From: Podarcis pityusensis
Lineage: Eukaryota
Length of the DNA stretch: 64,000 nucleotides
Reading direction: 5' to 3' (one strand)
Assembly: GCA_964106645.2 (NCBI GenBank)
Contig: OZ067045.1
The notes under the pieces were generated by a model. That model did not search any database. It was given only the letters and a program-made list of their open reading frames with translations, and was not told the DNA's origin. How positions within the stretch are numbered: the first letter of the stretch is position 1; each line of letters begins with the position of its first letter. Positions 1 to 64,000 of this stretch are shown in pieces. The translations under genes were made by a program, and so were the position numbers.

Positions 1-2586
1 TCTCTTCTTTAAGGTAAATCTACCTACCTGAAAAATCTTAGATTGCATCAGGCTACCCTCTGAAAGTAATGGAGGAGTCTTGGTCAGATACTGGAGTCCA
101 TTAACCCAGGGTGGAATTCTAGTCCTACTCAGAGCAGACACATTGATGGTCAGGACCAACTTAGTTTCATTAACAGCAATGAGTCTACTCTGAAAAGCAC
201 TTAGCTGACTAGAACCCCCGGACTCCAATATTGTCCCTACGGGGACAGTCTTTAAAAACAAGCATGGTACAGTTGATACAATGCCAGATACAGTGACTGA
301 GGAGACCCAGATTCAAATCATGCAGGTATAACATTCTCTAGGTCAGGTGTAGCCAACGTAGCACCTTCCAGATGTTTTGGACTACAACTCTCATCAGCCT
401 CAGCTGGCATGTTCAATAGGCAGAGATGACTGAAGTTGCAGCCCACATAGAGGGCACCAGACTGGCTGCCCATGCACTAGGTGCTCCTTAGGCAAGTCAC
501 CGTCTTTAGGATAGTTGTGAGGATCATATAGGAGGGGAAGAGCATCCTGAGCTCCTGAGGGGGAAGGGCGGTTTATATATAAATACATTATTAAATATTG
601 GAAGTATGGTATAAGACCCTTATGCCACTAGTGTAGGGGAGGCTTGCTTTTGCAAATTGCATTATAGATGCAGCAAATAGGCTGACAGAAGGTGATTCTT
701 TCTATTTTTGATGGCCACTAGGGATGTTGGAGAATTCCATTAGAAATGAAAATGGGAGTGGAAAATGCTGCAATTTGCATGTTTGTTGGAGGTTAGGAAT
801 GGAAATCATGGTAGCGAATGCAAAATAGTATTTGCTATCCTTTCTTTAGTCTGCAAATGCTCCTTAAATAGGTTTTTTGGGGGCATTGCTTTTAATGTTT
901 TTCTTCCATGGAGATGCATTGAAATCAATTACATTATTGATTACATAATTAATTTAGTGAGTTTCAGTCATAGTGGATCGCAAGATGAACAATACAGGTT
1001 TTAGTAAAAGCTGAATTATGGCAGAGCAGAGGCAGCACTGAATGTGACAAGCCCAGAACAGGACCGAAATGGCCATCTACCAGCAGCTGCAGATTGTTTA
1101 CATTAGCAGGGGGTGGACTAGATGGCCCTTGAAATCCCTTCTGACACTTTGATTACAGTCTACTAACCAACGGCTTTCTCCACTGCTTTAAGATTCACAA
1201 GCTCTTCATCTCCACAAGTCTCATTGAACCTTTTCTTTGAAGGCAACATGCATGGCATCAAGCTGTTTACAATCAATCAAGGTGGGGCTTTTAGGATAGG
1301 AGGAGGGGCCTGAATCTACCTCTATACTTTTGAAAAATGTCAGCAGAGACATTTCTGCCATCAGTTTCCTGCCAAGACTAATAACAATGAGGTCCATATT
1401 TTCTGCAACAACTTAAACATGTGTATGCTCCCTTAAGCTGTATTCTCAGAACTTTTAAGGCCTGATTTTCTTCTTGGTACTCTTACATGCAGGGCAGAAA
1501 TACGGCTGCAAATAAACCCTTCTTGGCATAATTATGGTGCACAGCCCTGCTGCTTGAGTCATATGCCCACTGAATGAAAAAAAAAAATTAACAGCATGCA
1601 AAATTGCTATGAAACTTTACCAGTCTAGCAATGAAGCTGTCCTTCCCTGTACCTCAATAATAATTTTAACAATCCAAGTCACTTAAAACCTGCTTCCAAG
1701 CTGAGCGCATATTGTGGGTTTTTCCTGGGTAAGCAGAATTTCCTATGACTGCAATTCAATAAGTTATATCCCAGAAACAGTCATCAAATTCATGTCGCTA
1801 TTCATTCTTGAACAGGGCAGGAGCCTTAAAATCTATCATCAAGAGAACAGGGAAGTAGAATGGCTTGTTCTTCTCAAAAAGCAAAATAATGGGGCCCAAG
1901 AATAATGCATAAAAAGTGCAATTGCAGCCTAAATGAACACATTCAGTGCAAGCTGAAAGGGAACCTCTTAGGAAATAACAATAGACCTGCTTGGCTGGTA
2001 AAATACATCATTAAGCTGCACAGAACTAAGGTCGCTTCTTTGTCTTCTGTAAAGACATAGGCATTTTGGAAGGAAAGGTTTCTCTTGATGCATAGTTTGC
2101 TGGATGCATATAGTACTGGAATTGGAGCAGAGAGACCCAAGTTCTAACCATGAACTCACTACAGTATGAGTGCATCTTATGTGCAGGTCTAGTTCCAAGG
2201 AGGCATATAGAAATATACAGAATATACATATGTACAGAATATACGTATACAGAAAAATGTGCATACTCAAACTGCCCCCTTGTAACCACCACCACGTAAG
2301 CACCCCTTGCCTTCTGGAGCTGGCACACTAACAGGGCCTTGTCCGGCAAGCAAGGCAGACAGCTTAAAAGCTCTTTCTGTGCTGGGAATACCTGGTACAA
2401 TAAGACACCTGGTGCCAGCAGTTCCCATGGGAACTCACACAGTCTGAGATCTCACAAGAGCATCCCTGAACTCACATGCCGAGTAGGTCTTTTCTCCTAA
2501 GAAAGGCAAAGAGCTTAAAAGCCCTTTCCACGCCGGGAAAACATGAAGCAAAATGAGCTTTTAACCTCTCTTATAAGCTTGCATAA

Positions 2587-2924
2587 GGGATGCGGATGGC
2601 GCTGTGGGTTAAACCACAGAGCCTAGGACTTGCCGATCAGAAGGTCGGCGGTTCGAATCCCCATGATGGGGTGAGCTTCCGTTGCTCAGTCCCTGCTCCT
2701 GCCAACCTAGCAGTTCAAAGTGCAAGTAGATAAGTAGGTACTGCTCCGGCAGGAAGGTAAACAGCGTTTCTGTGCGCTGCTCTGGTTCGCCAGAAGCGGC
2801 TTAGTCATGCTGGCCACATGACCCGGAAGCTGTATGCCGGCTCCCTCGGCCAATAAAGCGAGATGAGTGCCGCAACCCCAGAGTCGGTCACGACTGGACC
2901 TAATGGTCAGGGGTCCCTTTACCT
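2587..2924 (+). mobile_element. Sauria SINE, full length
   Basis: tRNA-like head with A box and B box (GGTTCGAATCC), typical body and (ACCTTT) tail. 15-bp TSD ttataagcttgcata at 2571-2585 and 2925-2939. Confidence 0.92.
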
Positions 2925-5115
2925 TTATAAGCTTGCATATAACTTCTTGAATTTCAACCAGTCTTCAACCATGCATGGTTGAAATTGTGGAAGTTAAATG
3001 CGCATAAGCTGCAATTGTACTACATTTTGTCTTGGCTACAGTGCAAGACGGATGTCAAGGCATCATTTGGCACCAGCTGAGGACCTCCAGACCAGCAGTG
3101 GGTGTACTGACAGGTGACCACTTCAAACAGCCTGTTCACTTGCCTCTGGCTCTGGCCCAAAGTGGAGGAGCAAACAAACAACAATGGCGGGGAGGACCTG
3201 GACCTGCCTATTTTCACATTGGCACTGTCCGGCATGCCAGCAACAGTGAGGCACGTCAGCAGCAGGGAATGAGGACATTGAGGTGGAAGACTCATGGAGA
3301 GAGGGGACTTCCATAGATGGTGTCTTGCCCAAGTACCCCTCAAAACCTGGATTTGCTGCTACTAGGGTAAAAACAAATTCAAGCACTATTCTCCTGAGAA
3401 TTTCCTTTCAGTCACTGAATATTCAACTCAGTGATACAACTTAGCATACAGAAGGTCTCAGGTTCATTCGTCTGCATCTTCAGGTAAGTCTCAGGAAACC
3501 TCCTGGAGAGCCATTGCTAGTCAGTGTGGACAGTAGTTAGCTACATGGACCAACCTCTCACATCTTTTGTCTTTCCTCCCCCCCCCTCGCCCTTCCAGCT
3601 CTCACTCCATTCCAGCTATCTCTTCTTCACTTTCTGCTGAGCCTGATATTATGTTTCTCTCCTCTTCTTTCCTCCTCTGTGCTATGTTGTTCTTTGTAAA
3701 GCACCTTGTACACGGATGGAGCAACAGCAGGCAGCCAGACACACGAATTTGCTGCTACTTTAGTCCACTGGTTCAAGAGACACCACAACCATCCTTATGA
3801 GAACTGATGAATGGGAACAAGATGCCCCTTGCTTGCCTAGATAGAAGATGGAGAGGTTGTGCCCAGAAACAACTGGTGTTTCTGTGGCTTTTACAGCCTA
3901 CTATATAATGGCAAGAGCCACATAGATTCATAGAGCTGAAAGGGATCCTGAGTATCACCTTAGTCCAGGAATATGCAGCTGTCCCTTATGGGAATTGAAC
4001 CTTCAACCTTGCCATTATCAGCCCCACACTCTAATCAACTGAGCTATCCAGCTGACTGTGCTGCTCTACCTAGTTTTGGGCAGGCCACACCCATTCCTGC
4101 CACTGGGCCCCCAGAAGGCTGCTCTAAGGAGAATTCAGCCTTTGGACTGAAACAGGTCTCCCGTGCCAGCCTTAAACTGTTGGGCAGGTTCTGTCATGTT
4201 ACGCGCTGTGTACAATGCTCAAATCTTCGGGTGCTCAAATTTATTTCTTCGTCAATTAAGCACCCAGTCTATCCATTAATTGCTCAACATTGCACCCTCT
4301 GTTCTAATATCAAAAGCACTGCTTGGAAGAGGGCATCCGAGCCGCACAAGCTCCATCACGTGGGTTTCGTCAGCAACACGCACTGCTGCTTTGCTGTAGG
4401 ATGCTAATTGGAGAATGTTCCTTTTTCATCGCTTTCGTTGACTAGGAGACGTTTCTGGGCGGTAGAATCTGGGAGAGCTTCCCAAACTACTGAATGAAAA
4501 AGGATGGCTTTGCTATGTTCCCAACAGTGTTCTCTATTCAAATTAAATTAAAGGAAGAAATTAAGTTTTCTTCTACCGTATTGCTTGGCTAGGTTCCTAA
4601 TTATTAGAAAAGAGACAGAGAGGAAACAGACCTCGCACTGCCTATACCTTAGCTGAGCTACTCACAGCTGGAAAATTATAACATATCTCAATGAATTTGG
4701 TTTAAAAATAGTACAGTCAGAAGGGAAGGGAAGAATCCATATTGTTATTCTTAAAACTATGTTCAACATCCTCGTATTATTTAACTTTGCATTATTCACG
4801 GGGACAACACAAAGTTCACTCTTGCTTCTGAAGAAAGGTCAGGCACCTAAGAATAGCTAGGAACATCCAGGAGCTCAAAGAACTTCCTACCTGTTGGTTG
4901 AATTCTGCTTTGTCCAGGGAGGTCCGCTGCAGAGACACGAAAAGTGTAATGAAGGAGCAGTGAACTCCAACTCAGCAAGTTCATTAGGCTGTGAAATCTG
5001 TCCATTTCAGTTTCACTTAGAGTGCATTCAAATGTAGGGAATATTGTGATAATTGCCCTGACTGTCAAGTGCTTCTGTCCTGTTTTCTAATGCCCCTTTC
5101 ATACTGGGGTAGCTA

Positions 5116-5291
5116 GTGCTTTTTTTCGGGGGGGGGGGGTACGCAGGGGTACACATACCCCTAAACATTTTGTAAATCTTTGTACTTTTGTCCACTTACT
5201 GTATTTTTTGCACCCGATTTGAACTATAAAATTGTGATTTTATTGAGTCAAAATGAAAGTAGCCCTAAACATTTTTGAGGGGGAAAAGCAC
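5116..5291. mobile_element. Non-autonomous element with GTGCTTTT...AAAAGCAC termini (family also at ~57863-58000 and ~49082-49212)
   Basis: Terminal inverted repeat; the internal ccctaaacatttt motif recurs, inverted, in the ~57863 copy. Confidence 0.55.
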
Positions 5292-7875
5292 AGGGGTACC
5301 TGTTGTGTTATGTAGCTTTTTGACCAATATACTGGCATGCCACACAACATTTTATTCACACCAGTGGGTGTGCTTGTGACAGAACAACAAACATCATCGG
5401 ACCAGGTTGCTACTCCCCCACCCTTTCCACACATGGGTGCTTCTGTTCCCCCATGAAAACTGCAGGAAGTACCGTAAGTATATGCCCCAGTATACTGTCC
5501 CCAATTTCAATTTTCTGGGTTAATGGGGTTGCAAACAGGTTTTTTTCTGTTAGCAATTAACACGAAAACTAAACTAATCTAGAAACCATACATTCGGTAA
5601 AACACTGCACCAATAATCAAGACATCACACATTTGGTAAACATTGCACAACAAGAATCAAGAAATTGTACTTAGGACCACAGCTAGGCAGCCTTTTGGCA
5701 GGGTTGTATCAATGCACACACTGGTAACACAGAGGAGGAATGACGGATGAACTGAAAACTGCAGCAAGCAGTATGTGGTCCAATACTGGGATTAATATGA
5801 GAAATTCCAGTTAAACTGGACGCTCAGGAGAATCAGAACTCAGAGCAGAACAAACTGATGCATCTGGGAAAATCGGTATATTTCTAAGCTGTGTTTTTTT
5901 TTAATGACCAATATATTAAGGGGCACCAATGAGCTACACCCAGAGCTGCACATCTCAAGTCCCCAAAGGATGTTCAGGTGCAACAAATTGGCCAGTTCCC
6001 CATGTGCTCATTCCGAAGTCTGTTCTGTTTTGCATCTGTATTAATCTTTTAGGGAGGTTTTTTGTTTTTTACAATATAGGTGTTTAGAAACTTTATGAAA
6101 TAAATAATTAAATATATATATATATATCTGGTTGAAAATTTGTACTTAAATGTGAATTTAAATACATACGTTTGAAAATACTTTGCCACAAAACTCTTCT
6201 TGAAACATATTTTTCCTCAAATAACCCACTTCCAAAAGTATTTCAGCCCACAATAAAATACTTTTCAATGCATTTTGGAGCCACGGCCTGCAGAGAAGTG
6301 CAAAACCTTAAGAACAACTTGTGGCCTGATCTGCATGGGAGATCAGTTCATTTTGGTTCATGTGATAAGATCAAATTCCTCAAGCACCGCTAAGAGGCAG
6401 TTCTGGCGTTGGATGGGTTCAACAGCCCTGGGTGGCAAACGGTCCTATGCGAGGCAGGGGGTGGCATACCTGAAAAAGCAGCTTCGCAAAAAATAAATAA
6501 ATCCCACAACCCACCCATTTTTCATTGCTGATCTTCTGGAATAAATTATCTCCTTTCACCAGCAATCGCAGCATCAAGAAAGCAATTGCCCAGGAGTGTT
6601 ATCGCCAGCAAAACCTGCTTGCTGAAGGAGAAGGGTGGTGGAATATAAGCAACGCTCCCATTTAGACATGTGCTATATTTAGATTTCCATTTTCAAGCCT
6701 CAAACAATCTCCTGTTCTCCCCCTCCTCTTTCTCCCTTCATGGGTACAGCAAAGCTTTTAAACAGTACTGCAAAGTAAAAATAAAAATAAAAAGTGTTGA
6801 AAAATAAAACATCATCCTGAGAGACAAGTGGCTCCGATCTCTGATTCCTCCCGCGCCCAGTGCTTTGTGCAGGAGAAGTATTGCTCTCTACAGATTAATA
6901 ATGAGCCTGTTACTAACGACTCTTTTTCCATCCGAGAACCAAATGCCCAGGGGCTGCATGTCAGGGATTGGTGGGGCCACAGACAAAAGTGGGTGAAGCA
7001 ACTGTTGTGGCTCTTAGCTTTGTGCAGCAGGCTGCATTCCAACCTCACAAAAGTCGGAAGTTTCTGCACAGAGACAGACCTCTCGCCATCTTCCATCGAG
7101 ACAAAGAAGGGGCATTATCTCACATTCTAGGCAATCAAAAGCAGCTTGAGGGTGGCATGGAGCAGGCCTCTGAGGCGTGTGGTCTGGGGAGAGGGACAGA
7201 TGGAAATGCATTGATATGTGTGGGGAATGGCCACCCTGCGACGTGGTTTTTTTCTGTGGCAGCCCTGAATTTCTGTCTAGCATCGTCACTGTATAACTTC
7301 CACCATATGCTGATGAAACACCTCTTTACCCTGGCTTTTGACACCTCGGAAATGTGGGGGGTTATTAAGACTCACTCTATTATATTAACACATTTAAATA
7401 CTGCCGTTTTATATTGTAATCCACCCTGGGATCTTATGGTGAAAGGTGGGTAAGAAATCCATCACCAGCATGTCATCACTTTTGAAGTTTTTAAACCCAT
7501 GGGAATTACCAGACATAGTGAATTCGAAGCTGAAAGTCCATCTCAAGTACTACAAGTGGCGTCAACTGTCAGTTGGACGTGCCTAAAATGGTCGCCACCT
7601 GTAGTGGCAAAAGATTAGAAACAACAGACATTACCAAAAAGAGGAAGTATGGTATACCATAAGCTTTCCTATCAGCTCTGAGAGAGGGTGAAAATTAATC
7701 AAAAGTCTCATTGTCACAGCTTAATTACAAGGGTAGGAAACCCATTTCAACACAAAGGCCACATTCCCATCTGGTCAACATTCAGGGGCTGCATAAAAGT
7801 TGTGGATGGTCTCAGAAGCAAAAGTGTGCAGAGCATCAAATGTACATTTAGATTTGTACATTAGACTGGTTTCTA

Positions 7876-7876
<1 letters not shown>

Positions 7877-7918
<42 letters not shown>
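7877..7918. repeat. (CT)n(CA)n compound microsatellite
   Basis: Directly visible. Confidence 0.95.
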
Positions 7919-10900
7919 TCTGCTCCATCCAGGTAAACAAGAGGCCTAATCAGAGTTGAAGGACACATTCCAGCCAGGCAAAAACACTCAAGGAGGGTGT
8001 GAAGCAGGGCTGGTGAGGGGTGTAGCCCAAGGAGATAAGTGTGGCTAAAGAGGGGGTGTGTCCTGGGAGCATTTCAGGGGTCAGTCAGAGAGGCCTGGAG
8101 GGCTGCATTTGTCCACAGGCCTAAGGTTCCACCCTTTGTTAGATATTGGAATAAGATTAAGCTATAAGACCAAATGTAGTGGCTCTTGTCAAAGTATGAT
8201 TTATGGAGATTGCTGCTTTCTTATAAAGTTTGCATTGTATGAAACGAACAATAATTTGTTGCTTTTTAATTTTTTACAGGTTTAAACCATGTGAGTCGAG
8301 GTTTGAAGAAGTTGTTACATCTGGTTAAGCTCATTGCCATTTTGTGTTCCTTGCGCCTTCGCTCTTGCCGGAATGCCATAATTCACAGGCGACAGGCCGT
8401 AAGCGCTGCAGACAATGCAGGCTGTAGCAAAGTATTTGGGAACTGGAGTGGCTCTCGTATCATAAAGGCAAGAAATAATGTGGTCTGCTTTGTTGCCAAA
8501 TTAAAGCATTCAGGAGAGGAGGTCATGCTCCTGGCTGGGATTATTGAGTCTTTAAAATTCACTCCTGTAATTAGGTTCTGGGGAAAACTAGAAAGGAATT
8601 AAATGAATACATTTCTCCTGTTTTCTGAAGCACATTGTCTCGAGCCTGCTAGCGAAGGGCCTGTCATTATGATGAGCGGGGGTGATTAAAGGGGAGAGAG
8701 GGAGGGGCTGTGCATGGCTGGGGGGGGGGAGGAGAAGTCTGGTTCTCTCCATGGCACTAGTGGAGACAAATGGAAGCCACTGCTTGCTTGCACACAGCAG
8801 TATGGGGTGTGGAAGGAAGATAAGCAACTCTGAGTACAAAGGGAAGCAGGAGATGGTGCTGGGTTCAGTTCTCCTACTCCAGCCTTCCCCAAACCAATAT
8901 TTTGGACTCTACCCACCCCATCAGCCCCAGCCAGTGTGGCCAATGACCAGAGACGATAGGGAGCAGTATTCCAAAATGGCGACTCCCAAACTCCTCCTCT
9001 GCCCAGACTGCTGGAAAATTGTTGAGGGTCTTGGCGGATTACTGGATCTTTCTGCCTGTCACTTCGCAACTGCAATGTGCTATGCAGGCTTACAATTAGT
9101 GCTCATTTGAAATTTCCCAGAAAGCATTTTTTTCTGAGATATTTCTCACTTCTTGCCCCCTCACTTCCCTGCCCCCTGAAACATAAGGGCACTTTTCAGA
9201 ATTTTGACTCACTATCCTTCGCTGCCCTGGCCCTGGAGTTCAGAAGAAACCAAGACCCTAAGTCAGAGGCTGCAGCATCACCACCCATGGAGAGCATCCA
9301 GGTTTGTGACTGAGCACCTGATACTGGTGACCATGGGGCTGCTGTACCTGGTAGACAGGAGTTTCTGGATTAGGTCCTGCAGCACCAAGGCCCACAGACC
9401 CAGAGCCAGGGAAGAAGCTTCTCCTGGGCCCAAGGATCTGAGTGTCCCTCATGCTACCCCACCAGTCCAACTGCATAAGAAGCACAACAGGCAGGGGACA
9501 GTGAGCACACAAGGAGTGCCGAGTTACAGATGAGAGGGCTGGCCCTTTGAGAGACTGACTCTCTAAAAAAGGGTGGAGCCTAGGAGAGATGGATGGGAGG
9601 CAGAGGCTCTGAAAGCTTCAGTCCACCTCTAGCATTTATTGAAGAAAGTTGCTTGCTCCCTGGGCTCCTTTGCACCACCAGAGCAGACCAGGGCAGCCAT
9701 AATAGTTTGGTGGCGGCTGCAATTTGTGTTTGAACAGTTCTAGGTCTCTGGGGCATTGTGGAGGATTCAAAATGGTAACCATGGCCGTAAACCCAGTGCC
9801 AATTGGTGCCATATTTGTAGGAAAAAAGGAAAAAAGAAAGAAGCTCTGTTACTGTCTTTGCTAATGGTGGTCCCCACCCCTGAGGAAAAAAATGTGAAGA
9901 TTTTTTCTTTCCCCTCAATAGTTAGTGAAATCTTTCCTCATTGCCCAGTCTGCAAATATGGTGGAGAATTTTGAGAGGCCGTCAGTACAGAGCTCTGCTT
10001 ACAACCGAATCTCAAAACAGCATAGTAAATAATTAAGAATCAGGCGGAAGAGAAGGAGGGTGTCAAAATTAAAAACATAGTACCAAGAAAGAAACTAAAA
10101 ACATAGTTGTAAAGTAGCTGAAAGTGATGAATTGCAAATCTTTTAATCTTTTAATGGGGAAGGGAATGACTGAATGAAAGGAAATGAAATTTATTACAGT
10201 CCCAGACCAGATTCACATACCATACTAAGCAAACATAAAACACAATAGAATTAAGTTTGAATTAACAATCAAATATAACAATAAACAATAGGAATACGAT
10301 TGAACCAAATATCAGCTGGCAACAATTTCCAGAAATGTCCCTGTCCTTTAAACATGCTTCCATTTTTTTAAATATTAAAATTCCCCCCAACCCTCGGCAA
10401 GGTGAATCAGTGCCCTATGCGTCCACACTCCCTGGCTCCACCCTGGCTCTAGCCCTGTGGCCCACTATAGCATGTGATATGCCTTGAGTACAGTATGGCT
10501 CCCTTGTAAATGGGCCAGTCTGAGCGGCAAAATCATAGTAACTCATTTCCTGACCCAAATCCTTACCATGTTTATTCAGCCACGGAGCCCTTGATTATCC
10601 AAACCTGCCTTAGGGAAGATTTGCTACATTTCATTCACCCCCACACCAAAAAAACAGGCTTATTTCTGCCTGACACATTGGTTGAGCATCTTCAGTCCTG
10701 AAAGGCATGCGTCACTGACATTTTCTGTACATAAAAATATTACAGCTGCCAGCATTATCTGACTCGGCTACTACATTGTGAAACAAAAGCTTCACATAGC
10801 CGCCTCATCAAGCAGCACAACTCTTTGCTTTATATACTTTCTGTTTGGGAAAAGTCAGATCATCTTCCTGTGCAGCAGTTCTTTGTGTTATGTTCCATCC

Positions 10901-11667
10901 CTCTGGAAGGACCCAGTGGGCTGCCATTGTTTGCCATTGTGTCCATATGGGATACCATATGCTTCCAGGGAAATATGTATGTAGTTGTCGAACTGAAATA
11001 TGGCTTTGGGTTTTGGTTTTCAAGATAATGAAGGGTTGTTTTTTTCCAAGTTAGCAAGCTCTTTGAAATATTTACATCATCTCTTGACACTGCCCTTCAC
11101 AGCACTGCCTGCTTAACCTCACTATCGCCACGCCTGTGAAGTTAGCTGCAGGTGAAACATTCACAGCAACATTTATAGCAGGGATAGGGAACTATGCAAC
11201 TCACTCCCTCAGGAGCCAGTGATGGCCACCAACCTGGAAGGCTTTAGAAGAAGATTAGACATGGGTTGGGGGGGGGGGCTATTGAAGGCTATTAGCCACA
11301 ATGGCTATGCTCTGCGCATTGGTGGAGGAAGTGGGGTGTCATCACTGAGGGGAGTGACAAAATGACAAAAATATGAGGGTCTTTTTAAAAAAATTGGGCT
11401 CACAAAACTTTTTAGTTCAATCAACAGACCTAACAAAATACATCTGGCACTGGGCACCACACCGTGAGGGCCGGCACTTACCGCGAGGCCTGCAGCGTGC
11501 CTGAGCCAAGCAGCTCTCCTGGGAGTGACATGGTGGCTTGGGTGCCTGCAGATTCCATGCTGTCTGAAACGGCAGCGTGGGACTTGCGTCTGCCCTCCGC
11601 CTCTCCCTCCGCCGCCCTACAGCTGAGGGGGAGGCAGTGGAGAGGCTCCATACAGCGTGCCCCACCC

Positions 11668-11733
11668 CCATGGGCGGCTCACCCCGCATCCATGGGTGGC
11701 TCGCCCCACATCCATGGGCGGCTCACCCCGCCT
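11668..11733 (+). repeat. 22-bp GC-rich minisatellite, 3 copies, inside a GC-rich insertion
   Basis: ccatgggcggctcaccccgcat / ccatgggtggctcgccccacat / ccatgggcggctcaccccgcct. Confidence 0.85.
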
Positions 11734-12227
11734 CCGGCTGCAGGACGTGCGGGCCGCCCCCAGCACCTGAGCGGCCAGCTACGCTGCTAGCTCTGCCTCC
11801 ACAGTTGGGGGCACTAATGCTTCTGAATGGCCATTGCTGGAAAATACAGGAGAGGAGAATGCTCTTGTGCTCAAATCCCACTTGCTGCTTTCCCACAGGC
11901 ATGTGGTTGTCACAGATATCATCCTTGGTTCAACAACGGCTGCCGCCCATTGGGACTGGTAGGGTGAAAAACAGGGAGGCCGACAGTAGGGGGAGCCACA
12001 GCCAATGAGAGGTGGAGTCAACTAATTATGGTTTTGTCTCCATCCTCCTCCCTATCGTGTTTTGGTGGAATGAAGGAGGAGGAAGTTGGAAAAAGGCAGG
12101 CATAGCTGAAATCCTTTGCACACTTTTCTGGGAGTAACCTCCATTGAATACAGTGTAGCACACTGAGGAATTGTGCTACATGAATGATACCCGTTGGTTA
12201 TATAGAATCACCATACAGTCCAACGTA

Positions 12228-12446
12228 CAGTGGTACCTCGGGTGACAAACACCTCGGGTTACAAACACTTTGGGTTACAGACTCCGCTAACCCAGAAGTA
12301 GTACCTCAGGGTAAGAACTTTACCTCAGGATGAGAACAGAAATCGTGCGCCGGTGGGGCGGCAGCAGTGGGAAGCCCCATTAGCTAAAGTGGTATCTTAG
12401 GTTAAGAACGGTTTCAGTTTTAAGTTCGTAACCAGAGGTACCACTG
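12228..12446. mobile_element. Tc1/mariner (pogo/Tigger-like) MITE
   Basis: TIR CAGTGGTACCTC...GAGGTACCACTG flanked by TA on both sides (12226-12227, 12447-12448). Confidence 0.88.
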
Positions 12447-14691
12447 TATAATATAGCCATTAAGTCTATACAGCAAAGTTCCCCAAACATCTCATAACAG
12501 GGGTACATTAATTTCTTTTTACTGAATTATAAACAGGAAGCACACTTCAATCCTATACCTCAGAAGGCTTACTTCCAGAGCAGGGGTGGGGAGAAAGCCA
12601 CATGTTCCCCAGCCTTCCTGTATCCCAGGGGTGAGCAACCTGTGGCCCTCCAGATATTGCTGGACTGCATCTCCCATCATCCTTGACCACTGGCTATGCA
12701 GGCAGGGTCTGGTGGATGTTGCAGTCCAACACCACCTGGACGGTCACAGGTGTCCCACCTCTGTTCTTGCACCACACTGACAGTTCTTGTGTGTCCTGAA
12801 ACACGATGCACAAATTGTAACCTGGCAACACTGGAGTGGTGTGCTTTCTTTGCAAAGCCAGCTCTTTCCAAGTCCACAGGCATGTCGGAGTGAGCCTCAT
12901 TACTACCCTATGGTGCCATCGCCTCCCGCAGATCACACGAGCGAAGCTGGCATTTCCCTTCATTATCAAATGCTGTTGTCTGCCACGAAACAACAAATGC
13001 ATGGGGGGAAACACTAGGCACACTTCCCCCACACCCCTTGCCGAGTTCATTTGTGGACGCCCTCGGTCGCTTCTGGACGTTGCAAAATTACAAAACAATG
13101 GAAGCTCTTGGGAGCAGGCAATTACGGTGTTGTCGTACACTTTGCTGGAAGGAGGACACAGACAACGCTGTTGATACAGGCAGGGAACACTTATGAAATG
13201 CCTCCATCCTTTTGAGGACAGATGCAAATTCGCTAGCTTCATTGAAAAATCATTGTCCTCAGCATCCACTCATTCTAACAAAGCGGTCCCCGGAGGCTAT
13301 TTTGGTTTGTCATCATGTCATGTCAATAAAAATAGTTTGTGCCTGCGATTCCATTTTTAGGCTATTGCTTCTGCGGCAGAGGCTTGTATTCCCCCTGCCC
13401 CCATATGCTTTCTAAACCACCAGTCGGGGTGAAATTACTCCTAGTTTACAGCTGCTTCCAGTGAATCACTGATGGCATAGAGACCATGGAACATTTTTAT
13501 CATTCCTTTTCTCAAGTCAGTTTTTGTACAACAGAACCAGGGATGGGTGAAGCTGCCCATTTTGGTTTCTCATTTTTCCAACTAAGTTCTTCACAATTCC
13601 ACATAAATCTGAGGGTTTTTTTAAGTCCTCATGAAGATTTTCCAACATTTTAGTGCAAATTTCTCCCAAAGTACACATTTGTGCATTCATCCCCCCCCCA
13701 ATATAATGCATTTTTGCATATTATTTTCTCTAATATGTACATTTTTATGCACACTTTACCCTAGTATATGCATTTTGTGCCCATTCTATGGCTGGAGAAG
13801 TGCCTTGCAAAATTCAGTGTGAATTTTGAAGAATGGGTACATTTCAATTCACTTACAATTTTGGAAAGTATGAGTTTAGCCTTTAAATGTGAACTGAAAC
13901 AAAATTATCCCCTATTAGGAAGGAGAAACTCTCTGTTCTATTTAGAATATGAAAGGCGATCTGAAAAGTGTTCCATCCACTTGATCAGGGGTGGGAGAAT
14001 TCCGCCTGCCTGCCCAAGGGCCCATTTCCTCCTGGGCAACCTTCTATGGGCTGCATTCTTTTCTGGGTTGCCGTCTGGTTGCCCTCTTTGGATGAAGGAT
14101 TGCCAGTCTAGTCAATATATGAAGGATCAGGCCAAAAGCCAATCTAGTCCAACATCCTGTTCTCATGCTGGCCAACTGCATGCCTACACATGGCCCACAA
14201 GCACGACCTGAGCACAACAGCACTCTCCCCACTTGCTATTCCCAGCAGCTGGTTTTCAGAGGCATACTGCTTCCAACAGTGGAAAGACATATTGTACCAG
14301 ACTAGCCAGCAAAACAGTATTCTACCAGGTAACCAGTACTGTGGTCTGAAAAATCAGCGAAATGAAGATTCTGCCAGGCACTACCCATGACTTGTTACAG
14401 GCTCCACCCACGATCCTCCCATGACCCACAAGATTCAGTCATAGCCCCACCTGACCTGGATCTGTACCCGGGTCCTGCCCATGGGTAAATATCTGTTCTT
14501 TTAACTCCAAAGTTGGCCATTCTTTATGTGTGATTTGCATGCACTGTTTTTCTCAGAGCACAGCTACAAACCCGGGATCCTCTGTGTGCAAGATTTTTAT
14601 TACAGTCCTGCAGTAAGTGGTGGTTCCAATTTATATGCACTGAGATTTTTTTTAAAGGCAATAATAGATTTTTGTTTATTTTTAGCCAAAA

Positions 14692-15055
14692 ATCATAGAT
14701 TGTGGAATTGGAAGGGATCCTCTGGGTCATTTAGTCCAACCCCCTGCAATGTAAGAATCTCAACTAAAGCATCCATGGCAGATGGCTATCCAACCTCTGC
14801 TCCAAGGAAGGAGAATCCACCACCTTCCTCTTCTCCAGGTGAAATATATCCCATTCCCTCAACCGTTCCTCATAAGGCTTGGTTTCCAGGCCCTTTATCA
14901 TCTTGGTCGCCCTTCTCTGCACATGTTCCAGCTAGTCAATATCCTTCCTTACTGTGGCGCCCAGAACTGGATGCAAGATTCCAGGTGGGGGTCTGACCAA
15001 GGCTGAATAGAGTGAAGCTATTACTTCCCTTGATCTGGACACTATACTTCTGTTG
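14692..15055 (-). mobile_element. CR1 LINE 3' fragment
   Basis: Reverse-complement CR1 3' terminus (atcatag…ggaagggatcc…gtcatttagtccaaccccctgcaatg) plus degenerate ORF2 sequence. Other CR1 ends near 1105, 3925, 21270, 24865 and 30352. Confidence 0.7.
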
Positions 15056-18000
15056 AGGCTTCCCATTTTTGTTTTCCTGGGAGTTTTCTCTCCACTGCTC
15101 CTCATTTAAATATATGCAGCTTTGAAAGGCCTATCTTATCTGTGATTGAGCAACAGAAAAAAGAATGAAAAAATCCCAGCTGGGGCAGGAACACAATGAT
15201 CAAACTTCTTTAAACCTGGCCAGGTGACATCTCAGCCGCAGACCTGCCACTGGTGCCTGCCTATTGGCCATGGAGCCAAGCAAGTTCCAACTAAAGATTT
15301 GCCAATTTCCTCTTCGTATAGAAGTAATTATACTCAGTTAACACTCACACACATACGAGAACAGCTTTAATGCAAGCTTTAATTGTAAACTGCAGAACTA
15401 GAGGGCATCAGTAAATCTGACTCTATGTGGTTCAGACTGCATCAGAAATCCCCCACTGTAGTGGTTAAATTAATTAGCATGCTATAGCTAGCAAGATTAT
15501 CACCAGCGACTGCTGTTATGAATGGTTACTGTGTAATTATGTTACATGAATTTGGGCTTTGTAGAAAAACAGAACTGACCTACATTTCATAGCCACTTGG
15601 CTTAGCAGTTTACAAAACGTTTCTTTTCCATCCGTGTGTCTGCTGAAGGAGGGCAGGATGTCATGGCAGACGATTCTAGTCTGGTTTCACCACAGGAAGA
15701 TCTTTAAGGTGCTGCAAGACTTCTGCAGCTGTTCTAAGGGTAAGGTGGATGCACCACAGAGATCAGTAGCACACAGCAATAAACCACTGGAGTCAAAGCA
15801 AGCTGCTACTGCACTCCCCAAATGCACACTAAAATATTCACATTTGCTGTAAATATAGCTTGTATGGTAGATGAGGAAGTGGTGTGTGTGTGTGTGTGTG
15901 TGTGTGTGTGGCTTTAGGGGCACCAAGGAACTGAAAGGAAGCACCGACTTCCCAAAAATTTGTAGCGCCAGTTTTTCCAAAGCTCACACTGAAAATCATA
16001 GCAGAAGAATGGGGGAATCTCAAATCTGTAAAAAAAAATACATACTTGAGCCAGGGAATGCCACAGGGATGAGAGATACATGATTCTTGAAGACAGCAGA
16101 CTGGGCTATCTCATGAACAGTCTCCGGTGCAAATTGCTTTTACCCAAAGATAACAGAGCTTCATAAGTGAAATGTTCTTCTCAAATACTCCAATCTAAAT
16201 AAAACAGGCATTTTGGAGTGAGAAGGGCCATGGTTCAGTGGTCAAGCAAACACATGTAAGCAAAAGATTCCAGGTTCAATCTTTGGAATTTCTGGTTAAA
16301 AAGAACCTCAGGCAACAGAGCTGAGAAAGACCTTTGTTAGAGACCTTGGACAGCACTAGGCTTGAAAGGCCAATGGCCTCTCTCAGTGAATATGTAAAGC
16401 AGGACTGACCAAGATGATGCCCTTCAGATGCTGTTGGCCTCCAACACGCGTCAGCCCTAACCCAACCAGCATGGCCAAGGGTTATTTGTTATTTGAATGC
16501 CATGTTGTTTTCACCCTCTCCCACTGTCACTAATATATGCATGTTTAGGCACGCATTCAGTTTTGTACACATCCCATGCACTTCAAAAGCTGGAGAAGGG
16601 CAAATTCCAAAGAATGGCTATGCTTCGGTTTGTATGTTGTTCTGGAAAGTTTGAACTGGGTAGATTTAAATGCAAGCAGAATCAAATTTCTCCCCCACCC
16701 CAGCCATGGATTACAGAACTGGGGAAAAGTCCTCCCGGAGAACATTTGGAATCTGCTTTTGGTCAGGTTGATGGCACTGGGACCAAGTGGATCATTGGCC
16801 AAAATAAATATGATACGATTCCTTAGATTCCTTAGAACTCTCACTGTAAGTCCTTGGTAAGAAAAAGTGTGTCTGTGCTGTGTGTCCTATGTAGCTTTGT
16901 TCACAAAGGTTGCTCCTTTTGCATAATTACATGGTTCCCTTCCCCACTCCAGCCCCTGTTCAAATGGGTCTGTTTGTTCATAAGGTGCTGTGCAAATCAG
17001 AACACTGTTTGCCCTGACATACACTTAAAGACTTCTCGTTTCAAACAAAGCATAATAACAGGGCGGTGCAGCAATTATCCCCAGAGATCTCATCTCAGTA
17101 GTATGTTGGGCAACAGAAACGGAAAAAAACTACAATTAACTAATCTAGGAACTGGTTCGCACATGCGCAGGCTCATCCCTCGAAGGCTGAAACATCAAGC
17201 CACAATTTACGACTTAAAATGTGAAGGAGTCAACACGGATCCAACACCACAGACAGAAATTTCACACTTGCGGAAGCATGGATTTTAAAAATCAACACAT
17301 CGCACCTGTATGTGGGAATGGGGTAGAAAGTCATTCGGACTGCATAATTTGTAGTTACCGAACCAATTTGCAAACCAAAACAAAGCTATCCTTCAAACTT
17401 GCACTTTCCTGAATCTTGCAATCTTCCAACACACACAAAATCCACGCAATATATATTAAACACATATTAATATATTAAAAATTAAAAATAATAAATATAT
17501 TAAATATATATTAAATAAACATATATGAAACACACAAAAATATATTAGAGGAAAGTGCATAAAATGCTTATATTAATGGGAATAATGTACAGCATTTGGG
17601 AAATCAGCTTTTAAATGCACATTTTAGGCAAAGCTGCATACAAGGATGTGTATATTAGAAGATCTTCACCAGTAGCCAGTGCCCTTGATGTAAGCTGCAG
17701 CAATGCCCATGTCAGAAGGGCAGATCTATGGGTCTGTCCCACCACACTACTGCAAGCCAGAGATCTATTCTTCTGAACAGCTTGGTGAAGATTTTGACCC
17801 AGTGTTCAGTGGCTGGGAAAAACTCAAATTTCTTTCTAGGGATCATTAGGAAAGGGTTTGGAAAAAAAAAACCCCTACCAATATCATAATGCCATTATTC
17901 AAATCTATGGTGTGGCCCTGCTTAGGATACTGGGTGTAGTTCTGTTCACCTCACCTCAAAGACGATATTGTAGTGTACTGTTTGGCCACTGTGAGAACAG

Positions 18001-21000
18001 GATGCTGGACCAGATGGGTCTTTTGTGGGATCCAATTATGGGGCTCTCGTCTTATGTTCCTTTGCAAAGATAGACAGAAGTTATATGGCCAAGCAAACAC
18101 TACACGTGTTGCCCAGGATAAGAATACAGCAAAATCAAAACAACAGGCCTATTTCTAAATTCATTTTCACCCTCTGCAAAACCTAGGAGCCATTTCCAGC
18201 TTTGCTCCCCTCCCACTTTTTATTCGTGTTATTTTCCAATTGGGTCTTGTCACTGTAATTAGGGGTAGCTGAATCAGTCTAATTCCAGGCCATGTCTCTT
18301 CTTTATGTAGGCATGCTGCTCAATTCAGCAATAATGTGCACAAAAAAGAGCACATTTAAATACACATTCGTAAATGTGTTGCCTCTCCAAATACATATTT
18401 TAAAAGGACTTGGGGTTTTTGAGCTGAACATTACATTGAACTTCCCAGAATGGTGGAAGCCCATGGATAATTAGGTTGCAATCTGCATATTAGTGCAGGA
18501 GGTGCTGTGTTCTGGAGTGTGACTGGATAAGAGGAGGGAACTGCATGAAGGATGGAGCATGAAGGTCAAGGAGTCAGGGTGAAAGTTTATGGGGAGGGGG
18601 GATGTCAGGGAAGGCCCAGCTGGGATTAAAGCAGTTGGTGGGTTGAAGGTTCTTAGGTTAGGAACTAGTTCAGGAGACATCTCATGCTTCGAAGCATGTT
18701 TTGAAGCAGGCTTAGCTTAGTTTCCCTTTTCCCCCTGAACAAAATCTGCCAATCTCCATCCTGGTGTCTCGCGGGGAACTTACATTTTAAGGGTTTGAGC
18801 ACCCATTTTGAAGCAAAGTGTTCATAGTGAGGTCTGGACAGCACTTTATCACACTTTCCCTATGTTTCCTTAGATGATAATTTCTACATTTTATGTGACC
18901 TTTCACACAATGTAAAAGCCACTTCTGGAAAAGGACTGGAATCTAGCAGAAGTTTCATGCTCATTTCTGTGTTATTTGCTTACAGGGTCAACCTCATTAA
19001 CCTGGAAAATTACAGGAGTTTTCGCACTGCAATTCCACATGACAAAATTCAGGATCATGTTCTGTTCTATACAGTACAGTTCTTTCTTTCCATTTAAAAC
19101 ATGACAGTGTATTGATCAAAATGTCACAGTTCCATAATGTAGTAGTTAATGCAGTGTAAAAGGAACATTAGAACCTGGGCTAGAAGTGCTAGCATTATAA
19201 TCAGGAAAATTAATGCAATGATCCCATCCAATTGCACCCCATGACAGAGCAGATCATTTCAGTTTGTACTGGAATTCACAAATCCCCCCTTACTAGCTGT
19301 GATCGTTTGATGTCAGCAGGTAAATATCTCCTTACACAGCACTTGCATGCTGCATGATTTGCTGGTGTGATGTCACATTGTGACCAACACAGAACTTTAT
19401 TGGCCGCACAGAATCACATGTTTTACAGACGTCACTGACAACTAAGAAGATGGCTGATCAGCTGTAGTGTCCCAACTTCTCCTGAAAGACTCATCTGGTG
19501 CCACAATTGCATTCTTTAGACATACATAACATATCTATATTTTAAAAAAGCAATGGCTCAAGATTCTGAAGTGCTTTTTACATATTGTTGATTCTTTTTT
19601 ATTGATTGGCTGGTTATATATGTGTGGCTATCTGCATCTAATGTGTGTGCGTACGTCTGTGTGTGTATAGTAAATCACCCTGAGATAAATTTGGTTGGTG
19701 GGAGGTATTGAAGTTTTATCAATGCATATTAAAGTATTAGCAATGCACATATACATATGTCTCTATTCTTTAAAAAATTATTTTCTGCTGTTTTCAAATC
19801 ATTTATAAAATTCCTTTTCTCTGGGTTTTGTTTTTGTTTTTTTAATGGTATGCCCATAAATTGCTGTGAGCGTGGAAGGCTTTCCTGGAATTTGGCTTGA
19901 AAGAGGTGCTCTATCATAGTCCATAGAATCAGTGGCAGTATATGCTTTGTTGCAATGTAAGTGTAGCATCCATGACAGCTTCTCCCATTGGCAAATGTCC
20001 CCCAGGACCCAAAAGATTGCTGACCTCTGGTATCCATGCTTACCTGGGAATAAGTCCCATTGCCCTCAGTCAATGGATTGTACTATGAAAGCTCCAGTTT
20101 CTGTGACACCCCCCATTCTTTGTGGGAAAACAAAAGCGGGCAAGGATTCATTTACTGCATGCTAAGAAGTAGCACAAAATCTTTGTTGCATCCAAATTTA
20201 GTGGGACCCAGCAATTGTCAAAGGACCCTTGTAGCTGGCAGTCTGCCTAATGAATATTCCATCAGACAAAATCCTTTGGGACACTATTCCTCTCATTAGA
20301 CAAGAGCCTCTGCCCTTTGTTCAGAGCTCTTCAATAATATTCAGCACAAAGGTTTAAAAGGAACTTGGGTTGGTGGGGGAGAAAGAGTTATTCATGTTTA
20401 AAGCAACATCTGAAACCCGAGAGATGACGGAAGGGCCACTGGGAAGCCGCCGCAGCTCTTTGGACCTCATTTTCGCACCGCTAAGCGGGCTTTGTACACA
20501 GCGCCAAGGTGTTTGGTTTTCAAAAGGCCTTTATGATCCCCTAATAGTTGGTGCTTGGAGAGAAGCAGGTATTAATCATGCAAAGCCGTTTTGTGAACGA
20601 GGATCGCTCCAAGGGGCAGGTAAAACCTTTCCTGTCAAGTGCCGCCTGGGTCCAGAAGTAAAGTCTTTCAAAATGACTCGGCAGAAGGAGGATGGGGACA
20701 ACTGACTGCTTCAACCGCGTTATTGCAAAAACAGGCAAAATTACATACAAAAATGTGTCAATCAGGTGAAATGCACACAAAAATGGATACACATTTTCAT
20801 GCGGAGTTCTGTTTTGTTTTTAATCATGATCACAAACTGATGTGGAAATGAGCAGAAAGCTTAAGGTTGGGAAAATGAGAGAAACTGAAATTTAGAGATT
20901 CACCTGTCTCTACCTTCATGTAGCAGCCATGTACAGTAATCGTTCATACTCTTTTAGAACAGTCTTCAGAACTGTTCAGTTACTTGGGGAGGCTAAAACC

Positions 21001-21179
21001 ACCCTGAGCACCATTGATTCCAGGTTTTGGGGTGCTCTTTACCAACATGCTCTCAGTCCCCTCAATTTGTAGTGTAGAGGCCCAATTCTTTCTCCCTCTG
21101 CTGCTGACTTCAGCCAACTCCCCTGCCCCCAAACCATTTCTGAGAATTCTTTCACCAGCTTTCATGACTTCTGAATTTA

Positions 21180-21340
21180 GCATTGATCCAGACCTGGAGT
21201 GGGGGGCTGCATTGGCACCCCTCTGATGCCACCACAATCCCCATATGGGGATATTCCTGCATATTCCTGCATTGTAGGGGGTTGGCCTAGATTATCCTCA
21301 GGATCCCTCCCAACTCTACAATTCTATGGTTCTGTGATCA
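21180..21340 (+). mobile_element. CR1 LINE 3' end
   Basis: cctgcattgtagggggttggcctagat…ccaactctacaattctatggttctgtga, i.e. the ATTCTRTG-type tail. Confidence 0.7.
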
Positions 21341-24300
21341 CCAGCTTTGAGACGAAAGGAGCACACAAGAAGGAGACTATGGAATGGAGGAGGAGGAGAA
21401 CCCATCTTCAGACCGTTTTAAGGTGTGGAGGATGGAAGAGGTAATCTAGAGACAGAAGCATAAAAGGCCTCATTCTGGCTGCAAGCTTTGCTGGAATAAG
21501 TGGGAACTGTCTGTGCTGAGGCAACTTTTGACCAGCCTCCAGCCTTGCCACCTCCTCCATAGGATCTGGCATCGGACCAGTATGGACAATACTGAGCTAG
21601 ATGGTCTGACTGTATAAAGCAGCTTCCTATGTTCCTATGCATGTCCACATGCCACAGCAAACACTCCAAAAAGAAGAAAATGTAATTGCTGTGTACAATG
21701 AATGATTCAGATGGCCCTTTGTTATGGGAATAGTGGTGCATTCCAGCCATGGCCAAAAAGTGTCCAGCCATATGCTGAATGATAGTGTGAATTGCCAAAG
21801 GTACCAAATTAAGCATTATCATCCAGAGTCTAGTTTTACATTCAGGCAGAAAGAGTATAAGGCACAGAGGACCCACTGCTGAGGTGCCTTCGGGATGAGA
21901 AATACATTTAGTATAATCCACTTGCTCTAGGCCAAAGCTTGGAGGGGGGGGAGAATCAATAAAAGATGTGAGAAAAATGAGAATAGCAAAGCCTGATAAG
22001 AAAAAAAAAGGAGCAGTTGTTCATACTCCAAATGAGAAATCCTCAAAAATTATAGTTTCATTTGCAAAAGACTATTCAGGATATTCTAGACCAGTCAAAA
22101 ACCATTTTCCTGAAGATAGCAAGCTATAACCAGAGTGACTTCACTGCTTAGGAATTAACCTAAATTGGAAGCCTAGTGCATATTATACAGATTATTATTA
22201 TATCTTGAACATTTATACATCAGGCTGATAAACCTCTTCTGGGGAATGCCTTGCTCTGGTCTTTGCGCCAAAGCTGTCTAATTCCTGTTAATTAAAAAAT
22301 AAAATTTCTGAACATGTCTTACTTCTCCACTTTATGGAGAATGTGTGTGTGTGTCTCCAAATACCAACCCAGCATCTACTTCCTCCCATATTGCCATTAA
22401 CATATACTTATATTAACTGCTCCAATAACACATTAATTAATTTAATAATAATAATAATAATAGTTTAAGTATTTACCCACCCTTCACCAGCAGATCCCAG
22501 GGCAGGTTACAACAACTTTAAAATTCAGAATTTAAAACACAGTGTTACACTTGATTAAGGAGCCATAGCTGCATGGTAGCTCCTTCTTTTCATGTTGAAG
22601 GTCCCAATCCCTGGCACCTCCAAGCAGGACTTACAATAAAGTAGGTAAACATGTAAACAACTGGTTATTATGTCCATGTGAAACATCCCTATGCACTTCC
22701 CAGTGTAACGTTAAGGGAGCCGTCTATGGCAGCTGCAAATGCTGATTCTTGCACCCTGAACCCTCCAATGAAGTCCCTGTTCAATGTTGCAGAACCTGTG
22801 GCTTTTTAGTTTAGAGAAAAGGCAGATAAGAAGCTGTATGACAGAAGTTTATGAAATTATCCATGCCGTGGAGAAAGTGGGCAGGGAAAGGTTTTTCTCC
22901 CTCTTTCATAGCACGGGATTCCTGAGCATCCAATGAAGCTGAATGAAGGAACATTCGGGAGGATGGAAAAAAGAAAGGACTTCTTCACATAGCATATAGT
23001 TCAACTATGGGACTTGCTCTAAATGGAGGCTGTGATGGCCACTAACTTAGACAAGTTCACTGAGGATTAGGCAACTAATCCACAGCCGCTGTCAGAGGCA
23101 GTAGGCCTCTCAATCACAGTTGCTAGGAACCACAGGCAGGCAGAGTGGCTGTTGTGCATAAGTCCTGCTTGGGCGCTTCTCACAGACTTCTGGCTGGCCA
23201 TTGTGAGAACAGGATGCTGGACTAGATCGGCCATTGACCTGACCCAGTAGGTTCTTCTTCTTGTGCTGCTCCACATGAGCCAAAGCAGGAAGGACGCCTT
23301 GTCTGCATTTCCTGTCCCCATCAATCAGACACCAGCTGCAGCTGCTCTAGGGATGAAAGTCTCAGTGGTGCACTTATCCACACATGCTAAAATTTCTCAT
23401 ATATTACGTATATACATTATTATACTTTTAATATTACGCACACATACACACACACCAATACACTCCAGGTTTCCTGCAGTAACCAGCACATAAACAACCT
23501 ATGCAATTATACTTCTAAAATTATGTAGCAGAAATATAGTACTGATTGGGGCTTGGCTATTTTATATGTATCTAATATACATATTCCTTTTCTGTGTCAT
23601 TTTGCACTTACGTAGTCAGGATTTCTTTCTTTCTTTACAATGATGTACAGACCTAAGCAAGTACTTGATGCAAGAGGTAGCCTCGTATAGGTAGAACTTG
23701 GATGCATCAGAAACACCAGCTTCTGTGTATAAATCTGTTAAAACTGATTCTTCCTTCATCTCTAAACTGATCTCCTCCACCCCTGTCCCCCTGTTTCCAC
23801 AAGGGAAGTCTTGTAGCCCCAGAAACAGCCTGGTGGGACTTCTGCTTAAGTTCACCTAAAATGCTGCAAGACCATCTCCACACAACTCTGTGCGTGCTGA
23901 GAACAACTTTTCATCCCCTGATCTACATAGGTAAACAGTGGAGAGGGCATTTCCTCCCCTCACATCTACAAATATGGTCTAACTTCATTAAATGTATAAA
24001 TTAGGGAGACACAATTTGATACCTACAAAGCTAAACAAACTCTATGCAGAAAATCAATTTTAATCCTGGAAATGTACAGCGGATAATGCAAATTTGTTGC
24101 ATACATTCTGAGATCGCCCAAGCGCAATGAGCTATCAAGGACAAATGGTGCAGATTATATATGAAATTATAAGAACAATATGTATAACTCCAAAGCTAAT
24201 TCTGTTCAATATATGGCTTGCGTGTATCCAACTAAGTTATACTCAGAGCAGGCCCACTGAATGAATGAACCTGTCCATTTCAGCCTCTGCAAAATCCTGA

Positions 24301-26472
24301 GACCACCACAAACCTCTCTGAAACATGAGCAGCTTCTAATTTTCATTTTTCATTGAGATGGCACCCTGGCAGTGTAATGGTAATTCATTGAAAGAAGAAT
24401 TAGAAGCTGTCTCTGCAGTACCTTACCCTGTTTTGGATTTGATCTTGCAAAAATATCCCTCTCAGGAATTACTTACATTTAAATTATAACTCCAGTTTGC
24501 CAGTGTTTGGACCTAAAAGCCATACTTTTTAAGTCACTGTTATTGCTGTAGTAGATTTAGGGGTATGAAAGGCCTTCTGTTTACTGCTTCATATTAACAA
24601 AGCATTTGTTTAGCAAGCAGATTGGATAGATGTTGCCACAAGACCTTAAATTATAAAACCAGCCCCTCACTTGGGCGCTTTTTTCTTTTCTTTTTTGAGA
24701 GTAAAATGACAGTCCTCATGGAGGGCTAGAGTAAATCAAATACGACTCTGTCCATCTTGCTTTGGGCAAACTTCCCTAATGAATGTACAATAGCATTTCC
24801 CAACATCTCTTATTCTAGGACCTCACTTAGGAACTTAGGAAATCAAAGAACTATTCTGCTTATAGAATCATAGAATTATGGAAGGGACCCAAGGGTCATC
24901 TAGTCCAACCCCCTATGTTCTGAATTTTCACATCAGTATCTGATAAAGATCTCTCTTTAGGATCTATCAATTTCTGAACCTTTCTCTTCCTTTTTTTTGC
25001 AGGTGTCTGTGGTGGCAACTGGATTGCGAGAGAATGGCCTAGTGACTATCTTGTTGTCAACTTGATGTGAGATAAATACATTTTTTAAAATTTGCATGCC
25101 TCTTAAAATTTGTCATCGCCTTTGAAATCTGTTGTGAACTGGTAAATTTGTTTCAGCCTAGTTTTTATTTTCTGCTGCCCTCTGCTGCATTCTGCTTTCA
25201 ATTGTTGTATTGTGGCTGTACACAGAGGCAGCCCACCCTGTTTCACCACCTGAGGAGAAATGGGAATCACTGCCTCTGGCCCTGCCGCCCCTGTGCTGGA
25301 ACGGCTCGCTCTTGGCGGAGGCAGGGGGGCAGGCAAAGTGCCACCTCTTGCACTTCTGCCGCCTGAGGCACACACTTCACCCCGCTTCATGGGCAGGCCG
25401 GCTCTGGCTGTGCAGTAGACCCGCAACTCCCATATGTTACACGGCTGAAGATCAGCCAGTTGAAATCACGCAGATTTGATGCATGGAAGGTGCAATGGAA
25501 GGTGGATGGAAGGTTTAAAAGCTATTTTTGCACAGGGCTTTCCCAGCACGGAAAGCACTTTTAAGCTCTCCGCCTTGCTCTGGGAGGCTCTTGCACAGGC
25601 TCTGAAGGCTCTCAAGAGATTTTGCAGGAACTCAGATGGCCCTGAAATGTCTCCTGACAGTGTCTCAGAGCCCAGAGAGCTGCCTTGCTTGTGGGGTAAG
25701 ACTTGTTTGGCGTGCCTCCTCCAGAAGGTAAGGTAGCTCATGTGGGGGCAGTTCCAAGATACGCACACTATCGCTGGAACCTCATTCCCGTACACGTTGT
25801 GTGTGGAGTGTATTTATAATCTTATATTCATTCTGTAGGCTGCCCAGATAACAAACGTTTATAAGGCAGGCTATGAATATAAGTAACTACATAAGTAAAT
25901 GAACAGATAATGAAATAATTGTCAGGTTGTAAGGTTCTAGTCCATATGGGCAGCCTCCCAGTATTTTGCACTGCATTACTTAAAAGCCTTCCCCTAGTCT
26001 ATGGCCCCTTTCCTGCAGAGGTGCATGGTGAGGCAAAGTCATTTTCCACCAGGGAACTCACTGAGGTATGCCTTGCTCAGCTTCCCATGATTCCTAGAAA
26101 TGGACATTGCAAGCTCACTGGACCGATTAATCAATTGGTTAAAAGACACCCTGAAGAATATTGATAGACAGGAAGATGGACAGATAGGCAGATGATAGAC
26201 AGGCGGACAGATAACAGGAATCATAGTTCTCCCTGGAATCAAACCTCTACTGTATAAAATGTGATACCAGCACTTCAATCCTGTGCATCTCTACTCCAAA
26301 GTAAACCTTATTTAATTCAGTGGGACTTACTCGCAAGTAACCACGTAGCCAGAGTTGTCTTTGCTATATCAGCTGATCATTTCCCCAGAGCATTGAGATA
26401 TAAAGGAGAAAGTTTGCAAAAGGAGGGTGTTTGCAGGATTTCTTTTGCAAAACTGGTGTGAGAAGATATAGG

Positions 26473-26506
<34 letters not shown>

Positions 26507-27433
26507 ATGTTGTTTAACAGATCAGGGAAATCTATAAAATAATGCTGAAGATCAAGCCTATTAGGCTGCCACCCATATGAACTCATCATCACACGGAGTG
26601 GCTGTCGGGCAAATGTTCCATGTCTGCATGGCTCTCCAGTCTGAATGACCCTATTCCCTAGCAAGTGTGTCTAGAATTGCAGCCCGAAGTTTCTTTTTAA
26701 TGTGTCTCCTGCCTTGGGCAACAGTATGATTCTGTTTTCCTTGTTCAATCAGGTTAGCACGGAAAGTGCTTCAGCGACATTCCCTTGTCATGTAGTTGTC
26801 CTGTATTTTAGCGCAACAAGGGAAGCGTTCAGTTGTAAACACTGAAAGGGAATACTTGTTCATCTATTGGGCTGCTGAAGTCCCGGGAATATGATAGTCG
26901 AGTGGCAAAATTGCGAAGCTAAAAATAAGATTGGAGACAGACCTTCTAATCAAATGAAAGCAGAAAACAAAAAGATCAGAGCACCCACCATCTCTTGCGC
27001 AGAGGATGTTGAATTCTATGCAAAATGCAATCATGGTTTTCAGAGGGGTTCTCAAATCAGTCTGCTACAACAAAATACCAATGAATCTGGCATAGGGATG
27101 GAAGCGAAATTTGATTCAAATTGGAATTAAATGTGAATCAAACTAATTTGCACTAAAAATAATAATACGCAAATGGAAATGCATCCTTTGAAATTAGCAC
27201 TTTTCTAGATATTGCAATGCAATGCAGCTCTCCATCCCAGTTAGATGTACAAAAATGGATACCCTCCAGTAAAGTGAGCCTAAAAATGGATATATTGATG
27301 ACAATAACATACATATTAGGAAAAAAATGGACTGCGATGCTGATGTATTTTCATGATGACTTTAAAAAAAAAAAGAACTTGCAAACTGATTTGGAGACCT
27401 ACAGGCAAAGCTTTGGTGGACTAGAGTCTACAT

Positions 27434-27569
27434 CAGCCTTTCTCAACCTTGGGTCCCTAGATGCTGTTGGACTACAGTTCCCATTATTCCTAGCCAGTAT
27501 GGCCAGTGCTTGTGGATAATGGGAGCTGTAGTTCAAGAACATCTGGGGACCCAAGGTTAAGATAGGCTG
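27434..27569. mobile_element. Short palindromic hAT MITE
   Basis: CAGCCT...AGGCTG termini and internal palindrome. Perfect 8-bp TSD gtctacat at 27426-27433 and 27570-27577. Confidence 0.88.
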
Positions 27570-28374
27570 GTCTACATCATCAGATGCATGAAGTGTCCTT
27601 CTCAGTTGGCAGAAACAGATGCCTGCAAGGGCAAACGAGTGGCCTTAAGCTCTTCAGATCTGCCTCTTTAGCAACATGGGACTGGGTTCCAAAACATCCT
27701 GCTTTAATAGACATTCTTTCTCTCTAGTGAGCCCTGAGAACTGTAGCTGGGGTGCAGAGGAGAGGGACATTGCACTGAGCACACAGCCACAATTTTAGGC
27801 AGGTAATGTTGCATGTGACATTCTGTGCAAGCTGCAGGCTTTGTGTTTGCCTTTTTATTTATTTTTATTCTTTAACTACTGATGAAATCAGATGTTAAAA
27901 AAATATAAATAATCCAAAATATAAATAAAACCAGCAGTTTTTAGCATACGCATCATAAAACAAAATGGTGTATTGAAAAAACATACCACATTTACAAGTA
28001 TGGGTGCAGTAAGCTTGCTTAAACAAAAACAAAGGTTTATATCTGTTATTGTTCCTTGCTGGGTTAGGTTACTTGGGAGACCGGGATTTGTTAAGTCAGT
28101 AACAGGAGGGGCAAAGTGGTTAGCCCTGACCCAGCTGCCAAACTGTTGAAGCCACCACAAACCTACAAAGGAGAATTCCTTGAGCGAGGTCTAAAGTGAT
28201 AAGGGAGGATCCCTTGAGTGCAAAAAGAGAGAGCAGCAAGCTGCCTTTCAGCTATGTCTCTTGGGCAGGGTATGCGCCAGGGGAAAGGAGTTTAACCGAG
28301 GCGACAGCTGTGGAAAGCAACAACTTTGCCTTTTGTAGCATGCTGCTGCAGGCATATCTAAAATCACTGCCTAA

Positions 28375-28686
28375 TAGGGCGGTTCATAAAAAACTATTTT
28401 TTGAAAATGCCTGTTCCAAAGGTCTGGTCTTACTACACTAGGGATTATATAGCTTTATCTGAAATTTCATGCATATCAGTTAATATCTTGACCCTACTCC
28501 ACTGAATTGAAATTTCAGCCTTCACGACATAGGGAAACGGCCAAGTAAACAGCTATTTTTGTGGAGGAGGGTCGAGATATTAACCGATATGCATGAAATT
28601 TCAGATATAGCTATATAATCCCTAGTGTAGTAAGATAAGACCTTTGGAGCAGCCATTAAAAAAAAAGTTTTTTATGAACCACCCTA
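28375..28686. mobile_element. hAT-type fold-back MITE (312 bp)
   Basis: Termini TAGGGCGGTT.../...AACCACCCTA with ~125-bp near-perfect inverted arms. Perfect 8-bp TSD ctgcctaa at 28367-28374 and 28687-28694. Confidence 0.92.
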
Positions 28687-29760
28687 CTGCCTAAACAGGG
28701 ATCAAGGGCAGGTCTTGACGGAGCCTGGGTACACAGGGCTCAGACTTGGAAATTATCTGAGCGTTCTTCACTCCTGTATTCAACAATATGGGAAAGGGGC
28801 AAGCCACCCATTAAGAAAACAGAAGCAATTCCTCAGGGCAGCAGGCTCAGAACCATTGAGAGGGGAGGCAGATCTGGGCCCCCAAGGAGAAAGCTGCTCA
28901 TTGCCTGCCTCCTCCATTGCCTCCTACCCCCCTCTCACATCCTTCTCTGTCTCTGTCCGCCCCCACTGCCACCGGCACCCCCCCCAGTCTCTTTTTCAGA
29001 CCTCCTTTTTCTCCCCTTTTTCTTGGCAGTTGGGGTGGAAGCAAAAGAGGAGCTTGCATCAGGGACCGGGGAAGAGTCAGTATCAAGGTGACATCAAGGT
29101 GGGAAAGGCAGCACTTCCCATTTTGGCTCAACGGCAAAATGTGTTGGGCCAGCCCTGATATGGGAGCACCCCTCCCTCAACATGCATGCATGCAACATAA
29201 ATGTGCTGTGTATCCCCCCCCCCCCCCAGCATACGTCCATTATGGATGCGACCAGGGGGCCAGTGACAGTGGCAATATGTGCCTATAGATGTCCCTTTAG
29301 TGCAGGAGTGAGGAACTTGTGGCTCTCAATATGTTATTGGACTCCCAGTTTCCCATTAATCCCTGGCCATGTTAGCTGGGACTGGTGAGAGCTGAGGTCC
29401 ATTGACACCTGAAAGGCACCATGTCCCTCCTCTCTAGTGTTTTGGGAGCTGCTCTTGTGGGCGCAGCAAGCATTCCATTAAACACATTGGGAAAGTGGTT
29501 CTAAGAGCTGGACCAGATAAGCAGAACCCTTGTGGGGTGTACCTATTGCCGGGATGTACCACTGCAGTCTGTGGGGGCGGGGGGGGGGGCATAACTCGTG
29601 TTTGAAACATCTTCCCTTAAGAATCATTACCTCTTAATTAAGATATGGTCATAAAGTACAAGCCTAGAACCTTATCCTTGACATGCTAATTTTAGGCGTG
29701 AATAGTGCATTTAATGTGTATGGCATTTGTACAACTGACACCCCTCTCCTCCGTTTCTTG

Positions 29761-29898
29761 CAGTGGTTCTGAACCTGTGGGTCCCCAGATGTTGTTGGAC
29801 TACAACTCCCATCATCCCTGAGCTCTCGCCTTGCTAGCTAGGGGTGATGGGAGTTGCAGTTCAACAACATCTGGGGACCCACAGGTTGAGAAAGGCTG
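29761..29898. mobile_element. Short palindromic hAT MITE
   Basis: Inverted arms aacctgtgggtccccagatgttgttggactacaactcccatca / tgatgggagttgcagttcaacaacatctggggacccacaggtt. Confidence 0.8.
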
Positions 29899-29986
29899 GA
29901 TAGCATGAAACAGTAATGCCCAGTACCACATGGGAGATCTACTCTTCTGTTTTATCTCTCAGCTGACTCTATTTTCTGTACAGTGA

Positions 29987-30178
29987 GGGCTGTGGCTCTG
30001 TAGTACAGCATCTGCTTTGCATGCAGACGGTTCTAGGTTCAATTTTTTTGTCATCTTTAGGTTGGACTGGGACAGACTTCCCTGTCTGAAACCCCAGAGA
30101 GCTGCTGCCAGTCAGTGTAGCCATTACTGAGCTAGATGAGCCAAAGATCTGATTCAGTATAAGGCAGCTTCCTATGCT
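29987..30178 (+). mobile_element. tRNA-derived SINE (Squam3-like)
   Basis: tRNA-like head (…agcatctgctttgcatgcag…ggttcaa…), body ctgccagtcagtgtag…ctagatg and tail aaggcagcttcctatg. Related copies near 16225, 39455 (interrupted), 52900 (-), 60870 and 62560 (-). Confidence 0.75.
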
Positions 30179-30681
30179 TCTGTGCACAGCATAAGAACTA
30201 TGTACCTGTTTTCCGTAAAGTGTCAAAACAGTGACAGATCTCGAGGCTGATTTCTTACTTTCAATAACTAAATGGTTGAATTCCTAAGCTACTCCTTGTA
30301 ACAAACCCACAGGTACAACAGTGGCCACCCAGACAGTATAAAACAATAATAATAGAATTGTAGAGATGGAAGGGGAACCATGAGGGTCATCTAGTCCAAC
30401 CCCTTGCAATGCAGGGATCTTTTGCCCAACGTGGGGCTCAAACTCACGACCTTGAGATTAAGAGTATCATGCTCTATATATTGATTAATCCCATTCTCTA
30501 AAATGGATGCATTGAGGGGAAACACTTATTCATTCTGCTGAAAGGGGTCAAAAAGACAGGTGGTTGTCTACAACTGAGGTCTACTCAGAGCAGAAGCACT
30601 GAAATTAATGGATGTGACTAATTTAGGTACATCAATTCCAGTAGGTCTACTTTGAGTAGAACTTAGTTGGAGACAACTCAG

Positions 30682-30817
30682 CAGGCATAGGCAAACTCAG
30701 CCCTCCAGATGTTTTGGGACTACAACTCCCATCATCCCTGACCACTGGTCCTGTTGGCTAGGGATGATGGGAGTTGTAGTCTCAAAACATCTGGAGAGCT
30801 GAGTTTGCCTATGCCTG
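30682..30817. mobile_element. Short palindromic hAT MITE (CAGGCATAGGCAAAC termini)
   Basis: Near-perfect hairpin over 136 bp; same termini as 39578-39681; partial flanking duplication actcag. Confidence 0.85.
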
Positions 30818-33217
30818 ACTCAGAGGCTAGGAATGTTCCGTTTATTGACACTATGCTATACCTAGTTAGCCAATTATCATTTTATACAACAGGCGTTTTA
30901 CTACACATGGCAGTGCCCCCCCCCCCCATCTGAACATTGGTACTGGCATCTTAAGCACACAATGAAGTTCACAGCCCTTTATATGGGTTTATTTAACCTG
31001 GACTGATTATCACTCCCCCCCCCCCAGTTCTGCATTCACAGTTATATTCTTAAGTGTTATGCTACTACAGTGAGCCAAGACTCTCCACTCCACCTAGAAG
31101 CATGAAAGAAGGGGTGGGGTGGTGGTGAACCCAACCACAGTAATCATGGGTAGAACAAGGCAGCTAAGGTATATAAAGAAGGACCGAATTCAGTAAGTTA
31201 CTTTGAATGATATAATCCCAAGAATCACAAAGAGTATCTGGAAACATAAAGGACACAACCCCAACCCCAAAGGGACCTCCCCTTTCTGTGTTCCTTCAAT
31301 GATCTGCAAGCCTTTCTTCTTGACCAAGATGCTCTTACATTGGCACACTCTGAACACACGTCAGCTGCCAGATGCAAAAATGCCCAGCTGGATATGAAAT
31401 CTTCTTGACTCTGCTCCTTCAGGATCCCAGAAAGAAAAAGGGGGGGGCATGCACAAAATCTTGCCAGGAAAGCCTTTCAGGCAGAGAAGCCTGCACGAGA
31501 GAGCCAAATGGGCAAACACACCAACAAAAGAAGCACAGAGCTTTGCTTTTTTAAAAAGAAAAAGAAAAAGAAAGAAAACGACAAACAGAACCATTCATGC
31601 AACAATCAAATCAAATAAAAATGGCTGACATTATTAAAAGACACACACACACACACAGATACAGATACACACCCACCAGCTTATCCTGAAATAAACCACC
31701 TTTGTTCTGGGTCCTGGCTGGTTATTGTTGTGATACACATTTTATTCTGACCATTTTATCAACAGATATTCTGAGTACTTTTGACTTCCAGTGCAGTGCA
31801 TGCTGCAGATTATCTGTCAGATGGGCATCCTGGATAGAACAGTCCAGAGGTAGGCTGCAAGAAAGACAAAGCCATATGGCAGAGAGCTAATTGGTTTGCG
31901 TTTGGCTCCCTCCTGGATTAGGCAGGGCTTCTCTGCTAGTTTTGCATCTCTTCCCCCCCACAGCCAAAGGCAAATCATAGGAGGTATTTGCGTGGCCAGA
32001 TGATTCATTGGCATGGAAAGCATGCTGCTCCTTGTTTAAACTTCAATCTCTCTGTCTCTCGTTTTCCACGCCCAGATAAGCACTTCGCCCAGTTGCCCCT
32101 GCTGTGCTGCTGACCTCTTTTTACTCCTTGGCGACTGAGAAAACCGTAAGGCGACAATAATCCACCCAGCACCAGAACTGCGAGCAGCACAACCCACCCG
32201 GTGTGGGACAAAGGGTTGATCTGGGCACCAGAGCTGAGAGCCCTGTGCGATATCAGCACAGAGGCAATGTTCCTGGCTTGATGGCATATGGCATTGCTCA
32301 GTATTCACAGCCAGCCCTGTCGCTAGGCACAGAAGTCTGTGGCGTGAACCACTGGTGTGCAACAGACAGTAGCAAAAAAGAAAGAAAAGGGAAAACCAAA
32401 TCACAAAGGAGACGGCAGGTCTGCCGTTCGGCCATAAGCACAGCCACGTTGGACTTCCCCCACCGCCTCTCTACTCCGAGGGATCAACGCCCAACCCAGC
32501 TTAGCTTTCTCTCCACCCACCTACCCCAGGCAAACAGTGCTGAATGAGAAAATATTAATCTGTGGAAGAAAATTAACCGTAGATTTTGGGGGAGATTTGA
32601 GGGGTGGGGGAGGCAGGTTGGTGAGAGGGGCTGTACGATGCAAGGGAACCATTTTGCAATCTGGGCTGCCCACCGCCTCTTACTTATGACTGTAGTAGTG
32701 ACTCTACTCCACGCTTCACCCCGCATAGTACTATCTCCCCACAGACGTGCCTGCAGGGACTTGTGGACAGACTCAGAGCACCCCTCAAGTTATTCTTTTT
32801 TAAAAATAATAATTGAGGTGGGGGCATCCTCAGTCTGGCTACCACTCGCGTGACCCCGCCTCAGTGCATAAAAGGAATAAAGCCGCGATCTGCTCGCTTG
32901 TTCGCAGCGCCTTCTGGACGCAAGGAGTGTCCGTGCGCGCCGAGGCTTAAGCAAACACACAAAGGATATGAATACATACACCCTTCCGGAACAGCAGAGG
33001 CAGGCGCTTGGGGAGGGGCAGCAGCATGGACCACGTTCCCTTTTTCCTTACTCCAGATCGCCTTCCCCACGCTGGAACTCCACACCCGCGCACAACAGCA
33101 GGAAGGCGAGCAGAGCAAGCACGCGAAAAGCGAGATCCCTTTGGATCGCTCCCTTTCTCAAATCCGTATACACACATACACACATTTATATATATTTGCA
33201 TAGGTGCAATCGCTTAC

Positions 33218-33420
33218 TGTGCGTGGCAGTGGAGGAAGCCGGATCCCAGTCCCATGCCGCCAGCCAAGGGAGCAGCAGCAGCAGCCGGCGGAGCCTCCTT
33301 AAGCGCGAGCGAGGCTCAGCACCTTTGCGCTGAACAGCTCCACACACAGCCTACCCATGCGCGTCGCTTCTCTTGCACCAGCCGCCGCCGTGGCCACCGC
33401 AGGCTCCATCCTTCATCCCC
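33218..33420 (-). other. Putative first exon (mostly 5' UTR)
   Basis: Lies just downstream of the CCAAT/GC boxes and ends at a GTAAG donor. A good acceptor (long pyrimidine tract + CAG) is at 32353/32352. The start coordinate is approximate. Confidence 0.5.
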
Positions 33421-33517
33421 GCCCAACTCCGCCCCCGGCTTCTCCCATTGGATGCGCCGCCTGGCTGATTGATGCTAAAGCGATCGTTCCAATTCCACTC
33501 TCTCTTTCTTCCCCAAA

Positions 33518-33530
33518 ACACACACACACA

Positions 33531-33603
<73 letters not shown>
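33518..33603. repeat. (CA)n microsatellite, ~43 units with one interruption
   Basis: Directly visible. Confidence 0.98.
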
Positions 33604-33606
<3 letters not shown>

Positions 33607-36600
33607 TGACGCCAGCCAAAGGAGGAAACTATTTCTCCCAAGCGGGAGTCTAAGAGGAAGGTTTGGACTACATCTCCCAGCCACCTCTGCGGCGGATCGC
33701 TCTCGCGCGCGCGCCTCTGCAGCAGGGGGGCCTGGGATTTGTAGTGCTTGCCTGCCAGGAGGTATTTCCCCCCCCCCCCCATGAGACAGGCAGGCTCCTG
33801 TCGCCTGGTGTGCAAAGGTGATAAGGTATCGAGGGAAGGTCCTGTAACCAAGAAAGTCGCTGAGGTCCATTTCATACTTACATGGGGGGGGGGGATCTCA
33901 AAGGGGTGTACAGGCTTTAATGCATTTTAAGAACTGGGTTGGTATTAAAGCCATGATTTCTTTGGAAATGCGAAGTGGAATAATAATTCTAACCCCTTGA
34001 ATTCTGCTTTGAATTTGAGCACAATCTTATAAGTACATAGTTAAGTACATGTTTCTATTTAAGCTGTAAGCCACCTTGAGTCCCTGTCTGGGGGAAAAGG
34101 TGGGATATAAATAAATACAATAATACATACATAGATACATACATACATACTCCTTTGCTGTACTTCCAAATATGCCTGTGGACATATATTTTTTTAGCAA
34201 TCCGTTTTCAACAAAATTATTGAGTGGCCTGAAAGCAGGAATCCCTTGCAAACAGTGTGGTTCCAGTCCCCAGGCCAGCATCTGGTTTACAGTGGGGATC
34301 CGAGAGCCAGAACTTCTGAAATCCAGCACTCAGCAGAGTTGAGGATATAAATAAAGAAGCCTCTCGAGGTAATTAGGAGGGACAGAGTAAAAGCAAGCAA
34401 GGATGTTGCAGTGCCAGATGCTCTTTTTTAATCCTTGAGGCTAGTGGTCAAGCCAACCATATGGCCAGTTGTGTCTTCCAGATGTATAAATGCACATAAT
34501 TGCTAAAAAGTGAAATGGAGCACTGTTATTATCATGTGTCTCTTCCTCAGCTTTCTGGAACAGAGCTGAAATGAACTTGTGAGACGTTGATGTTTTGCAT
34601 CACAAGAAACCTGCCCGATCAGACTCATCTAGTCCAGCATCCTATTTTCACAGTGGCCAACCAAATGCTGTAATGGGAAGCCTACAAGTAAGACATGAGT
34701 ACTTTCTCCACTCATGTTCCCCAGCAGCTCGTATTCAGATATTTGCCACCCCGACACTGGAGGTAGTCCATAGTCGTAATGGCTAGTGGACATTGGTAGC
34801 CATATACTCCATGCATCCCCTTTAAAGCCCTCCAGGTTGGCCACCACTGCATGAAAATCACAATTTAAATTATTATCTTTTGAACCTGCAGGCAAACATT
34901 TGGAGTTGGGGAGGATTTTGATGCACATGAAATGTCTTGTGAGGCCCTCTGTATCCAGGCATCTTTGCCACTCTGCTTACTGAGGTCCAGGATTCTCAAC
35001 AGCCCCTTGCCATGACAGGCAGTGGAGCAGGTGAGTGACAAGCAAGGGGGAGGGATGAAGTGAGGCAGGGGGAACACCATCACACCAGGAAATTTAAAGT
35101 TGCAGCCTGGCTTCCCAAGTTGAACCCCAGCAATCCTGCTGTGTCCCTGCCGGAGAACTGATATCTCCCTTAAGCATCCTTCAGGGTGCTTCAGAAGATA
35201 GGGGTGGGGAAGAAATTGGATTCCGTCTGCCTTTAAAGAAAAAGCAAGCCAGTTCACACTTTCCCAAACAATACGTGAACCGAAACACAGCCGTCTATTA
35301 AAATTCTCAGTTCTCCAGATTTTGCAATGCAGTTCTCCAGCCACTATACTAGGGTAAACATGACTGAATTGAATTACCTTTTAATGATTATCTTATATGT
35401 TTTTACCTTTTTGTATTTTAATTTGTTGAGTCCTGGACCAGGGGGGCGGGGTGTGTGTCCCAGGATATATTTGTTTGTTTGTTTGTTTATTATTAAATTT
35501 GTATACTACCCTATACCCATTGATCCCAGGGTTAAATATAATAATAACGTAGGTTCATTTCAATAGGTCTGCTCCGAGTAGGACTTCATTTAACACATTT
35601 ATTCATATATAACCCACCTTTCTTCTGGTACAGAACCTAAGGCAGCTCACAGCATAATTCAAAACACATACAGTTGAAAACAGAGAATGAATATATATAT
35701 ATTAAAAAATAATTCAGTATCTCTATTAAAAAACAACACTGAAAGCCACTTGAAACTAATGGTAATAATAAAATATAATTGACAGCCATTGGCTATTCTG
35801 GGGACAAACTGAGAAGCCCCTGCAGACTTGAGGCTTGAGCCAGAACCAGTTGCCATTTTCTACTACTACTTTAGATTTCTCCTTGCTAAGGGTACACTTA
35901 GTGTGATATGAGGCTCTTTCAGTGAATCTTGGCAGCTCTCAAGCTGCAACAGGAGCGGAGAGTTCTTATCCCCCAAACAATGTTCCAAGTGCAGTCAGCA
36001 CACAAAGCAATATGGTGAAAATAAATTGCTCTATAAGTGAGTTTGAAAAGAGGGGGGAGAGAAACATTTTAAGAGAACAATCCAAATTCTGTACAGTGAA
36101 AAGGAAGACAATGTTCTTAACCGAGAAAGAGCAAAAAGTAGAACAGAAACAGAAGAATGGGATTGGGGCATTGGTCAGAGTTTCCCCAAATGTCCTTAGG
36201 CAGATTTTGGATGGATAAAATGAACATCCACCTGGCATGTAGGCATCTTAGGAGGTTGATGGCAGGCTGGGAATGCTGGTGCTCCCATCCAGTATCCTTG
36301 GGCAGTTGCCAAGGCTCTGGCTGTACAACCGGGGCCACTACCATCCTACATTGGATCTCAGGATTAGGATTATTTAGGATTAGCAGGGAAGTGCCTAGCA
36401 CTGCCCAGGAATTTTTAGAACCCAAAGAATATAGTAGTGGTTTTTAAATGGATGGTGTAATTTCTGCATTTGGACCCATCTTGCCAAAAATTGGGTGATG
36501 TTGTGCCAAAGCCACATTTGGGCTTGCCATCTTGATTCAAAATGGTGCCCAGTATCCAGACATGAATGAAGACTGCTGCCCCCACCCACTTAAGGAACTT

Positions 36601-39577
36601 GAATGCAGAGTTTCGCAACGATATCTCAAGAGATAGCAGAACCTATGCCAAAAACTGGATGAAATCACATCAAGGTCACTTTTTAGTCTGCCACCTGAAT
36701 TCAAAATGGCCCCCGGCCTGAAGACGGCCACCCCCATCTTGGGTACCCTCATGCCAAGCTTGGCAGTGATACCTCAAGAAGTAGCCAAACCTGTAGAGAA
36801 CAGACGGATGGACAGATGGACAGACAGGGGGTTGTGGTGAAGAGACCAAATTAGGGGTTCCTTATGTAGCCCCACCCCCACAGCATGTTTTTGTTGTAGT
36901 TTTAACTGCTTCTGTGACGCATTCTTTCTCCTCTTAAAATAAGCCAATTAATAAATGTGTGTTAATTTAATGCATATATGCACACATAAAATTCAAGGTT
37001 AGATAGCTGTTGTTGTTGTTTTAATGATGTTTACATGGCAGACACTTAAAAAAATTAAAACAAATGCTCAAGAATATTATTCATCAATACAGTTTTGGTC
37101 AGTGGCTAAAAAATAGATTCAATCAGACAATATTTTGGGTGCCGGTAGGCACTTTCTATTGTAAAGCAGAAGGGGAGAGTAAGGAATCAAGGAGCTCTTG
37201 ACAGCATCTGAGGACACAGCGGGAACTTTGCAAAGCTTTCTTCAGTCCAATACCAGCAATTACCTTTTAATCACTCTTTTATATTCTGCAACATGACTTT
37301 GGATGGCACAGAATGGTATCGTGGCTGAGCACAACATTGCTGTAAAATACAGTAAAATTAAGGGAGACTTTCTATTCTTGAAATATAAGAAAGGCTTCCT
37401 GCTGAACAGACAGGGCATAAGAAGTTCTGCCATTTATCCTGAATCAAATCTGCTGTCGTGTCTCTTCCTTCTGCCTTATGCTTCATAACAGCCAGAAGAG
37501 ATGTTGGTTGCATGTAATCAGATCTCCACGTTTTCTTTAAAGGGAGCGGGGAGGCAATTCTGATTGCAGCAGCCCTGTGCTCCCCAGTGCTGTTTTCCTG
37601 ATCTAAATTCCCCTCCTCCCGTTCTCCAGTGCTGCTGTAAGAAACCCTTGGAAGAAAACACAGGCGTGATAAAGGGACTTGCCTACTCCCACATCCCCCA
37701 GCTTCAGGGGACAATTTGATTGGGAGAACCACAGACCCAGGGGCTGAAAATGGTCTCCCAAGCACTCTGTTTGGTCCTTGGATCTCTCCCTATGCCACCC
37801 CCCTCCCCTGCCCTGAATCACACCCTGAAAGTATTTTTGCCTGGCTAGGATATGTCCTTGAACTCTGTCAATGCCTCCTGCTTGCCCAAATAGAACAATG
37901 TGTCGGTATTAACACAAGGTTAAAACTGCCCCTTCAAATTCAGGTTCAAACTTCACTCTCATGACTGCTCTGGAGCTTATTTGGTTTTTTAACCTCTAGG
38001 ATTGATAGTGAACATCCCACATGACACCTATTGTGGCTCTCTGCTTCATCAACTACCTCAGGTACTTTCCATAGGAGCTGTGTAAATCTTCCTTTTAATG
38101 TCGAGTCTCCCTGTTCTGGTATCACATGCACCCAAATTATGAAGGTGAAAATGTGGGCTGTGTGTGCTCTTATAAGTAACAAGGCCACTATTTTTTAATG
38201 CCGCAGGCTCAGGGAGCAGATGACTCAGATTTTGACAAGGAATCAAGCTCTTGTTTCCTGACACTTATGTTAAGCCAGCAGCTTCTTTAAAACATCCTTT
38301 TGTGGGGCACATTATCTAAGTGCAAGCTGGAACCAAGAGTCTTCAGAGTTTTCTTAGAAATTTGCAGCGACGGAGCTGTATGGATTTCCCTGGGCTCCAA
38401 AGGGAGGGGGTTTCACGGACCCAGTTTGGAGTGGAGCGGTATTGTAAAATCTAAACAACATCCTTGCTGTGTAGGCCATGGGTGATCAGGCCTGAGACAC
38501 ACAGTACAGGATTTTTTCTTTTACTCTCTCACACAAACACATACCAAGGACCCGGTATAGGGATCCTGTAAGAAGCAAAAATGCTGCAGACACAGGGCTT
38601 TCTGACTGGCTGCCTTGTCATGATGAAAATGCATATTATATTTTTAAGTATGGTGTTAGTAAGCTGGCAAACCTAATAAGCAGAAGCACCAGGGCCAACT
38701 TGTGTATTTGGCAACCTAGTAAGTTAATAAGACATTTATGCTCATGATATATTCACATATAATGCTTTATTCTGCTCTATCCTTTTAAAAGTAATGTTTC
38801 ATTTTTAATCCAGTTGGATCAACTTTGATAAGAAATAACTTATTATACCTTAGCAACTGCATGGCAACCAGGGCAGAGCGGTTACGTGTGTATGTATGTG
38901 TGTGTGTGTGTGTGTGTGTGTGAATAGATTTTGTTTACAGAAGGGTGAAGAAGTGAAGAAGCAGGTGTGACCTAGCAGATGAGCAATGTCAGCAGTCTGG
39001 ACTTTGTTACTTTACAAGGTGGAAACTTTGGGCCTCTGCAAAGGGAGGGGTGTTCATATTGGGGTAGCAGGAGAACAAATCAGGAAAGAGAAGGCATCTC
39101 AAACACAACTGTACTTTATTGCTACGTAACAAGAATGGGGGGGGGGACTTGCTCAGCAGCACAGCATGTGAACGACAGGACTTCAAGAGGTCCAAAAAGC
39201 AGTGCACTGAAAACACAGCGCCCCCTGGCATATATCACAGTTCCCACGTCCAACACTGAGGCAAACTTGGATTTTGGCGATGCTGCTTTTGCAACCGAAT
39301 GGCATTCTAGATGCAGTGCTTTGTCATCCCACGTATGTATAATGGCAGTTCTGTCTTAGTGCCAATTCATAGAAGGAAATTTGGGTGGAGAAGCCAATGC
39401 AGAGTGAAAGCAATTTGGAGCAGAGAAATCCCAGTGGAACTGAGAAAACCAGTTGCTCTGTGGTGGAGCATCTGCTTTGCATGCAGATTGTCCCAGGGTC
39501 AATCTCCAGCATCTGTAGGTACATTGGGAATGTCCCCTCTCTGAAATCCTGAACAGTTGCTGCCAGTCAGTGTAGAG

Positions 39578-39681
39578 CAGGCATAGGCAAACTCGGCCCT
39601 CTAGACCTCTGGTCCTGTTACCTAGGGATGATGGGAGTTGTAGTCCCAAAACATCTGGAGGGCCGAGTTTGCCTATGCCTG
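39578..39681. mobile_element. hAT MITE (internally deleted copy of the 30682-30817 family)
   Basis: TIR caggcataggcaaactcggccctc; perfect 8-bp TSD gtgtagag at 39570-39577 and 39682-39689. Confidence 0.9.
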
Positions 39682-39689
39682 GTGTAGAG

Positions 39690-40057
39690 CAGTGGTTCCC
39701 AAAGTGAGCAGCAGCAGCACCCCCTGAAGGGTGGTAGGATTACCTGGGGGGGTCACTAAGAGGCAAGACAGTGGCAGGGGGGACTGGAGGTGTAAATGAC
39801 TATCAGACTTAGAAAAGCTAGTATCACTGGATCAAGTTATTCAGTTTTGTTGAATTAATTTAATTGGATTTTGAATAAGTGTGTGATTAACTGTTACTGT
39901 TTTGAAGTTTATTGCATTATTATGAACACCCCTCCCTTTGGCTCATGAAAACTGCTAGTCTGGATAATGCTTTTTATATGGTAGAGCAGGGAGGGGGCTG
40001 GGGATGAGTTTATGGAGCTAAGGGGGCAGTGGCCCGAAAATTTTTGGGGAATCACTG
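39690..40057. mobile_element. Second non-autonomous hAT element, tandem to the previous one
   Basis: Termini cagtggttccc / gggaatcactg; flanked by gtgtagag (39682-39689) and gtgtagac (40058-40065). Confidence 0.8.
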
Positions 40058-40574
40058 GTGTAGACAATACAAAGCTAGATGGAATAATGGTCTGGAACAA
40101 TACAAGGAAACTTCCTACATTCCTGTGATCCTGCGCTAAACTTTCTCTATCATAATCCTTCTATCGATGTGCATAACTGCAGAGAGCAACATCAGAGAGG
40201 CAACAAAAGAAGACCCACAACTTAAGGGTTCCAGCCTAATCCACCTACTTCTGATGCCTTGGCAAAAAACCCCACAAAATCCTGACTATTTGCATCTGCA
40301 GCACTAGAAGGACCAGGCAAATCCTCTGGGTAAATAGCTCGCTGTCGAGTGCAGCTGCCAGAATCTAGCCACAGGCCTAGCCTGAAGCTGAGACAAGTCT
40401 GGAGGTAAGGTCAAGGCACAAACGGGAAGCAAAGCTAAAGAGGACCAAGGGAGCGCAGCATGTCCTCATGGCATTAAGGAGACAGTCTGGCAGTCTCCGC
40501 TCAAGGCCACTGCAATGTTATAACATCAGTGGGAGTGTGCAAGACTCCCCAACCCCGTCATTTAATTATTCTCT

Positions 40575-41233
40575 TGTATATATATTTTTATTAAGTTTTC
40601 TGTTTTACAATTTAAGATACTCATTTTACATCCTTAAGATATCAGTGACTTCCCTTCTTCTCTTTCCATGATTCATTTCACCTACCATAAATCCCTGCAT
40701 ATTTTACAAAAACTGTACCATCCAGTATTCCATTGTTGCATCCATCAAAACTTATTTACACTGTTGAATTTATCTTAATGCTGCCAGCGTTTTCAGCTGT
40801 ACACAATTATTTCCCATATATTCAATAAATCTTTCCAATCTTCTTTAAACATGTGTTCTTGTTCTCTTATTCTAAGTGTTAAGTCTGCGAGTTGTGCATA
40901 TTCTGTCAACTTAAGTTGCCATTCTTCTTCAGTTGGGACCTCGCTTGTTTTCCATTTTGAGGCTAACAAAACATGGGCGGCAGTGATAGCATACATAAAT
41001 AACCTTTTTTTGACACTTGGGAATTTCAGTCTGAATTATCCCCAACAGAAAGGACGGGGGGTTTTGGGGGGGGAAGTACTTTAAAACATTTTTTCCAATT
41101 CATTATGGATCATTTTCCAATACTCTTTTACCCTTTTGCAAGTCCACCACATATGAAAGAACGTTCCCGCCACCTCTTTGCATCTCCAGCACTTATCTGA
41201 TTCAGTCCTATACATCGTAGCAAGCATATTTCT
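40575..41233 (-). mobile_element. 5'-truncated L1-clade LINE (ORF2 C-terminus + 3' UTR)
   Basis: The minus strand encodes DKCWRCKEVAGTFFHMWWTCKRVKEYW (L1 ORF2 C-terminal zinc knuckle) and ...LASKWK...PTEEEW. Perfect 17-bp TSD tcatttaattattctct at 40558-40574 and 41234-41250. Confidence 0.9.
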
Positions 41234-41384
41234 TCATTTAATTATTCTCTACGGTTTTCAGTATAAACTATTCCTTTTAGTTCATTAAAGCAGGGGTAGG
41301 TCACCAGTGGCCCTTCAGATTCTGTTGGACCAATTCTCACTGCTGGGATCAGGAGTAGGTTCCCTCCTGGTAGTTCTGCTGCCC

Positions 41385-41680
41385 TCATGTATCTGGGTGG
41401 TGGGAGGAGAGGGCATTGTCTGTGGCAGCCCCTAAGTTGTGGAATTTCCTCCTCACAGAGATGTGCCTAGTACCTTCATTATATAGTTTCGCTTGTATGC
41501 TCAAGGCACAACATTTTACCCTAGCAATTGACTCTCTCTGTGCTTGTATCTCAGCTTGCATTATAATTTGTTTTAAACTGTTTTTAATATTGTGTTTTTA
41601 AATTGTTGTAACCTACCCTGAGACCTTAGGGTGAACGGCAGGAAAGAAATCAAATTAATTTAAAAAAATTGTATTATTAT
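41385..41680 (+). mobile_element. Degenerate L2 3' end
   Basis: Remnant 'RALSVAAPKLWN' and a 3' tail similar to the copy at 57358-57821. Confidence 0.65.
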
Positions 41681-41728
41681 TTCATCAAAGTATTTGTATA
41701 CTCCTTTCTCACAAAACATCAGTGCAGT

Positions 41729-42163
41729 TGTAGTGGTTCTAGGGGTTGCTCGTGCGTAAGCCGGTGCAAACACCTGGCTGGGTTGCCTGAGTGAACCTTT
41801 CCTGTCCGGACAGCCACTCACCCGTGGTTGTCTCAGTCGCTGGCAGAATCCGTCAGTGGGCGTTTCTTAAACTTCTTCCAGCAAAGAAGTTCTTTGACGC
41901 CTAGTCTCCTCCTACTCTCTCTGCGCGAAAGCCTTCTGCGCAAGGAGGGCGTAGGCAGCGGAGGACCTCTACTCTCCCCGCTAGTCCCCGGCAAGGAGTC
42001 ATGGGACCGCCTCGCTGCTTCCCCCATCTGCCCCCCTTCTCCACTGGTGCTACGCTGATTCTCTTCCCCAGAAGATGGGCTGCCTCTCCCAATCCCGGGA
42101 CGCTCTCTGGAATACCTCTGGATTTTGCTCTCTCCCTCCGGCACTGATGGCAGTTCCCTGACA
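41729..42163 (-). repeat. 3' LTR (435 bp) of the Gypsy element
   Basis: On the minus strand it starts TGTCAGGG immediately after the PPT and ends ...CCACTACA (TGT...ACA termini). Both ends match the two remnants of the 5' LTR. Confidence 0.93.
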
Positions 42164-42177
42164 TCCACCTCCTCCTC
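41833..42177 (-). CDS. Open reading frame across PPT and U3 of the 3' LTR (~114 codons); probable original C-terminus of Pol
   Basis: Part of ORF 41833..42291. It is +1 relative to the pol frame, and removing one G from the G6 run at 42182-42187 fuses it to pol (…RGGGGGPEEEVDVRE…). It ends in a Pro then Arg-rich block (PPLPTPSLRRRLSRRESRRR). Confidence 0.55.
   Translation of the reverse strand, partial: EEEVDVRELPSVPEGESKIQRYSRERPGIGRGSPSSGEENQRSTSGEGGQMGEAARRSHDSLPGTSGESRGPPLPTPSLRRRLSRRESRRRLGVKELLCWKKFKKRPLTDSASD
42164..42177 (-). promoter_or_regulatory. Polypurine tract GAGGAGGAGGTGGA
   Basis: 13/14 purines, immediately 5' of the TG that starts the 3' LTR. Confidence 0.85.
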
Positions 42178-45100
42178 AGGACCCCCCACCCCCACCCCTG
42201 GCACGATTTTCCGGTACAACCTCCTCTCTCTCCTCGGTCGACGATGCGGGGAATCCCCTGAAGGAACTGTCATCATCTTCTGAGGATTCAAAACCAGCCA
42301 CCCATCCGCTCAGATTTCTTCCCGCTGGTTGAACCTCCCAGTCTGATCCTTCTCCCTCGGACACCTCCCCTCCCTCCTCTTCGGAGGCAGGAAAACCCAC
42401 AAAGTCCCCTTCGTCATCTGTGGGTCCAAATTCTTCCTCCCAGAATCTAGCTAATGGTTTGGGCTTATCCGGGAACAAACCGTGGAATTCTTCCACCAGA
42501 TACCCGTCAGTGATTGATTCAGCAGGGACCCAAGTGTTTTCAGACCTAGGTTCCCCCTCCCAGGCTACCAAGTACTCTACCTGGCGACCTCGCCACCTTG
42601 AATCGAGTATTTCCGTGGCTTTGTTACAGTGTTCCCTCTCCTCTACCTGTGGGTGGGTGGTAACCCCTCCCTCCCGTCCCGGGAATTCCCGCCCCTCCCT
42701 GTAAGGTGAAAGTAGGGACCTATGGAACACCGGATGTATCTTCATGCTGTCAGGCAACTTGAGTTTAAATGCCACGGGGTTAACCTGCTGTATTACCTCA
42801 AAAGGCCCCAGCCGCCTAGGCTGCAACTTCTTGCACCCTCACTTTAGGGGCAACCCTTGGGATGACAACCACACCCGGTCTCCCACCCGTATGGCCTCCC
42901 CCTCCCGACGGTGCCTGTCCGCCTGCCTCTTGTAAACTTCCTTGGCCCGCTCCAAGTTCAGCCTGAGTTGCTGGTGTAAGGCCTCCATTTCTTCCACCAA
43001 TTGCTCAGCCGCAGGTACACTCCATCCTTCCTCCCCCCGCCCCGAGAAGGCCCTGGGGTGACACCCGTAATTGGCCATGAAAGGGCTCATTCCCGTGGAC
43101 ACGTGTTCTGCGTTATTGTACGCAAATTCAGCCAAAGCTAATTTCTCTACCCAATCGTTCTGTCTCTCGCTGACATAGCAGCGTAGGTACTGCTGGAGTA
43201 TACTGTTCGCTCTTTCGGCTTGTCTGTTGGTTTCTGGGTGCCTCGCCGTCGATAAGCTCACCTCGACCTGTAGCAAGCTCATGAGTCTCCGACAGAACCG
43301 GGAAGTAAATTGTTTCCCACGATCCGAGATTACCCTCAATGGAGCCCCATGCAGTCTAAAAATGTGATCCACAAACAGCCTGGCTGTCTCCTCTGCCGTT
43401 GCTGCATGTGAGCAAGCTACAAAATGGCACATTTTAGTCAGTAGATCGACCACTACCATGACCGCTGTCTTTCCCCTTGACTTGGGCAGATCTGTCATAA
43501 AATCAATGGACACCACCTCCCAGGGCCTTTCTGGTGTAGGTAAGGGTTCCAGTAGCCCCGCGGGGGCAGCCCTTTCCCCCTTTGCCCTCTGGCATCGGTC
43601 GCACCCTCGTACATATTCTCGTACGTCTTCCCTCACCTTTGGCCACCAGAACTGCCTGGTGACAAGTAGCAAGGTCTTGTGCTGTCCAAAGTGACCAGCT
43701 GTTGGGTTGTCATGGAGTTGTCTAAGTACCTTCCCCCTCAAAGTCTCCCCTGGTACATACAGCGCCCCCTTATAGTACAGTAGCCCTTCCTTTTCCTCAA
43801 ACCCTCCATTGACTTCCTTTCTATCCCTGAGTTCCCTGATTTTTGTCTGAGCAAACTCATTGTCTCTGGTGAGCCCTGCCAGTTCTCATTTCCCAACCAA
43901 CGCTCCCACACACACACACCAGTCCTCGGGGAACACGTGCCTGGTCTATGGTGGCCCCTCTCCTTCCATGTACTCCGGTTTCTGGGAGAGAGCATATGCC
44001 CTTACATTTTCCTCTCCCGGCACGTAACGGATCTCAAAGAAAAACTTGGCGAACTCCTGGGACCATCTGATCTGTCTCTGGTTGAGCACTCGCGCGGTCC
44101 GCCAGTATTCCAAGTTCTTGTGGTCAGTTTGGACCTGGATCTTGTGCCGCGCCCCTATTAATAGATGTCTCCATTGCCGAAATGCTGCATAGATCGCAAG
44201 CAGTTCTCGGTCATACACCGTGTAGTTTTGCTCCGACTTGCTCAGCTTCCTAGAGAAAAAGGCACACGGCCTCCAGTTCTGCTTGGCACCGGGCTGCAAA
44301 AGGACCGCTCCAATCGCGCGGTCGGACGCGTCCGTCTCCAGTCTCATGGGTTTCTCCGGATCCATGTGCAGGAGCTGCTCTTCCGAGGCGAACGCCTTCT
44401 TCAGTTTTTCAAAGGATTGCTGCGCATCCTCTGTCCACACTAACTTCTTTTTGCTACTAGGACAATCCGTTATGGGCGCTGTCAAGTGAGTGAAGTTCTT
44501 TATGGACTTCCTGTAGAAGTTGCTGAAGCCTAGGAACCTCTGCACATCCTTTCTGTTTTTGGGGGCTTTCCATTCCAGCACTGCCTTCACTTTGCCCAGG
44601 TCCATGGCTAGTCCTTTGTCTGACAACCTGTACCCCAGGAACTCGACCTCCCTGGCGTGGAATTGGCATTTTTCCAGCTTGACCCACAACTGATGATTCT
44701 TCAATCTCTGTAGCACCTCCCTGACGTCTCTGACGTGTTGCTTTTCATTGTCCAAATAGATTAAGACGTCATCCAAAAAGGCTACGCAATTCTTGTACAG
44801 CAGGGGCCCCAACACATGGTGCATGAAGGCTTGAAAGCAGGCGGACCCCCGATTGTAATCCAAATGGCATGACTAAGTACTCAAAAGCCCCCAGGGGGGT
44901 GAACATGGTCATTTTCCATTCGTCCCCCTTCCTTATCCTAATCAGATTGTATGCTCCCCTGAGGTCCAGCTTGGTAAAAACCTTCCCCTGCCTCACACGT
45001 GTCAAAATATCGTCAATCCTGGGCATTGGGAAAGTCACGGGTTCTGACACCAGGTTTAGGGCCCGGTAATCCACGACTAATCTGGGCTGATTTGTCTCTT

Positions 45101-45715
45101 TTTTGTCCACAAAGAACACTGGACTGCCTCCCTCTCGCTGAAGACCTCCTTCAAATCAGCATATTGTGTTGGCACCTCCCTTTTTTGCTCCAGGGCCACC
45201 CCAGCCACCCTGGCCACAGTCCTTCTTGGTTCCTTCCCTCCCAGACAGTGTTCTAAGCAGTAAGCTGACCCAAAGGTGACCGACCCCTGATGCCATGACA
45301 CCACTGGGTCATGTATTGCCAGCCAGCTCATTCCCAGTATTATCGGGGGTCCTGCCAGCGTGGCCACGTGAAAGGCAATGGTTTCCGTGTGCCTGGAGAC
45401 ACTCATTCGCATTGGCGGTGTCTGGTGTGTCACTTCCCCTCCCAGGAGTTCCCTGCCATCGATGGTGGTCACCTGCAAGGGAAAATCTCGTGGCAACAGG
45501 TGGAGCTAGTGCTCCAGAGCGAAGTCTCTGCTGAAGAAATTACACGAGCTGCCAGAATCTAGCAGCCCCTCCACTTTGACAGGGTGCCCATTTGGGAGTT
45601 CTAGCACCACCTCTATGGCTATAGCTGCCTTGGGAGGGTCAGGCTGGGGCACTTCTATTGGTTGCTGGCCTGGCTGCTGCCCCTGCTGGTTGGCAGCCAG
45701 GCGTTGTCGTTTCCC
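42176..45715 (-). pseudogene. pol: Pol polyprotein (protease, RT, RNase H, integrase, GPY/F, chromodomain, acidic tail), inactivated
   Basis: PR LLDSG (DSG 45551-45559). [30 protein letters not shown]. RNase H TDAS/DRELLAI/TDHKNL. IN HHCC (LHDNPTAGH...CDRC) and D,D,E (SIDF, SDRG, AERAN). GPF module and chromodomain at about 42470-42625. Lesions: stops at 45506-45508, 43946-43948, 43886-43888 and 42839-42841, a deletion with frameshift near 45125, and a frameshift near 44855. Confidence 0.95.
45646..45715 (-). other. Programmed -1 ribosomal frameshift signal (G GGA AAC + H-type pseudoknot)
   Basis: Heptamer GGGAAAC at 45715-45709 in the correct gag phase, then a 6-nt spacer. Stem 1 is a perfect 10 bp (45702-45693 with 45677-45668). 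Loop GGGGCA (45683-45678) can pair with downstream UGCCCC (45651-45646). The -1 frame is open into the protease. Confidence 0.9.
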
Positions 45716-46671
45716 TGCACCGGCTCTTCCTCCCCCTTATCGTCGTGGCCTGCAGCCTCCATCATGCCTTGCCAGGCTTTTCGTTGAGGGCAGACCTTTG
45801 CAAAATGTCCCGGTCGCTGACAGAGGAAACACTTCTTGGTAGTTTTCCACTCCTTTTTCCGACCTTCACCAGCGTTTGAAACTTCGCACACACACGCTCC
45901 ATCAATTTCCATCGGCTCCGCCGCCTGGGAAGGCTCCCTCGGCATCTCCGGAATGTGGTTGTCATGGAAACGTTCCGCCCTTATCTCCCGCTTCTCCTGA
46001 GCCCACACTTCCTGGCGTACACCGATCGCAAGCACAGTCTTTGTGAGTTCATCCATCGACCGCGGGCGGGGCGCTCGGGACAACTCGTCTTTCACTTCGG
46101 GGGCCAAACCCGCTTCAAACAACATTTGTACTGGTTCAGAGTCCAGATCCCACCCGAGCTTGTGGACTAACATCACAAAACACGACCAGTAGTTTCTGAC
46201 GGACAGGCTCCCCTGCTTGCACCCCATCAGCTCCCTCCGTGTCACGCTTTGCTCAATCTCGCTGGAGAACATCGCGTCCATTCCCTGGTAGAATTTCTTA
46301 AGATCTTTCAAAGCGTCATTCCCCGTTGCCATCAAGGGCCTGATCCATTCGCGCGCCCCATCCTGCAGATGTCCAACAATGTAAGCCACCCTCTCCCCGT
46401 CATCAGCAAAGTCATTTTTCTGCAATTCCAAAGCGTACTGAATTTCCGTTCGGAAGGCATTGTAGTCTTGGGGCTCTCCACCAAACTTGTGTACCAGCCC
46501 CGGGACCTTCCTCCCTATCGGGGTGGCTCTGACCTGTGCATCCTGAGCCCGTCTCTCCTCCATCCGCGCAGACAGGGTAGCGACATGCGCCTCCAGGTCT
46601 CGGTTCCTCTCGACCAGACCTCGCACCATGGCTTCTTGCTCTGTCTCTCCGACCGGCCCTGTTTGGCTCAT
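45655..46671 (-). CDS. gag: Gag of the Gypsy element (338 aa, uninterrupted)
   Basis: ATG start. N-terminal coiled-coil-like segment, Sushi/PEG10-type capsid motifs (KFGGEPQDYNAF...VAYIVGHLQDGAREW, KQGSLSVRNYW) and CCHC zinc knuckle CFLCQRPGHFAKVC. Confidence 0.95.
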   Translation of the reverse strand: MSQTGPVGETEQEAMVRGLVERNRDLEAHVATLSARMEERRAQDAQVRATPIGRKVPGLVHKFGGEPQDYNAFRTEIQYALELQKNDFADDGERVAYIVGHLQDGAREWIRPLMATGNDALKDLKKFYQGMDAMFSSEIEQSVTRRELMGCKQGSLSVRNYWSCFVMLVHKLGWDLDSEPVQMLFEAGLAPEVKDELSRAPRPRSMDELTKTVLAIGVRQEVWAQEKREIRAERFHDNHIPEMPREPSQAAEPMEIDGACVCEVSNAGEGRKKEWKTTKKCFLCQRPGHFAKVCPQRKAWQGMMEAAGHDDKGEEEPVQGNDNAWLPTSRGSSQASNQ

Positions 46672-46711
46672 CGTGCTGCCTCTCCGGTGCTGCGCACAAG
46701 CAACGTCAGGG

Positions 46712-46722
46712 ACTGACGGATT
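46712..46722 (-). promoter_or_regulatory. Self-priming primer binding site (AATCCGTCAGT)
   Basis: Starts 2 nt after the LTR end, lacks the TGG of tRNA PBSs, and is exactly complementary to 11 nt inside the LTR (ACTGACGGATT, 41857-41847). Confidence 0.85.
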
Positions 46723-46724
46723 GC

Positions 46725-47077
46725 TGTAGTGGTTCTATGGGTTGCTCGTGCGTAAGCCGGTGCAAACACCTGGCTGGGTTTCTTTTTCTTTTTTCCATGT
46801 GCTTGTTAGGCAAAGACTAAATCTCTTTTTTTAAAAAATAATATTTATTACTTTCCAACAAAATAAACATACATAGAAAAAGAAAATAAACAATACAATA
46901 CAAAAACAATACCTAACACTAAACTAACAAAAACAATTTAAACTAAGAAAACAAAACAAAAACGATTTAAACTAAGAAAACAAAACAGAAACAATTTAAA
47001 ACACATCAGATAAATTCAATCTTTCATTCACTTATTTCCATGACCTCCTCACACCTCCCTTTTTGTATTCCCTGACA
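46725..47077 (-). repeat. Disrupted 5' LTR: only the first ~10 bp (47068-47077) and last 56 bp (46725-46780) remain
   Basis: Direct comparison with the 3' LTR; the interior is replaced by unrelated AT-rich sequence. Confidence 0.9.
46781..47067 (-). mobile_element. LINE (probably L1-clade) 3'-UTR fragment plus ~40 nt of extra sequence replacing the interior of the 5' LTR
   Basis: The minus strand is T-rich, with AATAAA followed by an A-tract (~46824-46849), then a short unique stretch and a second A-rich tract next to the LTR remnant. Composition resembles the L1 3' UTR at 40575-40790. Confidence 0.6.
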
Positions 47078-49524
47078 GCAGTGAACATTCATCATAAACT
47101 AATCATAATCTCTGACTCATGGCCATGTTGGCTGGGGCTCATGGGAGCTCTAATGCAGCTATACCTGGAGACCCAGAAGCTATGTGTTTGTTATGCATTT
47201 GTATGAGAAACATGGTTGGTTCAATACTTTTGCATTCATTTTCATTACATTTTTCTTGTCTTTCTTGTGGTGGCTGTGGGAGCAGAGCAGATTTCAGTCA
47301 TCGCTACTGCCAACAGCTGTCTTGTTTTCCCAGAATGCTCCATCTATTGTATTGTTCTGAGGTATTTCTTTTTCTGAGGGGTGGCAATGGCAGTCCAAAT
47401 AAAGTTTTTAAAAAGGCTTCTGATTGTCCAGAATGGCAAAATATCTAGGGCATTCTGGGAAAATAAAATAGCAGCCACCAGGAATAGTCTTGGGCCCATC
47501 AGCTCTATCAGGAACTGGCATGATTTGGCAACGCCAGATGCAAGAGGAGGAGGAGCAGATTGGGAGGGTGGCTGGAAGGGATAGTAGAGAAAGACCTTCC
47601 CCTTGTGATTCTAGATGTCAGAAGGGAGGGAGCATCATGGAGAGAGGAGTCCTTTGACCAACCAAAGAGAGGGGCTTAACAGGAGGCGGTGGTGGCAGAG
47701 CTGGAGTAGAAGGGCAGGAGACTGCCTTGTTGTCAAGAATCAGGTGCTTCCTTCATAGCTGGGATCAGATGCGCCTGCCCCAACAGCGCATGGGTTTCTT
47801 GCACAGCTTGTCTCATCTTTTGAAGCTTGGCAGAAGGGCCATGCCAAATGCTCGGACATCGTCATGTCTTCTGTTCAGTTATGAATTTCTTGCCTTGCTC
47901 ACATACTTTGGCATCTTGACTTCTGGACCTTTGTTCTTGATGTTAAACCTGAGTTTGGTTCTCTTCCCTACTTGGGAGTCTGGCACACCAGTGTCACCTC
48001 CTCTACCACCACCACCGATTCCAGAAAAAGGCAAAGTCACCTCAAGCAGGCATGATTATTAATATGTACCACTATGAATAATAAGAGATGTACCCGTTCA
48101 TACTTATTTGTTCATTGTGGAATTCCTTTTGGAATGAATGGATTTTGAACTCATCCCTAGTAGTCACACCTGAGAGGTGAGATGAATAAAGCTGGTAGAG
48201 GAAGGGAGGTTAATGGGGGTCTCCTCCAATAGTCTCTTGGCAAATGTCTTTTTCAATCTCTTTCTAATCAGGAAAGAAGTTGCTTGTGAATTAACAAGAG
48301 CTCTTATTCCTCTTTGCCAAAAACAAGACCTGGCACAGTTTAATCCCCTTCCCTCCAAGGAGCTCAGGGCAGCATATGTGGTTCTCCAAGGCCCTAACAC
48401 GAGCCAAATCCGGAAGGATGCAAAATGGCCTCCTGCAAGAGTGTGCCTGGAAAATGCCGTCGGATGAAGATGAATAAAATAGCTTTATAAACAACAGTGA
48501 TTGTAAAGAGTTCTGTTTCTGGAAATTTGGCAGCTGATTTGTGGATTTACAGTGACTTAAGACTGCAAAATGGCAGTTTGTGAGTAGTCTTGATTGTGAC
48601 TAGATCTTGTGGATTCTAGTCAAATGGTCCTCTGGCGACCTTTATCAAAAGTCTCCAAAATATACCCTCACTGCAGGGCCGGACCAGCCAAGAAGCAAGG
48701 TGAGGCAACCGCCTCAGGCAGCAGGATCCACAGGAGCAGCAGATCTGGGTTCCAAGGAATGCCTTGCCTGCTACTGCCGCTGCAGTAGCCGTGACTGCTG
48801 CCAGTGTGCTCCTTGGAGGCCAGGTCTGCCCCCCAGTGCCACTTTGACATTTTGCCGAATAGGAGTTGCTGCTGGTCTTCCCCTACCCCCTACCCCCGTT
48901 CCCTCCTGCCTTACTTCTGATGTAGATCTTTACTCCCCACTTGATGTAGATCTTCCCTCAACCCTTCTTCCCTGGCCAGGGGACGCACACACACCATTTT
49001 GTGGTTCACCTCAGGTGCCAAAATGTCTTGGGCCAGCCCTGCATAGGATTGTCGCCTGGAGGAAACAGAGATTTGATACAGACAGTGCTCTCTTTTTAGG
49101 AAAAATGGTGCCGGTCCTCACCATGAAGTTGTTACAGTAAGTGTCACACGTTCAACATTTTTTGGGGGGTGCCAGTACTGCGTGCCCTTGACTACCCACA
49201 GAAAAAAGTGTTGGGTACAGCAGGGGTAACCAAAGTGATACCCTCCAGAAGTTATTGGACTCCAGCTCCTATCAGCTCTGGCCAGCAGTGCCAAACATCA
49301 TGAATGGGAGCAGTAGTCCAACAATACCTGGAGGGCACCATATTGGTGACACCTGGGATGCAGACATGGAGATTTCAGGTTGGCTCCTGCAGTTAAAATT
49401 TCCGCATCCCCAGTTTCCCATGTGGCAACCCTTGTCACCAGGGCAGTTTACAAAACCAACATATCAGAAACAATCACATTTTATTTCAATTGCCTTTTTT
49501 TGTATAGTCCTCCCTACCAATGCT

Positions 49525-49867
49525 TTGTTGTTGTTGTTGTTTAGTCGTTTAGTCATGTCCGACTCTTCGTGACCCCATGGACCAGAGCACACCAGGCACT
49601 CCTGTCTTCCACTGCCTCCCGCAGTTTGGTCAGACTCATGCTTGTAGCTTCGAGAACACTGTCCAACCATCTCGTCCTCTGTCGTCCCCTTCTTCTTCTG
49701 CCCTCAATCTTTCCCAACATCAGGGTCTTTTCCAGGGAGTCTTCTCTTCTCATGAGGTGGCCAAAGTATTGGAGCCTCAGCTTCACAATCTGTCCTTCCA
49801 GTGAGCACTCAGGGCTGATTTCCTTCAGAATGGATAGGTTTGATCTTCTTGCAGTCCATGGGAATCT
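49525..49867 (-). mobile_element. 5'-truncated Bov-B (RTE-clade) LINE 3' end
   Basis: ORF 49553..49870 reads PWTARRSNLSILKEISPECSLEGQIVKLRLQYFGHLMRREDSLEKTLMLGKIEGRRRRGRQRTRWLD, the typical Bov-B C-terminus. (CAA)n tail; flanking duplication caatgct at 49518-49524 and 49868-49874. Confidence 0.93.
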
Positions 49868-51806
49868 CAATGCTACATAGCCAAATTAGACGGGCCCTGT
49901 AGCATTGCAGTGCATCTCTCAAATGACACGACCCCTGGTTCATTGGGAGAGAACAGAAGGGCAGCAAAGAAGCAACAGAGGAGAAGGTGGTGGGGAGAAT
50001 CTGCAGTCAAAATAACAGGAAAATATGTACATGGGGGCCCTGTGTACCTTCAAAAAACCCATTCCCTCCCATATTTTGTATTTCCCCACTCCCATTGGTG
50101 CAGCCCTAGTTTATTTGGTTACTTCAAACACTATGCGGCAAAGTATCCTATGGGGGCAGACATATTTTTTTCTGTGCAAATAAATTTTCCTTGTAAAAAT
50201 GAATTCTCATCAGCCCCAGCCAGCATGACCGTAGTGCCTGGGACTAATGGGAGTCGCAGTCCAAACATCTGGAGGGTGTGGAAGGCTGTTCCACTTCCAA
50301 AACCAGGATTTTGCTATGTGGCCTTTATTCCCACTGCTGCCCATTCTCCTGGAAGCTTGTGATCAATACAGCACATAGAGAGGGGATAACATCACCCATG
50401 CGAATAATCCAATTGATTCAATGAGGCAACTAATCATATGACTTCTATTTACTTACGTACTTGGCTGTTTGCAAAGGTAACCTTTCGGATATGAAGTCTG
50501 ACAATCTTTTCAAGATTACTATCCAAATTAAGCATCTAAAGACACCTGGGTGAAAATGCCGCAGGCCAGGTCAAGGGAGGGGGGAACCCCACATACACCC
50601 CAGTTAACTGTGTGATTGCTTAAAGGAGGAGGAATCCCTCTGGATCTCTCCTCCTCCTCCTCCTCTTCTTCTTCTAATGGCACAAGACCAGTCATGAGCA
50701 GATGCATTGTAAGAGGCACTCCCAAGCATATTTCATAGCACTTTTCATTGTTGAAAGTGCACTTTTCCCATAGCACCCTGCAATATAAGTAAGAGATGGG
50801 AGCACTTCTGGGGCTGATCAATTTTCTGCCCCTTCAGATTTGAATACCTTATTTTATATTGCATCTGTAGTCCATTTTACAACTTGAGATGATTTATCCT
50901 TCTGCAAAGTGTTGCAAATTTCCCCATGAAACAGACAGGCAGAAAAGTCAATGCAACACAGGTCTGAACAGCACTACAAGCTGTTCCCTATTTTCAGCTG
51001 AAGGTAGGTAAGCCAGGAGGCTGAGTGTTGGCTGTTGGAGATGCCACAAAGCACATGACTGGGCTTCTAATGCTTGTGCAGTCAGCTCAGGCCTGTCCAT
51101 TCCAGAGGCTTCATACTGCCTACCAAACATTGTCCATTGGTGGATACATTCCAAGCATTTAGATTTTCATGGGTGGGGGACTTAGACCAGACCACTGAAA
51201 TCGCCAAGGAAGAAGAGAAAGGGGGACATTAATCTGCATATCTGTGTGTCCTGAATTCGTCATTTTCGAGTGGCCCTGTTTCCTACTTCACAGAGATTGC
51301 TCTTCTCAGTCCAAGTCCTGTTGAAACACAGATGGAGCCCAGAGAGAAATGAACTGGTGATAACACATGGCTGAGGAAAACTGAACAAAAACTGTGTATT
51401 TGAAAGCAGTTTTGTGTTTCTTACTTCAAGCCTTGTATATTGCAGGGAGACATTCAATCAAAGGTACAGAGGAAAAACTCCCACAGCTTTGCACAGCCAA
51501 TCAGAGTGTGTGCCAACTTAGCAAACATCATGCCACTCTACTTAGATGCTAAGCAACACCTTCACCTGGCACCCTCTTGGCTAGTTGTATTGACCACTAG
51601 CAAAATTAACTTAAGCTGCTAACTGAATGATCCCTGCTGTTTCACTTCCAACATGAATTCAGGATGAGATGACAATAATATCTAAATTTGCATCTACAAA
51701 CATAAATTAGCACATGCAAATTTATGCAAATCTGCATTCCCCTTTGTCCTCTTTTTTGGTGATGTGTTTCTGATTGTTTAGCCAATGTGTAAGTGGTCAC
51801 TTCCAA

Positions 51807-52162
51807 GGGCCACAGGTGGCACTGTGGGTTAAACCACAGAGCCTAGGACTTGCCAATCAGAAGGTCGGCGGTTCAAATCCCCGCGACGGGGTGAGCTCCC
51901 GTTGCTCGGTCCCTGCTCCTGCCAACCTAGCAGTTCAAAAGCACATCAAAGTGCATGTAGATAAATAGGTACCGCTCTGGCAGGAAGGTAAACAGCATTT
52001 CCGTGCACTGCTCTGGTTCGCCAGAAGTGCCTTAGTCATGCTGGCCACATGACCCGGAAGCTGTACGCCGGCTCCCTCAGCCAATAAAGTGAGATGAGCG
52101 CCGCAACCCCAGAGTCGGTCACAACTGGACCTAATGGTCAGGGGTCCCTTTACCTTTACCTT
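51807..52162 (+). mobile_element. Sauria SINE, full length
   Basis: Closely matches the copy at 2587-2924, with (ACCTTT)n tail. 13-bp TSD taagtggtcactt at 51790-51802 and 52163-52175. Confidence 0.92.
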
Positions 52163-54683
52163 TAAGTGGTCACTTAATTTTCTGAGCATCTGAAAAATGC
52201 TTATGATTCACTGTTCACTGTCAACGCTCCTCTAGAGTAAGATCCCAGGTTCTGGCTGACTTGCATGTGGGATTTAAAAATACCCTTCCAGAGAATGAAC
52301 CAACCATTTGGTTAGGCACAAACATTTCAGAGCGAACAGTCAGTGGGGACATGAACAAACACACTTTCATCTTTCAGAAACTGCTTTTTCAACAAAGTGG
52401 TTAACACACCATGTTTAACTCAAAATATTTTTTCCTCCAAGGATTTTTGTGGCGTTTTGCTCTCTTTTTTTGTCCAAAGCCTTTATTTGGCACCCGCTGC
52501 TTTGGTTTAGTTTCACTTTCCTTGCAGAAATGGCAAACCGCTGTGAATTTCAAATGCAGAGCTTTTTCATGTTTCCAAGGAGAATTTGTCATCTGAATTT
52601 GGGCTAGCTAATGTTATGCAAAAATGCTGAGCTCCTCTTTCAGAATGAGGCGCTTCAGAGTGCAGGGATGCAAAAACCGGCGAAGCGCCTTGGTTGGGCA
52701 GGAGCAAGAAGGAAGAAAGACGTTCTGTTGTGCTGTGGGGAATGAGTGCAGCACAATGGAAAGATCGCACAAACATAGTACAAACTGGGACACAGGGCTG
52801 AATGACCATCCCACTGTAAGGGCAAAGGGGAGCTGAAGCAAGGGCTCAAGCAACAGGATCTGGGCACCTTGCTCCCTGTGCATAGGAGTAACAGAGGAGG
52901 CTGCCTATCAAGTCAGACCTCTGGTCCATCTAGCTCAGGATTGTCCACATTAACTGGCAGCAGCTCTCTAGGCTTTCAGGAAAGGGATGCTCTCAGTCCT
53001 GCCTGGAGATGCTGGGGACTGAACCTGAGATTTCTACATGCAAAGCAGGATTCCTGCACTCAGGTCCTGCTTGCGGGTTTCCCATAGGCACTTAATTGGC
53101 CACTGTGAGAATAGGATGCTGGACTAGGTGGGCCACTGGCCTGATCCAGCAGGCTCTTCTTGTGCTTTTGTTTCTAAATTTGCATGTATGCAAATTAGCC
53201 TACGCAACTTCCAAGCAAATGTGTCCAGTCTTTCTCCCAACCCCAACCCCTTTTTGGCAATGGAGAAGTGACCGTCCAGTGCAGAAGACACAAAGGCCAT
53301 TTAACTTGCAACGTACATACAGTTAAAGAGCAAAACACACTGTCCAGCTCACTTGTAGGAAGAGCCCCACCTTGAAAATTACGTTTTAGCTGAGACTTCT
53401 TTTTCCTTTCAGTACATGCAAACATTGCGGAAAACTTCAAAATCCTCAACAAGGGGAAATAAATATACACACACATGCACACACATCTTTTTCACCAAAA
53501 ATAGAAAGCAAGTTCTGATTCATATTTTTGCTTACTTGGAGAACTCATCCTCTCCTCTGTTGATTTGTTTAATTAATCCACCAGTTAATTAGGCCCCATT
53601 TTTCAAATGATTAATGCTTTGTGAATTTACCATAATGGGTTTGTTAAAGTGGATTTTTCATTAGCACTGGGAAAAGAATTTGAGTGGGGCTAATTTTAAA
53701 TTGAAATATTTTTAATATCTATATCCTCCCCTCAACCCTTTGATGAAAATACTTTTGAAAATTGTTGTTTTTTCATTGCAATGCTCTGCATGAAGTCAGT
53801 CTCTGAATCATTTTTGAAGCTGATAGTAGGCATAGTGTAAGCTATAGTGTCTGAAGCAGTCCTGGTGGGTCACACCAGAAAAACCTCTGCACAAGTGAGC
53901 AAGTTGGAGAAATGACACACTGTAAAAATGAAACACCAGGGGCTCATCCAAACTTCTGCTTTGTCCGCCGCTTTCCTCCGGGGAAACCCACTGTTTACCG
54001 CTGAATCAGAGCAAATGTCAATCGGATTCAACATTTGCTCCAATTTAGCATGAAAGAGTTGGTTTTCTAGTGGAAAGCAGTGGGGCAAAACAGCTTGGAC
54101 TCTTGCCTAGAAAGTGGGAAACTATTCACACCTGTGCTAGGGACGGATGACCACCCTCCGCACATTGCAGCATACCAATTCACCACTGTGATTCCAAGCA
54201 CAGGGTGTCATTGCTAACCACACTGTCAACATCATGTCTCTCTCTTGGCTAGGGGAAAGCTGTGGGCTTAACTACTAGAAAGACTTGGGTAGTTTTCTAC
54301 AACATGGTCCCCCTCCCCCAGCTCCAGTCAACATGGCCAATGGTCAGGGGTGATGGGAGTTGTAGTTCGACAGCATCTGAAGGGCGCCTTCTTGAGTCGG
54401 GCTCAGGGTGGCAGGGGGATACAGCTGGAAATGGGATCAGACATTTTGAGATGGGCAGTTGTGTGCCAAAGTCTTGCAAAGGGAAGAAGAGACAAGAGGA
54501 TGGTGGGAATGAAACAGGCAAACATAATTACATGTTCCTCAAGGTTAGTTCAGGATACCTGAATGTGAGCTGGAAATATGGCTTTCCAACTTGGAATTTT
54601 GCATGGAATTTGCCCAGGCAAGAGGTAATGATGGCCACCAACTTGCATGGCTTTAAAAGAAAATTAGACAAATTTGTGGAAGG

Positions 54684-55163
54684 CTGCTGCCAGTGACTCC
54701 CACGACAGGTTACCAGGAAAGTAAAAGGGCAAGGAAATGTTTCTTACCGTCTGCTTTTTATTCAGAATTTACAGAGAGAGGCTATAGAACCCAGCCTCTT
54801 AGATAATGGCACTGTCCTAAGTGAATCTCCACACACCCCCATCACTTCTGCTTCCTCATTCGTCAATCTCATCACTGCCTCTGTCCTTGAGCTCTTTGCT
54901 CTCCTACTTTCAAAGCTCACCGGGGGTTTGGGGGCAGGTCTGGAAGGCTTTCAAAAGACACTGTGTCCATCAGCTGTCACCCCTCTGGTGCTTCCTCTCC
55001 CTCCTCCTCCTCTCCTATTATTTCCCAACTTTCCCCCTCGTCTGCCTCTGAGCTGTGACCTCCCTCAAACCCTTGTTGTAAATCTAAACTGTCTTCCTCC
55101 TCCCTGGAAGGGTCAAGCTGGGGAGGTGGTCTCCACCATTCGTCCTCTGCCCAGTCCCCAACA
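54684..55163 (-). mobile_element. Probable solo LTR of a second Gypsy family, inserted into an older CR1-related repeat
   Basis: Starts TGTTGGGG on the minus strand, GA-rich U3-like part, AATAAA near 54760. It splits the host repeat (…gacaaatttgtggaagg | ataaagtttgccattggctactagcc…). No clear TSD. Confidence 0.6.
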
Positions 55164-57357
55164 TAAAGTTTGCCATTGGCTACTAGCCAGGATGACTATG
55201 TTCTTCCTCCACTGGCAGAGACAACAGTGCATTTGAATACCAGGAGAGGAGAGCGCTCTTGTGCTCAGGTCCTGCTTACAGGTTTTCCATCTGGCTGGCC
55301 ACTGTGAGAACAGGATACTGGACTAGATGGGCAACTGGCCTGATTCACCATGGCTCTCCTTAAAACCAGCTGCAGAGAATGGCATTATGAGAAGGGAACC
55401 TAAAAAGCACCAAACAGATATTTAAGATTGAGAAACTGGGAAAAATAAGAAGGTATTTGCTAGGTGCTAAAAAGGTCATTATGTAGATGCTGGGTGAGCC
55501 TCCCTGGTGAGAGCATTCCATAGGTGCAGAGTCTCTGAACCCCACGTCACCCCATCTTGACGGCAGAAAGGCAGCCTCCCTGAAGTGCCTGGGATTGGTG
55601 GTAATGATGAAGGCGTGTCCTTAATACTTGAAAGGATGCAAGGAAAAGAATCTTCCTGTAAGAGGTTAAATCCTCTTACTTGTCTGTGCTTTTGTTTTAT
55701 GTCTTTGCAGAGCAGATGTAAAAGAAAGGCTTTCAGTGTCCCTCTGTACTTCAAAGGAATGCATAGCCTGGAGTGCAAGCCATAATGTAGGTCAATGCAT
55801 CTAGAACATGACAAAGGCATCACCTTTGATCACTTGGTGGTGATTTGCTTCTAGTAACAAAATGGGAAGCTGGCTGAAGCAGCAGATGCGAGGAGCAAGT
55901 CCCTGTAGTCTAGAGCTTTTAAAGCTGACTTAAACAGATACAAATGTTAGCAACACAACAGAGATGAATCTGAAGATATGGCGGGGGGTGTTCCCAGGCA
56001 TAGAATGACAATGTACCACTGTGGAAAAACCTATTGCACCACTCTTCATACATTACAGCATACACACATTTTCTATTGATTTAAAGAATATTTGATTGAG
56101 AAGTCCTCTGGCTTTTAATTATCATGCAATGCAAGTTAAATATACTTGCATTTTTGCCCAGCACTGATTAGGGTGCCTCTTGCTGCCATTGCCTTAAGCG
56201 CAACAGGGGGCATAGGAAAAGGTCTCACTGAAGGTCTCATTGCCAGGGACCCCCTCAAATTAGGAGCTGGACCTGCCACATGGAGTGGCAGTAAGGGTCA
56301 ATAGTTCTCACCAGGGTTCTCTCCATGAACTGAGCACATATTATAGAACATGCCCCAGAAGCCTCTGCAATGTGTTGAGGTTGTGTAGCAGATGCTTGGG
56401 AGGTTCCTTGGCAGATGAACCAATGATGAAAGTGGATGTGGAAAAGACATTTGTCTACTCCATTAACATTATCTGTCTATTTGATAAAAAATAGATCAGC
56501 CAAGCCATACAACTGTTGCTGTTCCCATCATGATGCAGATAACCATGGGCCTTGTGATGACCAAGGACGAGACATTTATTTACAGTCATGGGGAGGGGAC
56601 CCTCTCCTTGACCATCTGTGTCTCTTCCAGATGGCAGATGGCTTTGCAATGGCTGTGGTGCTCTTAAATGGTTGGCTTGTTGACCTGTGGAATCATTGGA
56701 GCTTTTTTTTGCTGTGAGTACTTTGATTTTCCCAACTATGATTGAAACAAGCCTAAGGCCCTGTTAGAATTCTTGCCTGTTCCTTCTTTTTCTTGGAAAC
56801 AGGCTGGACAACACTGTAGCTGCCCCAGCATAACCTTATTGCCTCTAATTGTAACTAAGGAGCTTTCCTCACTGTTCAACATTAATCTGGAAACGTACTA
56901 AGAATGTAGCTCCTTCACTAATCCTGGGTGATGACCGGGAGTAAGACAGCTGTCGCCGCTGTGGCCAGTCATCTGCTCTGAAGTTGTTGGGTTTTTTTTT
57001 CTTTAAATGCTGTCACTCTTCCTTGTCTGCAATAACACAGTACAACATGAGAGTACAACAGCCAGTCAGCAAAAGCTGCTCCCAACCCACAATCTCTCTC
57101 TGTAAAACGTATTCATATGCAAGGGCTGGGAATGTTGGCAATCTGCATTGTGGCCTAGCTCAGCCTTCCCTTATGGCTGTGCTGGTTAAGGCTGATGGGA
57201 AATGTAGTCCACAACAGCTGGAAATGGAACAGCAGAGGTAATTAAGGGTTAAGTCTGTTGCCAGTCACTCAACAAGTCAAGTTGGGGTGGGTGGGTGGGT
57301 GGGTGGGTTAGCAGCAACCAGGGCAGGTGGCATGAATTTTATTGAGGTGGCAAATGC

Positions 57358-57782
57358 ACTAGTCTTGAAAGACCTACATTGGCTCCCAGTACGCTTCCAA
57401 GCACAATTCAAAGTGTTGGTGCTGACCTTTAAAGCCCTAAATGACCTCGGTCCAGTATATCTGAAGGAGCGTCTCCACCCTCATCATTCTGCCTGGACTC
57501 TGAGGTCCAGCACCGAGGGCCTTCTGGCAGTTCCCTCACTGCGAGAAGCCAAGTTACAGGGAACCAGACAGAGGGCCTTCTCGGCAATGGCGCCCTCCCT
57601 GTGGAACGCCCTCCCACCAGATGTCAAAGAGAACAACAGCTATCAGACTTTTAGAAGACATCTGAAGGCAGCCCTGTTTAAGGAAGCTTTTAATGTTTGA
57701 TGTATTACAGTATTTTAATATTTTGTTGGAAGCTGCCCAGAGTGGCTGGGGAAGCCCAGACAGATGGGTGGGGTATAAATAA

Positions 57783-57821
<39 letters not shown>
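57358..57821 (+). mobile_element. L2-clade LINE 3' end
   Basis: LHWLPVRFQAQFKVLVLTFKALN...RAFSAMAPSLWNALP (L2 ORF2 C-terminus) followed by an (ATT)n tail. Confidence 0.9.
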
Positions 57822-57822
<1 letters not shown>

Positions 57823-58902
57823 GCTGTTTAACTGTGCTGGAGTTTTCTTGTGGATCTAAACCCAGTGCTTTTTTTCTTAAAAAAATGTTTAGGGGTACTC
57901 TCATTTTCCTACTCATATTGAAATACTGCCCCTCAATGAGGCCAAACAGATTCACAAAATGTTTAGGGATACCACTGTGCCCCCCCCCCGGAAAAACCCC
58001 TCTGAACAAGGCCTGCTGAAAGAAGGCCCAAAAAACTAACAACCCTTCTTTCCTTTCTGCTCATGTTGCATACTTGCATTATCTGTTCACTTTGTGCACT
58101 AAAGTTTTACCAGGGTTTTCTCTCTGCATCCCATATGTATTATTCAAGTCCCCTGCCATGGTGGGGAAGACTTGGCCTAGCTTGTCACTTAAGAGTTGGG
58201 AATCTTCAAGGATGCAAATAGCGGAGGGAACAGAGGAGAATTATTCTGCTGGAGGGCAGCCATGTGTTCTTCTTTACAGATAACCGCTCTTTGTTTGAGG
58301 AGCCCTCTGTGTGGAAGGTTGTCCAGTGCAAGTCCAGTTTAAAGATGGAGAAGCCTAGAGAGACAGGCTTTAAAGTTGCCCATCAGTAGTGAGCACCAGG
58401 ACAGCAGACTGGTCAGGCAAGCACACAGGTGTTCTGCTAAGGGCAGCTGCTCTTTTGGATTAAGAGGTAACAGGCAGGCTTTGGGGTGATGAGTACTAGT
58501 TTTATTCATCACATAGCAAGTATTAGACATAAAATGCACAATAACCCAACACAGAGACTTCTCTAACTAGGCAAGCCAGACTACTGAGTACTTCAACACA
58601 ACTACAATAAAACAGTTTCGAGATTGCTTCATTCTTACATTCCATCAGTTGTTGGAGAACCCCTAGACACAACAGTGAATGACCCACTTTCAGCTGGGGC
58701 TTGTTAATGCATAGCACCATCCTGGTCTATACTGAATTCCCATTGCCAGTGCCTCAAGCTCTCATGTGAGTCACAAGTCAGAGGTCCTAAGACTCCCCCC
58801 ATAAATATCAAGGGGGTGAATGATGAGATGGCATGTGCAGCTGTCTCATGACCCTGCCTCTCACAGTCACAGCACGTGACTTCACCTTGCTAGTGTCTAA
58901 GG

Positions 58903-59014
58903 CAGCATTTCGCAACCTTAGGTCCCCCAAATCCCTGAGCACTGGTCATGCTGGCTAGAAGTGATGGGAATTGTGGTCCAACAACATCTAGGGACTCACG
59001 GTTGAGAAAGGCTG
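58903..59014. mobile_element. Short palindromic hAT MITE (same family as 27434-27569)
   Basis: Similar termini; TSD gtctaagg/gcctaagg (7/8). Confidence 0.8.
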
Positions 59015-60295
59015 GCCTAAGGGATGACCACCTGTCAATCACAGGTCAAGAACTTCAGCAGTGCTGACTTGAGCAGAATATGATCAACTCTTTCAGGACT
59101 CCAGTCTAGAACTTTAGAATATTACACCTGCTAAGCAAATTCTCATGCCAAGTCTACGCCTGGGCACCTTTGAAGGCTTCAAAGGGGGTAACTGCCGAGC
59201 ATCATTCCTAATCTCATGATTGCAATGGTCTTTCAGATATGTCCCAAAACAAAAGGTCACCTGGTCAAAAAAACCTCCCCTGCAATGGGGAGATAGGAAA
59301 AAGCCCTGTACCTCAGGAGTGCAACATTACAGACAAGTGCTGCCTTATAGCAAATAAGACCACTTGTCCATCAAACTCAGTATCACATGCTCTGGTGACC
59401 CTCCCTGGGACCGTATGGTGAAGTTTGGGTAAGAAGTCCAATTAATAAATAGCAGGTCTGAGAAAGGCAGGCATTACACAAATGCAGAATCTCCTACCCA
59501 CTTTTCAGTATGGTGAAATATTAAGAATCAGCAGTACCTGCGGCTACTTGCCTTGATAAAGATTCGGAAACCCTGTTCCATATGACATCCTGACACATGA
59601 TATGACAGAACCTGTCCCTTAGAATTTAGGACTTGACGTAAATCCGGCTACGCAAAGAATAACCTTTTGCTCTTTCTTTGAGAAATTCTTACCTGACAGT
59701 TAAGTTGTGTTGTTTTTTTCCAGTTTGGCACATTGGAACTTAATCTCAAGAACCCAAGACCCTAATATGGCGGATATTCTGAAAAGTTCTAATCATATTA
59801 AGCTTTTTGTAATCCCTGTGTGAAATATTTCAAATGCTTTCCTCTAAAATATGCCCCACATGCTTTAAAACACACGCAAACACCACCTCTACTTCTTTCC
59901 TTAAGGAAGCCGTTCACTTGGTCTCCAGCAAAAATATAACAAGACCTCAAGCAATGCTGTAGTAGTGATTGGAGGTGAACTAGTATCCCACTGTTCACCC
60001 TAAAGGGGTCAAGCTTTTGAAGACACTTTATTCAAACGGTCATAAAAGACACATTTGCAGAAGGCCTGCCTCCTCTGCCTCTGCTGTCTCCAGCTTCTAG
60101 AATGAGGGATGGTTGCACCAGTCTATCTTCTGGGTCCATGTTAGTGATTGATACAAAGATTGTCCAAGCCTGTCTATATTCAGATTTTTTAAAGCGAGCA
60201 ATCAAATCAGTATAAAATTCTCTTTAAAAGATATATTAGGAGAGTACACAAACCTCACCATTCACGATCCAAATCGGGAGCTGATTTGTTCAGGA

Positions 60296-60793
60296 TGTGG
60301 CATTTGACCTCCTACGTATGTGACATCATACTGGGTTCATAAGGAAAGGGTTAACTAATTGTAAAATGACTAACCAATGGGAACCCAAGGGGAGGAGTTA
60401 GGAGTTAGAGTTAGGGTGGTTGAGAAGACAGTTTGGAGTTAGAAGAGACAGAGAGGATAAGACTGTGGGTTGGGCTAGACTGATGTGAGAGAGTGAGAGA
60501 ATCTGTTAAGAGGAGTCAGTCAAACAGTTGAGATAATCAGTCAGAAGGTATTAGGAAGGTATAGGCCAGTAAAGAAACTAAAGTTAAGATACTGACAGGA
60601 ATATTATCTGGGAAACCATAAACTTGTTAATGTTTATAAAATAAACTTGTTTATTTGGTTCAATTTTAACAACTGTCTGGACTCAGTGTTTTACCCAAGA
60701 GTAACGGGTTGGTGGCAGCAGGGAAGAGAGCACAGTGGTGGCACAGGGATCAATAGACCATTAAATGTCCGGGAGCCCTGTGTGATCGCCACA
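60296..60793 (+). mobile_element. Solo LTR (~498 bp)
   Basis: Perfect 6-bp terminal inverted repeat TGTGGC...GCCACA, CCAAT box at ~60374, AATAAA at ~60640, candidate 4-bp TSD agga/ggga. Confidence 0.75.
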
Positions 60794-60869
60794 GGGAGCC
60801 AAGGCGATTGAGATCCAAGGTACGACTGTACTCCTAATTACAGTCAGTGGTGGCATTTGAATATATCAA

Positions 60870-61055
60870 GGGAACGGTCCATAGCTCAGTGGCAGAGAAT
60901 CTGCTTTGCATGCAGAAGGTCCCATTTTCAATCCCTGGAATCTCCAGATAGGCCTGGGAAAAGGTCTCCTGTCTGAAACTCTTGGAAGCCACTTCTGAGA
61001 CAGTACTGAACTAGGTAGACTAGTGGTCTTCCTCAGCAGAAGGCAGTTCCCTATG
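60870..61055 (+). mobile_element. tRNA-derived SINE (Squam3-like)
   Basis: A box tagctcagtgg, same body and tail as 29987-30178. Confidence 0.75.
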
Positions 61056-61965
61056 TTGAAATGTTGTATCTGGCTGGGCAAAAAAAGAAATGAAGAAGAT
61101 TCTGAGGGATCAAGGTCTGTTTCACATATCAGATCATTCCAAAGAGGTACATCTTCATATTCCTCATGGGTACCCATGTCTTAAACATATATCTCTGAAA
61201 TAATTTGCATTGGTTTCAATAATATATGCAGCCAAGTATGGATGTTTATGATTGCAGCCTTAATTAAGATTTTAATTTAGGATCATATCCTATTTTTAAA
61301 TCTCTAGGTGCTGCAAAAATGGCATGCCTATTTTTCATAATAGAGATAAATAACAGGATACCTTCCTGATCTATCTGCCTGGTAGGAAGGCTTGCCACCT
61401 GTTCTTATTTCAAAGATTAGTGCCTTGTTTAGTATTGAAATATAACACCCCTGTTCAAGTGAATATGTTGATTTAATACATATGAAGAATCGTATATTCT
61501 AGCAAAGTACAGTGAATGTCTTGACATGGGTAATAGTTATTTTCTTATGGTCTTACAAATGCATTCCTTATTTTTGGTGTCTTTAGCACTATATGCATGT
61601 TCTGACTAAGTGGAAAGGTTTGGCTAAAAAAGGTGCCTAACAGAAATTCAGAAGAAGCTTTTCCTACCCTGAAGGCGCAGAGATCAATATTTCATGTCTG
61701 TTCTCAGAAGCCCTAGCAGACTCATAGTAGCCACTCTAGACGCCAAGCTGTATCAGAGGGGACTTAAGAAATAGTTTTGTAAATTTGTCACCATGGGTCA
61801 GGGGCCAGGTAGTGATCAGTGCTTCACTGGAGCAGAGGGAAGTACCATGCTGCTCAGACTTAGAAGTACTACATAACTATAGCTTAGTAGTGAATATCTT
61901 GGGGGGGGGGGCAAGACACTTGAGAGGGTGATAGTGACACAGCTTCAGGCATGCTTGGAATAAAC

Positions 61966-62520
61966 TGATTACTTGGATCCACTCCAGTCTGGCTTCAGAC
62001 TGGTCATGACAATGAAACCACCCTGATTGCCATGTTTGATGACCTTTGTCAGGAGAGAGATGTCAGGAATGCAACCCTGCACAGACTCTTCTATCTGTCG
62101 GTGGCTTTCAATAATGTTGACCATAGAGCATCTCAGGGACATTGAGATTGGAGCACTGGACCTCAGTGATTCTGCTCCTATCTCCAGGGCCATTGGCAGA
62201 AAGTAGTTATGGAAGGCCATGATCCACTGCCATGGGGATATCCTGTAGTGTCCCACAGAGTTCTATCTTGTCCCCCATGCTATTTAACATCTCAATGAAG
62301 CCCCTGGGAGCTGTCATCAGGAGATTTGGCATGAGTTGTCATCTATATGAGGATGACAGACACCAAGATTTCTCTCTCTGTTCTACCTGAATCTGGGGAG
62401 GTGTTCAAGAGGTTAGACCAGTGCCTGGAGGCAGTGATGGACTGGATGTGAGTCTGTAAACTGAAACTGAATCCTGAAAAGATAGGGGTGTTATGTGTCT
62501 CAAGTTCTCAAATCCAGAAG
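61966..62520 (+). mobile_element. Degenerate L2-type reverse transcriptase fragment
   Basis: Frameshifted remnants of LDPxQSGFR, AFNxVDH, VPQxSILSPMLFNI and YxDD-like motifs. Confidence 0.75.
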
Positions 62521-63617
62521 GCGGGGTTTCCCTTGGCCCTTGACCTGGAAAAGGTTCCCTAGACCTGGTCTTCACTGACTGGCAGCAGTTGTCCAGGATT
62601 TCAGACAGGGAATCTTTCCCAGCCCTACCTGGTGATGCTGGAGGCTGAGCTACCATCTTCATGCAAAGAAGGTGCTCTACCAGTTTGCCAAGGCCCTTTC
62701 CACAAGGTGTGGCGGAGTTTCCAAACTCCATGTCCAAGATAAGAAAACTGCCTCCCTCTTCACAGAGATGGTTGCTTCTCTGATAAATTCACTGGGTGGA
62801 CTTCTGCAATCCAAGGTCCCCATCAGAGGGATCCAGGGACTAAGTCAAAATAACAATAGTGGAGAATATGAACGCAGACAAAGGGGCAAATGGCACTACA
62901 TTCCTCATTAAGGAAAATGCTCCAGGCTGCCTCTGTGTGGCTCCCCAGCAAGAGTCATTTAATAAGGTTGCCTTGGCAACGTGTTGTAAACTATTCATCA
63001 TGCTGCTGGTCCCCATGATGATCTTTGTTTGCTGAAGCATCATTAGAGGACCATGCGCTCGCACCACTTTCTATGTAGCAAGGGATTAAAAGTATTTAAA
63101 GCCATGGGTCCTTCACATCCCTTCCCCTGAACAGACTCAAATCAAGATATGTGAAAAAAATTGAATGGAGAAACACTGACAAGTATCTCCCTTTGCTTAT
63201 CCCATAAAGGCTTTGGACCAAAGGAGCATCAGAGAAGACTGACAAGCATAGACAGATAATGCTTCTTCTCCCCCCCCCCAGCTTAAAAGAATATCAATCT
63301 ATAATTATCTTGAATGCACACAGTGGAGTTACGAGAGCAAAAAGCGGAAATCAATGGGAAAAGCAGTCTCAGTTTTGTTCAAAGGCTTAAGAAATGTCTT
63401 TGAATGGAGAAGAATGTCTTTAGAAATTGTGTAGAAGACAAAACTAATATGCAACCCTCATGCGTCAGTGTGGTGTGGAGTAGATAGGCAGAACTTAAGA
63501 GCCGTAAAGTCCAGGCTCACTTATAAAGTCCATAGACCTGAGATTGAGAACCTCATCCCTTGGAACTCTCCTCAAGCCACACACTGTCTCAAGTAATACA
63601 CACACAATCTCTCACCC

Positions 63618-63618
63618 A

Positions 63619-63661
<43 letters not shown>

Positions 63662-63767
63662 TGAGAGAGAGCCCTGCATTGCACCTTCCTTCCTTCAGTG
63701 TTTTGGCTTGGTTGGAAAATGACCTTGAACACATAGTGCTTCTTGCTTTCCTTGATGCTTATGTTTG

Positions 63768-63815
<48 letters not shown>
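63618..63815. repeat. Cluster of (CA)n, (GA)n and (CT)n microsatellites
   Basis: Directly visible at about 63618-63671 and 63768-63814. Confidence 0.92.
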
Positions 63816-63816
<1 letters not shown>

Positions 63817-64000
63817 CATACCTCAAAAGGTGGTTTTGAAGGAAAAATAGAGGAGGAGGACTCATGTATGCTGCCCTAGGCTCCATGAAGCCAGCATGGT
63901 TCTCATGGCTAGTTGCGCAACAGGTTGTTGTAGCCCTGATAGTTTCTGTTGTATAACCTATTGCACAACCAGCTTCCACTAGTTGTTGCGCTGGGTTTCA

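Follow-up and report, generated by a model that had tools for sequence, protein, structure and literature searches.

The nef gene of HIV and the sag gene of MMTV overlap the polypurine tract (PPT) and the U3 part of the long terminal repeat (LTR), each as a separate gene. In the plant retrotransposons of CRM group A, and in the beet elements Beetle and Bingo, Pol itself passes the PPT into the 3' LTR, which codes for the integrase's C-terminal end, according to the accessible excerpts of two reports (PMC3059260, PMC3605345). [quoted passage not shown] The lizard retrotransposon family described here shares with the V-clade this type of PBS, the vertebrate host, a CCHC gag and the PR-RT-RH-IN-chromodomain order, and adds, downstream of the chromodomain, a tail of about 200 amino acids encoded across the PPT and U3, a feature unmentioned for the V-clade in the available parts of those reports. 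As in CRM group A, its Pol frame extends into the 3' LTR. Unlike CRM, in which a CR motif replaces the chromodomain, priming is by tRNA-Met and the host is a plant, the lizard family keeps its chromodomain, carries a self-type PBS and inhabits a vertebrate, and its frame appears to end inside R. It differs from nef and sag in that its U3 frame is the end of Pol, without a start codon of its own.

The window, a 64,000-nucleotide stretch of Podarcis pityusensis DNA, contains a minus-strand Ty3/gypsy element at 41729-46780, with matches to gag, RT, RNase H, integrase, an SH3-like domain and a chromodomain; all features of the element given below lie on the minus strand. From its 5' end, it comprises a 5' LTR remnant of 56 bp (46725-46780), a PBS (46712-46722), gag with capsid and CCHC knuckle (45655-46734), a protease/RT/RNase H region (43946-45832), an integrase with zinc finger, core and SH3-like domain (42698-43885), a chromodomain (42482-42613; Pfam PF00385, E 2e-10, and alignment to PDB structures), a PPT recognized from the sequence and from other copies (42164-42177), and a 435-bp 3' LTR with TGT...ACA ends (41729-42163). 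The RT-RNase H-integrase order, C-terminal chromodomain, LTRs, PPT and 5-bp target duplications are those of chromoviruses, and the PBS complementary to a stretch within the LTR is that of Tf1/sushi elements. This copy has decayed: its protease/RT/RNase H region contains stops, a frame switch and a deletion compared with other copies, one stop interrupts the integrase, and the 5' LTR is reduced to its remnant. Going by domain order and self-priming, we assign the element as a decayed Tf1/sushi-type chromovirus copy of a lacertid lizard. An exon of the host's LEDGF gene, 100% identical to Podarcis muralis entries and 99% to Lacerta agilis, places the host among the lacertids.

With a 5' LTR of only 56 bp, the full LTR length is unreadable from the window alone; it was fixed by LTR pairs elsewhere, with their TG..CA ends and 5-bp target duplications, and by loose contig ends at 42163, a position that the PPT directly precedes. 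One paired match indicating a longer LTR was rejected as a single rearranged copy, the remaining pairs beginning at 42163. The 5' LTR remnant abuts A/T-rich sequence (46781-46860), and no target duplication is readable for the window copy. The PBS lies within a short inverted repeat (46700-46724) with the potential to fold into a hairpin or into a portion of a Tf1-type pretzel. Elsewhere in the window, minus-strand open frames at 49553-49885 and 40793-41035 resemble LINE fragments (BovB-like and L1-like).

In the window copy, pol ends at the stop codon 42178-42176; from 42177 the next frame continues open through 114 codons until a stop at 41835-41833, covering 331 bp of the 435-bp LTR, just as an earlier note on this DNA had described; counted stop-to-stop, the frame is open for 158 codons. 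Measured from 42460, the extension after the chromodomain amounts to about 208 codons, in agreement with the figure of roughly 200 amino acids proposed in that note. In 3000 dinucleotide shuffles, comparable openness arose by chance at a rate of 1.9% for the given frame and 5.5% for any of the three. Openness alone is thus only modestly beyond chance, and the case for read-through rests on comparative evidence. The LTR frame has no Pfam match. Among the copies compared it also lacks a conserved Met, and is therefore the end of Pol rather than a separate gene. Its 114 codons (41833-42177) make up the C-terminus of the family Pol/integrase, with the PPT coding in the same frame; in the window copy they are out of frame with pol, and the break maps to a length-labile G tract (42182-42199) delimited by the clustering of indels.

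A genome search with the 3' end of the element returned 2970 candidates, the best 40 of which were scored, and a set of 41 close copies was assembled from the window and 40 fetched copies (36 of the 39 non-self scored rows plus four from a second search). Nine of the best 40 matches lie on contig C19, which makes up 2.5% of the assembly and is possibly a W-like or low-recombination chromosome. The chromodomain is in frame with the LTR frame in 19 of the 41 close copies, the largest class; it leads into the third frame in 16, and six are arranged as in the window, leaving 22 out of frame at the G tract. Reading is unbroken to the stop in 12 of the 41, twice by way of compensating indels. The LTR frame itself is kept open in 31, and the third frame is also open, as far as 41903, in several. 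The 41 copies carry 65 indels, 47 of which fall within 42171-42211, the region of the G tract. The frame classes are dispersed across the copy tree, which has low support, and variants in tract length are also present in short-read contigs of related organisms; the G tract is therefore a slippage hotspot of the window subfamily, and slippage in this tract, which is peculiar to the subfamily, is how the window copy lost its frame. A regular (GGT GGG)n glycine linker had been proposed for this site; the glycine richness stands, but a fixed repeat does not, given the variation in tract length among copies. Three copies, L071, L092 and L098, cluster in the tree and share both the third-frame class and a 5' end at 44987; this group is possibly a non-autonomous derivative or a duplication.

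Older subfamilies have a shorter Gly/Glu linker without the long G tract, and the junction is in frame in 23 of 30 copies at 71-95% identity (near-duplicates included). The fused form, from integrase to a tail with the same C-terminus, was also found in the proteins P0003 (Logan), P0129 and P0130 (UniRef), so that fused Pol proteins are already present, unremarked, in automatic annotation. P0003 has 90 scored matches in the genome, all of them with integrase and tail joined in a single frame, in a search that selects for such matches. A deeper, young family shows a frame of 1374 codons in roughly 55 of its 150 scored matches, as counted by eye, and ten of ten elements fetched from deeper families have a frame that continues across the PPT and terminates 100-102 codons into the LTR. 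The deeper-family elements L234-L243 have 408-bp LTRs with LTR pairs 97-100% identical, which suggests that they were active recently. The position of the stop is shared by 22 of 22 copies, and changes in U3 length between families preserve the frame. Read-through of the PPT into the LTR, the central claim of the earlier note, is thus found in natural copies that reach the same stop without any reconstruction, and in fused database proteins. In word-based protein searches, the tail turned up in Podarcis entries and a single Logan protein only; P0004 was considered as a further homologue and rejected as a repeat-driven chance match.

The PBS occupies bases +3 to +13 after the 5' LTR and is complementary to positions 307-317 of the LTR (window 41857-41847), a match reached in 1 of 2000 shuffles. 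The 11-nt pairing is present in 17 of the 24 close copies that have both a 5' LTR and a PBS, and primer and PBS covary in four variants across subfamilies; the duplex checked is the central one of the three-duplex pretzel of the Tf1 type. A reading in which the PBS region matches the first bases of the LTR fits less well than the 11-nt stretch at position 307 with its covariation. The position of the self-primer would place the U3/R border at 41857. On this basis U3 would comprise 306 nt (41858-42163), lying wholly within the reading frame, and the frame would stop 22 nt into R; the primer (41847-41857), putatively the start of R, codes within Pro-Leu-Thr-Asp-Ser. The frame very probably covers all of U3, and the coverage of the whole U3 asserted from the window alone is supported by inference from the primer position. 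The distance from the primer start to the beginning of the stop is 22 nt, both in the window family and in the deeper families with their 408-bp LTRs.

Promoter and polyadenylation signals were also searched for. No TATA box was found; a TTTAAG lies 14 nt before the primer and is missing there in deeper families. Neither AATAAA nor ATTAAA occurs in the three LTRs checked (that of the window and those of the deeper-family elements L235 and L237), whereas the Sushi LTR model has AATAAA in the accessible part of its source (PMC3601003). Raw RNA reads from a related organism were of low depth, did not pile up at any start site and left 42196-42237 uncovered. Two bulk RNA runs of a related organism contain 6 and 9 reads in which the LTR is joined at 41851 to one unrelated sequence; they may derive from a host transcript with splicing into a copy of the LTR.

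The structure of a natural tail was predicted by AlphaFold2 from a 13-row alignment, which gave a confident chromodomain, a helix at LARFWEEEF, then disorder, and a short helix at VKELLCWK, with a mean pLDDT of 53.6; the tail is thus predicted to be mostly disordered. In the alignment to PDB structures, the chromodomain keeps the cage Trp and has Glu in place of the third HP1 aromatic. Except for the first, the cage positions follow the available part of PMC3605345. The VKELLCWK helix falls in a conserved basic block at the end of the frame (41836-41970), with a net charge of +11 in 45 aa. The part of the tail before the PPT is acidic (net -18 in 77 aa) and contains two motifs, each consisting of a hydrophobic anchor, 8-9 acidic residues with Ser/Thr, and FxGF: motif 1 at 42392-42445 and motif 2 at 42251-42304. 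In a set of 23 of the 30 loci, from which near-duplicates were dropped, none of the 23 copies departs from the F, G and F of motif 2, and those of motif 1 are kept in 22-23 of 23. Two or more FxGF occurred in 0.14% of 200,000 shuffles, the fuller pattern having been drawn post hoc.

These motifs resemble the TND-interacting motifs (TIMs) that bind LEDGF and HRP2. According to the available text of PMC9987994, the FxGF is important for LEDGF and HRP2 uniquely, the linker is phosphorylated by CK2, and TIMs commonly occur in tandem; the FxGF motif also appears in the accessible part of 10.1101/624023. With TIMs and IBD-binding motifs as presented in those texts (MLL1, JPO2, IWS1, JIL-1), the lizard motifs share the anchor, an acidic linker with Ser/Thr of 8 and 9 aa (within the 8-16 aa of TIM linkers), the FxGF, the tandem arrangement and the disordered context. 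TIMs have been described in cellular proteins, whereas the lizard integrase carries putative ones. A search of the PDB with the acidic tail returned a single match, judged to be due to chance, and the ESM Atlas gave only chromodomain leads, all under 0.9. Modelling the motif-1 peptide in complex with the lizard's LEDGF IBD gave a score of 0.25, against a mark of 0.34, from a tool unproven on peptides. TIM-like binding to a TND/IBD is offered as a prediction with a somewhat less than even chance of being correct. The motifs may instead have a different partner, whether another TND protein (TFIIS, IWS1, elongin A) or something unrelated, or they may prolong the fold of the chromodomain, an outcome we regard as possible though not probable. 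In the low-confidence model, the anchor helix is predicted for motif 1 but not for motif 2. In favor of such alternatives, the motif-1 helix directly follows the chromodomain helix, motif 1 in deeper families reads L/M-x-G-F with the first Phe lost, and many TIMs bind other TNDs without FxGF, in the accessible text of PMC9987994; on the other hand, motif 2 retains its full FxGF across families, the same source ties FxGF uniquely to LEDGF and HRP2, and the genome contains both a LEDGF gene and an HRP2-like gene.

To quantify constraint, dN/dS was computed between nine near and nine distant copies, with bootstrap over codons. The value was 0.11 for the chromodomain, 0.15 (0.07-0.27) for the acidic tail before the PPT and 0.51 (0.33-0.76) for the LTR frame, against 1.08 and 0.87 for the other sense frames; without its last 19 codons, the LTR frame gave 0.57 (0.34-0.90). 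A separate set of 27 mostly solo LTRs gave 0.53 versus 0.85 and 1.05, and 0.59 for the antisense frame with shared third positions. Decay after insertion shifts these dN/dS values toward 1. The 5' half of U3 is loosest, with a dN/dS of 0.57, an interval reaching 1.06, and 0.61 for a second frame. In comparison with deeper families, the LTR frame has a pN of 0.25-0.34 and a pS of 0.47-0.78, synonymous sites being near saturation. A codon-position test across subfamilies, as the earlier note had suggested, found synonymous bias only in the fused frame, and this bias is weak within the window subfamily, where shared variants number 15/15/21 by codon position. Taken as a comparison of sequences, these values indicate purifying selection on the LTR frame at the protein level. 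The most constrained part of the extension is the acidic FxGF region before the PPT, which the earlier note had missed. We consider it almost certain that the read-through is real and selected.

The U3-encoded part could be a tolerated passenger, with only the acidic region before the PPT mattering and U3 open by descent. This is consistent with an LTR dN/dS well above that of the acidic tail and with the first 64 codons of the LTR frame, which are only 38-46% identical to deeper families, but we judge it unlikely: the last 45 codons keep 65-79% amino acid identity to these families while pS reaches 0.45-0.87, the stop is fixed among copies and in its distance from the primer, and the length changes of U3 keep the frame. 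A separate small gene of the nef or sag kind, or an optional extension through frameshifting at the G tract, would accommodate the three frame classes coexisting in the subfamily and the open third frame, and is highly improbable in the face of the missing start codon, the scatter of the classes over the copy tree, and the older and deeper families, which are in frame without any long tract. Conservation at the DNA or RNA level (promoter, primer structure) that mimics coding is largely refuted, for although the primer and nearby bases must be RNA-constrained and openness has a chance rate of 2-6%, the third-position bias is specific to one sense frame and persists without the last 19 codons, and even around the primer pS is 0.45-0.84 versus a pN of 0.11-0.17 in comparison with deeper families.

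We thus favor a model in which pol runs past the chromodomain, through the PPT and about 330 bp into the LTR, giving a selected tail of about 200 amino acids that is probably a host-docking module. In this model, the genomic RNA would start at the primer and end beyond the stop in R, the mature integrase would keep the tail of about 208 aa, and U3 would serve as promoter and coding sequence at once. The acidic FxGF motifs are predicted to dock on LEDGF/HRP2-type domains and so tether integration to transcribed chromatin, and the basic block to act in nuclear import (as an NLS) or in nucleosome or DNA binding. A bolder version, which we put forward tentatively and would not expect to hold in full, is that the whole of U3 was made coding and that the tail mimics FxGF/TIM sequences to hijack LEDGF/HRP2 by a linear motif, replacing a weakened chromodomain. 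Lentiviral integrases reach the same IBD by a folded surface, not a linear motif.

In the literature searched, within the text available for each source, no U3 read-through was found in a vertebrate chromovirus and no FxGF in a retrotransposon integrase; a Repbase or GyDB entry or an older Tf1/sushi description may exist. Entry of Pol into the LTR is already known in plant CRM, and what appears to be new is its occurrence in a vertebrate chromovirus that keeps its chromodomain and primes itself. Two Podarcis muralis gene models (P0001, P0002; homologues of 41836-42165) include in-frame peptides of the LTR frame: the basic block forms the end of a phospholipid-transporting ATPase, and the 5' half the start of a Gla-domain protein. 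These peptides reflect either exonisation or an annotation artefact. Because thousands of LTR copies carry an open frame of 100-110 codons, they can lend coding exons to host gene models.

For the family itself, the finding means that one sequence would be used three times, as promoter, self-primer and protein, in a high-copy vertebrate retrotransposon in which this can be measured across subfamilies. To our knowledge, integration-site choice of vertebrate chromoviruses has been little studied, and the tail offers two short motifs that lend themselves to direct tests. Should the FxGF motifs indeed bind LEDGF/HRP2, these elements would have converged on the integration cofactor of HIV by motif mimicry.

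What the first reader, a model, noticed from the sequence alone, without database searches (positions are those of the whole stretch)
42176..42455. Retrotransposon integrase tail with two tandem LEDGF/TND-binding-like motifs (Phe, acidic linker, FxGF) after the chromodomain
Seen: in the pol frame, directly after the chromodomain, a ~90-aa acidic tail contains two repeated units. These are RFWEEEFGPTDDEGDFVGFPASEEEGGEV (DDEGDFVGF at 42418-42392) and SGWVAGFESSEDDDSSFRGFPASSTEEREEV (EDDDSSFRGF at 42280-42251). Both follow W-x3-F-(acidic/Ser linker)-F-x-G-F-P-A-S. Established: a helical Phe plus phosphorylatable acidic linker plus FxGF is the TND-interacting motif (IBM/TIM). KMT2A/MLL1, CDCA7L/JPO2, POGZ and IWS1 use it to bind the integrase-binding domain of LEDGF/p75 and HDGFL2 and the TFIIS N-terminal domains of other elongation factors. 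Lentiviral integrase binds the same LEDGF domain through a different interface to target active genes. Inference: this lizard chromovirus may mimic the host motif to tether its integration complex to Pol II elongation chromatin. I am not aware of this being described for a vertebrate Ty3/Gypsy integrase.
Basis: partly seen in the sequence, partly recalled or inferred. Interest (0 to 1): 0.9.

Follow-up and report, generated by a model that had tools for sequence, protein, structure and literature searches.

The report
LEDGF-motif mimic in lizard retrotransposon integrase
A dead copy of a lizard gypsy-type retrotransposon shows that its family keeps, under selection, two copies of the short motif that host proteins use to dock onto the chromatin readers LEDGF/HRP2, which suggests (not proves) a new way for a retrotransposon to pick insertion sites.

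Summary
On the minus strand, pol runs SH3, then chromodomain, then a roughly 95-aa acidic tail. The tail holds two units of the form W-x3-F, an 8-9-residue acidic/Ser/Thr linker, then F-x-G-F, at the stated coordinates.

The motif is selected, not chance:
- The two units differ at every third codon position of FxGF-P-A-S.
- Against a relative with near-saturated silent sites, the tail shows 15/16/46 differences at codon positions 1/2/3.
- In ten units from four lineages, the only invariant columns are the helix Phe and F, G, F.

The tail-bearing elements form one clade (100/100 support). That clade has also lost two or three of the three methyl-lysine cage aromatics of the chromodomain. Sister chromoviruses keep the cage and mostly carry basic tails, many AT-hook-like.

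The motif meets every sequence-level feature published for LEDGF/HRP2 IBD-binding motifs.

This copy is dead: it has an in-frame stop, frame breaks and a truncated 5' LTR.

The scan had already noted the same motif on at least five other copies in this genome, and one follow-up reached the same reading. I found no paper describing it.

Verdict: a real, conserved short linear motif. Host-factor tethering is plausible (about 0.5) but unproven.

The parts
42362..42448 (-). Tail unit 1: W-x3-F segment, 8-residue acidic linker, FVGF (42403-42392), P-A-S, then an acidic run
   Evidence: AF2 predicts a short helix on the homologous W-x3-F segment of P0001. In this copy position -2 before FxGF is G; it is E or S in seven of the eight units from other sequences and T in P0003.
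42218..42310 (-). Tail unit 2: W-x3-F, 9-residue Ser/Asp/Glu linker, FRGF (42262-42251), P-A-S-S, then an acidic run
   Evidence: S at position -2. The linker and the stretch after FxGF hold CK2-type S/T-x-x-D/E sites (read directly from the sequence).
42482..42613 (-). Chromodomain with a degenerate aromatic cage (only the central Trp is kept)
   Evidence: Pfam PF00385, E 2e-10. Alignment to Drosophila HP1 (1kna) puts N and E at the two other cage positions. Clade-versus-others comparison.
42698..42823 (-). Integrase C-terminal SH3 domain (Tf2-1 type)
   Evidence: Pfam PF24626, E 4e-15.
42839..43741 (-). Integrase zinc-binding and catalytic core. It ends at an in-frame stop (42839-42841), in the same frame as the SH3/chromo/tail ORF.
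   Evidence: Pfam PF17921 and PF00665; frame checked. Nearly all contigs of other copies read another letter at 42841, one base of this stop codon, so the stop is private to this copy.
43946..44863 (-). Reverse transcriptase C-terminal part plus RNase H. The pieces upstream lie in other frames.
   Evidence: Pfam PF00078, PF17917 and PF17919; ORF list.
45655..46671 (-). Gag (capsid plus CCHC zinc knuckle)
   Evidence: Pfam PF03732, PF19259 and PF00098.
42164..42177 (-). Polypurine tract directly upstream of the 3' LTR. It lies inside the reading frame that continues pol in intact relatives.
   Evidence: Sequence. Contigs and reads from other copies lose similarity at 42163 and continue into heterogeneous sequence (table 7).
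41729..42163 (-). 3' LTR (TGT...ACA ends). Its first roughly 330 nt carry, in another frame than the units, the rest of the pol tail down to the stop at 41833-41835.
   Evidence: Word depth is about 8-110 times that of the internal region (table 2). Loose ends at 42163 and 41729. The continuous ORF in P0001 aligns to 41836-42183.
46725..46780 (-). Remnant of the 5' LTR: only its last 56 nt are present
   Evidence: The only direct repeat flanking the element, 98% identical to 41729-41784.

Best explanation
The tail is a functional, intrinsically disordered C-terminal extension of the integrase of one clade of lizard chromoviruses. It carries two tandem short linear motifs built like the host IBD-binding / TND-interacting motifs.

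Proposed mechanism (inferred): each unit places its short helix Phe in the first hydrophobic pocket, and its FxGF in the second pocket, of the TFIIS-N-terminal-type domain (the IBD) of the H3K36me2/3 readers LEDGF/p75 (PSIP1) and HRP2 (HDGFL2). The acidic linker, probably phosphorylated by CK2, lies on the basic patch between the pockets. Two units add avidity. This would tether the integration complex to transcribed chromatin.

It would replace the usual chromovirus targeting, because this clade has lost the methyl-lysine cage of its chromodomain and the basic, often AT-hook-like tail of its sisters.

Shown here: the motif, its conservation, purifying selection, predicted disorder plus one helix, clade restriction and cage loss.

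Inferred only: the partner, phosphoregulation and any effect on integration sites.

The window's copy is a dead insertion.
For: Motif anatomy matches the published definition:
- The helix has a hydrophobic anchor.
- The linker is acidic/Ser/Thr-rich and 8-9 residues long (published range 8-16).
- S/E-x-F-x-G-F is followed by acidic residues.
- FxGF is reported as essential for all known LEDGF/HRP2 partners.

In ten units from four lineages, the only invariant columns are the helix Phe and F, G, F.

Purifying selection:
- Window against L001, tail: differences of 15/16/46 at codon positions 1/2/3, and pN 0.15 against near-saturated silent sites. This is like the chromodomain.
- Against L002 the tail has drifted, yet W, F and FxGF of unit 2 stay.
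- The two units differ at all silent positions of the shared residues.

AF2 gives high confidence for SH3 and chromodomain, a tail pLDDT near 50, and one short helix exactly on the W-x3-F segment of unit 1.

The tail-bearing sequences form one group with 100/100 support on SH3+chromo alone. That group lacks two or three of the three cage aromatics. All 52 sisters keep the first and second cage aromatics and 51 of 52 keep the third. Of 79 sister tails, 49 are clearly basic and 31 carry AT-hook-like GRP motifs.

The position, at the C-terminal end of integrase, is where other retroelements place targeting modules (established knowledge). Tandem motifs also occur in host partners such as JPO2 and IWS1.
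Against: There are no binding data and no complex model, because a LEDGF/HRP2 sequence could not be obtained within the tool rules.

A profile of the units retrieved no known IBM peptide from the PDB at E up to 10.

The motif is short, and acidic-aromatic motifs can serve other partners.

A helix is predicted for unit 1 only.

Targeting gene bodies is costly for a retrotransposon.

Cage loss and tail gain lie on one branch, so they count as one event, not independent replication.

One family copy (P0154) has G replaced in unit 1, and the window's unit 1 lacks S/E at position -2. Both are probably decay.
Confidence: 0.5

Rival explanations
1. The units are a conserved short linear motif for a different partner or process. 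Examples: histone binding by an acidic-aromatic tail, nuclear import or pore passage, a chaperone, or another chromatin factor. The likeness to IBMs would then be convergent in form only.
For: Selection and invariance show function, not the partner. The PDB profile search did not pick up IBM peptides. Conserved P-A-S after FxGF within the window's family is not part of the IBM definition.
Against: The invariant positions are exactly those that define IBMs, at the defined spacing and with the defined linker chemistry. A Gly fixed between two Phe is not expected for generic acidic-aromatic histone-binding stretches (inference).
Confidence: 0.27
2. The acidic tail is an intramolecular regulator. 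It would fold back on the basic DNA- or nucleosome-binding surfaces of integrase, or on the cage-less chromodomain, and gate integrase activity.
For: The tail has a strong negative charge, lies next to basic integrase surfaces, and is followed by a basic C-terminus encoded in the LTR.
Against: AF2 shows no confident docking of either FxGF on SH3 or chromodomain; pLDDT there is about 50. The invariant F/G/F pattern and fixed spacing are more than charge alone requires.
Confidence: 0.1
3. F-x-G-F followed by Pro marks sites where the element's aspartic protease cleaves, as in the Phe/Pro sites of retropepsins. Pieces of the tail would be trimmed off integrase.
For: Aromatic-Pro junctions are classic retropepsin sites (established knowledge). 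Pro follows FxGF in both units of the window, in P0001 and in P0007.
Against: The Pro is not conserved across lineages: S, V or T stand there in P0153 unit 1, P0152, P0003 and P0002. FxGF and the upstream Phe at fixed spacing are invariant, which a cleavage site does not explain.
Confidence: 0.06
4. The resemblance is chance in a low-complexity acidic tail with no specific function.
For: A single [EDST]-x-F-x-G-F arises in 2.7% of shuffles of this composition. Many sequences were read by the scan, so some chance matches are expected.
Against: Two such motifs arise in only 0.026% of shuffles. The motif residues are invariant across four lineages whose silent sites are near saturation, and the tail shows a third-position excess like the folded domains.
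Confidence: 0.03

Closest known systems
Host IBD-binding motifs / FxGF-type TND-interacting motifs (KMT2A, JPO2/CDCA7L, POGZ, IWS1, MED1, ASK, DPF3a; fly JIL-1)
   Same: Short helix with a hydrophobic anchor, an acidic Ser/Thr-rich linker, S/E-x-F-x-G-F, an acidic stretch after it, a disordered context, CK2-type sites, and often several motifs in series.
   Different: Here the motif sits in a retrotransposon integrase rather than a host transcription factor. The linker is at the short end of the range (8-9 residues). Binding is untested. A Trp four residues before the helix Phe is conserved in 8 of 10 units, and P-A-S after FxGF is conserved within the window's family; neither is part of the published motif.
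Lentiviral integrase binding to LEDGF/p75
   Same: An integrase would use the same host domain to reach H3K36me-marked transcribed chromatin.
   Different: Here it would be mimicry of the host ligands.
Gammaretroviral (MLV) integrase C-terminal tail binding the ET domain of BET proteins; Ty5 integrase targeting domain binding Sir4
   Same: A short linear motif in a disordered integrase tail recruits a chromatin protein and sets target-site choice. The Ty5 motif is also phosphoregulated (from my own knowledge, not checked here).
   Different: Different motif chemistry, different host domain and different chromatin state.
Canonical chromoviruses (Ty3/Gypsy with a cage-bearing chromodomain, for example the Tf1/sushi group and MAGGY)
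   Same: Same gene order, an SH3_Tf2-1 domain and a chromodomain at the integrase C-terminus. The window's clade nests among vertebrate chromovirus sequences.
   Different: Two or three of the three cage aromatics are lost, and the basic, often AT-hook-like tail is replaced by an acidic FxGF tail. The pol ORF also runs on into the 3' LTR.
POGZ (domesticated pogo transposase that binds LEDGF)
   Same: A protein of transposon origin that carries an IBM and binds the LEDGF/HRP2 IBD.
   Different: POGZ is a host gene derived from a DNA transposon, not a mobile retroelement. No homology to this tail was detected.

Membership tests
IBM-type TIM (LEDGF/HRP2 IBD-binding motif) | F-x-G-F core | tested here: met
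   Present twice in the window. F, G and F are invariant in 10 units of four lineages. One decayed family copy (P0154, unit 1) has lost the Gly.
IBM-type TIM (LEDGF/HRP2 IBD-binding motif) | S or E two residues before the first Phe of FxGF (consensus S/E-x-F-x-G-F) | tested here: met
   Consensus from PMC7337902. S or E in 8 of 10 units, T in P0003, and G only in the window's unit 1.
IBM-type TIM (LEDGF/HRP2 IBD-binding motif) | Acidic, Ser/Thr/Gly-rich linker of 8-16 residues between helix and FxGF, with CK2-type sites | tested here: met
   The linker is 8-9 residues in all units and rich in D/E/S/T. S/T-x-x-D/E sites are read from the sequence. Definition in PMC9987994. Phosphorylation itself was not tested.
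IBM-type TIM (LEDGF/HRP2 IBD-binding motif) | Short alpha-helix with a Phe/Val/Leu/Ile anchor upstream | tested here: inconclusive
   An invariant Phe sits at fixed spacing in all units. AF2 predicts a helix on the W-x3-F segment of unit 1 but none on unit 2.
IBM-type TIM (LEDGF/HRP2 IBD-binding motif) | Lies in an intrinsically disordered region | tested here: met
   AF2 pLDDT is about 50 across the tail and above 90 in SH3 and chromodomain. The composition is 27% D/E, 16% G and 11% S.
IBM-type TIM (LEDGF/HRP2 IBD-binding motif) | Direct binding to the IBD/TND, abolished by Phe-to-Ala changes | not testable with these tools
   No LEDGF/HRP2 sequence was available within the rules of complex prediction, and wet-lab work is needed. 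The PDB profile search gave no IBM hit.
Chromovirus (Ty3/Gypsy, Metaviridae) | gag, then RT, RNase H and integrase in that order, with a chromodomain at the integrase C-terminus | tested here: met
   Pfam hits along 42176-46671 on the minus strand. No Pfam hit for the expected protease piece. The closest proteins are Podarcis muralis gypsy-type integrase and chromodomain proteins.
Chromovirus (Ty3/Gypsy, Metaviridae) | Canonical three-residue aromatic cage of the chromodomain (methyl-lysine reading) | tested here: not met
   Only the central Trp is kept in the window. It too is lost in one sub-lineage (P0151, P0152, P0006). This bears on how the domain works, not on membership of the element.
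14-3-3-binding site of Numb type | Basic residue three or four positions before a phospho-Ser | tested here: not met
   The only PDB profile hit was a Numb peptide sharing S-F-R-G-F-P-A (5yqg_E, E 0.24). The element has acidic residues, not basic ones, upstream.

The most novel reading that the evidence does not exclude
One clade of lizard chromoviruses gave up the ancestral targeting kit (a methyl-lysine-reading chromodomain and a basic tail). It would have evolved tandem, phospho-regulated mimics of host IBMs that dock its integrase onto LEDGF/HRP2. That would make it the first retrotransposon known to plug into the TND-TIM elongation network, reaching the lentiviral integration cofactor by ligand mimicry.
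Probability: 0.4. Interest if true: 0.85.

Novelty: new variant of a known kind. Interest (0 to 1): 0.7.

Why it matters
Tethering of integrases to chromatin proteins explains where retroviruses and retrotransposons land, and therefore their cost to the host and their use as vectors. LEDGF/p75 is the classic lentiviral tether, but no retrotransposon is known to use it, and none is known to use the FxGF ligand mode.

If the motif binds, it would be a case of a mobile element mimicking a host short linear motif. It would also be a natural experiment in switching target chromatin from heterochromatin-type to transcribed regions. And it would offer a compact, portable peptide tag for LEDGF/HRP2.

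The claim is cheap to test with peptides and with insertion-site statistics in lacertid genomes.

Tried and rejected
Searches that gave nothing useful:
- A profile search of the big protein collection with the aligned tails (A1) found nothing. Low-complexity words swamped the candidate list.
- Two further searches of that collection added only P0153, P0154 and P0155.
- phmmer of the tail against PDB sequences gave only an antibody at E 0.77.
- A profile of the ten units against the PDB gave only a Numb peptide at E 0.24. I reject it as chance because the basic context needed for 14-3-3 binding is absent. No known IBM chain was retrieved.
- Literature searches for retrotransposon with TND or FxGF, and for chromovirus with LEDGF, found no prior description.

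Limited or corrected along the way:
- Only a 56-nt direct repeat flanks the element here, so this copy has no full 5' LTR.
- Read laying printed 40 of 327 variable places, so a codon-position test across all copies was not possible. I used pairwise comparisons with L001 and L002 instead.
- My first NG86 silent-site rates exceeded 0.75, because two-fold codons inflate them. I therefore report raw codon-position counts and four-fold-site identity instead.

Readings considered and set aside: the protease cleavage-site reading and the clathrin-adaptor or nucleoporin FG readings. The residue order and the acidic context do not fit them, and the Pro is not conserved.
Full report
**1. What is there**

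The minus strand of 41729-46780 holds a Ty3/Gypsy chromovirus. Its parts are:
- gag at 45655-46671;
- RT/RNase H at 43946-44863;
- integrase zinc and core domains at 42839-43741;
- a 216-aa ORF at 42176-42826 with the Tf2-1-type SH3 domain (aa 2-43) and a chromodomain (aa 72-115).

After the chromodomain come about 95 residues rich in Glu, Asp, Gly and Ser. Each unit has a Trp, a Phe four residues later, an 8-9-residue acidic/Ser/Thr linker, F-x-G-F, then P-A-S and an acidic run.

**2. State of this copy**

The copy is dead.
- An in-frame stop separates the integrase core from the SH3 domain (42839-42841).
- The RT and upstream pieces lie in several frames.
- The pol frame is broken near the purine-rich stretch at about 42179-42200.
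- Of the 5' LTR only the last 56 nt remain (46725-46780).

Contigs from three organisms and RNA reads from a fourth were laid on 41700-43000.
- At one base of the stop at 42839-42841 nearly all other copies read another letter, so that stop is private to this copy.
- Word depth rises about 8- to 110-fold below about 42180.
- Many contigs lose similarity at 42163 and at 41729 and continue into heterogeneous sequence.

I therefore place the 3' LTR at 41729-42163 (TGT...ACA ends), with a polypurine tract at 42164-42177.

Three relatives (P0001, P0153, P0003) stay open through this junction. Two of them (P0001, P0003) run on to a conserved basic C-terminus, and P0153 ends earlier. In the window that continuation lies in another frame, down to 41833. 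So the natural tail is about 210 residues, and its last part is encoded by the LTR. The FxGF units lie in the internal, non-LTR part.

**3. Is the motif more than chance?**

- Shuffling the tail's residues gives two or more [EDST]-x-F-x-G-F motifs in 0.026% of trials.
- The two units encode the same F, G, F, P, A, S with a different third base in every one of those six codons. That indicates an old duplication held at the protein level.
- I compared the window with the gene on L001 (P0001, a Logan contig). Identity is 70% at nucleotide level and 0.43 at four-fold sites, so silent sites are close to saturation. The tail shows 15/16/46 differences at codon positions 1/2/3, the same signature as SH3 plus chromodomain (18/25/58).
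- Against the more distant L002 (P0003) the tail as a whole has drifted (28/29/36). Even so, the Trp, the helix Phe and FxGF of unit 2 are kept.

**4. Relatives**

A full HMMER scan of 1.84 billion representative proteins with the 216-aa ORF gave thousands of chromovirus hits. Similarity extended into the tail for only a handful:
- the window's own family: P0001, P0002, P0066, and later P0153 and P0154;
- a second lineage: P0003;
- a third lineage: P0005, P0151, P0152, and the fragment P0006;
- P0007.

Apart from P0001 (a Logan run contig) and P0003 (an ENA metagenome contig), those whose source was looked up or shown by a search are Podarcis muralis entries; P0006's source was not looked up.

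I aligned ten units from these four lineages (A2). The only invariant columns are the helix Phe and the F, G and F of FxGF. The spacing between them is always 8 or 9 residues. The units were picked by the presence of F-x-[GE]-F, so the invariance of FxGF is partly built in. The fixed upstream Phe and the fixed spacing are not.

Sequencing runs from at least nine differently labelled organisms hold about half of the stretch's words. The family is therefore widespread among close relatives of the source species.

**5. A clade-level switch**

- A tree built from SH3 plus chromodomain only, without the tail, places all eight tail-bearing sequences in one group. Support is 100/100, the stem is long, and internal distances are large.
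- In this group the first and third aromatic cage residues of the chromodomain are replaced by H/N and E/T. In one sub-lineage the central Trp is lost too.
- All 52 sister sequences in the alignment keep an aromatic residue at the first and second cage positions, and 51 of 52 keep one at the third.
- Among 79 sister proteins with at least 30 residues after the chromodomain, 49 have a clearly basic tail, 31 carry an AT-hook-like GRP motif and only 4 are acidic. None has an acidic FxGF unit.

Loss of the cage, loss of the basic tail and gain of the FxGF tail therefore coincide. They map to one branch, so this is one evolutionary event, not replicated evidence.

**6. Comparison with the known motif**

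- The TND review defines TND-interacting motifs by an obligate short helix anchored by Phe/Val/Leu/Ile, an acidic linker of 8-16 residues rich in Gly/Ser/Thr that CK2 phosphorylates, and an FxGF.
- The review states that FxGF is present and essential in all known partners of LEDGF and HRP2. It also notes that several partners carry two or three motifs in series (PMC9987994).
- The HRP2-DPF3a paper gives the consensus S/E-x-F-x-G-F and a 20-residue binding peptide. It shows loss of binding on Phe-to-Ala change and gain on phosphorylation (PMC7337902).
- Fly JIL-1 binds the LEDGF-type domain of JASPer through D-F-x-G-F-D-E (PMC6877644).

The element's units meet each sequence-level feature: FxGF, S/E at position -2 in 8 of 10 units, linker length and chemistry, CK2-type sites, and acidic residues after the motif.

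AF2 on P0001:153-400 with a 60-sequence alignment gives confident SH3 and chromodomain folds. The tail has pLDDT near 50, with one short helix exactly on the W-x3-F segment of unit 1. Neither FxGF docks on the folded domains.

**7. What is not shown**

- A profile of the units found no known IBM chain in the PDB. Its single weak hit, a Numb peptide from a 14-3-3 complex, lacks the same context and is taken as chance.
- RNA reads from one organism cover the SH3-chromodomain-tail region (42272-42760) thinly and almost entirely in one orientation. That is compatible with sense transcription of related copies, but most reads are under 95% alike, so this is weak.

**8. Verdict**

The motif is real, ancient within its clade and under purifying selection. 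It has the full sequence anatomy of a LEDGF/HRP2-type TND-interacting motif, and it sits at the place where retroelements carry targeting modules.

I rate host-factor tethering through a TND at about 0.5. The main rival is another partner for the same motif (about 0.27). Minor rivals are an intramolecular regulator, protease cleavage sites and chance.

I found no paper describing such a motif in a retrotransposon.

Within this scan the same motif had already been noted on at least five other copies in this genome. One follow-up reached the same cautious reading. What this report adds:
- the selection tests;
- the single-clade origin;
- the coincident loss of the chromodomain cage and of the basic tail;
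- the LTR boundary.

Noticed in passing
window 41833-42183 (minus strand), with the LTR at 41729-42163: In intact relatives the pol ORF continues through the polypurine tract and about 330 nt into the 3' LTR. It ends in a conserved basic stretch (P0001, P0003). The window carries this in a different frame from the FxGF units.
   Followed up: partly
window 42150-42180 (minus strand): A peptide of the form E-E-[V/I]-D-V, conserved in all lineages, is encoded exactly by the polypurine tract plus the first bases of the LTR. Its conservation may reflect DNA-level constraint (plus-strand priming, LTR end) rather than protein function.
   Followed up: partly
window 41832-41919: Summed word depth here is about 100 times that of the internal pol region and several times that of the rest of the LTR, in three organisms. 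This short LTR segment may be shared with a much more abundant element, or solo LTR fragments may be very numerous.
   Followed up: no
window 46725-46780 and 46690-46724: The 5' LTR is reduced to its last 56 nt. Directly downstream lies a short perfect hairpin before gag. Another first-reader note proposes Tf1-type self-priming here; I did not test it.
   Followed up: no
window 46860-47010: An AT-rich stretch with a tandemly repeated unit of about 40 nt abuts the truncated 5' end of the element. It may mark the event that removed the rest of the LTR.
   Followed up: no
P0026 (XP_077774286.1, Podarcis muralis): An annotated vomeronasal type-2 receptor model is a chimera. It starts with integrase and SH3 sequence of this retrotransposon family.
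   Followed up: no
Sister chromovirus proteins, for example P0023, P0032, P0039, P0051, P0081: Many cage-bearing vertebrate chromoviruses share a basic tail after the chromodomain, with an R-G-R-P AT-hook-like motif and a conserved S-P-E-Y/F end. This may be a DNA-binding targeting aid that I have not seen discussed.
   Followed up: partly

What the first reader, a model, noticed from the sequence alone, without database searches (positions are those of the whole stretch)
46693..46752. tRNA-independent self-priming structure of the Tf1 type
Seen: the PBS (minus 46722-46712, AAUCCGUCAGU) has no TGG and pairs perfectly over exactly 11 nt with LTR sequence ACUGACGGAUU (41857-41847 in the intact LTR). 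In addition, U5 CGCACGAGCAAC (46752-46741) pairs with leader GUUGCUUGUGCG (46704-46693) as a 12-bp stem with one G-U. Established: S. pombe Tf1 primes reverse transcription with the first 11 nt of its own transcript, helped by a U5-leader stem, and this is proposed for the Tf1/Sushi group. Inference: this reptile element self-primes and its transcript starts at the base equivalent to 41857. Caveat: the only TATA-like sequence (TTTAAGAA) is about 14 nt upstream, closer than usual.
Basis: partly seen in the sequence, partly recalled or inferred. Interest (0 to 1): 0.7.

Follow-up and report, generated by a model that had tools for sequence, protein, structure and literature searches.

The report
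Self-priming retrotransposon family in a lizard
This broken copy of a lizard jumping gene has a primer site that matches its own terminal repeat rather than a transfer RNA, and related families keep the match with different letters, so these elements likely start copying themselves with the first bases of their own RNA, a trick proven in yeast Tf1 and already proposed for vertebrate relatives.

Summary
Confirmed. The element is a Ty3/gypsy chromovirus (47077-41729, minus strand, 5-bp target duplication). Its primer site (46722-46712) has no TGG and is the exact complement of LTR bases 41857-41847; the 12-bp U5-leader stem is real. In 22 representatives of related families in this genome the primer site matches its own LTR at 10-11 of 11 positions in 20, against 0 of 398 cross-family pairs, and 11 different perfect pairs occur. 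In one young family the LTR and primer-site variants track each other in 58 of 59 copies. The primer site is almost always followed by C and then a variable 3-5 base patch, the likely footprint of copying the RNA cap plus untemplated bases; this places the RNA start at the 11-mer without RNA data. Corrections: this copy's own 5' LTR has lost the 11-mer and promoter, and TTTAAGAA at -14 is not conserved. The start site and cleavage were not observed. Self-priming is already described for the Tf1/sushi group, and this scan noted it in other genomes, so this is a new member of a known kind with unusually strong covariation evidence.

The parts
47078..47082 (-). left target-site duplication ACTGC
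   Evidence: same 5-mer right of the 3' LTR
47068..47077 (-). first 10 bp of the 5' LTR (TG start)
   Evidence: identical to 3' LTR start at 42163
46781..47067 (.). unrelated 287-bp repeat with an A/T-rich tail replacing the 5' LTR interior (promoter, predicted start and self-primer lost); likely a LINE 3' end (inferred)
   Evidence: 77-91% hits in 11 other loci, no LTR similarity
46725..46780 (-). last 56 bp of the 5' LTR (U5), ends in CA
   Evidence: 55 of 56 identical to 41784-41729
46741..46752 (-). U5 arm of the U5-leader stem
46723..46724 (-). 2-nt spacer GC between LTR end and primer site
   Evidence: GC or GT in relatives whose LTR ends were fixed from LTR pairs or solo LTRs
46712..46722 (-). 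primer-binding site, 11 nt, no TGG, complementary to the LTR 11-mer
46708..46711 (-). near-invariant C after the primer site (46711) and the following patch that varies among copies; inferred footprint of cap copying and untemplated addition
46693..46704 (-). leader arm of the U5-leader stem
45655..46671 (-). gag (Retrotrans_gag, Ty3_capsid, CCHC zinc knuckle)
42176..45505 (-). pol in five broken frames: protease-like, RT, RT-RNase H, integrase, SH3 plus chromodomain
   Evidence: the protease piece had no Pfam hit; assigned by position
42164..42177 (-). polypurine tract
41729..42163 (-). intact 3' LTR, 435 bp, TGT..ACA
41847..41857 (-). predicted self-primer (first 11 nt of R); preceded by a pyrimidine, starts with a purine
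41833..42309 (-). open frame crossing the PPT and running about 330 nt into the 3' LTR, ending 24 nt after the start of the 11-mer; continuous with integrase in sister copies
41724..41728 (-). right target-site duplication ACTGC

Best explanation
The feature is the primer-binding site and U5-leader stem of a Tf1/sushi-group chromovirus whose primer site is complementary to its own LTR, and the family likely primes reverse transcription with the capped first 11 bases of its own RNA instead of a tRNA. Shown in sequence: the 11-bp complement, its covariation across families and copies, the 2-nt spacer, the stem in the window's family, and a C plus variable patch after the primer site. Inferred: transcription starts at the base equivalent to 41857; the 5' end folds onto the primer site, crossing the U5-leader stem (a pseudoknot, the 'pretzel'); the element's RT/RNase H cuts between nt 11 and 12; minus-strand synthesis starts across the GC spacer; the primer stays on and is later copied into the plus strand up to its cap (giving the C) with a few untemplated bases, so the primer site is rewritten from the LTR 11-mer in each cycle. 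The window copy itself is dead: its 5' LTR lacks the primer and pol is broken.
For:: own-LTR match 11/11 in 12, 10/11 in 8, 9 in 1 and 7 in 1 of 22 representatives; 0 of 398 cross-group pairs and 1 of 528 downstream control 11-mers reach 10; 11 different perfect pairs; in family D three LTR/primer-site variants agree at nt 2-11 in 58 of 59 5' junctions (45, 7, 6), across different leader backgrounds. C follows the primer site in 30 of 30 (window family), 35 of 35 (family C), 58 of 59 (family D) and 21 of 22 representatives, although the LTR base before the 11-mer is C or T and would template G or A. Behind that C, family C shows 19 different 4-6-nt patches in 35 copies that are 96-98% alike. 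In family D the primer-site base opposite nt 1 is C in 39, T in 19, A in 1, and both states recur in three sub-lineages, as expected if some RNAs start one base later at G. The 11-mer begins pyrimidine|purine in 21 of 22, and TATA-like words lie at -29 to -31 in families B, C and D. No tRNA match over 7 nt for the window site. Chromodomain and clade. In print: Tf1 cDNA retains a copied primer site and carries untemplated 3' bases (PMC11042837, passages); self-priming and the pretzel are common to the Tf1/sushi group (PMC10085805, passages).
Against: No direct start-site or cleavage data. The window family has no TATA-like word at -30 (CTTTGC). In pseudoknot-free folding the primer duplex has mean probability 0.34 in the window family and reaches 0.75 or more in only 12 of 21 representatives, because it competes with the stem; whole-region z-scores are weak (-2.1 to +1.0 in six tested). 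A local hairpin covers the 3' half of the window's primer site. The U5-leader stem beats shuffles in 5 of 6 representatives of groups A and E but in none of the 15 from groups F, G, D and B. The third Tf1 duplex is not evident beyond 2-3 bp. The invariant C could be kept by selection or ancestry rather than written by RT. The tRNA set was partial.
Confidence: 0.88

Rival explanations
1. The primer is the same 11-mer but comes from elsewhere: the R copy at the RNA's 3' end, a second RNA molecule, or a longer RNA cut on both sides, so 41857 need not be the transcription start.
For: Covariation alone cannot tell the source. The window family has no TATA at -30. An earlier scan note (e1-7857552, unchecked) argued this for a marine Gypsy lineage.
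Against: Pairing stops sharply at a pyrimidine|purine step and is followed by C rather than the complement of the upstream base in four families; TATA-like words at -29 to -31 in three families. A primer from a second RNA's 5' end is not excluded.
Confidence: 0.08
2. A tRNA half or another host small RNA primes, and the LTR match is a secondary structural pairing.
For: tRNA set incomplete (22 anticodons). Two related representatives (F2, F3) share 9 nt with the tRNA-Phe 3' end.
Against: Eleven different primer sites each follow their own LTR, down to single-base variants among copies; the window site matches at most 7 nt of any tRNA tested; F2 and F3 lack TGG and are 11/11 to their own LTR.
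Confidence: 0.02
3. The pairing is a conserved RNA structure for packaging, dimerisation or translation control, or a by-product of coding constraint, and not a primer.
For: The 11-mer lies inside the frame that extends integrase into the LTR in groups A, C and G, so the LTR side has a second constraint.
Against: It sits exactly where a primer site must be, no other primer site exists there, and coding constraint does not explain the matching changes in the non-coding leader.
Confidence: 0.02

Closest known systems
Tf1 and Tf2 of Schizosaccharomyces pombe (also Tj1, Tosmo1-3, Tcry1)
   Same: Ty3/gypsy chromovirus, no tRNA primer site, primer site complementary to an LTR stretch at the predicted RNA 5' end, flanking U5-leader pairing (PMC10085805 and PMC4600332, passages); copied primer site and untemplated bases on cDNA ends (PMC11042837, passages).
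   Different: Vertebrate host; Gag has a CCHC knuckle, which the fission-yeast elements lack; a 2-nt GC/GT spacer separates LTR and primer site (Tf1 has none, recalled); third duplex not evident; pol frame runs into the 3' LTR; mechanism here is inferred, in Tf1 it is shown.
Vertebrate Tf1/sushi elements (sushi-ichi, Amn-ichi/ni/san; GyDB V-clade; Butler et al. 2001)
   Same: Chromodomain integrase, RT-RNase H in a clade with fish, frog and lizard elements and nearest to fungal ones outside it; self-priming already proposed for this group (cited in PMC6317226 and PMC10085805, passages).
   Different: A lacertid-like lizard radiation with at least 11 primer variants; the named reference elements were not among the sequences compared; Butler 2001 was not held, so overlap with its examples and figures is unknown.
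Plant Tcn1-clade chromoviruses (REXdb)
   Same: Self-priming predicted in 83% of 1500 elements, 5-bp target duplication, chromodomain (PMC6317226, passages and one supplement row).
   Different: Moss and club-moss hosts.
Plant CRM group A chromoviruses
   Same: Polyprotein frame extends into the 3' LTR (PMC3059260, passages), as here.
   Different: CRM uses tRNA-Met and its extension carries the CR motif; here it follows a chromodomain and overlaps the self-primer.

Membership tests
Tf1/sushi group of chromoviruses | Ty3/gypsy order gag-PR-RT-RH-IN between LTRs with target duplication | tested here: met
Tf1/sushi group of chromoviruses | chromodomain at the integrase C-terminus | tested here: met
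   PF00385 E 2e-10, after PF24626
Tf1/sushi group of chromoviruses | RT phylogeny with fungal and vertebrate chromoviruses | tested here: inconclusive
   inside a 99/98 clade of fish, frog and lizard elements with fungal ones outside; no named reference (sushi-ichi, Tf1) or plant outgroup was in the tree
Tf1/sushi group of chromoviruses | no tRNA primer site; site complementary to own LTR | tested here: met
   (partial tRNA set)
Tf1-type self-priming | complementary LTR stretch is the first 11 nt of the transcript | tested here: inconclusive
   indirect support from the C footprint and initiator context; available RNA reads could not show a start
Tf1-type self-priming | U5-leader duplex beside the primer site | tested here: met
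   window family 12 bp, p=0.007, 11-12 pairs kept in 29 of 30 copies; not significant in groups F, G, D, B
Tf1-type self-priming | third duplex on the other side of the primer site | tested here: inconclusive
   only 2-3 bp predicted
Tf1-type self-priming | RT/RNase H cleavage between nt 11 and 12 and primer retention | not testable with these tools
   needs biochemistry or cDNA end sequencing

The most novel reading that the evidence does not exclude
Genomic copies of vertebrate self-priming chromoviruses carry a readable fossil of their own replication: RT copies the retained RNA primer through the m7G cap (the invariant C), adds untemplated bases (the variable patch) and rewrites the primer site from the LTR each cycle. 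The transcription start, its one-base heterogeneity and primer retention could then be mapped from genome sequence alone in any Tf1/sushi family, and primer sequences drift freely because LTR and primer site are mechanically coupled.
Probability: 0.5. Interest if true: 0.55.

Novelty: new member of a known kind. Interest (0 to 1): 0.38.

Why it matters
Self-priming has been shown by experiment only in fission yeast Tf1 and, in the passages read, is 'implicated' or 'predicted' for vertebrate relatives from single complementary matches. This lizard radiation gives compensatory changes across families and among copies, plus a candidate footprint of the capped primer end, which turns the proposal into specific, checkable predictions (start base, cut site, cDNA end sequence). 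The mechanism itself is not new.

Tried and rejected
RNA reads: no RNA holder was listed as on record. Four raw RNA runs laid on a sister copy's 5' LTR-leader and on a family D junction gave low depth on both strands, mostly 90-95% alike reads ending at LTR borders, and no pile-up at the predicted start; this says nothing for or against. Pseudoknot-free folding of the whole 5' region cannot hold the primer duplex and the stem together and was set aside as a test; free duplex energies of U5 with leader did not separate cognate from shuffled well (5 of 22 below p=0.05), so the contiguous-helix test was used. The search included one flank base and returned only 3' or solo LTRs; one search replaced it. 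TTTAAGAA at -14 as the TATA box: rejected, not conserved. The 8-nt match between the leader and the LTR's first bases: seen only in the window's group, treated as incidental. Copy L358 has a changed 11-mer in both identical LTRs but the old primer site: fits an intermediate, one case, does not separate the rivals. Primary papers (Levin 1995, Lin and Levin 1997 and 1998, Butler 2001, Atwood-Moore 2006) were not held. Searches for a printed account of a cap-derived C after self-priming sites and for self-priming in lizards found none in the listings; the subscription literature and Butler 2001 may hold it.

Full report
Observation. On the minus strand the 5' LTR remnant ends ..ACTACA at 46725, followed by GC and AATCCGTCAGT (46722-46712), with no TGG. 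The exact reverse complement is at 41857-41847 in the 3' LTR, and each occurs once in the window. U5 46752-46741 and leader 46704-46693 form 12 bp with one G-U (p=0.007 against 300 shuffles, z=-4.0).

The element. Pfam gives gag with capsid and CCHC domains, RT, RNase H, integrase, SH3 and chromodomain in gypsy order, with pol broken into five frames. The 3' LTR is 42163-41729, 435 bp, TGT..ACA; sister copies with two LTRs have 5-bp target duplications. The window copy begins at 47077 behind ACTGC, the same 5-mer that follows the 3' LTR. Its 5' LTR keeps 10 bp at the start and 56 bp at the end; 287 bp of another repeat replace the rest. This copy therefore has no promoter and no self-primer of its own, and the pairing describes the family. 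The closest named proteins are from Podarcis muralis (66-87% identity in the top ten such rows), then gecko, Anolis, frog, fish and fungi at about 45-52%, so the host is probably a lacertid lizard (inferred). A tree of 30 RT-RNase H rows puts the element in a 99/98 vertebrate clade with fungal elements outside (no named reference was included, and five of 17 loci offered gave no usable segment).

Copies of the same family. The search found 1469 candidates, 40 scored, 30 fetched. In 25 of the 30 the copy's own 5' LTR holds the exact 11-nt complement, and 29 of 30 keep 11-12 pairs of the stem.

Other families. Gag profile and LTR searches of the same genome gave further families; LTR ends were fixed from LTR pairs or solo LTRs. 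For 22 representatives, degraded ones included, the 11 nt starting two bases after the LTR were compared with the best 11-mer in 300 nt of LTR: 12 matched at 11, 8 at 10, one at 9, one at 7. None of 398 cross-group pairs reached 10, and 1 of 528 downstream control 11-mers did. Eleven different perfect pairs occur, some differing by a single compensated base. The matching stretch lies 127-152 nt before the LTR end in the related groups and 230-250 nt in the distant group B (10-nt match; 52% RT identity). The representatives were chosen by me after viewing the loci, and the script kept only junctions with a GC or GT spacer.

A prediction made in advance. A nested solo LTR suggested the primer of family D; the expected site was noted before the junctions were read. 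Of 70 loci, 59 were 5' junctions as judged by a downstream leader motif. Primer nt 2-11 were complementary to the site in 56, and two parser misses also matched on inspection: 58 of 59, in three variant classes (45, 7, 6). The class follows the LTR 147 nt away rather than the leader variant about 20 nt away, as expected if the site is recopied from the primer. Copies share ancestry, so these are not 58 independent events.

Footprint of the primer's 5' end. The base after the site is C in 30 of 30 window-family copies, 35 of 35 family C copies, 58 of 59 family D copies and 21 of 22 representatives. The LTR base before the 11-mer is C or T and would template G or A. After the C comes a patch that varies: 19 forms of 4-6 nt among 35 family C copies that are otherwise 96-98% alike; minor-allele fractions of 0.27-0.32 in family D against a mean of 0.005 over the last 150 LTR bases. 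It is mild in the window family (26 C, 3 T, 1 A). In family D the site's last base is C in 39, T in 19 and A in 1, with both states in three sub-lineages; a transcript starting one base later, at G, would give this. The single family D copy with G instead of C also has a change two bases before the predicted start in both LTRs, one case only. Tf1 cDNA keeps a copied primer site and has untemplated 3' bases (PMC11042837, passages), and Tf1 RT has strong template-independent synthesis (PMC3035444, passages). That RTs insert C opposite a cap is recalled, not from a call. The reading that the C is the cap copy is inference; selection for a C there is the alternative, and either marks the primer's edge.

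Promoter context. The primer begins at a pyrimidine|purine step in 21 of 22 (the exception is a degraded copy). TATA-like words lie at -29 to -31 in groups B, C and D; most of groups A2, E, F and G have a weaker TATG-like word there, and the window family has CTTTGC. TTTAAGAA at -14 is not conserved, so it is probably not the promoter.

Structure. The primer duplex and the U5-leader stem cross, so standard folding picks one or the other: primer pairing probability is 0.34 in the window family and 0.75 or more in 12 of 21. The stem is significant in 5 of 6 representatives of groups A and E, with changes on both arms, but not in groups F, G, D or B, where only shorter or interrupted stems are seen. 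After the primer, nt 12 is C in 21 of 22 and can pair with the spacer's G, leaving one bulged base at the predicted cut.

tRNA test. Among 51 distinct tRNA gene sequences of 22 anticodons, a partial set, the window site's best match is 7 nt. Two related group F sites share 9 nt with the tRNA-Phe 3' end but lack TGG and match their own LTR fully.

Comparison with what is known. Self-priming and the three-duplex 'pretzel' are described as common to the Tf1/sushi group, citing Butler et al. 2001 for vertebrates (PMC10085805, PMC6317226, PMC4600332, passages). For Tf2, a CAGE and RACE start in the LTR and the self-priming model are described in PMC5341516 (passages). PMC3601003 and PMC5371799 were seen as passages and add only brief mentions. 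The primary papers were not held, so details of Tf1 geometry rest on these passages or are recalled. The scan's own notes list similar findings in five other genomes. It works like Tf1; membership in the Tf1/sushi group is met on anatomy and primer site and is consistent but unanchored on phylogeny.

Verdict. Real, correctly read, and a new member of a known kind. Confidence in Tf1-type self-priming for the family is 0.88. Interest is 0.38, raised by the copy-level covariation and the candidate cap footprint (probability 0.5), for which the searches listed no prior account.

Noticed in passing
window 41833-42309 (minus); L141, L142, L146, L147, L154, L252, L237: The pol/integrase frame crosses the PPT and runs 255-657 nt into the 3' LTR. 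In groups A, C and G it ends 21-24 nt after the start of the self-primer, with a basic stretch and a recurring (L/W)LCW-like motif; in group B it ends about 35 nt before it. Known for plant CRM group A; no vertebrate account appeared in the listing.
   Followed up: partly
window 46781-47067: An unrelated repeat with an A/T-rich tail has replaced most of the 5' LTR; similar sequence sits upstream of truncated gag copies L064 and L070 and in other loci.
   Followed up: partly
L306-L375 (family D): Very young family: 1091 exact matches to a 30-nt LTR-end pattern, LTR pairs with 0-5 differences, dense clusters near the ends of contigs C1 and C2.
   Followed up: partly
L172/L246 and L245: Primer sites share 9 nt with the 3' end of a tRNA-Phe gene just before the CCA position, without TGG; probably chance, unexplained.
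   Followed up: partly
window 46701-46717 (minus): A local hairpin covers the 3' half of the primer site and would compete with the primer; the same bases complement the first bases of the LTR.
   Followed up: partly
L141, L159, L160: Nested insertions inside elements, including solo LTRs of families C and D inside a group A2 copy (L159).
   Followed up: no
G000 contig C19: Most of the old, divergent chromovirus copies with intact junctions lie on this one 38-Mb contig, as on a repeat-accumulating chromosome.
   Followed up: no
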